Below, piece after piece: positions 1 through 8,636 of a stretch of DNA of 8,636 nt. How positions within the stretch are numbered: position 1 is the stretch's first letter; each line of letters begins with the position of its first letter. This DNA comes from a virus (lineage: Monodnaviria; Loebvirae; Hofneiviricota; Faserviricetes; Tubulavirales; Inoviridae): the IMG/VR virus record IMGVR_UViG_2563366882_000001. One strand, given 5' to 3'. The notes beneath the pieces were generated by a model. The model was not told the DNA's origin, ran no database searches, and saw only the letters and a program-made list of their open reading frames with translations. Both the position numbers and the translations under genes were made by a program.

Positions 1-15
1 TACATTATGCGCACC
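1..15 (-). other. dif: Partial dif-like XerCD recombination site (candidate attL), cut by the window edge
   Basis: Seen: reverse complement of 1-15 is GGTGCGCATAATGTA, identical to the first 15 nt of the 28-bp E. coli dif (XerC arm GGTGCGCATAA plus 4 nt of central region, recalled from memory). The XerD arm would lie left of the window. Confidence 0.6.
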
Positions 16-395
16 AATGGTAAGGATGGCAGAATCTGGCGGGAATCGTTGACACTGGGCGTCAACTGGCTACTATCGACAGTGATTCAAAATCATCCGT
101 TTCTCCAAACGAATCAGAATCAAATGTCTGTCAGCAGTAAGTGAACGGCCTGACCTCACCAATCAGGCCTGTTCATCCAGTTGCAGTTGGTAAATCTGTA
201 CCTGATACATGAAACCTTCCCCAGAAATACAGCCACAATGTCAGATAAGATGAACGCTGCCGCGCCGAATCAGCTATAACGCTCAAAATGAAAACTGTAC
301 GGCTTGGCCAACCCCGGACAGCAACAAAACGAGTTTTGTCACTGACCGGAGTTTACGATAACTTCGTAAGCATTAAATTTTAGCGGCTAAAAAGT

Positions 396-644
396 TCACC
401 ACCACCATGCAAACGGCTTGTTACTGACAGGAAATGCGATACCGTCAGCATCACGACCACGCAAGACCTGATTAAGAAGCTTTCTGACTTCACGGCGCTC
501 TGGCCGGGTCATCATCATATTGCGATACCAGGACGGTGATTTATCAAACCACCTGGAACAACTGGTAAAATGTGAACCAACACGACGGTAAGACTTCATG
601 CGACCACCGGGAAGTCGATCGCGCACCCTGCTTTTTACAGACAT
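396..644 (-). CDS. Hypothetical small basic protein (82 aa), Arg/Trp-rich, ends in WWW; function unknown
   Basis: Six-frame ORF; GAGG Shine-Dalgarno about 6 nt upstream of the ATG at 644; lies between gIV and the dif-like site. I recognise no homolog. Confidence 0.4.
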   Translation of the reverse strand: MSVKSRVRDRLPGGRMKSYRRVGSHFTSCSRWFDKSPSWYRNMMMTRPERREVRKLLNQVLRGRDADGIAFPVSNKPFAWWW

Positions 645-794
645 AAAAAACCTCTAAGTAATTGAATCACCTAGAAGATGTCTTTCTGTTCATATCCTGT
701 CAGTTTTAAGGCCATATAGAGGCTCCGTGGTGAAACGTAAAATCCGGCTCTTGATGGTGCCATACCGGGGCTTAACGCACCCGCCACGGCCCCA

Positions 795-2060
795 TCAAAG
801 AGCGCGAATAATATGAGCGGTCAGCAGAACATACATAATGCGTTGCTCATTACTGTCAGCTTTACTCCTGAAAAGCCAGCCAATCACCGGAATTTTACTG
901 ATAAACGGTACAGAACGGTCAGCATTGCTGGATGATGAATCAATCAGCCCACCAAGTAAGAGCGTCTGGCCATCCTTAATCTGAACTGTTGTCTGTATCT
1001 GACGCTGGTTCGTAATAATATCAGATGCCTGGTCATCGTTGCTGATGGAATCAGCGCGGGTATCAATAGTAAGTACAAGCTGGCCGTTCCCCATAACAAC
1101 AGGCGTCACCTTCAGAGATACGCCAACATCATGACGTTCAATGGTCTGAAACGGATTATTTACCCCGGCAGATTCACCCGTAACTTTACCCGTGATAAAG
1201 GGTACATTTTTACCAACAGAAATATAGCCTGTCTGACCAGACTGGGTAAGAATCCGGGGCGTTGAAATCACCTTAGACCGGGAGTTACTCTGCACCGCAC
1301 GCAGGGATACGGCCAGAACATTACCATCAAAAATGCCAAAAGAGCCGCCGGCAGTCGACAATGCGCTACCCAATGCTGAAGTATTAAAGCCCCCCGCCAC
1401 CTTATGACCAGACGCAGAACCGGCAGCAAACGACAAATCAACACCATCGGATAAACTGGTTTCAAACATCAACGACTGAATTAATACCTGGTCACGGGCA
1501 ACATCTACCGAATTGATAAAATCCGTCAGAACGGGCAGCAGCTCGTCAGGCGCAGAAACAATCAGCGAGTTATTGCCAGGATAATCCACAACATTACCCC
1601 CGCCATTAGAATCCAGATAAATTTTAACCAGTTGCTGAACATCAGACGATCGAACTTTTGTCAGCTTAAAATTTCTGACAGTAAACTCCACTGGCGCTGG
1701 CTGATAAGATGGCTCAGACGGGAAAGAGTCATAAGACCGAATATCAGCATCATCAAGGTCTGACGCCATCTGTGATGGTAATTTTGACGGCAAAGAGACT
1801 ACTGCAGGATTACCCGAAAGCATGACAAATCCGTTAGCATTCAGTACAGATTTGAAGAATCTATCAATATTTGTGGGATTAACATCAGCATTAAATACCG
1901 TTACGGTTCCTTTAACATCAGGATTAACAATAACGGGCTTGCCAGTTTTTGATGAATACCACTGGACAAATGAGCGAACGGATGAATTATTCAGATTAAC
2001 AGTTTCAGCAGAAACGCAAAAAGAATAAGTGAATAAGATAGCAATGAAAAATAAACGCAT
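795..2060 (-). CDS. gIV: Phage secretin pIV (virion export channel), 421 aa from the internal start
   Basis: Long blocks of similarity to M13 pIV as recalled (e.g. GSFGIFNG..., VPRILT.SGQ.G.ISVG.NVPFITG.VTGESA.VNNPFQTIER, C-terminal YVL..A.I.RAL). Start set at Met32 of the track ORF (ATG 2060-2058): AGGAG SD 9 nt upstream and a signal-peptide-like N-terminus MRLFFIAILFTYSFCVSA. The 2061-2153 extension would overlap the gI 3' end. Confidence 0.9.
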   Translation of the reverse strand: MRLFFIAILFTYSFCVSAETVNLNNSSVRSFVQWYSSKTGKPVIVNPDVKGTVTVFNADVNPTNIDRFFKSVLNANGFVMLSGNPAVVSLPSKLPSQMASDLDDADIRSYDSFPSEPSYQPAPVEFTVRNFKLTKVRSSDVQQLVKIYLDSNGGGNVVDYPGNNSLIVSAPDELLPVLTDFINSVDVARDQVLIQSLMFETSLSDGVDLSFAAGSASGHKVAGGFNTSALGSALSTAGGSFGIFDGNVLAVSLRAVQSNSRSKVISTPRILTQSGQTGYISVGKNVPFITGKVTGESAGVNNPFQTIERHDVGVSLKVTPVVMGNGQLVLTIDTRADSISNDDQASDIITNQRQIQTTVQIKDGQTLLLGGLIDSSSSNADRSVPFISKIPVIGWLFRSKADSNEQRIMYVLLTAHIIRAL

Positions 2061-2067
2061 AATAATA

Positions 2068-2442
2068 TTACTCCTGGCAGGTGATGTTTTGTAAATAACG
2101 GCCTTTTCTGATAACAATTCGGCAGGCATCTTTAATATCAACGGAATAACCATCTTTAATTAAATCAAAATACTGGTACTTCATACCCTTAGCATCAACA
2201 AACGTAACGGAAACATCAAAACCAAGTTGAGAGAAAGAATTAATTGATAGTCTCGGTAAATCGCTGGTGCTGTCAGGAGTTACTGCCCTCACCTGTTCAG
2301 CATGAGCAGATTTAATAGCCGAAATCTCATCAGCATTCTTACCAGATTGTAGCCAGAAGCCAAGTCCAAGCCCCAATGCCAGAAATGAAAGCATTAATAT
2401 TAATCGGTTTGATTTTCGAAAGTAAATTTTCGTGAGGCGCAT
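2068..2442 (-). CDS. gXI: Candidate pXI: in-frame internal start within gI (124 aa)
   Basis: Inference by analogy with Ff pXI: internal Met begins MRLTKIYFRKSNRLIL... (M13 pXI begins MKLTKIYLKKFSRVL as recalled), followed by a hydrophobic segment. ATG at 2442-2440 verified in sequence. Confidence 0.35.
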   Translation of the reverse strand: MRLTKIYFRKSNRLILMLSFLALGLGLGFWLQSGKNADEISAIKSAHAEQVRAVTPDSTSDLPRLSINSFSQLGFDVSVTFVDAKGMKYQYFDLIKDGYSVDIKDACRIVIRKGRYLQNITCQE

Positions 2443-3162
2443 ATAATAATTAAACCCTTTGTTAACGGAAAACTGACCATGTGTAATAAATGGCGGCAAA
2501 AGCGAATAAGCACCATGCGGATAATTATCAGTAAAAGCCTGTTTTGTATTGTAGGCGGAATATAATGACTTTCCGGTATATATCCATTTATCAACAGTTA
2601 TTGAATTAACGTTGTCACCATATTTAACAATACCAAAGTGAACCTTTGGTAAAGAAAAACGAGCACCTGAAATTATATTCATGAAAGAACCAATAAATGG
2701 GATGTTTAACTTATCTGAACGACGACAATAAACAACATGCTCTGCAAGCGCCAGCCGTGCTTGCTTGTCCATAATCGAAATATCCTGAATCAGAAAAATA
2801 ATATCCCAGCCTAATTTACGGGCATGCAAAAACCAGTCAATAACTGGCTGTCTGTCTTTATCCCCCCACGAACGGGAATTAAACCAAGTCCCACATTCAT
2901 CAAGAACCAGTAGACCATTACGTGATTCATCATAGGAAGTATTGCCTACACCAATAGCCAGCAGATCATTTAATGAAGGTTTGTCAGGTACACGAATCAC
3001 GCGTGTTTTTTTCGCATAACGACCAACCATGGGCATATTATGTAGTTTAATATCTAGATTAGTGGCTACAGGACAGCCTTTAGCTAGTCTTTCCTGTATT
3101 CTGGCAACACTAACCAGTGTCTTACCTGAACCTAATTTCCCTGTTACGACATAAACCGTCAT
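2068..3162 (-). CDS. gI: Phage assembly ATPase pI (Zot-like), Walker A GKLGSGKT
   Basis: N-terminus MTVYVVTGKLGSGKTLVSV... and blocks GLLVLDECGTWFNSRSW, QPVIDWFLHARKLGWDIIFL, ALAEHVVYCRR closely match M13 pI as recalled. Start ATG at 3162 immediately follows the gVI stop. Confidence 0.9.
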   Translation of the reverse strand: MTVYVVTGKLGSGKTLVSVARIQERLAKGCPVATNLDIKLHNMPMVGRYAKKTRVIRVPDKPSLNDLLAIGVGNTSYDESRNGLLVLDECGTWFNSRSWGDKDRQPVIDWFLHARKLGWDIIFLIQDISIMDKQARLALAEHVVYCRRSDKLNIPFIGSFMNIISGARFSLPKVHFGIVKYGDNVNSITVDKWIYTGKSLYSAYNTKQAFTDNYPHGAYSLLPPFITHGQFSVNKGFNYYMRLTKIYFRKSNRLILMLSFLALGLGLGFWLQSGKNADEISAIKSAHAEQVRAVTPDSTSDLPRLSINSFSQLGFDVSVTFVDAKGMKYQYFDLIKDGYSVDIKDACRIVIRKGRYLQNITCQE

Positions 3163-3504
3163 TCAAATCACCTTGTTTGCATAATCAAGGAATTTTTGTT
3201 TTAAATCGAAAACAAAAACGCTAATTCGAGTAATCATAATGACATTAACACAGGCCTGAAAATGGTCTGGTAAGACAGATGCAATTAAATGTGAAAAATC
3301 AGCAGGAAGGCCATTGTACATAACCTCAGCAAGATATTGCATTAAGAGAGTGACAGTTGTTGTAATTAATGCAACTAATGCTACGGCTATCAATCCTGTT
3401 TTAGTTGCAAGGCGTGCGAGGAAGCTTGCCACATAGCCAATAAATAAAGGAACAAGCCCAATAAGAAAACGTAATAGTGCAGGAATACCTAATAATAAAG
3501 GCAT
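3163..3504 (-). CDS. gVI: Minor coat protein pVI (113 aa)
   Basis: [14 protein letters not shown]... N-terminus and FVFDLKQK motif match M13 pVI (MPVLLGIPLLLRFL..., FIFDVKQK) as recalled. AGGAGG SD upstream; ATG overlaps the gIII stop by 1 nt (TAATG). Confidence 0.85.
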   Translation of the reverse strand: MPLLLGIPALLRFLIGLVPLFIGYVASFLARLATKTGLIAVALVALITTTVTLLMQYLAEVMYNGLPADFSHLIASVLPDHFQACVNVIMITRISVFVFDLKQKFLDYANKVI

Positions 3505-4748
3505 TACTCACCTCCTTTACGAAGTAATGAGGTTAAAGACGTAAATACATACCAGAAGGTAAGGCAATAAAAAATCCATGAAAGCGCATCTTTGATAGTA
3601 AGTAATTTATCGCATTCAATATCAATCTGATAAATTTCACCGGGGAAAATAACAAGTTCAGAACAACCATTACCATTAGGTAAACTAGGGAGCATAGCAC
3701 CTTTATTCAGGAATGCTTCCCATAAAGCACCATGAGAATCTTTAGCTATTCCTAATTCGGATTCAGCCAATGTTGAAGCACTGTCTAATTCGGAATCCCC
3801 TTTCCCATAACGAGAATCACCGCCAGAAGGATCAGCAAAACGTCCGGCTCCGCGAGTAAGGTTATTTATAGCGTCACCAAGACGATTTATATTATTTTTA
3901 GTCTGTTCATCAGCCGATTTTTTATCATCAGATGAGGTGTCTTTTTCTGTTAACTTATCATGAATCTCACTGGCCATTTTAGGTGAAGCACCTTCAATAG
4001 CTGACTGAATATCTCCTTTGGTAATACTTGAGCCATTACCACCTGAGTTACCGCCACCTGAGTTACCACCGCCTGTATCACCTCCTCCAGTATCACCACC
4101 CCCCGTATCCCCGCCTCCAGTATCCCCACCATCGCCAGCAGGAGAAGAAGGCTTATCTGAAGGATCGGCTACGGTTCCGGTAGGCTTCCATGTCGCAGCA
4201 CAAACAGTGCCATCACCCTGGCAAACAATGACGCCAGTGGCCTCATATTCACAACCGTTATAATAAATATAACGATCACCATCATAAGAATAGACATTAT
4301 TAAATACACCTTCTTCAGGAGGTTTAGCTTCACAAATTTCTTCAGGTGTAGGCTCGGAGGGTTTTTCATCAGGAATAGAACGCTGAATATCACCGATAAT
4401 ATAAGCGGTTAAAGTCCAGTATTTATCTTTCTGGCCCGGAGAGTCGCTGTAAGTACAAGCGTCAGAAAACACAAGACGGAATTCAGAGTTAGGCCATACT
4501 CCCTCATAAGTTGGTTTAACCTGAGTAAAAACACCCTGAGCACTGTCTTTAGCCCCCTGACAGGCAGAAGCCTGCATAGCTGCATCAATATAATAAACAG
4601 TTTGTTTAGTGCCATCTTGGTTGGTTATTTGCTTACTTTCAGAATAGGCAGAGCTTTGAAAAGTAGATTTAGTAATGCTTTCCCATGAATCAGCATGTGA
4701 AAAAGAAGAAATAAGAATAGCGGAAATAATTAATATTTTCCTTTTCAT
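3504..4748 (-). CDS. gIII: Adsorption protein pIII (414 aa from the internal start): Cys-rich N-terminal domains, Gly-rich linker, C-terminal membrane anchor
   Basis: Signal-peptide-like start [19 protein letters not shown], multiple Cys, a [10 protein letters not shown] repeat linker and a hydrophobic C-terminus, as in Ff pIII. Position between gVIII and gVI. The upstream in-frame extension to 4883 overlaps gVIII and is rejected. No clear SD, so the start is moderately certain. Confidence 0.8.
4036..4135. repeat. Tandem, imperfect 15-bp repeats (about 6 units) encoding the Gly-rich pentapeptide linker of pIII
   Basis: Seen: units such as ttaccgccacctgag, tatcacctcctccag, tatccccgcctccag; they translate on the minus strand to [10 protein letters not shown] repeats. 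Confidence 0.8.
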
Positions 4749-4755
4749 AATAACC

Positions 4756-4785
4756 CGCTTTAATAAAGGGGCAACGAGTGCCCCT
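4756..4785 (-). terminator. Candidate intrinsic terminator between gVIII and gIII
   Basis: Seen: 7-bp stem AGGGGCA (4767-4773) / TGCCCCT (4779-4785) with a 5-nt loop; on the minus strand it is followed by a weak U-rich stretch (UUAUUAAA). Ff phages have a terminator at this position. Confidence 0.4.
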
Positions 4786-4794
4786 GAGTGAATT

Positions 4795-5037
4795 TTAAAC
4801 TGCTTTCGAAGAGAACTTTTTAAACAAACGAATGGCAAGACCCGCACCAACGACAGCGACAACAACAGGCCATACTTTTGCAATAAGATCGTTTGCCTGA
4901 GTCAGCAGTGAATCCATTGCCTGACCTGCATAGTCAGTGCTACCCGTTGCGCCATCAGCAGCAAAACAACTTGCAGAAACAAAAAGTGCGGTTGAAGCCA
5001 CAGCAATTTTAGATTTAATAACAGAAATGACTTTCAT
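4795..5037 (-). CDS. gVIII: Major coat protein pVIII precursor (80 aa) with signal peptide
   Basis: C-terminus [16 protein letters not shown] matches the IKe-type major coat protein as recalled (M13: GIKLFKKFTSKAS). N-terminal signal peptide ends ...SASCFA before ADGATG. GGAG SD upstream. Confidence 0.9.
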
Positions 5038-5066
5038 ATAAATAACTCCATTTAAGTTAGGTTTTA

Positions 5067-5162
5067 TTACATTAATCGGTCAGATAATGTTTTAAACGAA
5101 CCGACCGCATAGAAAAGGGCAAATCCTAAGGTATAAGCCCCGAAGAAATACACAATATACAT
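5067..5162 (-). CDS. gIX: Candidate minor coat protein pIX (31 aa, hydrophobic); not in the ORF track
   Basis: Hand-translated: MYIVYFFGAYTLGFALFYAVGSFKTLSDRLM. Its ATG overlaps the gVII stop (TAATG), as gVII/gIX do in Ff; size and position match M13 pIX (32 aa). Confidence 0.55.
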   Translation of the reverse strand: MYIVYFFGAYTLGFALFYAVGSFKTLSDRLM

Positions 5163-5248
5163 TAACGAATGACACCTGCGGTAATAGCACCAAGACCAAA
5201 AGAAATAACAATGCCGGATGCTATTAATATTTGAATAACATCATCCAT
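5162..5248 (-). CDS. gVII: Candidate minor coat protein pVII (28 aa, hydrophobic); not in the ORF track
   Basis: Hand-translated: MDDVIQILIASGIVISFGLGAITAGVIR; resembles M13 pVII (MEQVADFDTIYQAMIQISVVLCFALGIIAGGQR as recalled). Lies between gV and gIX. Confidence 0.55.
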   Translation of the reverse strand: MDDVIQILIASGIVISFGLGAITAGVIR

Positions 5249-5250
5249 AA

Positions 5251-5568
5251 TTAACCTTTTATTTCAGTGATCCCACCATCTGATGAAATATTATAAGTCA
5301 CACCTTCTCTACCCTCCATTGACCAGACACGAACATATACAGGGATTTGAACTAATTTCCCCGTAAAACTATTGGCTTGATTCATGACTCCGGCGTTCAC
5401 AAGGGACTGTGATACACGAATAATTATTTGGTCTTGCTTAGTACCGCCAAAACCATCAGGGATCTCTAAACCGATACCAATTTCATTGTAATAGCCCTGA
5501 CCATTGACTTTATTACGCTGACGAGCACCAAGCATTTTACCTTTTACAAAAAGACCATAATTAGACAT
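5251..5568 (-). CDS. gV: Probable ssDNA-binding protein pV (105 aa)
   Basis: Called mainly from position (directly after gII, before gVII) and size; AAGGAG SD upstream of the ATG at 5568. Sequence similarity to M13 pV is weak by eye. Confidence 0.55.
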   Translation of the reverse strand: MSNYGLFVKGKMLGARQRNKVNGQGYYNEIGIGLEIPDGFGGTKQDQIIIRVSQSLVNAGVMNQANSFTGKLVQIPVYVRVWSMEGREGVTYNISSDGGITEIKG

Positions 5569-5579
5569 ATCACGCTCCT

Positions 5580-5894
5580 TTAATGCCAGTTACTGGCATG
5601 TGAAATACGGTTGTAATCAAAAATAAAACCTTTCTCATAAACCCATGTAGGGATTTGGGCTGGTTTAGCTTCAAGTGTTCTTACTAATGGAACAACATTA
5701 TTTGAATCAGGGGATTCACAATAAAAATTAATATCTATCCCGAAAGACAATAATTCTTTTCGGTGCCTGTAAAATGTTGGCTTTGGAAGCATTTCTTTCA
5801 TGTTTGCGCCCTGCTTCCACAGTAAATATGTTGATTGTATTTTTCTCGGCAGTTTAACTATTTTTTCATCGGTCAAAATGGCATTTTGATTCAT
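5580..5894 (-). CDS. gX: Candidate pX: in-frame internal start within gII (104 aa)
   Basis: Inference by analogy with Ff pX: internal ATG at 5894-5892 gives MNQNAILTDE... (M13 pX begins MNIYDD), with GGGAG about 9 nt upstream. Confidence 0.35.
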   Translation of the reverse strand: MNQNAILTDEKIVKLPRKIQSTYLLWKQGANMKEMLPKPTFYRHRKELLSFGIDINFYCESPDSNNVVPLVRTLEAKPAQIPTWVYEKGFIFDYNRISHASNWH

Positions 5895-6632
5895 TTCTAT
5901 TCTCCCTACATATTCAGAGAATAATTTGTTTGGAGTATCGATATTCCAGTTACTGCCAAGCGTAAGGTTTAAGTCAATTAATTCTGTTGTTCTTAGCGTC
6001 AATTCAATTCGTAATTTATCTTTAGACCAGTCAAGTAAGCCAGCTTTAACAAACTCTTCTGCTATCTGGTGTCCTTTTTTACCAGAAATATGCTCATCAT
6101 ATTTTGAATAAAATTTCAGGCTCCACCGCCGGGAGTTTTTCCCTAAGTAAACAGTTCCACCTTTACCACAGGCGCGACCATGGCGAGTTTTAGCCTTGAA
6201 TTCTGCGGCATATAGCCATGCGCGGACATTTTCCAGCGTTGATAATGAATACATGTAGTTAATATCAATGCGTGAGATCTTAAATTGCCCTGCCATTACC
6301 TGACGATAGGATGGTAGATCATGAGGAATATGAAGTAATGCCAATATTCTTGCGTAAGCGGTTAATACCAGCCCCTGCAAATCATCGGAGCCAATAACAG
6401 AATGCCCCTGAAGAAATTTTGACGGATTTCCGTCAATATAAAGATGAGTTGCCCGGCCTTCCCCGTCTGATCCAACAGATCGTACTTTCATTGTGGATTC
6501 GTATGAACCGCGAACGGTCAACCGCTTTACTGTTTCCCACTCCACTGCACCGTCAGCATCAACGCTGACGACACTACCGGCCGGTAACGGTCGGTGTGTG
6601 CAAGGAAGAATTCCGGTAAACCAGTCGATCAT
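5580..6632 (-). CDS. gII: Rolling-circle replication initiation protein pII (350 aa)
   Basis: N-terminus MIDWF... and the motifs NPSKFLQGHSVIGSDDL and C-terminal NNVVPLVR match M13 pII (MIDMLVL..., KASPAKVLQGHNVFGTTDL, CNNVVPLVR) as recalled. First gene of the minus-strand operon, divergent from the repressor-like gene. Confidence 0.85.
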   Translation of the reverse strand: MIDWFTGILPCTHRPLPAGSVVSVDADGAVEWETVKRLTVRGSYESTMKVRSVGSDGEGRATHLYIDGNPSKFLQGHSVIGSDDLQGLVLTAYARILALLHIPHDLPSYRQVMAGQFKISRIDINYMYSLSTLENVRAWLYAAEFKAKTRHGRACGKGGTVYLGKNSRRWSLKFYSKYDEHISGKKGHQIAEEFVKAGLLDWSKDKLRIELTLRTTELIDLNLTLGSNWNIDTPNKLFSEYVGRIEMNQNAILTDEKIVKLPRKIQSTYLLWKQGANMKEMLPKPTFYRHRKELLSFGIDINFYCESPDSNNVVPLVRTLEAKPAQIPTWVYEKGFIFDYNRISHASNWH

Positions 6633-6803
6633 AAGTAGTCACACCCATCAAAATATGTGTCAATAGTCATTTGTGAGCAGATTGAATGGTCACAATTTAA
6701 TATGCTCAGATCTGACAGTCAATACATTTGCAATGTTTAAATTGTCAGAACTGAGCATGTGATCAGACTATTGAAAAACCACTGTTAAGATGGAGCCAAG
6801 TAG
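6633..6803. promoter_or_regulatory. Divergent intergenic control region between gII and the repressor-like gene; candidate operators and promoters
   Basis: Seen: AT-rich 171-bp gap between divergent start codons with recurring TGTCA/TGACA motifs and inverted repeats. I could not place a convincing -35/-10 pair by eye. Confidence 0.5.
6702..6758. repeat. 16-bp inverted repeat (15/16) separated by 25 bp; candidate repressor operator pair
   Basis: Seen: ATGCTCAGATCTGACA (6702-6717) and TGTCAGAACTGAGCAT (6743-6758) are reverse complements with one mismatch. The left arm contains the perfect palindrome TCAGATCTGA (6706-6715). Confidence 0.6.
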
Positions 6804-7250
6804 ATGGGCAACAATGAGCATGAAGTTATGGCGGACAAACAGAGAGCAGAACGTATAAAAAAGGCAATTCTGGAACACTCGACTTATGAAGAACTGGCCG
6901 AGAAGACTGGCATTAGCGTAAGTACGCTGGTCAGGATAGCGTCCGGCAAAACTGAACCTAAATTCAGCGATATAATTCAGATAGCTAAAATTACTGGCGC
7001 AGATTTGAACACCTTAGCTTATGGCTATGCTCTTGATGTTAAAGAAGAAGCTACTGAGCGAAAGCTGATAACTTCTGCGGACGGATATACTGATGAAGAA
7101 ACCACGAACGCGCATAATTTCATCGTGTGGAACATCAGAACATTGGAGAAGCAAGATATTCTGGCACTTGCAAGGCAAGTTTCTGCATTAAGTTCATATA
7201 CTTACAGTACAAAAATGTTTATGAAAAAAGCATTGTCAGGCGAAGAGTAA
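6804..7250 (+). CDS. XRE-type helix-turn-helix DNA-binding protein; probable phage repressor (148 aa)
   Basis: Residues about 26-48 (STYEELAEKTGISVSTLVRIASG) have the typical XRE/Cro-cI HTH pattern. GGAG SD upstream. Divergent from the replication gene, as rstR is from rstA in CTXphi. Confidence 0.65.
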   Translation: MGNNEHEVMADKQRAERIKKAILEHSTYEELAEKTGISVSTLVRIASGKTEPKFSDIIQIAKITGADLNTLAYGYALDVKEEATERKLITSADGYTDEETTNAHNFIVWNIRTLEKQDILALARQVSALSSYTYSTKMFMKKALSGEE

Positions 7251-7260
7251 AAAGCTAGCG

Positions 7261-7313
7261 GTCTCAGGAATGAGACTAACGTGCAGTATTACCAACACTG
7301 CACGTTCTTTATT
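7261..7313 (+). terminator. Two adjacent hairpins after the repressor-like gene; the second is a candidate intrinsic terminator
   Basis: Seen: GTCTCA-ggaa-TGAGAC (7261-7276); then a 10-bp perfect stem AACGTGCAGT (7278-7287) / ACTGCACGTT (7297-7306) with a 9-nt loop, followed by CTTTATT. Confidence 0.55.
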
Positions 7314-7348
7314 GTGCGAATTTTGAACAGTGAAAAAGGATCAAAAGG

Positions 7349-7771
7349 ATGAGTAGAAATAACGAAACAAGCGGCGTTGAACTGGTTGTCGTGGGCGTAT
7401 TTGCTTTCTGTCTGGCAGTTGTTGCCTGGCTAATGAAAACTTTCGATGTTGAATGGCAAACAGCACTGGAAACTGCGCCTGGCCTGATAGTCTGGCTGCT
7501 TGTTGTCGGTGCGGGGATCTTTTTCGGGATCAAAATGGAAACTGGCCTTATTCGCTGGGGTGCTCCACTGGCGATCGCCCTTCTGATTCCGGTATTCAAG
7601 CCAATTCTTAAGGAAGCTGCCGGAGTTCGTGAAACGGGTGGGCTGGTTTTCGATGATATGGTTTCGTGGTATGGAACTGGCTGGGGAATGTCTCTGATGT
7701 TCTTCGGGATTCTTATTGTCGGATATGGCCTGCTTTATTGGTGGCACAGAAGAAATTCATATTACTGGTAA
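7349..7771 (+). CDS. Hypothetical integral membrane protein (140 aa, about four hydrophobic helices, Trp/Tyr-rich C-terminus)
   Basis: ORF with AAAGGA SD upstream; hydrophobic segments at roughly residues 10-28, 45-61, 70-83 and 112-130. No recognised inovirus homolog. Confidence 0.6.
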   Translation: MSRNNETSGVELVVVGVFAFCLAVVAWLMKTFDVEWQTALETAPGLIVWLLVVGAGIFFGIKMETGLIRWGAPLAIALLIPVFKPILKEAAGVRETGGLVFDDMVSWYGTGWGMSLMFFGILIVGYGLLYWWHRRNSYYW

Positions 7772-7799
7772 TCAATAAAACGTAGAAGAGAGGAAACAT

Positions 7800-8075
7800 A
7801 TGAAACTGAATCCTGAGAAATACAATAGAAACATTACCCTGCTATGTCCTGTGTGCGGAAATACAGAGATGGAACACGAGGAAGAGTCTGAAGTCGTCAG
7901 ATGTGTAGGCTGCGGGAAAGAATTTACTAATGATGAGTTAATCCAAGAAAACGGGGTGAGTATTGACGCTCATGTAGATGAAATAAAAGAAGAGTTAACA
8001 AAAGACATTCAAAAACAGTTTAACGACATGCTCAAAAAGGCATTTAAGGGAAGTAAGAATATAAGGATCAAATAA
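7800..8075 (+). CDS. Hypothetical small zinc-ribbon protein (91 aa), C16-x2-C19 ... C35-x2-C38, acidic and Lys-rich
   Basis: ORF with AGGAAA SD upstream; two CxxC pairs spaced 15 residues apart. Its stop overlaps the next start (TAATG at 8073-8077). Confidence 0.6.
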   Translation: MKLNPEKYNRNITLLCPVCGNTEMEHEEESEVVRCVGCGKEFTNDELIQENGVSIDAHVDEIKEELTKDIQKQFNDMLKKAFKGSKNIRIK

Positions 8076-8554
8076 TGACAACAAGTGATGCCATCGCTTT
8101 AGCTGCGCTTGTAGTATCGATTTACACTATCATATCGTCAGAAATGAAATCGAGAAAAAGCGATAGAGAACAAAAGGTTATAAAGGATGAGCAAGACAGG
8201 TTACGTAAGTTGCTTCTGGAAAAAGAAACAAAGTCAGCAATTAATGAGATGAAAGCTGAGCTTGGTGCTCGCCTCGTAAAAATAGCCAAAAACAACTATA
8301 GGCTCAAGATATTTAATAGAGGGAGGGTTGAGGCTAAAAATATAGAGATTCATTTCCCTGATAACGATGGAAATGAATATCTTTCAATGCATGATGTAGA
8401 AGATAAATTTCCATATGAGGTATTACACCCGCAACATGGGATTGAAATTTTAGCGGGAATAAGCTTTGGAAGTAAAACTAAATACCGAATAAAACTCATA
8501 TGGGATGACAATTATAAAAGAAGAAATGAAGAGGATTTTTTCATTTCTATATAA
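8075..8554 (+). CDS. Hypothetical protein (159 aa): N-terminal hydrophobic helix, charged coiled-coil-like segment, C-terminal domain
   Basis: ORF translationally coupled to the upstream gene. Residues about 6-22 are hydrophobic (AIALAALVVSIYTIISS), followed by a K/E/R-rich region. Visibly AT-rich, unlike the structural module. Confidence 0.6.
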   Translation: MTTSDAIALAALVVSIYTIISSEMKSRKSDREQKVIKDEQDRLRKLLLEKETKSAINEMKAELGARLVKIAKNNYRLKIFNRGRVEAKNIEIHFPDNDGNEYLSMHDVEDKFPYEVLHPQHGIEILAGISFGSKTKYRIKLIWDDNYKRRNEEDFFISI

Positions 8555-8557
8555 ATT

Positions 8558-8584
8558 GGTTCGCACAATGACGTTATGCTAAAG
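8558..8584 (+). other. dif-like sequence in forward orientation (XerC-like arm, 5-bp spacer, XerD-like arm); possible attP component or chance
   Basis: Seen: GGTTCGCACAA TGACG TTATGCTAAAG versus dif GGTGCGCATAA TGTATA TTATGTTAAAT; 9/11 in each arm but the spacer is 5 bp, not 6. Confidence 0.3.
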
Positions 8585-8622
8585 AGGCCGCTGCGGGATT
8601 CGATTTTCGCAGCGGCCTTTTC
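8581..8622 (+). terminator. Strong rho-independent terminator closing the plus-strand cassette
   Basis: Seen: GC-rich 11-bp perfect stem AGGCCGCTGCG (8585-8595) / CGCAGCGGCCT (8608-8618) with a 12-nt loop, then TTTTC; an A-tract precedes it. Confidence 0.65.
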
Positions 8623-8636
8623 AACATAACGAGTCG
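8619..8636 (-). other. dif-like XerD-arm (reverse orientation) at the right edge, truncated by the window; candidate attR
   Basis: Seen: 8619-8629 TTTCAACATAA versus reverse complement of the dif XerD arm ATTTAACATAA (9/11, core AACATAA exact). Same orientation as the dif fragment at 1-15. Confidence 0.35.

Follow-up and report, generated by a model that had tools for sequence, protein, structure and literature searches.

The 82-codon open reading frame (ORF82) of the inoviral DNA analyzed here (the window, all 8,636 nucleotides of IMG/VR record IMGVR_UViG_2563366882_000001) is preceded by a leader mini-ORF and by a predicted hairpin that would hide its Shine-Dalgarno (SD) sequence, a combination that was missed by the first-pass annotation and is the main new finding of this analysis. 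Sequence comparisons indicate that ORF82 is almost certainly a real protein-coding gene under strong purifying selection. On balance, we favor the view that it is a conserved accessory gene, placed distally in the phage assembly operon, with its translation gated by the leader. The features concerned are listed in Table 1.

Table 1. Features of the ORF82 region in the window (all on the minus strand).
Feature	Position	Strand	Evidence or remarks
dif XerC arm and start of central region, prophage end	1..15	-	GGTGCGCATAATGTA (reverse complement of window 1-15); context only
Hairpin with 21-nt arms, 3' of ORF82	310..353	-	CCGGTCAGTGACAAAAC..GTTTTGTTGCTGTCCGG
Small hairpin and short T run past ORF82 stop	378..392	-	TTTTAGC-C-GCTAAAA
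ORF82 coding sequence, 82 aa plus stop	396..644	-	12 intact orthologues; dN/dS 0.05-0.26
Two-tier structure, whole (predicted)	637..700	-	RNAalifold and pair counts; same topology in divergent variants
ORF82 Shine-Dalgarno GAGG	651..654	-	6 nt 5' of ATG; in hairpin 3' arm
Inner RNA hairpin (predicted)	651..677	-	5' arm, last leader codons and UAG, AUCUUCUAGGU; 3' arm, with ORF82 SD, ACUUAGAGG
Leader mini-ORF, 14 codons plus UAG	671..715	-	MALKLTGYEQKDIF, then stop; C-terminal GYEQxDIF and UAG invariant in orthologous loci
G+C-rich hairpin with 19-nt arms, directly past gene IV stop	751..798	-	UPphi-type backbone only; absent from CUS-1/YpfPhi

ORF82 starts with ATG at position 644 and encodes MSVKSRVRDRLPGGRMKSYRRVGSHFTSCSRWFDKSPSWYRNMMMTRPERREVRKLLNQVLRGRDADGIAFPVSNKPFAWWW. 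The protein has the features that had been read from it initially, being basic (19 Arg and Lys versus 6 Asp and Glu, five Trp, pI 11.6), with an MMM run at residues 43-45 and WWW at its C-terminal end, and the gene is annotated by PGAP as a CDS (WP_071792182.1). It lies between gene IV (secretin, 2153..795, same strand) and dif, and therefore occupies the position of the Ff intergenic region. The length of ORF82 is within the range of chance (spurious ORFs of 81, 96, and 105 aa are found in other frames of the window), and it is conservation that lifts it above chance. All 12 orthologues in our comparison set, which spans five genera (sources: Pantoea, Yersinia pestis, Brenneria, Xenorhabdus, and one MAG), are intact, exactly 82 codons long, and free of internal stops, with amino acid identities to ORF82 of 66%-95% across residues 1-82. 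Variable columns in the alignment are concentrated at third codon positions (30/26/65 for first, second, and third), and dN/dS among the orthologues is consistent with purifying selection. The frame was intact in 12/12 full-length genome loci and in 19/19 IMG/VR loci, and the earlier proposal of an extra protein-coding gene at the Ff intergenic position is supported. Among complete Escherichia coli genomes, 116 of 5,426 carry the gene, and it is an annotated CDS in each of the 40 E. coli rows sampled. Copies decayed through frameshifts or deletions also occur (P0014-P0027 and L015-L017), which shows that some prophages, at least, can do without the gene.

By sequence, ORF82 is the orthologue of YPO2280a of YpfPhi/CUS-1. 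It shares 84% amino acid identity with the Y. pestis protein over all 82 residues, and YPO2280a is found in the same place (first ORF past the secretin gene, before attR/dif) with the same leader and hairpin. YPO2280a and its CUS-1 homologue were described as having "no predictable function" (Derbise & Carniel 2014, PMC4266046). The same applies to h1 of UPphi901, one of two putative UPphi genes in a region that is intergenic in I2-2, IKe, and M13 (Shapiro & Putonti 2020, PMC7307601). ORF82 is probably h1, judging by the gene description and the I2-2-like backbone. The window phage itself has a UPphi/Lineavirus-like backbone (gene I with 77% nucleotide identity to I2-2, and a pVI of the DUF5455 type), and the second YpfPhi ORF (YPO2281-like) is largely deleted from it. 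Mapping of gene IV, Zot, gene II, and dif by tblastn (L003-L017) placed ORF82 after gene IV, before dif, and on the same strand in the orthologous loci. Its separation from dif varies (about 130 nt at the shortest, 2.7 kb at the longest), and unrelated genes intervene; the gene that follows ORF82 is variable or missing, as in the window. ORF82 is also more conserved than the adjacent secretin and Zot genes at the sequence level; for example, identities to Xenorhabdus are 66%-76% for ORF82, 46%-49% for the secretin, and 41%-47% for Zot. In Pectobacterium, the gene lies behind a phage with a Rep_trans replicon, and ORF82 thus accompanies two unrelated replication proteins (gII/X family and Rep_trans) and, more broadly, differing replication and morphogenesis modules. 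In Pantoea and Brenneria, intact cassettes of leader and ORF82 sit beside dif with the phage genes gone. The suggestion that the ORF is specific to this phage lineage is contradicted by its presence in UPphi-type, YpfPhi/CUS-1-type, Xenorhabdus, Brenneria, and Pectobacterium inoviruses, and further by family-level relatives in many tailed phages (see below).

The Ff-like position had also raised the possibility that ORF82 is spurious and that this DNA serves in cis as an origin or packaging element. The adjoining single-stranded DNA is indeed highly structured relative to shuffled sequences (z = -4.74 for window 1-395 and -3.32 for 645-800), whereas the body of ORF82 shows no excess structure (z = -0.34). 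Unlike the Ff intergenic region, this stretch is coding sequence under selection, with low dN/dS, an excess of third-position variation, and identical length in every full-length orthologue. Moreover, protein homologues are encoded by tailed phages, which lack an origin of this kind, and the gene keeps company with both replication proteins. The Ff-consensus pII nick-site motif was absent from the whole window at up to three mismatches, although this is a weak test, as the consensus may not fit the different pII type of this phage. Within the limits of the data, we regard the cis-element explanation as refuted. The flanking hairpins differ in their distribution. Homology of the window phage with CUS-1/YpfPhi begins only at the leader ATG, downstream of the hairpin that follows gene IV. 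The small hairpin past the ORF82 stop is a possible terminator, and in YpfPhi the same place holds a different hairpin-forming sequence (TTCGT-ACGC-ACGAA). The longer hairpin beyond it is conserved in loci from Escherichia, Yersinia, Brenneria, Pantoea, and Pectobacterium but is lacking in those from Xenorhabdus, and so lies outside the constant cassette.

A leader ORF of 13-14 codons ending in GYEQxDIF-UAG precedes every ORF82 orthologue. It was found in 15/15 loci that had been located independently via ORF82 homology, and, conversely, all 19 IMG/VR matches to the leader pattern are followed by an intact ORF82. In the window, the leader ATG is at 715-713 with GGAG 7 nt 5' of it, and the corresponding SD sequences in Xenorhabdus and Brenneria are GGGG or GAGG. 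Codons for the G, E, Q, D, and I residues show synonymous changes only; the x codon is variable, and so is the N-terminus. The leader stop in the window is 16 nt from the ORF82 SD and 26 nt from the ORF82 start. Fusion of leader and ORF82 by read-through or frameshifting was considered and rejected, because the stop-start spacing (17-29 nt) and the relative frame differ among loci. Related leaders ending in DIF-UAG also precede distant family members in tailed prophages, including L154, L089/90, and L091/92, where the leaders have different RNA partners.

The 3' codons of the leader are predicted to pair with both the SD and the AUG of ORF82 in a two-tier structure. In the inner helix (helix 2, 13 pairs), 98% of pairs are kept in a set of 13 distinct sequences, and one pair shows a compensatory change from G-C to U-A. 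In the outer helix (helix 1, nine pairs, 96% paired), leader codons GGA-UAU-GA(A) pair with a U-run and the AUG-UCU of ORF82, so that the start codon would also be occluded. For both helices together, 97% of cells were paired, as opposed to 33%-57% when the partners were slid. Most pairs are invariant, and covariation consists of two compensatory pairs in the close set together with differences between subfamilies that were compared by eye. Eight divergent variants fold to the same topology, with z-scores of -1.45 to -4.39; the window's own leader fold is the one at -1.45, which is not significantly more stable than shuffles. These predictions qualify the earlier description of a "good" SD: the GAGG motif is present 6 nt before the ATG, but it is expected to be base-paired within a conserved hairpin.

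Based on these models, leader-dependent translational control of ORF82 appears probable. On free mRNA, the ORF82 initiation region would be closed by the hairpin. A ribosome reading the leader to its UAG would melt both helices and permit initiation 26 nt further on through translational coupling, and a nascent-peptide pause at leader termination may prolong the opening. Such a pause is considered because the leader peptide, beyond the RNA alone, is conserved. Nonetheless, the leader codons for IF and the stop overlap an anti-SD-like CUUCU, so RNA pairing could account for part of the peptide conservation. The distance of 16 nt between stop and SD is perhaps too short to accommodate a stalled ribosome together with an initiating 30S subunit, which favors simple coupling over arrest. 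The expected outcome would be low and conditional synthesis of ORF82.

Translation attenuation by leader peptides is well known from the resistance genes cat, cmlA, and erm. As in those attenuators, the 3' codons of a short upstream ORF form the 5' arm of a hairpin that sequesters the downstream SD, and a ribosome in the leader is predicted to open it. The ORF82 leader further resembles arrest peptides in that its C-terminal residues are conserved as amino acids, whereas its N-terminus is free. The ORF82 system would nevertheless differ from cat, cmlA, and erm in several respects. The leader's own stop, always UAG, falls within the predicted stem and marks the exact end of the conserved peptide; the ORF82 start codon would be paired too; and the putatively gated gene is phage cargo rather than a resistance or secretion gene.

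Translational coupling through SD-occluding hairpins is also known from hok/mok and MS2, and one reading of the control element is that ORF82 encodes a growth-inhibiting or addiction-type protein, tightly coupled as in hok/mok, that stabilizes the prophage or episome. Genes that have both SD and AUG occluded and an obligatory upstream ORF typically encode products that must be kept very low, cassettes persist intact in prophage remnants, and toxin-antitoxin genes are found near L154 (a higBA-like pair) and L106 (Xre_MbcA_ParS_C). YpfPhi is, moreover, maintained although its episomal state is unstable (PMC4266046). However, the gene following ORF82 is variable or missing, as in the window, and decayed copies exist without obvious compensation. 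An Rfam search of window 1-900 returned a single match at chance level (OrzO-P, E 0.93). Unlike type I toxin-antitoxin systems of the hok/mok/sok kind, ORF82 has no hydrophobic or transmembrane segment, either in its sequence or among the helices of an AlphaFold2 (AF2) model. We consider a growth-inhibiting or addiction function unlikely.

The homology search that was carried out recovered, in addition to the orthologues, at least 150 distant small basic proteins related to ORF82 (profile search, E ≤ 1e-3). The protein belongs to this "MSxKN...YYW" family, whose members share a C-terminal motif (PxWW..TRPxRR..GxDxD..FPL..KPHxYYW-end), terminate precisely with YYW or a close variant of it, and have a median pI of 10.5. 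The family loci in IMG/VR (62 + 17) are mostly on contigs of 30-350 kb. Most distant members come from contigs of tailed phages, where they take up cargo ("moron") positions. Locations include the interval between tail genes L and J, a place downstream of an endolysin gene, and small-gene regions in which homologues of AcrIC5, Acb2/Tad1, and Tad2 are also encoded. Among isolated phages in INPHARED, one small Salmonella phage record contains a family member and no other does. Across approximately 50 of 68 viral and metagenomic loci with a located member, neighbors within 3 kb were confined to single lineages. For ORF82 and 56 family members, Pfam and NCBIfam gave no usable match, and PHROGs gave only groups of unknown function (phrog_12343, E 4.5e-4) and chance matches. 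A PDB sequence search with the close-set profile found no chain at E ≤ 10, and with the family profile only Prp4 appeared at E ≤ 1, which is not meaningful. Mimicry of Wadjet JetB (DUF2398) was also considered, but the PADLOC JetB2 match (16.5 bits, E 6e-4) involved only six closely related members and was dismissed as chance. A literature search on sequence words or the "YYW" ending returned nothing on the family. The AF2 model of ORF82 is helical at moderate confidence (pLDDT 72, approximately 50 in the C-terminal tail), and it yielded no fold match.

A small, basic protein could plausibly have a regulatory or nucleic-acid-binding role, and the first-pass annotation had proposed a small DNA-binding or regulatory protein. 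In its specific form, this would make ORF82 a phage transcription or replication regulator, a second repressor or activator that targets promoters or the origin of the phage itself, and its small, basic, helical character would fit. The gene is, however, unlinked to the gII/gV module or to an HTH repressor, and the replication modules and repressors that accompany it differ from phage to phage; it is also present in unrelated tailed phages. A site-specific regulator would not be expected to keep a conserved domain across such different genomes, and the searches revealed no HTH or other DNA-binding fold. A dedicated phage regulator is, in our assessment, distinctly unlikely.

The distribution of the family instead resembles that of morons, such as lom and bor of lambda, which lie near tail genes. 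Like these, members of the ORF82 family occupy variable cargo positions by attachment sites or among late genes, are independent of core modules, and move horizontally across unrelated phage backbones. Classical morons usually have their own promoter and terminator and encode secreted or membrane proteins, whereas ORF82 appears to be a cytoplasmic basic mini-protein with control proposed at the level of translation. It also differs from them in being more conserved than the core genes alongside.

Proximity to dif suggests a further comparison, namely with XafT (DUF3653), which Midonet and colleagues reportedly described in 2019 as the Xer activation factor of the phage TLCphi. Like XafT, ORF82 is small and encoded near the attachment site of a dif-integrating element, and it might thus serve as an accessory factor (an activator or directionality factor) for XerCD at the adjacent dif/attP. 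Within the prophage it consistently occupies the side next to dif, its basic product could bind DNA, and the Pantoea and Brenneria cassettes have persisted beside dif without phage genes. Against this, ORF82 has no sequence or domain similarity to XafT (no DUF3653, HTH, or other Pfam match for ORF82 and 56 members), and its spacing from dif is both variable and filled with unrelated genes. Most of the family is in phages that do not use Xer, with tailed-phage members located between tail genes or in early regions away from any dif context. The dif side is, furthermore, the usual position of cargo, for example, ctxAB of CTXphi at the same place in the genome (PMC4266046). An Xer factor of this kind is very unlikely, and more generally, ORF82 probably has no part in assembling virions, in the function of the origin, or in Xer recombination.

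Returning to ORF82 as accessory cargo, we tentatively suggest a role through binding of a nucleic acid or a host factor. The product would be a helical mini-protein of the cytoplasm, rich in Arg and Lys and aromatic at its C-terminal end, and its putative target, a nucleic acid or a component conserved in all hosts, would be one whose binding benefits the phage or the lysogen, for example, in counter-defense or host modulation. A more speculative extension, to which we assign a low probability, is that the [YW]xxxDIF-UAG leader is a new nascent-peptide sensor, which pauses or arrests the ribosome at a stop read by RF1 and switches on a small, basic, pan-phage YYW-end effector in response to a cellular condition, with the effector being of a new kind directed at the host or at its defenses.

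Prophages of the YpfPhi, CUS-1, and UPphi group reside in plague bacilli and in extra-intestinal and urinary E. coli, with modest links to fitness and virulence. ORF82 is the most conserved cargo of this group, and it is shared by phage types for which significant homology had earlier been reported in no genes other than II and V. It also joins a large, unstudied family that extends to tailed phages. The leader peptide and hairpin would form a compact, mutable control element. Taken together, these findings make an anonymous ORF experimentally tractable, and the leader itself is a candidate new regulatory peptide. If the sensor and effector reading were true, filamentous and tailed phages would share an effector that could contribute to the fitness effects of YpfPhi and CUS-1 in Y. 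pestis and ExPEC.

The filamentous prophage in the window is encoded on the minus strand, and ORF82, the 82-codon frame under study, lies between the secretin gene gIV and dif (see table). The first-pass annotation had described a small basic ORF with an MMM run, a WWW end and a good Shine-Dalgarno sequence (SD), which proved accurate on re-check: the product has 19 Arg and Lys versus 6 Asp and Glu (pI 11.6), five Trp, MMM at residues 43-45 and a C-terminal WWW, and its ATG is preceded by GAGG 6 nt upstream. Length alone is uninformative, because other frames of the window hold spurious ORFs of 81-105 aa.

Features of the prophage and of the ORF82 region, in window coordinates
Feature	Position	Strand	Remarks
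gII	6632-5580	minus
gV	5568-5251	minus
gVIII	5037-4795	minus
gIII	ends at 3504	minus
gVI	3504-3163	minus	pVI of DUF5455 type
gI	3162-2068	minus
gIV (secretin)	2153-795	minus
Leader mini-ORF	715-671	minus	directly upstream of ORF82
Inner helix (predicted)	677-651	minus	AUCUUCUAGGUAA (last leader codons and UAG) pairs with UUACUUAGAGGAU (holds ORF82 SD)
Outer helix (predicted)		minus	leader GGA-UAU-GAR codons pair with U-run and AUG-UCU of ORF82
ORF82	644..396	minus	82 codons, ATG start
dif, XerC arm and start of central region	1-15	minus	reverse complement GGTGCGCATAATGTA

Sequence comparisons indicate that ORF82 is a real gene. A scan of one genome per species gave 12 full-length relatives (Pantoea, Yersinia pestis, Brenneria, Xenorhabdus and an enterobacterial MAG), all of exactly 82 stop-free codons, with pairwise dN/dS of 0.05-0.26 (Nei-Gojobori) and 30, 26 and 65 variable columns at codon positions 1, 2 and 3. 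Of 5426 complete E. coli genomes, 116 carry the sequence, and a CDS is annotated in all 40 E. coli rows sampled across the ranking (PGAP: WP_071792182.1, hypothetical protein). Decayed copies (frameshifted or deleted proteins P0014-P0027; partial loci L015-L017) are a minority, about 44 of 366 distinct sequences among the clusters listed. In some prophages (L015 9803-10150 in Klebsiella spallanzanii; P0021, P0026, P0175), decay through this region took the form of a deletion that left the secretin gene's N-terminal part joined to the last 50 codons of ORF82.

The first-pass alternative, a spurious ORF over a structured, cis-acting origin element, is excluded by the intactness of the 12 relatives, the dN/dS values and the lack of excess structure in the ORF body; disruption in close relatives despite conserved DNA, which the first-pass annotation would have taken as the sign of such an element, is not the pattern seen. 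As single-stranded phage DNA, the ORF82 body shows no more structure than shuffled sequence (z = -0.34), whereas the DNA downstream (window 1-395, z = -4.74) and upstream (645-800, z = -3.32) is structured, and hairpin-rich cis elements therefore flank ORF82 without overlapping it. Of the nicking-site motif and hairpins that the first-pass annotation suggested looking for here, hairpins were found in the flanks, but the Ff nick-site motif was absent from the window; an Rfam search returned no matching family. Identity to YpfPhi rises from 83% in the leader and 85.5% in ORF82 to 94% in the downstream hairpin block and 98% in the 215 nt beside dif (window 1-215, minus strand; likewise versus CUS-1). 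Since gII and gV are also 95-96% identical to those of YpfPhi/CUS-1, this pattern suggests that the replication genes and the cis-acting origin/attP module move together. Hairpins in these 215 nt include CAGGCCTGA..TCAGGCCG and GTTGAC..GTCAAC, and a plus-strand 45-aa ORF (7-144) starting inside dif is conserved only through DNA conservation. Tandem-prophage junctions read GGTGCGCATAA-TGTACGACTCG-TTATGTTGAAA (L004 ~10795-10830, L002 ~4850-4900, L006 ~8930-9040), with dif-like arms 11 nt apart rather than 6, and Brenneria alni has a second, inverted dif-like site about 50 nt further on. Both features fit the proposal that YpfPhi uses a folded, single-stranded attP like that of CTXphi (PMC4266046).

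ORF82 follows gIV and precedes dif at every locus, with dif 130 nt to 2.7 kb away. The Y. pestis homologue (84% amino acid identity) is first after the secretin gene YPO2280 in both tandem YpfPhi copies, followed by a 65-aa second ORF and dif. This second ORF of YpfPhi/CUS-1 (MTHQELKVMLL...VSGTDLPTNWMNRPDW; L002 4499-4696, L004 10446-10643) is probably YPO2281; about 150 nt holding most of it are deleted in the window, where, at 173-286 (minus strand), only its 3' end (..VSGTDLPT..) persists, within a 37-aa TTG ORF. The window's backbone differs from YpfPhi, its gene I having 77% nucleotide identity to Lineavirus I2-2, and in a gIV-to-dif alignment homology between UPphi-type phages and YpfPhi begins some 72 nt before the ORF82 ATG. 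Amino acid identity of the Xenorhabdus copies is 66-76%, whereas the adjacent secretin and Zot have only 46-49% and 41-47% identity to those of CUS-1.

In Pectobacterium polaris, a 65%-identical copy lies behind the secretin gene of an inovirus with a Rep_trans replication protein in place of gII, so it is the distal end of the assembly operon, rather than a replication module, that ORF82 is linked to. That locus (L106 1-9240) holds two different inoviruses in tandem, each closed by a secretin gene and a family member. The first has a GYEQYDIF leader, and the second, with the Rep_trans replicon, has a 79-aa copy situated between another mini-ORF (MALIFCHARHQGILLHVL, whose UAG immediately precedes the SD) and a downstream Xre_MbcA_ParS_C antitoxin-domain gene. 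In Pantoea piersonii (L003 10001-10402) and one Brenneria sp. (L005 10001-10622), an intact leader and ORF82 adjoin the chromosomal dif, with no phage genes upstream of the cassette and no attL-like site within 4 kb upstream. The left homology boundary there is exactly the leader start codon, identical to the UPphi-type/CUS-1-type boundary, and the Brenneria cassette additionally holds an orf65-like gene. In other UPphi-type prophages, such as that of E. coli ERP001, an acidic 81-aa gene, possibly "h2", lies convergent to ORF82 and before dif (L126 2155-2400, minus in the locus). It is absent from the window, so ORF82 has no cis need for it; a sigma-70-like promoter (TTGACA-16-TACTAT, window plus strand 49-76) points towards its expected site.

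The leader (ATG GCC TTA AAA CTG ACA GGA TAT GAA CAG AAA GAC ATC TTC TAG in the window; peptide MALKLTGYEQKDIF) is a 13-14 codon ORF ending GYEQxDIF-UAG in all 15 loci, which were gathered through ORF82 homology independently of the leader. Across these, every substitution in the codons for G, E, Q, D and I is synonymous (GGA/GGG, GAA/GAG, CAG/CAA, GAC/GAT, ATC/ATT), the x position takes K, Y, Q or L, and neither the length nor the N-terminal sequence is fixed. Conservation of Q and D is not explained by RNA pairing, because both lie in an unpaired internal loop beside the hypervariable x codon. A pattern scan of IMG/VR gave 19 occurrences, all on inovirus-sized contigs (5-13 kb), with an intact 82-aa ORF behind every one. 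Scanning metagenomes with a relaxed pattern yielded 17 matches scored true, 2 further true leaders with ORF82 cut off or truncated, and 29 chance matches without a family ORF. One true match, L154 (leader MKKLIGYEQLDIF), follows a higBA-like gene pair and precedes a member of the distant MSxKN...LGNxKPHxYYW subfamily, which is about 30-40% identical to ORF82; tailed-prophage members of this subfamily have related leaders (MLIRWYFQKDIF in L089/L090; MYYYAEDIF and MNYFAEDIF in L091 and L092). Leader variants reading WYFQKDIF or Y(Y/F)AEDIF, each with a stop, stand before distant members in tailed prophages. The MSRTYRR- and MANFKRR-type subfamilies lack such leaders. Leader-bearing loci comprise window 671-715 (minus), L001-L014, L106-L126, L154 and L089-L092.

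RNAalifold predicted two stacked helices over 15 orthologous leaders, with standard pairs in 97.2% of cells versus 33-57% with slid partners (13 distinct sequences). Compensatory changes occur at two pairs, and covariation evidence within the orthologous set is modest because most pairs never vary; the stability of the window's own fold is not significantly beyond shuffles (z = -1.45). In L089, L091/L092 and L154, the leader end is coded otherwise (e.g., ATT TTT TAG), with a correspondingly different 3' partner (in L091, CCUAAAAU immediately ahead of the AUG), yet each is predicted to fold with the end of the leader, stop codon included, paired to the SD, spacer or AUG of the main ORF (z = -2.7 to -3.6). 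These variants support the predicted occlusion of the ORF82 initiation region. An inovirus contig encoding an identical ORF82 protein (L108, IMGVR_UViG_2663762939_000001, 8626 nt; leader likewise at 671-697) carries one substitution in the 3' arm of the hairpin, ACTTAG to AATTAG. Read-through fusion of leader and ORF82 was excluded, the stop-start spacing being 17-29 nt and the frame not fixed.

We propose that the folded mRNA would block ORF82 initiation until a ribosome at the leader UAG melts both helices, permitting initiation 26 nt downstream by translational coupling. Because the leader C-terminus is kept as amino acids even in variants with an altered RNA partner, the nascent peptide may also act at termination, through a pause at the RF1-specific UAG. 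With such a pause, ORF82 would be expressed conditionally, by analogy with cat, cmlA and erm attenuation and with stop-codon arrest peptides. The SD is only 16 nt past the leader stop, a gap that may not accommodate both a stalled ribosome and a 30S subunit, which counts against arrest.

Homology searches suggested by the first-pass annotation yielded, besides orthologues in several genera, at least 150 distant relatives (E ≤1e-3; profile search of 1.84 billion representative proteins). Those listed have 50-160 aa and a median pI of 10.5. Common to the family is the C-terminal module (S/T)PxWWxNxxxTRPxRRxxKxLxxxIxxGxDxDxxxFPLxxKPHxYYW, some 50 residues long, which stops exactly at the protein end (YYW in 68 of 112 scored); the window's WWW is a variant of this end. 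Where context was available, distant members come from tailed-phage contigs (30-350 kb) and are surrounded by small genes without known function, one between the genes for tail protein L and the gpJ tip-attachment protein, another after an endolysin and before an ImmA/IrrE gene, and some in regions also holding AcrIC5, Acb2/Tad1-like and Tad2-like genes. One viral contig (L077 4845-5141 and 5924-6340) carries two paralogues about 800 nt apart. Sequenced phage isolates almost lack the family, and no neighbour gene was common across the lineages compared. Pfam and NCBIfam hold no model, matching PHROGs are of unknown function, and a PDB sequence search found no relative. The AF2 model (34 sequences, pLDDT 72.4) is mostly helical, with a long helix at residues 38-61 and a low-confidence aromatic tail, but a fold search with it gave no match. 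Six close members matched JetB2 of PADLOC at 16.5 bits, which was treated as chance.

No comparison made here revealed the activity of the protein. A regulator specific to this phage lineage, as first suggested, is unlikely, given that ORF82 moves between unrelated replication and immunity modules, is common to UPphi-type and YpfPhi/CUS-1-type phages and has relatives in tailed phages. Those relatives, the variable dif distance and the lack of an XafT-like domain also argue against a Xer accessory factor acting at dif, which the dif-proximal position and the remnants beside dif would favour. Predicted tight translational control and persistence in remnants would suit an addiction or toxic protein, although it has no membrane segment or fixed partner gene and decayed copies are tolerated. 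Tentatively, the target of ORF82 may be something that all bacteria have, nucleic acid or a nucleic-acid enzyme being the simplest candidates, and its role that of cargo (such as counter-defence or host modulation) rather than a core phage function. This reading draws on its charge, variable Arg-rich N-terminus, invariant R47, R50 and K76, aromatic cluster (W39, W/Y40, F71 and the C-terminal triad) and stand-alone, moron-like positions in very different phages.

ORF82 itself is already annotated, and published work lists it without a known function. Within the literature and libraries searched, new points are its orthology across UPphi-type and YpfPhi/CUS-1-type phages, its placement in a large uncharacterised family common to tailed phages, its stronger conservation than adjacent core genes, and the conserved DIF-UAG leader with a predicted SD/AUG-occluding hairpin. 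It is improbable that the leader represents a new arrest-type sensor and that the protein forms a new class of phage effector; ORF82 combines two known kinds of element, a phage cargo gene and leader-peptide translational control. Significant homology between UPphi and YpfPhi has been reported for genes II and V only (PMC7307601), a statement that would need amending if ORF82 is h1 of UPphi901, its candidate identity.

Follow-up and report, generated by a model that had tools for sequence, protein, structure and literature searches.

Filamentous phages YpfΦ of Y. pestis and CUS-1 of E. coli K1 carry, in the YPO2273–YPO2274 intergenic region, essentially the same element as the one described here. 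In YpfΦ this region is 'believed to be involved in transcription initiation', and YPO2273, the orthologue of the helix-turn-helix (HTH) gene analysed below, occupies a position like that of rstR in CTXφ, its regulatory role being one that 'awaits experimental demonstration' (PMC4266046). A resident YpfΦ confers partial protection from superinfection (PMC4266046). In the literature searched on YPO2273, no operators are described for the YPO2273–YPO2274 region.

Several better-described phage switches provide points of reference. The DNA-binding domains of P22 c2 and of 434 repressor and Cro are of the same XRE/Cro-cI type as that of the regulator studied here, and their operators, like those predicted here, are dyads whose outer half-sites are conserved while the central 4 bp tolerate sequence change. 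The 18-bp operators of P22 have a 7-4-7 layout. In the rstR–ig-2–rstA module of the Vibrio cholerae phage CTXφ, as at the present locus, the repressor gene diverges from the replication gene across a short intergenic region, multiple operators (here predicted) lie over the replication-gene promoter, and the module is swapped between heteroimmune phages. RstR binds as a dimer of dimers (Kimsey & Waldor 2004, cited in PMC8402870). Repressor C (Pf4r) of the Pseudomonas filamentous phage Pf4 also controls superinfection immunity (PMC8402870), although the protein is unrelated to the one encoded here. We find that the corresponding 171-bp gap of an E. coli inovirus prophage most likely holds three evenly spaced 18-bp repressor binding sites around the replication-gene promoter, and that the region is most likely an ordinary but previously unmapped phage immunity switch.

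Architecture of the prophage

The window, that is, the whole 8636-bp stretch of DNA that was analysed, is one complete filamentous (inovirus) prophage unit bounded by imperfect dif sites. The XerC half of E. coli dif (GGTGCGCATAATGTA) is present as its reverse complement in the first 15 bases, and the window ends in TTTCAACATAACGAGTCG, with an XerD-arm-like TTTCAACATAA in the last bases. In a 99% identical E. coli relative the element lies in tandem beside hipBA, and the copy junction, GGTGCGCATAA-TGTACGACTCG-TTATGTTGAAA, is an imperfect dif site; this junction is seen both between the tandem copies and at the chromosome border beside hipBA (L001). A search for attP/dif within 6633-6803 gave no dif-like match, the dif-derived sites being at the window ends. 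The genes run in the inovirus order gII-gV-gVII-gVIII-gIII-gVI-gI-gIV in one direction, with the regulator and cargo opposite, as judged from the ORF list, Pfam and the RefSeq annotation of the 99% identical relative. The minus strand carries gII, gV, the coat genes, gIII, gVI, gI/zot and the gIV secretin, and on the plus strand three small cargo ORFs come after the 148-aa HTH_3 gene (6804-7250). YpfΦ/CUS-1 has this same gene order, also integrates at dif and also forms tandem arrays; the cargo genes on the attL-side segment vary among relatives (PMC4266046). Two tandem copies in Y. pestis NCTC5923 encode an HTH protein with 99% identity to that of the window, and a 231-bp stretch around the control region differs from YpfΦ of Y. 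pestis at 9 positions (mean column identity 99%). Regulator identity, the near-identical control region and the dif junctions therefore place the prophage, on sequence grounds, in the YpfΦ/CUS-1 group of dif-integrating enterobacterial inoviruses. Two genes frame the control region:

5580..6632, minus strand: gII replication initiator (Phage_CRI E=2e-72, G2P_X_C E=7e-33, both matches beginning at residue 1), heading the putatively repressed operon
6804..7250, plus strand: putative repressor gene, 148-aa HTH_3 (XRE/Cro-cI type), orthologue of YPO2273 (Pfam, PHROG)

With gII starting at 6632 on the minus strand and the HTH_3 gene at 6804 on the plus strand, positions 6633-6803 form a 171-bp divergent intergenic region, and the gene starts and Pfam domains thus uphold the layout proposed in the initial annotation.

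The putative repressor

The 148-aa protein scores 38.2 bits with Pfam HTH_3 (PF01381; cutoff 23) and 22.1 with Phage_CI_repr (cutoff 22), and falls into PHROG 3557, transcriptional regulator, with E=7e-74. Its recognition helix spans approximately residues 38-46 (S-V-S-T-L-V-R-I-A). The AlphaFold2 model has an N-terminal helical domain (residues 12-73, pLDDT 87-94) with a five-helix Cro/cI-like fold, followed by two long C-terminal helices of low confidence that are plausibly an oligomerisation element; this predicted helix pair takes the place of a LexA-like cleavable domain. Foldseek aligned the N-terminal domain with 434 Cro (rmsd 1.7 over 64 residues, 33% identity), P22 c2, the lambda cI N-terminal domain, SinR and controller proteins, with weak E-values (0.003-0.1) because the domain alone aligns. 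With P22 c2 and 434 only the fold is shared and there is no sequence relationship; a sequence search of solved structures returned a sole, marginal match that is TrpR-like.

Homologues at 53-86% identity, likewise encoded divergently from a replication gene, occur in phages of Escherichia, Photobacterium, Aeromonas and Vibrio and in metagenomes. In the Aeromonas phage L016 a member of this repressor family occupies the RstR position beside RstA/RstB-type genes. El Tor RstR itself aligns with the window protein solely in the HTH domain, where 75 residues show 27% identity (BLASTP; hhalign probability 74%), and a tblastn search of the phage collection (E<=1e-3) returned no CTXφ records. Since the alignment is limited to the HTH domain, the protein is, as far as sequence can tell, a positional analogue and distant XRE-family relative of RstR and not a narrow RstR-family member.

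Candidate operators around the predicted gII promoter

The features of the control region discussed below are as follows; the dyads and the TGTCAAT element carry no strand.

6658..6664: TGTCAAT element (TTGACA on the gII strand), abutting O3 and found beside the first dyad in nearly all lineages
6663..6680: O3, candidate operator, ATAGTCA tttg TGAGCAG, approximately +8 to +25 from the putative gII start; a match to STCANNNNTGAS; PWM score 17.0
6694..6722, minus strand: predicted sigma-70 promoter of gII and the downstream phage operon, with -35 TTGACT (6722..6717), a 17-bp spacer and -10 TAAATT (6699..6694)
6702..6719: O_L, middle candidate operator, ATGCTCA gatc TGACAGT, approximately -15 to -32; PWM score 18.2-18.4
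6741..6758: O_R, candidate operator, ATTGTCA gaac TGAGCAT, approximately -54 to -71 from the putative gII start; PWM score 20.5-21.0, the top of the window
6783..6795, plus strand: TGtTAAGAT (extended -10-like) abutting GGAG (Shine-Dalgarno, 8 nt before the ATG)
6804..6821: weak candidate fourth site, ATGGGCA acaa TGAGCAT, over the repressor start codon; PWM score 16.9-17.7, only the right half being good

The predicted gII promoter is the sole promoter-like site that a consensus scan found in 6500-6950. It scores 14.6 in a σ70 matrix scan, and in each of the 11 lineages scanned the gII strand has a counterpart of the form TTGACn-17-TAnnnT as its top match (scores 12.0-14.7). The promoter would put the gII transcription start near 6687. 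The conserved unit around this promoter is an 18-bp dyad composed of a 7-nt half-site, a 4-nt spacer and a second 7-nt half-site, with the consensus ATnGTCA-N4-TGAGCAT. It occurs three times at a spacing of 39 bp, at 6663-6680, 6702-6719 and 6741-6758, the copy at 6663-6680 having been missed by the initial annotation. The degenerate dyad STCANNNNTGAS is found 4 times in the window against 0.39 expected, and three of these four matches are inside the 171 bp. O_L takes up the whole 17-bp spacer of the gII promoter and reaches 3 bp into its -35 hexamer. The corrected anatomy is one of three 7-4-7 dyads around one strong predicted gII promoter.

Conservation follows this division of the dyads. 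E. coli genomes, IMG/VR contigs, Y. pestis and the metagenomic relative L009, whose repressor is 86% identical, together yield 9 distinct variants of the 171 bp, without indels. Among these variants, 5 of 42 half-site columns vary, compared with 6 of 12 spacer columns and 52 of the 117 remaining columns (Fisher p=8e-5 against the remainder and p=0.009 against the spacers, statistics that are partly post hoc because the dyad model was set after inspecting two sequences). The O3 half-sites are near-invariant, with a single change (TGAGCGG, L026) beside spacers tttg, cttc, ttta and cttt, and those of O_R are invariant save for the outermost base (CTTGTCA, L030) beside spacers gaac, gaaa, taaa and gaag. 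In O_L the spacer reads gatc, gttc or cttc, and L009 has two changes at symmetry-related positions (C to G and A to C) that create a perfect 14-bp palindrome, GGTCAGATCTGACC.

The same geometry extends to more distant phages. An O3-equivalent dyad is found at the same place, directly after TGTCAAT, in L054, L056, L016, L006, L012 and L014, and O_R-equivalent dyads lie 68-81 bp from the O3 equivalent in these six lineages and in L010. In our reading of the lineage comparison, O_L occurs only in the YpfΦ/CUS-1 lineage. The TGTCAAT element is kept whatever the repressor specificity or Rep type, and a sigma-70 scan gave no usable -10 downstream of it on the gII strand.

The three dyads also account for the repeats that were first noticed in the region. 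The near-perfect 16-bp inverted repeat described in the initial annotation is present: 6702-6717 (ATGCTCAGATCTGACA) can pair with 6743-6758 (TGTCAGAACTGAGCAT) at 15 of 16 positions, a level of at least 15/16 that only 2 of 1000 dinucleotide-preserving shuffles of the 171 bp attain, and a repeat search stretches the inverted arms to 27 nt with 81% complementarity and a 3-nt loop. Its left arm is part of O_L and its right arm part of O_R. Because the second and third dyads each join a TGAGCAT-type and a TGACA-type half in mirror order, the inverted pair is a by-product of two 18-bp dyads in mirror orientation and not itself the conserved unit, and in L009 the long-range arm complementarity falls to 11/16 while every dyad is retained. 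The 10-bp palindrome TCAGATCTGA is likewise perfect at 6706-6715, within O_L, but is centred on the variable spacer; since that spacer is GATC, GTTC or CTTC in relatives, neither the palindrome nor its Dam site is the selected feature. Dam regulation through the GATC of O_L was rejected on the same variation within the lineage. The reiterated TGTCA motifs of the initial annotation are borne out in part: GTCA/TGAC is enriched (7 occurrences against 2.7 expected, a count reached by 16 of 2000 shuffles), whereas TGTCA/TGACA shows no significant enrichment in the region (3 against 1.6 expected, 386 of 2000 shuffles). The most over-represented word, TGAGCA/TGCTCA, had not been mentioned (3 against 0.22 expected, 0 of 2000 shuffles).

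Two further dyad-like sequences were considered. The right half of the weak candidate at 6804..6821 (TGAGCAT, TGAGCAC or a near variant) stands at a constant offset from the ATG in the window, L002, L009, L030, L031, L055 and L054, and is kept more weakly in L056 and L010. Its left half is without the TCA core (TGA- outward) that is common to 18 of 18 accepted half-sites, and the site is inside coding sequence, so it is unproven as an operator. The dyad-like GTCTCAggaaTGAGAC (7261-7276) was rejected as a fourth operator: it is conserved across other repressor specificities and is part of a putative origin discussed below.

Signals upstream of the repressor gene

A matrix scan of 11 lineages found no conserved rightward sigma-70 promoter for the repressor gene, and three candidates in the window are unconvincing. 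TAATAT (6698-6703) is back-to-back with the gII -10, and the TTGTCA/GACTAT pair (6742-6771) is not conserved. The third, TGtTAAGAT (6783-6791), belongs to an arrangement found in every lineage, in which a TAnnnT hexamer abuts GGAG/GAGG 10-14 nt upstream of the start codon; this conserved TGnTAnnAT by the Shine-Dalgarno may be a near-leaderless promoter or merely ribosome-site context. Because no conserved rightward sigma-70 promoter was found, autoregulation and a divergent repressor-gene promoter, both part of the initial proposal, stay hypothetical.

Co-variation of candidate operators and recognition helix

Among E. coli prophages whose backbones are about 85-90% identical, the segment made up of intergenic region and regulator exists in three forms unrelated to one another: the window type, one with a 150-aa regulator and one with a 60-aa ORF. 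The module is swapped as one piece between phages whose gII is ~90% identical, with homology ending exactly at the gII ATG and resuming at a conserved hairpin directly after the regulator gene. With the window counted as immunity type A, three distinct repeats are also present both in type B, which is APEC E19057-like, and in type C, which is UM146-like.

A matrix was built from the sites of the window and L009 only, and the other loci were scanned with it at a score of at least 14, which is a cleaner test than the column statistics of the 9 variants. Matches appear in four other, independent lineages with an I-S-x-S-T-L helix (L054 from Photobacterium, L056, the Aeromonas phage L016, and L010), two in each, all in the control region and 68-81 bp apart, while the same scan of 7 loci with other helices or regulators gave 0 matches. 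The dyad motif recurs in lineages whose repressors are only 53-61% identical. In 85 kb outside annotated intergenic regions there is one match, at L010 position 2357; this is the partner site, at the 81-bp spacing also seen in L016, just inside a Rep start that is probably mis-called. Shuffled windows give 0.1 matches per 8.6 kb.

The seven loci with other helices or regulators have different half-sites in the same geometry. Where Arg replaces Ser40, the lineages have AGACA-N4-TGTCT and GGACA-N4-TGTCC (INVRTL or IGTRTL helix) or GCCA-N4-TGGC (ISVRTL), again as 7-4-7 dyads at the same two positions. Such co-variation of helix and half-site is what a repressor–operator pairing predicts, and is not predicted by a hairpin, an origin or a host-factor site. 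Taken with the conservation and the promoter overlap, the specificity of the matrix makes the repressor–operator reading well supported in silico. The central idea of the initial annotation, namely repression of the gII operon by the HTH protein and immunity specificity set by the operators, is thereby supported on comparative grounds, given the module swap, the conserved gII promoter overlapped by a dyad, and the half-site/helix co-variation; the particular elements it had singled out are not conserved units.

A second context was available in IncP-like plasmids (~41 kb), which encode a 122-aa homologue with an identical HTH. The 41 kb contain no matching 7-4-7 dyad, and the intergenic DNA is without a dyad at spacers of 2 to 6 nt; one spacer-3 match (score 19.5) lies within a coding gene and is compatible with chance for five spacers over 41 kb. 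The motif–protein link is therefore not confirmed in this context.

Alternative explanations for the repeats

A structural role is attractive when the window is taken alone: the viral strand at 6695-6765 reaches -15.3 kcal/mol (z=-4.6, with 0 of 200 shuffles as good). In addition, the arms extend to 27 nt as described above, and in L030 the spacers are exact complements (CTTC/GAAG) that produce a perfect 16/16 repeat. The inverted repeat might on this account work as a hairpin in single-stranded phage DNA or as a cruciform, serving as a minus-strand origin, packaging signal or single-strand promoter and not as duplex operators. However, the fold is lost in L009 despite the retention of all three dyads (-7.2 kcal/mol, z=-1.2, 27 of 200 shuffles as good). 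Of its 20 pairs, 11 never vary and one shows a double change, most variation being pair-breaking, and covariation is not significant, at no better than 64 of 500 shuffles. O3 has no partner in such a structure, and distant lineages retain the dyads but not the long inverted repeat, all of which makes a hairpin function extremely unlikely. Ff phages have their origin in the intergenic stretch preceding gII, and the region here is repeat-rich and AT-rich (36% GC against 41% for the window), as might suit a plus-strand origin with gpII binding or nicking sites. Yet phages with ~90% identical gII carry wholly unrelated sequence at this place; since phages with gII in common differ in this sequence, 6633-6803 is excluded as a plus-strand origin, and an Ff-like nick motif search of the region found no match. 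A far better candidate is present at 7261-7305, where the viral strand reads ACGTGCAGT-GTTGGTAAT-ACTGCACGT and then GTCTCA-TTCC-TGAGAC (-16 kcal/mol, z=-6.3), two adjacent hairpins laid out like the M13 nick hairpin and adjacent palindrome of the origin core, with a 23-nt core that is exact in 27 loci of all immunity types. Reading the dyads as an origin is accordingly hardly credible.

For host regulation, PMC4266046 reports binding of RovA to the putative YPO2274 (gII) promoter region of Y. pestis and de-repression of phage genes in a rovA mutant. If RovA/SlyA or another global factor were the main reader of the dyads, in place of the phage HTH protein, neither the co-variation nor the module swap would be predicted, and both count against it: in hosts as different as Escherichia, Photobacterium and Aeromonas the half-sites change along with the helix of the phage protein that reads them, and region and regulator gene swap together within one host species. 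We consider a host regulator very unlikely as the principal ligand, although RovA/SlyA may bind AT-rich parts in addition, and part of the region may serve host factors. A repeat that arose by chance, or by a recent duplication-inversion without function, draws what appeal it has from the close variants, most of which are ~94-99% identical, so that conservation alone is weak evidence; its probability becomes negligible in view of the shuffles that rarely reach 15/16, the selective conservation of half-sites over spacers, and the recurrence of the motif with repressors of 53-61% identity. A search of the window for Rfam RNA families was negative.

Discussion

The region is probably an immunity and control region in which a leftward gII promoter is governed by three operators bound by dimers of the neighbouring 148-aa HTH_3 protein, with immunity specificity inherited as a module. 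In the mechanism we propose, one strong leftward sigma-70 promoter would drive gII and the downstream replication, assembly and secretion genes, and dimers of the HTH_3 protein would occupy the three 18-bp operators. The recognition helix of each monomer (Ser38-Val-Ser40-Thr) would read one 7-nt half-site and leave the central 4 bp unread, as in the P22 c2 and 434 operators. Because the middle operator sits in the -35/-10 spacer of the gII promoter, a dimer bound there would shut out RNA polymerase. The flanking operators, at about +16 and -62, would bracket the promoter, and they are the part of the design that all relatives conserve. Operators and repressor gene would together set the specificity of superinfection immunity, as they pass on jointly as a single module. 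The sequences themselves show the anatomy, how it is conserved, the swapping of the module and the co-variation of helix and half-site; DNA binding, repression, cooperativity and possible autoregulation are inferred.

The candidate operators here are 39 bp apart, whereas those of P22 and 434 are adjacent. At 3.7 helical turns, this spacing is not helically phased and offers no obvious advantage for cooperative binding. In CTXφ, LexA acts as a co-repressor (PMC3323433), whereas no LexA box (CTGT-N8-ACAG, at most one mismatch) was found in 6633-6803.

A broader reading can be formulated as a specificity code, in which Ser/Arg40 would switch the half-site between TGAGCA and TGTC/TGGC in a fixed 7-4-7 frame and so create heteroimmune phages across Enterobacterales, Vibrionales and Aeromonas, and in which the orphan repressor on widespread ~41 kb IncP-like conjugative plasmids would be a plasmid-borne immunity that silences incoming YpfΦ/CUS-type phages. 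We regard this combination as speculative and rather unlikely.

The locus represents the immunity region of a family of phages that was already known, and its arrangement matches that of other temperate-phage switches; the predicted operator map is new. With a textbook repressor/operator arrangement, the gain is one of annotation and not of new principle. In the plague bacillus YpfΦ is associated with virulence, and extraintestinal pathogenic E. coli commonly carry relatives of it. For these phages, the operator and promoter map provides concrete targets in the form of three dyads, a half-site consensus and the residues likely to read them, and it explains how prophages with near-identical backbones come to have distinct immunity types.

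Predicted operator layout and elements of the control region

Besides the type of the window, E. coli has immunity types B and C, in which the equivalent 170-bp gap carries three repeats of each type's own, which belong to the ACAATTTTGTGAC family in type B and consist of three copies of TGAGTTCA in type C.

L004 1586-1709 and L005 2617-2699: repeats in the control gaps of these two types
Window 6658-6664: TGTCAAT element (TTGACA on the gII strand), abutting the first operator
Window 6783-6795: -10-like hexamer abutting the GGAG of the repressor gene, with equivalents in 10 other loci

With a distinct set of three repeats in each of B and C, a three-site layout seems to be general. In almost all lineages TGTCAAT lies beside the first operator, whatever the repressor specificity or Rep family, and no -10 was found after this element (6658-6664) in the lineages scanned. 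All lineages have a hexamer resembling a -10 element, in many cases with TGn in front of it, immediately next to the repressor gene's GGAG. Its placement suggests a possible near-leaderless repressor transcript, like that of lambda cI from P_RM.

Probable right border of the immunity module

Window 7261-7305, viral strand = window minus strand: conserved double hairpin directly 3′ of the HTH gene

The double hairpin comprises GTCTCA-ggaa-TGAGAC together with ACGTGCAGT-attaccaac-ACTGCACGT, and its 23-nt core is identical in 27 loci in which all immunity types are represented. It has the same layout as the M13 plus-strand origin, where a nick hairpin with a GTT...TAAT loop is followed by a second palindrome. 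This element probably serves as the origin, with the nick site for gpII, and probably also marks where the exchangeable immunity module has its right border.

Cargo slot and prophage unit

Window 7800-8554 versus 10879-11988 in L001, a 99% identical E. coli relative: cargo region that follows a conserved membrane ORF of 140 aa
Window 1-15 and 8617-8636; L001 2985-3015 and 12055-12095: imperfect dif site

The cargo 3′ of the membrane ORF differs among near-identical prophages, with a zinc-ribbon ORF and a 159-aa ORF in the window and a single 369-aa ORF in their place in L001. This region is a variable 'moron' slot adjoining dif. The window ends coincide exactly with the imperfect dif site, the junction reading GGTGCGCATAA-TGTACGACTCG-TTATGTTGAAA; the window is therefore one complete unit of a tandem, XerCD-integrated prophage array adjoining hipBA.

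A repressor homologue on plasmids

L033 1903-2274 (NZ_CP061111.1, a 41.4-kb IncP-like plasmid): gene for a 122-aa repressor homologue

The HTH segment of this homologue is identical to that of the phage repressor (STYEELAEKTGISVSTLVRIASGKTEPKFSDII). Its gene directly follows a resolvase gene on trfA/korB/trb plasmids, which occur on hundreds of contigs. A scan of the 41.4-kb L033 plasmid returned no operator-like dyad. The plasmid protein may be an orphan repressor that confers immunity to YpfΦ-type phages.

What the first reader, a model, noticed from the sequence alone, without database searches (positions are those of the whole stretch)
7349..8554. Three-gene cargo cassette of unknown function beside the phage repressor
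Three plus-strand genes encode a four-helix membrane protein, a CxxC-x15-CxxC zinc-ribbon protein, and a protein with an N-terminal transmembrane helix plus a coiled-coil-like segment. None resembles any canonical inovirus replication, coat or assembly protein that I can recall. The last two genes are translationally coupled (TAATG) and are markedly AT-rich compared with the first gene and the structural module, which suggests separately acquired cargo. The cassette sits between terminators at 7278-7313 and 8585-8622, in the position where filamentous phages carry morons (e.g. ctxAB in CTXphi). A small nucleic-acid-binding or sensor protein paired with membrane proteins is a layout seen in superinfection-exclusion, abortive-infection or toxin modules. 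This is the best candidate for an undescribed system in the window.
Basis: partly seen in the sequence, partly recalled or inferred. Interest (0 to 1): 0.75.

Follow-up and report, generated by a model that had tools for sequence, protein, structure and literature searches.

The report
Swappable two-gene cargo in filamentous prophage
The "three-gene cassette" is a conserved phage membrane gene followed by a separate, widely travelling gene pair (a small zinc-binding protein plus a membrane-anchored protein) that sits in a swap-in slot where related phages carry anti-phage genes, so the pair is a reasonable but untested candidate for a new bacterial immunity module.

Summary
The three ORFs are real and under purifying selection. 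The window is one complete genome unit of a dif-integrating, IKe/I2-2-like E. coli inovirus of the UPφ type. Its three ORFs were already published as unknown genes h3, h4 and h5.

They are not one cassette. Gene 1 (a 4-TM protein) is phage backbone: it is found in 128 of 5426 complete E. coli genomes, always upstream of variable cargo.

Genes 2 and 3 form an autonomous, translationally coupled pair. The same pair occurs in 35 of 40 species-level loci spanning several phyla. The gene-3 family has 1275 clusters at 50% identity.

The pair fills a slot with sharp boundaries (7771-7776 and 8547-8558). Sister phages carry an AbiJ-like gene, a DpnII/MboI-type nuclease gene, or other genes in that slot. 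Elsewhere the pair lies beside restriction-modification (R-M) genes, SIR2-STAND genes, AAA_13 genes and toxin-antitoxin (TA) genes. It also rides as a passenger in dif-targeting IS1202-family insertion sequences.

No homology or fold match gives a function. P2 is a zinc ribbon plus helix plus an invariant tail. P3 is a TM helix, a long charged helix and an Ig-like sandwich.

Best guess (about 0.45-0.5): a membrane-acting defence or abortive-infection module. The "terminator" at 8585-8622 is part of a CTXφ-type attP.

The parts
6804..7250 (+). HTH (Cro/CI-type) phage repressor, first gene of the plus-strand (lysogeny-side) gene set
   Evidence: Pfam HTH_3 at 1.4e-09 and phrog_3557 transcriptional regulator at 7e-74. 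Sister phages replace it with unrelated 60-, 71- or 89-aa regulators while gene 1 is kept.
7260..7313 (+). Two RNA hairpins (7260-7277 and 7278-7306) followed by GUUCUUUAUU. This is a plausible, probably leaky, intrinsic terminator between the repressor and gene 1.
   Evidence: RNA fold -23.1 kcal/mol, z -3.1. The simple terminator scan did not call it because the loop exceeds 8 nt. Similarity to prophages with a different regulator starts at 7261-7265.
7349..7771 (+). Gene 1 (h3): a 140-aa inner-membrane protein with 4 TM segments. It is a phage backbone gene, not cargo.
   Evidence: phrog_4174 at 1.5e-85, with no Pfam, NCBIfam or PADLOC hit. Four hydrophobic spans. Found in 128/5426 E. coli genomes versus 28 for genes 2-3. 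Homologues occur only in UPφ-like prophages or dif-region remnants. dN/dS 0.03-0.10.
7772..7799 (+). Left breakpoint of the cargo slot, followed by the ribosome-binding site of gene 2
   Evidence: Sister prophages diverge at 7771-7776. The Serratia plasmid copy of the pair starts matching at 7794. This stretch has no secondary structure.
7800..8075 (+). Gene 2 (h4, P2): a 91-aa cytosolic zinc-ribbon protein. It has CPxC-x15-CxxC, then a long helix, then an invariant C-terminal tail F-K-G-S-K-N-I-R-I-K.
   Evidence: NCBIfam ECs_2282_CxxC at 65.2 bits (cut-off 37) and phrog_4852 at 8e-18. Alignment invariants Y8, C16, P17, C19, G20, C35, C38, K86, N87, I88. AF2 pLDDT 78: ribbon 14-43, helix 44-83, tail of low confidence. 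Only generic Zn-ribbon matches in PDB.
8075..8554 (+). Gene 3 (h5, P3): a 159-aa protein with an N-terminal TM anchor, a long charged helix and a C-terminal Ig-like beta-sandwich. It is translationally coupled to gene 2.
8558..8584 (+). dif-like site 1 (XerC-arm-like GGTTCGCACAA, a spacer, XerD-arm-like TTATGCTAAAG). This is the right breakpoint of the cargo slot.
   Evidence: Read from the sequence. Similarity to all sister prophages and to the IS-borne copies resumes at 8547-8558.
8585..8622 (+). GC-rich hairpin (stems 8585-8595 and 8608-8618) followed by TTTTC. It forms the tip of the folded attP and may also act as a terminator.
   Evidence: RNA fold z -7.4. It lies at the apex of the single-stranded DNA forked hairpin.
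8620..8636 (-). First half of dif-like site 2 (inverted): XerD-arm-like TTCAACATAA plus part of the central region. It continues across the circular junction.
   Evidence: In UM146 the same junction reads ...TTCAACATAACGAGTCG|TACATTATGCGCACC.
1..15 (-). Second half of dif-like site 2: the XerC arm (reverse complement of GGTGCGCATAATG)
   Evidence: Window start is tacattatgcgcacc. A perfect dif abuts the same sequence at the other prophage end in UM146. Sites 1 and 2 pair in (+) ssDNA at -29.1 kcal/mol, z -5.6.

Best explanation
The region holds two different things.

(1) Gene 1 is a conserved 4-TM inner-membrane protein of this dif-integrating inovirus lineage. It is expressed from the repressor side of the phage. 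It marks the left edge of a cargo slot.

(2) Genes 2-3 are a self-contained, horizontally mobile two-gene module occupying that slot. P2 is a small cytosolic zinc-ribbon/helix protein. P3 is tethered to the inner membrane by one N-terminal helix, and its charged helix and Ig-like domain face the cytoplasm.

Shown:
- the pairing of the two genes;
- their mobility;
- the slot boundaries;
- the protein architectures;
- the defence-rich neighbourhoods.

Inferred (positive-inside rule, translational coupling, invariant P2 tail):
- P2 and P3 form a membrane-bound complex.

Inferred with about 0.45 confidence:
- The complex is an anti-phage or anti-MGE module of the abortive-infection type.
- P2 acts as the sensor or regulator, by nucleic-acid or protein binding through the ribbon.
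- P3 acts as the effector. It would oligomerise through its helix and TM segment to damage or gate the membrane.
- The lysogen, or the host of the IS, plasmid or ICE that carries the pair, is thereby protected.
For: Pair as a unit:
- Overlap of -1 or -4 nt, or a gap of at most 5 nt, with a 2xCxxC ORF upstream of the P3 homologue in 35 of 40 GTDB-species loci.
- These loci span alpha-, beta-, gamma- and delta-proteobacteria, Bacteroidota, Coriobacteriia and a Methanoculleus MAG.
- The same pairing is seen in every context read.

Mobility:
- 82% nt identity on a Serratia plasmid, from the RBS to the attP hairpin.
- Passenger of xrs-targeting IS1202-family IS.
- A near-identical copy in an ICE-like element across genera.

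Slot:
- In sister phages the same slot holds AbiJ_NTD4+DUF7014 (PADLOC PDC-S32).
- It also holds a DpnII/MboI REase-domain protein (PADLOC Aga_Helical-REase at 1e-34) with DUF6953.
- Another occupant is a 250-aa protein with weak PD-T4-6 similarity.

Neighbours of the pair elsewhere:
- SIR2-STAND + type I R-M + AAA_13.
- Type I R-M + Mrr in a P4-like island.
- AIPR and other conflict genes.
- ParDE, TacAT, NACHT and DUF4238 on Klebsiella plasmids.
- SNF2/MTase/Res + ArdA + integrase.
- A SIR2-like gene.
- AAA_13 + Hypoth_Ymh.
- Among 143 neighbouring proteins: AriA x3, MADS x2-3, PD-Lambda-3_B x2, Old x2, type I R-M, integrases x5.

Architecture:
-.
- Weak holin-PHROG similarity of the P3 N-terminus (E 0.003).
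Against: - There is no functional evidence of any kind.
- P3 has no hit in PADLOC, and P2 has only Zn-ribbon-level hits.
- No fold match suggests an activity.
- The defence association is guilt by association. It was not tested against a matched control set. Some contexts have no defence gene nearby (Pragia; Agarivorans).
- No P2-P3 complex model could be computed.
- Orientation in the membrane is inferred only from charge distribution.
- About 24 E. coli records carry a related P3-like gene whose ZnR partner is reduced to its last 7 codons. So P3 can persist alone. This fits poorly with a tightly controlled toxic effector unless that copy is silent.
Confidence: 0.48

Rival explanations
1. Genes 2-3 are an addiction (toxin-antitoxin-like) module. 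Its main role is to stabilise the element that carries it: an inovirus that can be lost when episomal, an IS, a plasmid or an ICE. P3 would be a membrane toxin and P2 its labile antitoxin or autoregulator.
For: - The small upstream gene overlaps a larger downstream gene, which is typical type II TA geometry.
- The pair is carried on plasmids, IS and ICE next to other TA pairs.
- P2 weakly resembles the zinc-ribbon part of the MqsA antitoxin (18.9 bits, E 0.001).
- The related phage YpfΦ is described as unstable when episomal (PMC4266046).
Against: - The MqsA hit is far below the cut-off (61.8 bits), and P2 has no HTH.
- A P3-like gene persists intact without its ZnR partner in about 24 E. coli records.
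- P3 has no similarity to any known toxin.
- TA and abortive-infection roles are not mutually exclusive.
Confidence: 0.2
2. The pair, possibly together with gene 1, is a superinfection-exclusion or self-regulation device specific to filamentous phage biology. It would block entry (pilus or TolQRA step), replication or extrusion of related inoviruses.
For: - It is located on the repressor side and so presumably expressed in lysogens.
- Membrane location is suited to the entry or assembly steps.
- YpfΦ lysogens show partial protection against superinfection (PMC4266046).
- Gene 1 is strictly phage-linked.
Against: - The pair is mostly found outside inoviruses. It occurs in organisms and elements with no filamentous phage: Bacteroidota, Coriobacteriia, an archaeal MAG, ICEs and IS.
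- Only about 22-25% of phages of this group carry it.
- This reading remains plausible for gene 1 alone.
Confidence: 0.12
3. All three genes form a single functional three-component system acquired together.
For: The three genes are adjacent, share a strand and have short intergenic gaps. All three are present together in 28 E. coli genomes.
Against: - Gene 1 occurs in 128 genomes and the pair in only 28.
- Gene 1 precedes at least five unrelated cargos.
- The pair occurs without gene 1 in all non-phage contexts.
- There is a sharp similarity breakpoint at the gene-1 stop codon.
- The composition differs.
Confidence: 0.04
4. The pair is a host-fitness or virulence 'moron' acting on host physiology (envelope, stress, colonisation) rather than on other mobile elements. 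This would parallel ctxAB in CTXφ or the modest fitness effect of YpfΦ/CUS-1.
For: - It sits in an accessory region next to attP, as in other integrating inoviruses (PMC4266046 and PMC7307601).
- The listed E. coli carriers are mostly human isolates, and the UPφ paper links its main clade to urine/UTI isolates.
Against: - The family is spread across environmental bacteria of many phyla and an archaeal MAG.
- Neither protein has a secretion signal or a toxin or adhesin domain.
- Neighbours are defence and mobility genes rather than virulence genes.
Confidence: 0.08

Closest known systems
h3, h4 and h5 ORFs of UPφ901-type filamentous prophages (Shapiro & Putonti 2020, PMC7307601)
   Same: - Three reverse-oriented ORFs next to dif in an IKe/I2-2-like, dif-integrating E. 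coli inovirus.
- The first is nearly universal (221/229) and the other two occur in about a quarter (56-57/229). This matches 128 versus 28 genomes here.
- Strain ECONIH2, discussed in that paper, is among the hits.
   Different: - The paper leaves them as hypothetical genes found only in related prophages.
- Here the h4/h5 pair is shown to be a widespread autonomous module outside phages. The slot is shown to hold defence-type genes and to be shared with an IS family.
- The window lacks homologues of the two accessory genes that UM146 carries beyond gene IV, so strict identity with the 'UPφ' definition is uncertain.
Lambda cI-rexA-rexB arrangement (own knowledge)
   Same: Exclusion genes sit directly downstream of the prophage repressor. 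They would therefore be expressed in lysogens, with a membrane component and a cytosolic partner.
   Different: There is no sequence or fold relationship. RexB is the 4-TM component, whereas here the effector candidate has one TM and an Ig-like domain. The promoter and terminator logic here is unverified.
Defence hotspots of P2/P4-type prophages and satellites, and defence/TA cargo of Pf inoviruses (own knowledge for P2/P4; PMC11341870, PMC11878078 and PMC12328805 titles/abstracts)
   Same: A fixed position in a prophage with conserved flanks holds mutually exclusive small defence-like cargos.
   Different: The host element is a Lineavirus-like inovirus integrated by XerCD. The right flank of the slot is the attP itself. 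The same cargos and flanks are shared with an insertion-sequence family.
ISKpn21-like passenger-carrying IS of the IS1202 family, ISAba32 subgroup (bioRxiv 10.1101/2022.12.17.520857; PMC10132070)
   Same: - IS with TGT termini, a 5-bp duplication and the left end 5 bp from the XerC arm of a Xer site. All of this is seen here on plasmids and at chromosomal dif.
- The paper states that several members carry unrelated passenger genes.
   Different: - The window contains no transposase.
- The paper excerpts read do not describe the passengers, or that the passenger region ends with a copy of the inovirus attP half (site 1, the hairpin and a XerD arm) just inside IRR.
Type II TA with zinc-ribbon antitoxin (MqsRA) (NCBIfam TIGR03830; own knowledge for gene order)
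   Same: A small Cys4 zinc-ribbon protein is encoded in an overlapping two-gene operon.
   Different: The hit is sub-threshold (18.9 versus 61.8 bits). P2 has no HTH domain. The partner is a membrane protein, not an RNase. In mqsRA the toxin gene comes first.
TM-plus-beta-domain membrane effectors of signalling defence systems, e.g. CBASS Cap15 (own knowledge)
   Same: An N-terminal membrane anchor is joined to a small C-terminal beta-rich domain that could trigger oligomerisation.
   Different: There is no homology. No cyclase or other signal generator is nearby. P3's domain is an Ig-like sandwich with generic matches only.
CTXφ attP and the ctxAB moron (PMC4266046; own knowledge)
   Same: Two inverted dif-like sites fold in (+) ssDNA into a forked hairpin. 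Accessory genes sit next to the attachment site.
   Different: The cargo lies on the repressor-side strand, not at the end of the morphogenesis operon. It is unrelated to toxins.

Membership tests
ECs_2282 family putative zinc-binding protein (NCBIfam NF047912) | Whole-protein score above the curated cut-off of the family HMM | tested here: met
   P2 scores 65.2 bits against a cut-off of 37 (E 3.6e-18). RefSeq annotates the identical gene in UM146 with this name. The family has no assigned function.
PHROG families 4174 / 4852 / 6723 | Significant match to the family profile | tested here: met
   E-values are 1.5e-85, 8.1e-18 and 1.6e-96. All three families are annotated 'unknown function'.
UPφ viruses (Shapiro & Putonti 2020) | Lineavirus (IKe/I2-2)-like morphogenesis genes | tested here: met
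   Gene I shows 76.9% nt identity to I2-2. The full gII, gV, gVII/IX, gVIII, gIII, gVI, gI, gIV order is present.
UPφ viruses (Shapiro & Putonti 2020) | A dif-like site and integration at chromosomal dif | tested here: met
   The window is bounded by dif-like half sites. The near-identical prophage in UM146 abuts a perfect dif next to hipBA.
UPφ viruses (Shapiro & Putonti 2020) | Shared accessory genes h1 and h2 beyond gene IV | tested here: inconclusive
   The two small genes that UM146 carries there have no tblastn match in the window. The window instead has an 82-aa ORF at 396-644 that it shares with strain MS8345. The UPφ901 h1/h2 sequences themselves were not available.
UPφ viruses (Shapiro & Putonti 2020) | h3 nearly universal, h4/h5 in about a quarter of phages | tested here: met
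   Gene 1 is in 128 and genes 2-3 in 28 of 5426 complete E. coli genomes. This compares with 221 and 56-57 of 229.
Known or candidate anti-phage defence systems (PADLOC-DB v2.0.0) | Match of the component proteins to a system's HMMs | tested here: not met
   P1 and P3 have no hit at E <= 1. P2 has only partial zinc-ribbon-level hits: PDC-S64 at 4e-07 over 59 of 339 positions, HEC-08, and PDC-M14A at E 0.002.
Defence-island residents (guilt by association criterion) | Homologues recurrently flanked by known defence genes in unrelated genomes | tested here: inconclusive
   Defence neighbours are seen in most contexts read. They are also seen among 143 neighbouring proteins. No background control was run, and two contexts have no such neighbours.
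Type II toxin-antitoxin module | Two small overlapping genes, antitoxin upstream | tested here: met
   There is a 1-nt overlap in the window, and an overlap of -1 or -4 in most homologous loci.
Type II toxin-antitoxin module | Recognisable toxin fold/family and a DNA-binding antitoxin | tested here: not met
   P3 matches no toxin family or fold. P2 has no HTH, RHH or AbrB domain, and its MqsA-family hit is 18.9 bits against a 61.8-bit cut-off.
Type II toxin-antitoxin module | The toxin gene cannot persist without the antitoxin | tested here: not met
   A UPφ variant (MS8345 type, about 24 records at >=95% identity) keeps an intact 155-aa P3-like ORF. Only the last 7 codons of the ZnR gene remain. 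Expression status is unknown.
Type II toxin-antitoxin module | Toxicity of one component neutralised by the other | not testable with these tools
   Requires expression experiments.
Holins | Significant match to a holin family and association with an endolysin | tested here: not met
   There is only a marginal match of P3 residues 1-63 to phrog_1350 (E 0.003). There is no lysis gene in the window, and inoviruses do not lyse their hosts.
Canonical inovirus replication, coat or assembly proteins | Match to Pfam or PHROG families of gII, gV, gVII, gIX, gVIII, gIII, gVI, gI or gIV | tested here: not met
   None of the three proteins has such a match. A complete set of those genes is present elsewhere in the window.
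CTXφ-type attP (IMEX using folded ssDNA) | Two dif-like sites in inverted orientation that pair in the (+) strand around an unpaired central region | tested here: met
   The sites are at 8558-8584 and at 8620-8636 plus 1-15. The ssDNA fold is -29.1 kcal/mol, z -5.6, and 0 of 200 shuffles fold as well. Recombination itself was not tested.
IS1202 family, ISAba32 subgroup (for the plasmid- and dif-borne IS that carry the same cargo) | TGT termini, 5-6 bp target duplication, left end 5-6 bp from the XerC arm of a Xer site | tested here: met
   Three independent copies have a Xer site followed by 5 bp and then a TGTAG... left end. One copy is flanked by the duplication AACAT. The criteria come from bioRxiv 10.1101/2022.12.17.520857.

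The most novel reading that the evidence does not exclude
The ZnR/membrane-Ig pair is a previously unrecognised, phylogenetically broad anti-phage (abortive-infection) system. In addition, the slot it occupies belongs to a shared cassette pool. Small defence modules in that pool are exchanged between two kinds of Xer-site-dependent mobile elements that meet at dif: inoviruses and IS1202-family insertion sequences. The exchange would use common flanking sequences, namely a left hairpin element and the attP half-site. This would amount to an integron-like cargo market built on the chromosome-dimer resolution site.
Probability: 0.3. Interest if true: 0.75.

Novelty: new variant of a known kind. 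Interest (0 to 1): 0.55.

Why it matters
- If the pair is a defence or abortive-infection module, it adds a very compact system (about 250 codons). It has no enzymatic domain, and its gene-3 family comprises more than a thousand sequence clusters. It would be a tractable model for how a membrane-tethered non-enzymatic effector is triggered.
- It would also show that Lineavirus-like E. coli inoviruses act as carriers of host immunity genes. These phages are common in the clinical (UTI-associated) isolates studied by Shapiro & Putonti.
- The link to dif-targeting insertion sequences suggests a concrete route by which small cargo genes move between phages, plasmids and the chromosome terminus.
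- It gives a testable explanation for the variable 'accessory ORFs' reported next to dif in UPφ, CUS-1 and YpfΦ.

Tried and rejected
- Profile searches of all three proteins in Pfam, PHROGs, NCBIfam and PADLOC gave family names but no function.
- PDB sequence searches with profiles of P2 and P3 gave only generic zinc ribbons and chance hits.
- The AlphaFold database library was not available.
- tblastn of P1 and P3 against 50,697 deposited phage genomes found nothing. Megablast of the whole window against that collection matched only a gene I segment of I2-2.
- Literature searches found nothing for ECs_2282, the RefSeq protein accessions or the PHROG numbers.
- Rfam found no RNA family in the window.
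- The promoter scan found no sigma-70-like site on the + strand upstream of any of the four + strand genes. Transcription units therefore remain inferred.
- I considered that the cargo is bounded by Xer sites on both sides, like Acinetobacter dif modules. I rejected this because there is no dif-like sequence at the left boundary.
- I considered that the plasmid copies are decayed prophages. I rejected this because the cargo lies between the bona fide left and right ends of an IS flanked by a 5-bp duplication.
- I could not model a P2-P3 complex.
- I could not derive a convincing sequence of events for how the IS came to contain half of the phage attP.
Full report
**What the window is.** The window is one complete genome unit (8636 nt) of a filamentous prophage.
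- The minus strand carries the full inovirus set in canonical order: gII, gV, small coat genes, gVIII, gIII, gVI, gI/Zot and the gIV secretin.
- The plus strand carries an HTH repressor followed by the three ORFs of the finding.
- Gene I is 77% identical in DNA to phage I2-2.
- The window begins with the XerC arm of dif and ends in a XerD-arm-like sequence.
- In E. coli UM146 a 99.6% identical copy of the three genes lies in a prophage between a perfect dif and hipBA.
- This matches the 'UPφ' group of dif-integrating, IKe/I2-2-like phages described by Shapiro & Putonti (PMC7307601).
- Those authors noted three reverse-oriented ORFs next to dif: h3 in 221 of 229 phages, and h4 and h5 in 56-57 of 229. 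All are of unknown function, and other phages have 'other ORFs in these positions'.
- The finding therefore concerns published but uncharacterised ORFs.

**Checking the observation.**
- The three ORFs are as described.
- Gene 1 has four hydrophobic spans. Gene 2 has none and carries CPVC-x15-CVGC. Gene 3 has one N-terminal span.
- Genes 2 and 3 overlap in TAATG.
- All three evolve under strong purifying selection, with dN/dS of 0.02-0.10 against orthologues at 73-89% identity.
- Both flanking hairpins are real.
- The compositional claim needs correcting. Genes 2-3 (37% and 35% GC) resemble the structural genes (36-44%). Gene 1 (48%) is the outlier.

**The three genes are not one unit.**
- Alignment with sister prophages shows similarity running from 7261 to the gene-1 stop codon (7771-7776). 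It then breaks and resumes at 8547-8558.
- Between those points, different phages carry different genes:
  - a DpnII/MboI-type REase-domain protein plus DUF6953;
  - an AbiJ_NTD4+DUF7014 protein (the 'STM4504/CBY_0614 family');
  - a 250-aa protein;
  - a 155-aa plus 123-aa pair;
  - in Yersinia enterocolitica, three other ORFs.
- Gene 1 is present in 128 of 5426 complete E. coli genomes. Genes 2-3 are present in 28.
- Gene 1 is retained behind four unrelated regulators: the 148-aa HTH here, and 60-, 71- and 89-aa proteins elsewhere.
- Its homologues (down to 51% identity) are confined to such prophages or dif-region remnants.
- Gene 1 is thus a backbone gene marking the left edge of a cargo slot. 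Its own role is unknown. A role in superinfection exclusion at the inner membrane is a low-confidence inference.

**Genes 2-3 are an autonomous, widely distributed pair.**
- A scan of one genome per species found 40 loci encoding a P3 relative.
- In 35 of them a roughly 90-aa ORF with two CxxC motifs lies immediately upstream, overlapping by 1 or 4 nt or separated by a few bases.
- These include alpha-, beta-, gamma- and delta-proteobacteria, Bacteroidota, Coriobacteriia and a Methanoculleus MAG.
- Every context retrieved by exact-protein look-up shows the same pairing.
- A profile of P3 finds 1275 clusters (50% identity representatives) at E <= 1e-3, and 468 at E <= 1e-10.
- The 150 best are nearly all 145-165 aa, with no domain fusions.
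- No Pfam family covers P3. P2 belongs to the function-less NCBIfam family ECs_2282.

**What the proteins look like.**
- P3 (AF2, pLDDT 83) is a continuous helix over residues 3-59, then an eight-stranded Ig-like sandwich. The helix comprises a TM segment at about 2-24 and then a highly charged stretch with invariant L46, L48, K50 and E51.
- The cluster of K/R residues just after the TM segment predicts that the bulk of the protein is cytoplasmic. This is an inference.
- P2 (pLDDT 78) is a Cys4 zinc ribbon, a 40-residue helix and a low-confidence tail. The tail sequence F-K-G-S-K-N-I-R-I-K is essentially invariant across the family.
- PDB searches return only ribosomal or transcription-factor zinc ribbons.
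- Neither protein has an enzymatic signature.
- Translational coupling, the shared compartment and the invariant tail suggest a P2-P3 complex at the membrane. This could not be modelled.

**The company the pair keeps.**
- In the phage, the slot's alternative occupants hit defence-related profiles: Aga_Helical-REase at 1e-34, PDC-S32/AbiJ N-terminal domain, and a weak PD-T4-6 match.
- Elsewhere the pair lies next to the following:
  - SIR2-STAND, type I R-M and AAA_13 genes;
  - type I R-M and Mrr in a P4-like island;
  - AIPR and other conflict-system genes;
  - ParDE, TacAT, NACHT and DUF4238 genes on Klebsiella plasmids;
  - an SNF2/methylase/Res cluster with ArdA and an integrase;
  - a SIR2-like gene;
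  - an AAA_13 plus Hypoth_Ymh pair in an ICE-like element found nearly identical in several genera.
- Among 143 neighbouring proteins from 22 dereplicated loci, PADLOC hits included AriA (3), MADS components (2-3), PD-Lambda-3_B (2), Old (2) and type I R-M. Pfam found five integrases.
- I had no matched control, and two contexts are bland. The association is suggestive, not proven.
- PADLOC itself has no model for P3 and only ribbon-level hits for P2.

**Most likely function.**
- I commit to a membrane-acting defence or abortive-infection module. P2 would be the sensor or regulator and P3 the effector. Confidence is about 0.45-0.5.
- A pure addiction (TA) role is the main rival (0.2).
- One observation bears on that rival. 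A related three-gene variant exists (ZnR, a 155-aa P3-like protein and a 123-127-aa phrog_22661 protein).
- In one phage lineage (about 24 E. coli records) the ZnR gene of this variant is reduced to its last seven codons, while the P3-like ORF stays intact.
- This argues against P2 being an indispensable antitoxin, unless that copy is silent.
- Inovirus-specific exclusion (0.12) is hard to reconcile with the pair's wide distribution outside inoviruses. It remains reasonable for gene 1.

**The 3' 'terminator' and the attachment site.**
- Immediately after gene 3 lies a dif-like site (8558-8584), followed by the GC-rich hairpin.
- A second, inverted dif-like site then spans the circular junction (8620-8636 plus 1-15).
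- In (+) single-stranded DNA the two sites pair into a forked hairpin with an unpaired centre (-29.1 kcal/mol, z -5.6).
- This is the layout described for CTXφ and proposed for YpfΦ (PMC4266046).

**An unexpected link to insertion sequences.**
- The last roughly 75 nt of the slot (site 1, the hairpin and a XerD arm) occurs at 90-100% identity on hundreds of enterobacterial plasmids.
- There it lies just inside the right inverted repeat of an IS annotated 'ISNCY family transposase'.
- That IS has TGT ends, a 5-bp duplication (AACAT) and a left end exactly 5 bp from the XerC arm of a plasmid Xer site.
- These are the hallmarks of the ISAba32 subgroup of the IS1202 family. Some of its members (ISKpn21 and others) are reported to carry unrelated passenger genes (bioRxiv 10.1101/2022.12.17.520857).
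- Between transposase and right end, these IS carry the same cargos as the phage:
  - the ZnR/P3 pair (Serratia, 82% nt identity);
  - the three-gene variant (Klebsiella and E. coli plasmids);
  - the AbiJ-like gene;
  - in one copy, an ASCH gene.
- A left-flank hairpin element (GGTAAAGTTCGGGTGTCACAGAACCCCGAACCGC) is also shared between IS and phages.
- In E. coli PK5 such an IS sits at chromosomal dif beside hipA, exactly where the phages integrate.
- Phage and IS thus meet at the same site and share flanks, which offers a route for cargo exchange. The actual mechanism and direction remain unexplained.

**Verdict.** The ORFs were already recorded as unknowns. What is new here:
- the dissection into a backbone gene plus a mobile pair;
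- the breadth of the pair's family;
- the defence-type nature of the slot;
- the sharing of that slot with dif-targeting IS.

Function remains untested.

Noticed in passing
window 8558-8636 plus 1-15: The 'downstream terminator' is the tip of a CTXφ-type attP. Two inverted dif-like sites pair in (+) ssDNA into a forked hairpin (z -5.6). The window is cut at the Xer exchange point, so it is exactly one phage genome unit.
   Followed up: yes
L002 1290-4135; L003 4385-6900; L004 6090-9030 and 12860-15110; L007 6116-9030; L067; L068 4000-7000: IS1202-family (ISAba32-subgroup, 'ISNCY') insertion sequences sit 5 bp from plasmid or chromosomal Xer sites. Between transposase and right end they carry the same cargos as the phage slot: the ZnR/P3 pair, its three-gene variant, the AbiJ-like gene and an ASCH gene. 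They also carry a 75-nt copy of the phage attP half. How the IS acquired it is unexplained.
   Followed up: partly
L002 2957-2990; L017 2031-2064; L019 2024-2057; L021 8617-8650; L025 6882-6915 (absent from the window): A conserved hairpin-forming element (GGTAAAGTTCGGGTGTCACAGAACCCCGAACCGC) marks the left edge of the cargo in some phages and in the IS. In two other phages it lies upstream of gene 1. There is no Rfam match and its role is unknown.
   Followed up: partly
L017 2012-3007; L007 7731-8900; L067 3248-4398; L068 5748-6898: A second subfamily of the module has a third gene (123-127 aa, phrog_22661). In one UPφ lineage its ZnR gene is truncated to the last 7 codons (…SKHIRVK*), while the P3-like ORF remains intact.
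   Followed up: partly
window 6804-7250 versus L001 11811-11993, L021 8388-8603 and L025 6599-6868: The regulator upstream of gene 1 is swapped among sister phages (148-aa HTH; unrelated 60-, 71- and 89-aa proteins), while the sequence from 7261 onward is conserved. This suggests exchangeable immunity types, like the rstR alleles of CTXφ.
   Followed up: partly
window 42-790: The other accessory region, between gene IV and dif, is also variable. The window lacks the 102-aa and 77-aa genes that UM146 has there. It has instead an 82-aa basic ORF (396-644, minus strand, 50% GC) shared with strain MS8345, with no family assignment beyond a weak PHROG hit.
   Followed up: partly
NZ_CP092647.1 (E. 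coli EC5502), hits H7/H85/H94: This genome reports 16 separate places matching the cassette. That is far more than the tandem doubles to quadruples described for such prophages. It may be a large tandem array, dispersed copies or an assembly artefact.
   Followed up: no
L010 4868-7300; L062 2736-3767; L063 1569-2591: In two unrelated contexts a SIR2-domain gene lies directly downstream of the pair, on the same strand with a short gap. In one context it is fused to a STAND NTPase. This hints that the pair may sometimes work with, or be co-selected with, NAD-depleting effectors.
   Followed up: no
L030-L039, L061: A nearly identical copy of the pair (43% identical to the window's P3) is found in Variovorax, Hydrogenophaga, Xenophilus, Stutzerimonas, and in Rhizobiaceae, Lysobacterales and 'Bacteroidetes' MAG contigs. 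It lies beside ParB-like, DUF932 and DUF2958 genes. This indicates recent spread on a broad-host-range ICE-like element.
   Followed up: partly
L022 (JARKOR010000214.1): A contig binned as 'Candidatus Nanosynbacter' carries a 99% identical copy of the E. coli pair. This is almost certainly a mis-binned enterobacterial contig.
   Followed up: no
window 7430-7747 and 7309-7599, minus strand: Long antisense ORFs (105 and 96 aa) overlap gene 1. They are most simply a by-product of its high GC and codon pattern, and no evidence of coding was sought.
   Followed up: no

Follow-up and report, generated by a model that had tools for sequence, protein, structure and literature searches.

A probable folded single-strand attachment site of the CTX type in an Escherichia coli filamentous prophage at dif

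Introduction

Integration through a folded attP(+) is established in principle for CTXphi of Vibrio cholerae, with Val et al. 2005 reportedly the source study, and has been proposed for YpfPhi and CUS-1; the value of the present work accordingly lies in annotation and not in discovery. YpfPhi and CUS-1 are described as relatives of CTXphi (PMC4246890), and are termed enterobacterial IMEXs with a relation to it (PMC3442271). According to reviews, the attP of YpfPhi and CUS-1 has the features for direct ssDNA integration (PMC3089051, PMC4266046, PMC4246890), a claim that stands in these papers as a prediction from sequence. The encapsidated genome of YpfPhi holds a potential pair of XerC/XerD binding sites in inverted orientations, and its prophage integrates at dif, has an intact dif at its 3' end and forms tandem repeats (PMC4266046). 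The central region of dif itself is 6 bp (PMC3089051).

Here we analyse a stretch of 8,636 nucleotides from an inovirus (IMG/VR record IMGVR_UViG_2563366882_000001), referred to as the window throughout. An initial annotation had noticed a GC-rich hairpin between inverted dif-like half-sites at its right end, and had read it either as a folded attP in the manner of CTXphi or as a terminator next to attR. The folded-attP idea is supported by our results and is not new, having been published earlier for YpfPhi and CUS-1.

Results

The window as a prophage unit

The window is one circularly permuted unit of an Inoviridae prophage at E. coli dif. In a 99%-identical E. coli prophage, which adjoins hipA as two tandem copies, the copy-to-copy junction runs from window base 8636 directly to base 1, and this comparison of tandem copies, suggested in the initial annotation, confirms, together with the junctions to the host, that the attachment site continues across the window ends. 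Pfam recognises the gene II protein (Phage_CRI and G2P_X_C) and Zot in the window, and the RefSeq annotation of the 99%-identical prophage lists a secretin, an attachment protein, a coat protein, G7P, an ssDNA-binding protein and an HTH regulator, and no integrase. The large ORFs of the window could all be assigned (gene II, V, VIII, III, VI, I and IV proteins, the repressor and small cargo ORFs), and no phage-encoded recombinase is among them. All replication and morphogenesis genes lie on the window minus strand and, as the packaged (+) strand of filamentous phages has the sense of these genes, we infer from gene orientation that the packaged strand is the window minus strand.

At the DNA level 1-716, 5243-7329 and 8554-8636, which comprise the ends, genes II and V, the repressor region and attP, are YpfPhi-like with 80-100% identity (about 90% for genes II and V and the repressor region, 98% over the first 212 bases). 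Over about 800-5243, which holds the morphogenesis genes, no DNA similarity to YpfPhi was found; gene I shares 77% identity with Lineavirus I2-2. The genome is a mosaic of YpfPhi-like and I2-2-like parts, which fits the published UPPhi group, for whose phages the same mosaic has been reported (PMC7307601). The UPPhi paper mentions a copy of dif; the words 'attP' and 'hairpin' are absent from it and a folded attP is not discussed (PMC7307601).

Immediately upstream of attP, 7772-8554 forms a variable cargo slot, filled here by a 91-aa zinc-ribbon ORF ('ECs_2282 family' according to RefSeq in a relative, with a weak PADLOC match to PDC-S64, E = 4e-7) and a 159-aa ORF without a family match; the slot holds a single 1110-nt ORF in the 99%-identical prophage, and PD-(D/E)XK nuclease or STM4504 genes in other relatives. 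Gene II (minus) and the HTH repressor gene (plus) diverge from a region that holds the top inverted repeat of the window (6702-6758), a possible operator or origin element whose 27-nt arms are 81% complementary with 3 nt between them. An 82-aa ORF ending in FAWWW (396-644, minus) has no Pfam match, is labelled 'hypothetical protein' in relatives and shows about 80% DNA conservation in YpfPhi. The gene III protein contains a glycine-rich repeat linker at 4018-4263, where an 81-aa plus-strand ORF with PPPVS repeats is probably the mirror of this linker and not a gene.

Anatomy of the attachment site

With E. coli dif taken as GGTGCGCATAA TGTATA TTATGTTAAAT, the site resolves into two inverted dif-like sites, here called B and A, on either side of a GC hairpin (Table 1). 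Its order is GGTTCGCACAA-TGACG-TTATGCTAAAG, then the 11-bp hairpin, then on the reverse strand TTATGTTGAAA-11 nt-GGTGCGCATAA. Spelled out on the window strand, 8558-8636 is GGTTCGCACAA TGACG TTATGCTAAAG, AGGCCGCTGCG-GGATTCGATTTT-CGCAGCGGCCT, TTTCAACATAA CGAGTCG, in which 8585-8595 (AGGCCGCTGCG) and 8608-8618 (CGCAGCGGCCT) form the clamp stem, with 9 G-C pairs among its 11 bp. The minus-strand reading of site A is GGTGCGCATAA (15 to 5), TGTACGACTCG (4 to 1, then 8636 to 8630) and TTATGTTGAAA (8629 to 8619), and the window start, TACATTATGCGCACC, when read as its reverse complement (GGTGCGCATAATGTA), gives a perfect XerC arm followed by four bases of the dif central region.

Table 1. Parts of the attachment site, in window coordinates
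Feature	Position	Strand	Remarks
Whole site	8558-8636 + 1-15 (8636 joins 1)		two inverted dif-like sites around GC hairpin; 94-nt core
Stem-extending flank	8555-8557	-	pairs with 16-18 on phage (+) strand in MFE structure
Site B XerC-like arm, GGTTCGCACAA	8558-8568	+	9/11 against E. coli XerC arm
Site B central region, TGACG (5 nt)	8569-8573	+	bottom strand of predicted fold; CGTCA on phage strand
Site B XerD-like arm, TTATGCTAAAG	8574-8584	+	9/11 against XerD arm; bottom strand of folded arm
GC-rich clamp	8585-8618	.	perfect 11-bp stem with 12-nt loop; caps the predicted folded attP
Site A XerD arm, TTATGTTGAAA	8619-8629	-	9/11 against XerD arm; top strand of folded arm
Site A central region, XerD-side 7 nt, CGACTCG	8630-8636	-	part of the 11-nt TGTACGACTCG; from junction sequences
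Site A central region, first 4 nt, TGTA	1-4	-	same as start of dif central region TGTATA
Site A XerC arm, GGTGCGCATAA	5-15	-	0 mismatches to E. coli XerC arm; top strand of predicted fold
Flank pairing with 8555-8557	16-18	-	MFE structure

Much of this had been read correctly in the initial annotation: the forward dif-like sequence with a 5-bp spacer (8558-8584), the perfect hairpin and the reverse XerD-like arm all stand where it had placed them, and the complementarity that it saw between the flanks (CGTTATG/CATAACG) is real, belonging to an inverted repeat (8572-8595/8608-8631) with 24-nt arms, 88% complementary, that ranks second in the window in a repeat search. The extent it gave, 8558-8636, is right in its coordinates but incomplete, as the site also needs window bases 1-15. 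An ordinary duplex dif-like attR, which it had considered beyond 8636, is not what follows; the XerC arm sits 11 nt from the XerD arm instead.

Because matches to a single XerC or XerD arm occur near chance level (10 XerD-like against 6.4 expected, 2 XerC-like against 2.1 expected), composite sites were scored in the circularised window, with at most 2 mismatches in both arms and a spacer of 4-12 nt. Exactly two complete dif-like sites were found, inverted, 34 nt apart and both at attP; among 1000 first-order Markov surrogates, four had one complete site and none had two. Rfam gave no match to the whole window on either strand. A phage collection searched with the 117-nt joined site also gave no match, even at E = 1, and the YpfPhi-type attP is therefore absent from that collection.

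Predicted fold of the packaged strand

The phage (+) strand is predicted to form one unbranched stem-loop at -31.2 kcal/mol (z = -7.64), and its complement folds at -29.1 kcal/mol (z = -5.29), a difference of about 2 kcal/mol for the window's own variant, with both strands folding well. The attP(+) of CTXphi, run as a control with the same tool, gave -44.9 kcal/mol (z = -7.73) with a forked interior, and its complement -38.7 kcal/mol. In the predicted fold 8558-8568, whose complement on the (+) strand, TTGTGCGAACC, is the bottom strand of the XerC arm, meets 5-15 in 9 Watson-Crick pairs, one G.T and one G.A. The top strand TGTACGACTCG then lies opposite the bottom CGTCA; the 5-nt bottom strand is paired (2 nt towards XerC and 3 nt towards XerD in the consensus, helices 3 and 4) and 5-6 nt of the 11-nt top strand bulge out, a bulge that is present in every fold and that takes in part of 8630-8636 in all of them. 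Only TGT(A) of the top strand is common with the central TGTATA of dif. Beyond it the XerD arm faces the complement of 8574-8584 with 8 Watson-Crick pairs, two G.T and one A.C, and the 11-bp GC stem closes the fold.

Across variants the (+) strand is more stable than its complement in 16 of 17, an advantage that arises because three G.T wobbles occur on the (+) strand only. Folding of both strands, as proposed in the initial annotation, thus yields a stable structure with the XerC and XerD arms in register, and the folding strand is the window minus strand. Its comparison with CTXphi is favoured as regards the arms, which are in register on the packaged strand, but not as regards the fork, the predicted structure being an unbranched stem-loop. 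A forked CTXphi-like structure was not found for this variant, in which the MFE fold is unbranched, and is present in two relatives (L007 and L032). Arm pairing alone would not discriminate between models, because two inverted dif-like sites are complementary partly by construction.

Conservation among relatives

For comparison we used loci from genomes and IMG/VR that encode close relatives of the gene II protein. YpfPhi of Y. pestis (L005, the prophage of Y. pestis NCTC5923) has the 94-nt core with 100% identity, though the structural genes differ; the attP described here is identical to that of YpfPhi, and the feature is therefore already known. Diverged versions of attP occur in Brenneria, Photorhabdus and E. 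coli prophages with a different replication protein. The sequence 8558-8584, whose retention in related phages the initial annotation had singled out, is kept, with 100% identity in YpfPhi and compensatory changes in the diverged lineages.

Eighteen variants were aligned and scored against a structure that we specified, and standard pairs occupy 91.9% of cells. Pairs changed on both sides number 8, against 3.2 in shuffles, with 0 of 500 shuffles reaching the observed value and slid controls giving at most 2, a count that represents few independent events among closely related sequences. The XerC-arm position that is G.A here (pair 8-96) is G-C or T-A in other lineages, and one central pair varies between A-T, G-C and G.T. 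The XerD arm (helix 5) is paired in 93.4% of cells, with one compensatory change from T-A to A-T in Brenneria, and the clamp (helix 6) in 98%, with three compensatory pairs; the flank pairing of 8555-8557 with 16-18 (helix 1) is weakly conserved, at 73.5%. In the top strand, relatives hardly vary at the TGT on the XerC side, the XerD arm of site A shows almost no variation in the alignment, and the bottom central strand is 5 nt in 18 of 18 variants. Known Xer sites have spacers of 6-8 bp and, to our knowledge, a bottom-strand central region of 5 nt is shorter than that of any of them.

In L007 and L032 the intervening sequence is unrelated and branched (49 and about 55 nt) and the central regions measure 11/6 and 9/6, top over bottom; pairing of the two inverted sites is nevertheless retained, again with a bulge in the top strand, and folding favours the (+) strand by 4-6 kcal/mol. 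It is therefore the inverted-site arrangement that is conserved, and not this hairpin itself. L007 and a further contig, L008, carry this enterobacterial phage under the labels of Aerococcus and Candidatus Nanosynbacter MAGs; L008 also has a perfect E. coli-type dif and a hipA-side flank, and the labels look like bin contamination.

Beside hipA on E. coli chromosomes (L051-L053) lies a related attP of 83-87% identity that is better paired, at about -38 kcal/mol; the replication module there is in one case a diverged gene II (69% DNA identity) and in two a 'replication initiation factor' (Rep_trans-like), which suggests that the attP module has been exchanged between backbones. Decayed elements were also observed, in which window 8558-8628 (site B, hairpin and a portion of the reverse XerD arm) is kept at about 93% identity, an ISNCY transposase pseudogene and one cargo gene stand in place of the phage genes, and a dif or dif-like site lies at the opposite end (for example L003:3330-6110 on the chromosome of E. 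coli strain 144 and L002:288-3110 on plasmid pLD67-1-165kb). The cargo is SIR2 on chromosomes by hipA and a gene of the STM4504/CBY_0614 family on large plasmids, and a query with the joined attP matched 486 plasmid places in E. coli RefSeq. A wider reading, which we put forward only tentatively, is that attP could be a portable cassette moved among at least three unrelated Enterobacterales inovirus backbones (the YpfPhi/CUS-1 type, the I2-2-like UPPhi type and the type with a Rep_trans replication protein), that its conserved 5-nt bottom strand could constitute a Xer substrate geometry of its own, and that decayed copies could have fixed defence-type cargo (SIR2, STM4504) by dif and on about 480 E. 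coli plasmid loci.

Prophage junctions and the crossover

Single and tandem prophages alike have a perfect, regenerated dif (GGTGCGCATAATGTATATTATGTTAAAT) at their window-left end, and the hipA-side junction reads GGTGCGCATAA-TGTACGACTCG-TTATGTTGAAA, the sites with 11-nt and 5-bp spacers lying there as duplex. Where the host XerC arm starts with A, in L034, the host-side junction is AGTGCGCATAA and the regenerated dif has the phage arm GGTGCGCATAA; in Y. pestis, GGTGCACATAA stands at the host-side junction and GGTGCGCATAA between tandem copies. The locus of the Y. pestis array used here ends just short of the regenerated dif, for which L034 provides the equivalent evidence. With the host arm outside and the phage arm inside, the crossover therefore lies between the XerC arm and base 5 of the central region. 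This stretch coincides with the point of XerC action on dif, the boundary of arm and central region. The crossover with dif, which must fall in the zone 1-4, is bracketed by these differences between host and phage arms at the ends of the prophages of L034 and Y. pestis (L005/L006), and from them we infer that the XerC cleavage point is between window bases 5 and 4 of the minus strand.

The closest relative has tandem copies, as have other genomes. The chromosome of E. coli EC5502 (NZ_CP092647.1; L058, L059) has at least 11 tandem units about 8.31 kb apart, with a complete attP at each junction and many genes frameshifted; these units may be a truly large array or an artefact that replicative-form DNA produced in long-read assembly. 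Site B was also considered as a duplex crossover site and is ruled out, as tandem and terminal copies alike hold it internally and unbroken.

The same junctions would result if duplex DNA integrated through site A, and they would suit a VGJphi-type event in which the dsDNA replicative form recombines via site A alone, the hairpin is a terminator only and site B is a relic. Such a role for the hairpin is consistent with its position 30 nt past the stop codon of ORF 8075-8554 and with the folding of 8555-8636 (82 nt) as RNA at -39 kcal/mol, the stem being followed by UUUUC. In VGJ-type sites, however, the spacer is 7 bp (PMC3089051, Table III); in site A it is 11 bp, with 10 bp in a single lineage, and the duplex-site spacers of 5 and 11 bp both differ from the 6-bp central region of dif. 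Site B, moreover, is conserved with compensatory changes and an invariant 5-nt spacer, it is kept in inverted orientation in relatives with a different intervening sequence, and the wobble asymmetry favours the packaged strand, all of which argue against a relic and leave duplex integration improbable. Still less credible, and in our judgement very improbable, is that the hairpin is an intrinsic terminator of the reverse-oriented cargo genes flanked by functionless, decayed leftovers of earlier integrations: the GC-rich stem is followed by TTTT on the window + strand and decayed copies of site B and hairpin do persist by cargo genes on plasmids and chromosomes, but a terminator scan (GC-rich stem, short loop, at least 5 T in 8) does not call this hairpin with its 12-nt loop and only 4 T, the TTTT run belongs to the XerD-arm complement, two complete dif-like sites in 94 nt are far beyond chance, the crossover maps into the site, and the core is identical in YpfPhi, whose integration at dif following experimental infection has been reported (PMC4266046). 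The terminator next to attR of the initial annotation is thus less favoured than a folded attP, though the clamp may have a secondary role as a terminator for cargo genes on the window + strand.

Discussion

We propose that 8558-8636 together with 1-15 is the folded single-strand, CTX-type attachment site of a prophage at dif that uses the CTXphi mechanism, a reading that we consider likely and that brings together the anatomy, predicted fold, conservation, junctions and tandem arrays seen here. The features of a CTX-type IMEX that are present include two inverted pairs of XerC/XerD sites, arms in register on the predicted (+) fold, an incompletely paired central region, homology to dif on the XerC side only, the layout of the junctions and the lack of a recombinase.

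In the proposed model, the two inverted dif-like sites of the packaged (+) strand would fold onto each other to give a XerC-arm duplex, an 11-nt top strand bulging over a 5-nt bottom strand, a XerD-arm duplex and the 11-bp GC clamp. Host XerC and XerD would bind the folded site and synapse it with dif, after which one strand pair would be exchanged by XerC at the boundary of arm and central region, with the common TGT(A) stabilising the exchange. XerD would be blocked because the rest of the central region is non-homologous. Replication would then resolve the intermediate, a pseudo-Holliday junction, into a prophage with an intact dif at one end and inactive duplex sites, with 11-nt and 5-nt spacers, at the other. 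As the folded site is gone in the duplex prophage, integration would be one-way, and new phage genomes would be supplied by rolling-circle replication across tandem copies. For Xer binding, catalysis by XerC only, the ssDNA substrate and irreversibility, this model draws on analogy with CTXphi.

A widespread group of E. coli filamentous prophages, with relatives in Yersinia, Klebsiella, Brenneria and Photorhabdus, carries an attP that was earlier proposed to integrate as folded ssDNA and for which the support added here is computational. The analysis defines the parts of this site exactly, together with its strand, the zone of crossover and its need for window bases 1-15; in this phage group a folded attP is nothing unusual. 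Tandem arrays, and elements stacked at dif, would both be explained by integration that runs one way and regenerates dif, as would the cargo genes left by dif after decay of the phage genes.

Among described systems, YpfPhi and CUS-1 (E. coli O18:K1:H7) resemble this phage in integration at dif, in the intact dif regenerated at the 3' end and in tandem copies, and YpfPhi differs in its morphogenesis genes, those of this phage resembling Lineavirus I2-2. IMEXs of the VGJphi type are likewise filamentous phages that use host XerCD at dif without an integrase of their own, but theirs is a single site whose central region is 7 bp (PMC3089051, Table III), whereas here there are two inverted sites with 5-bp and 11-bp spacers. 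CTXphi has no sequence similarity to this phage outside the Xer arms, its replication protein is RstA and not of the Ff gene II type, and its arms are separated by about 90 nt in a forked structure, against 34 nt with one unbranched GC clamp here. Its attP(+) nevertheless shares the arrangement of two inverted dif-like sites with a long top and a short bottom central region, which in the passages on CTXphi in PMC3089051 and PMC3442271 measure 12/7 (bottom 6-7 nt) against 11/5 here. The two sites also share a position between the end of the morphogenesis genes and a reverse-oriented repressor, as well as similar fold z-scores. Finally, in the accounts of CTXphi that those passages give, only the XerC side (TGT) is homologous to dif, as here, and integration regenerates dif and leaves inactive sites, as we see at the ends of these prophages.
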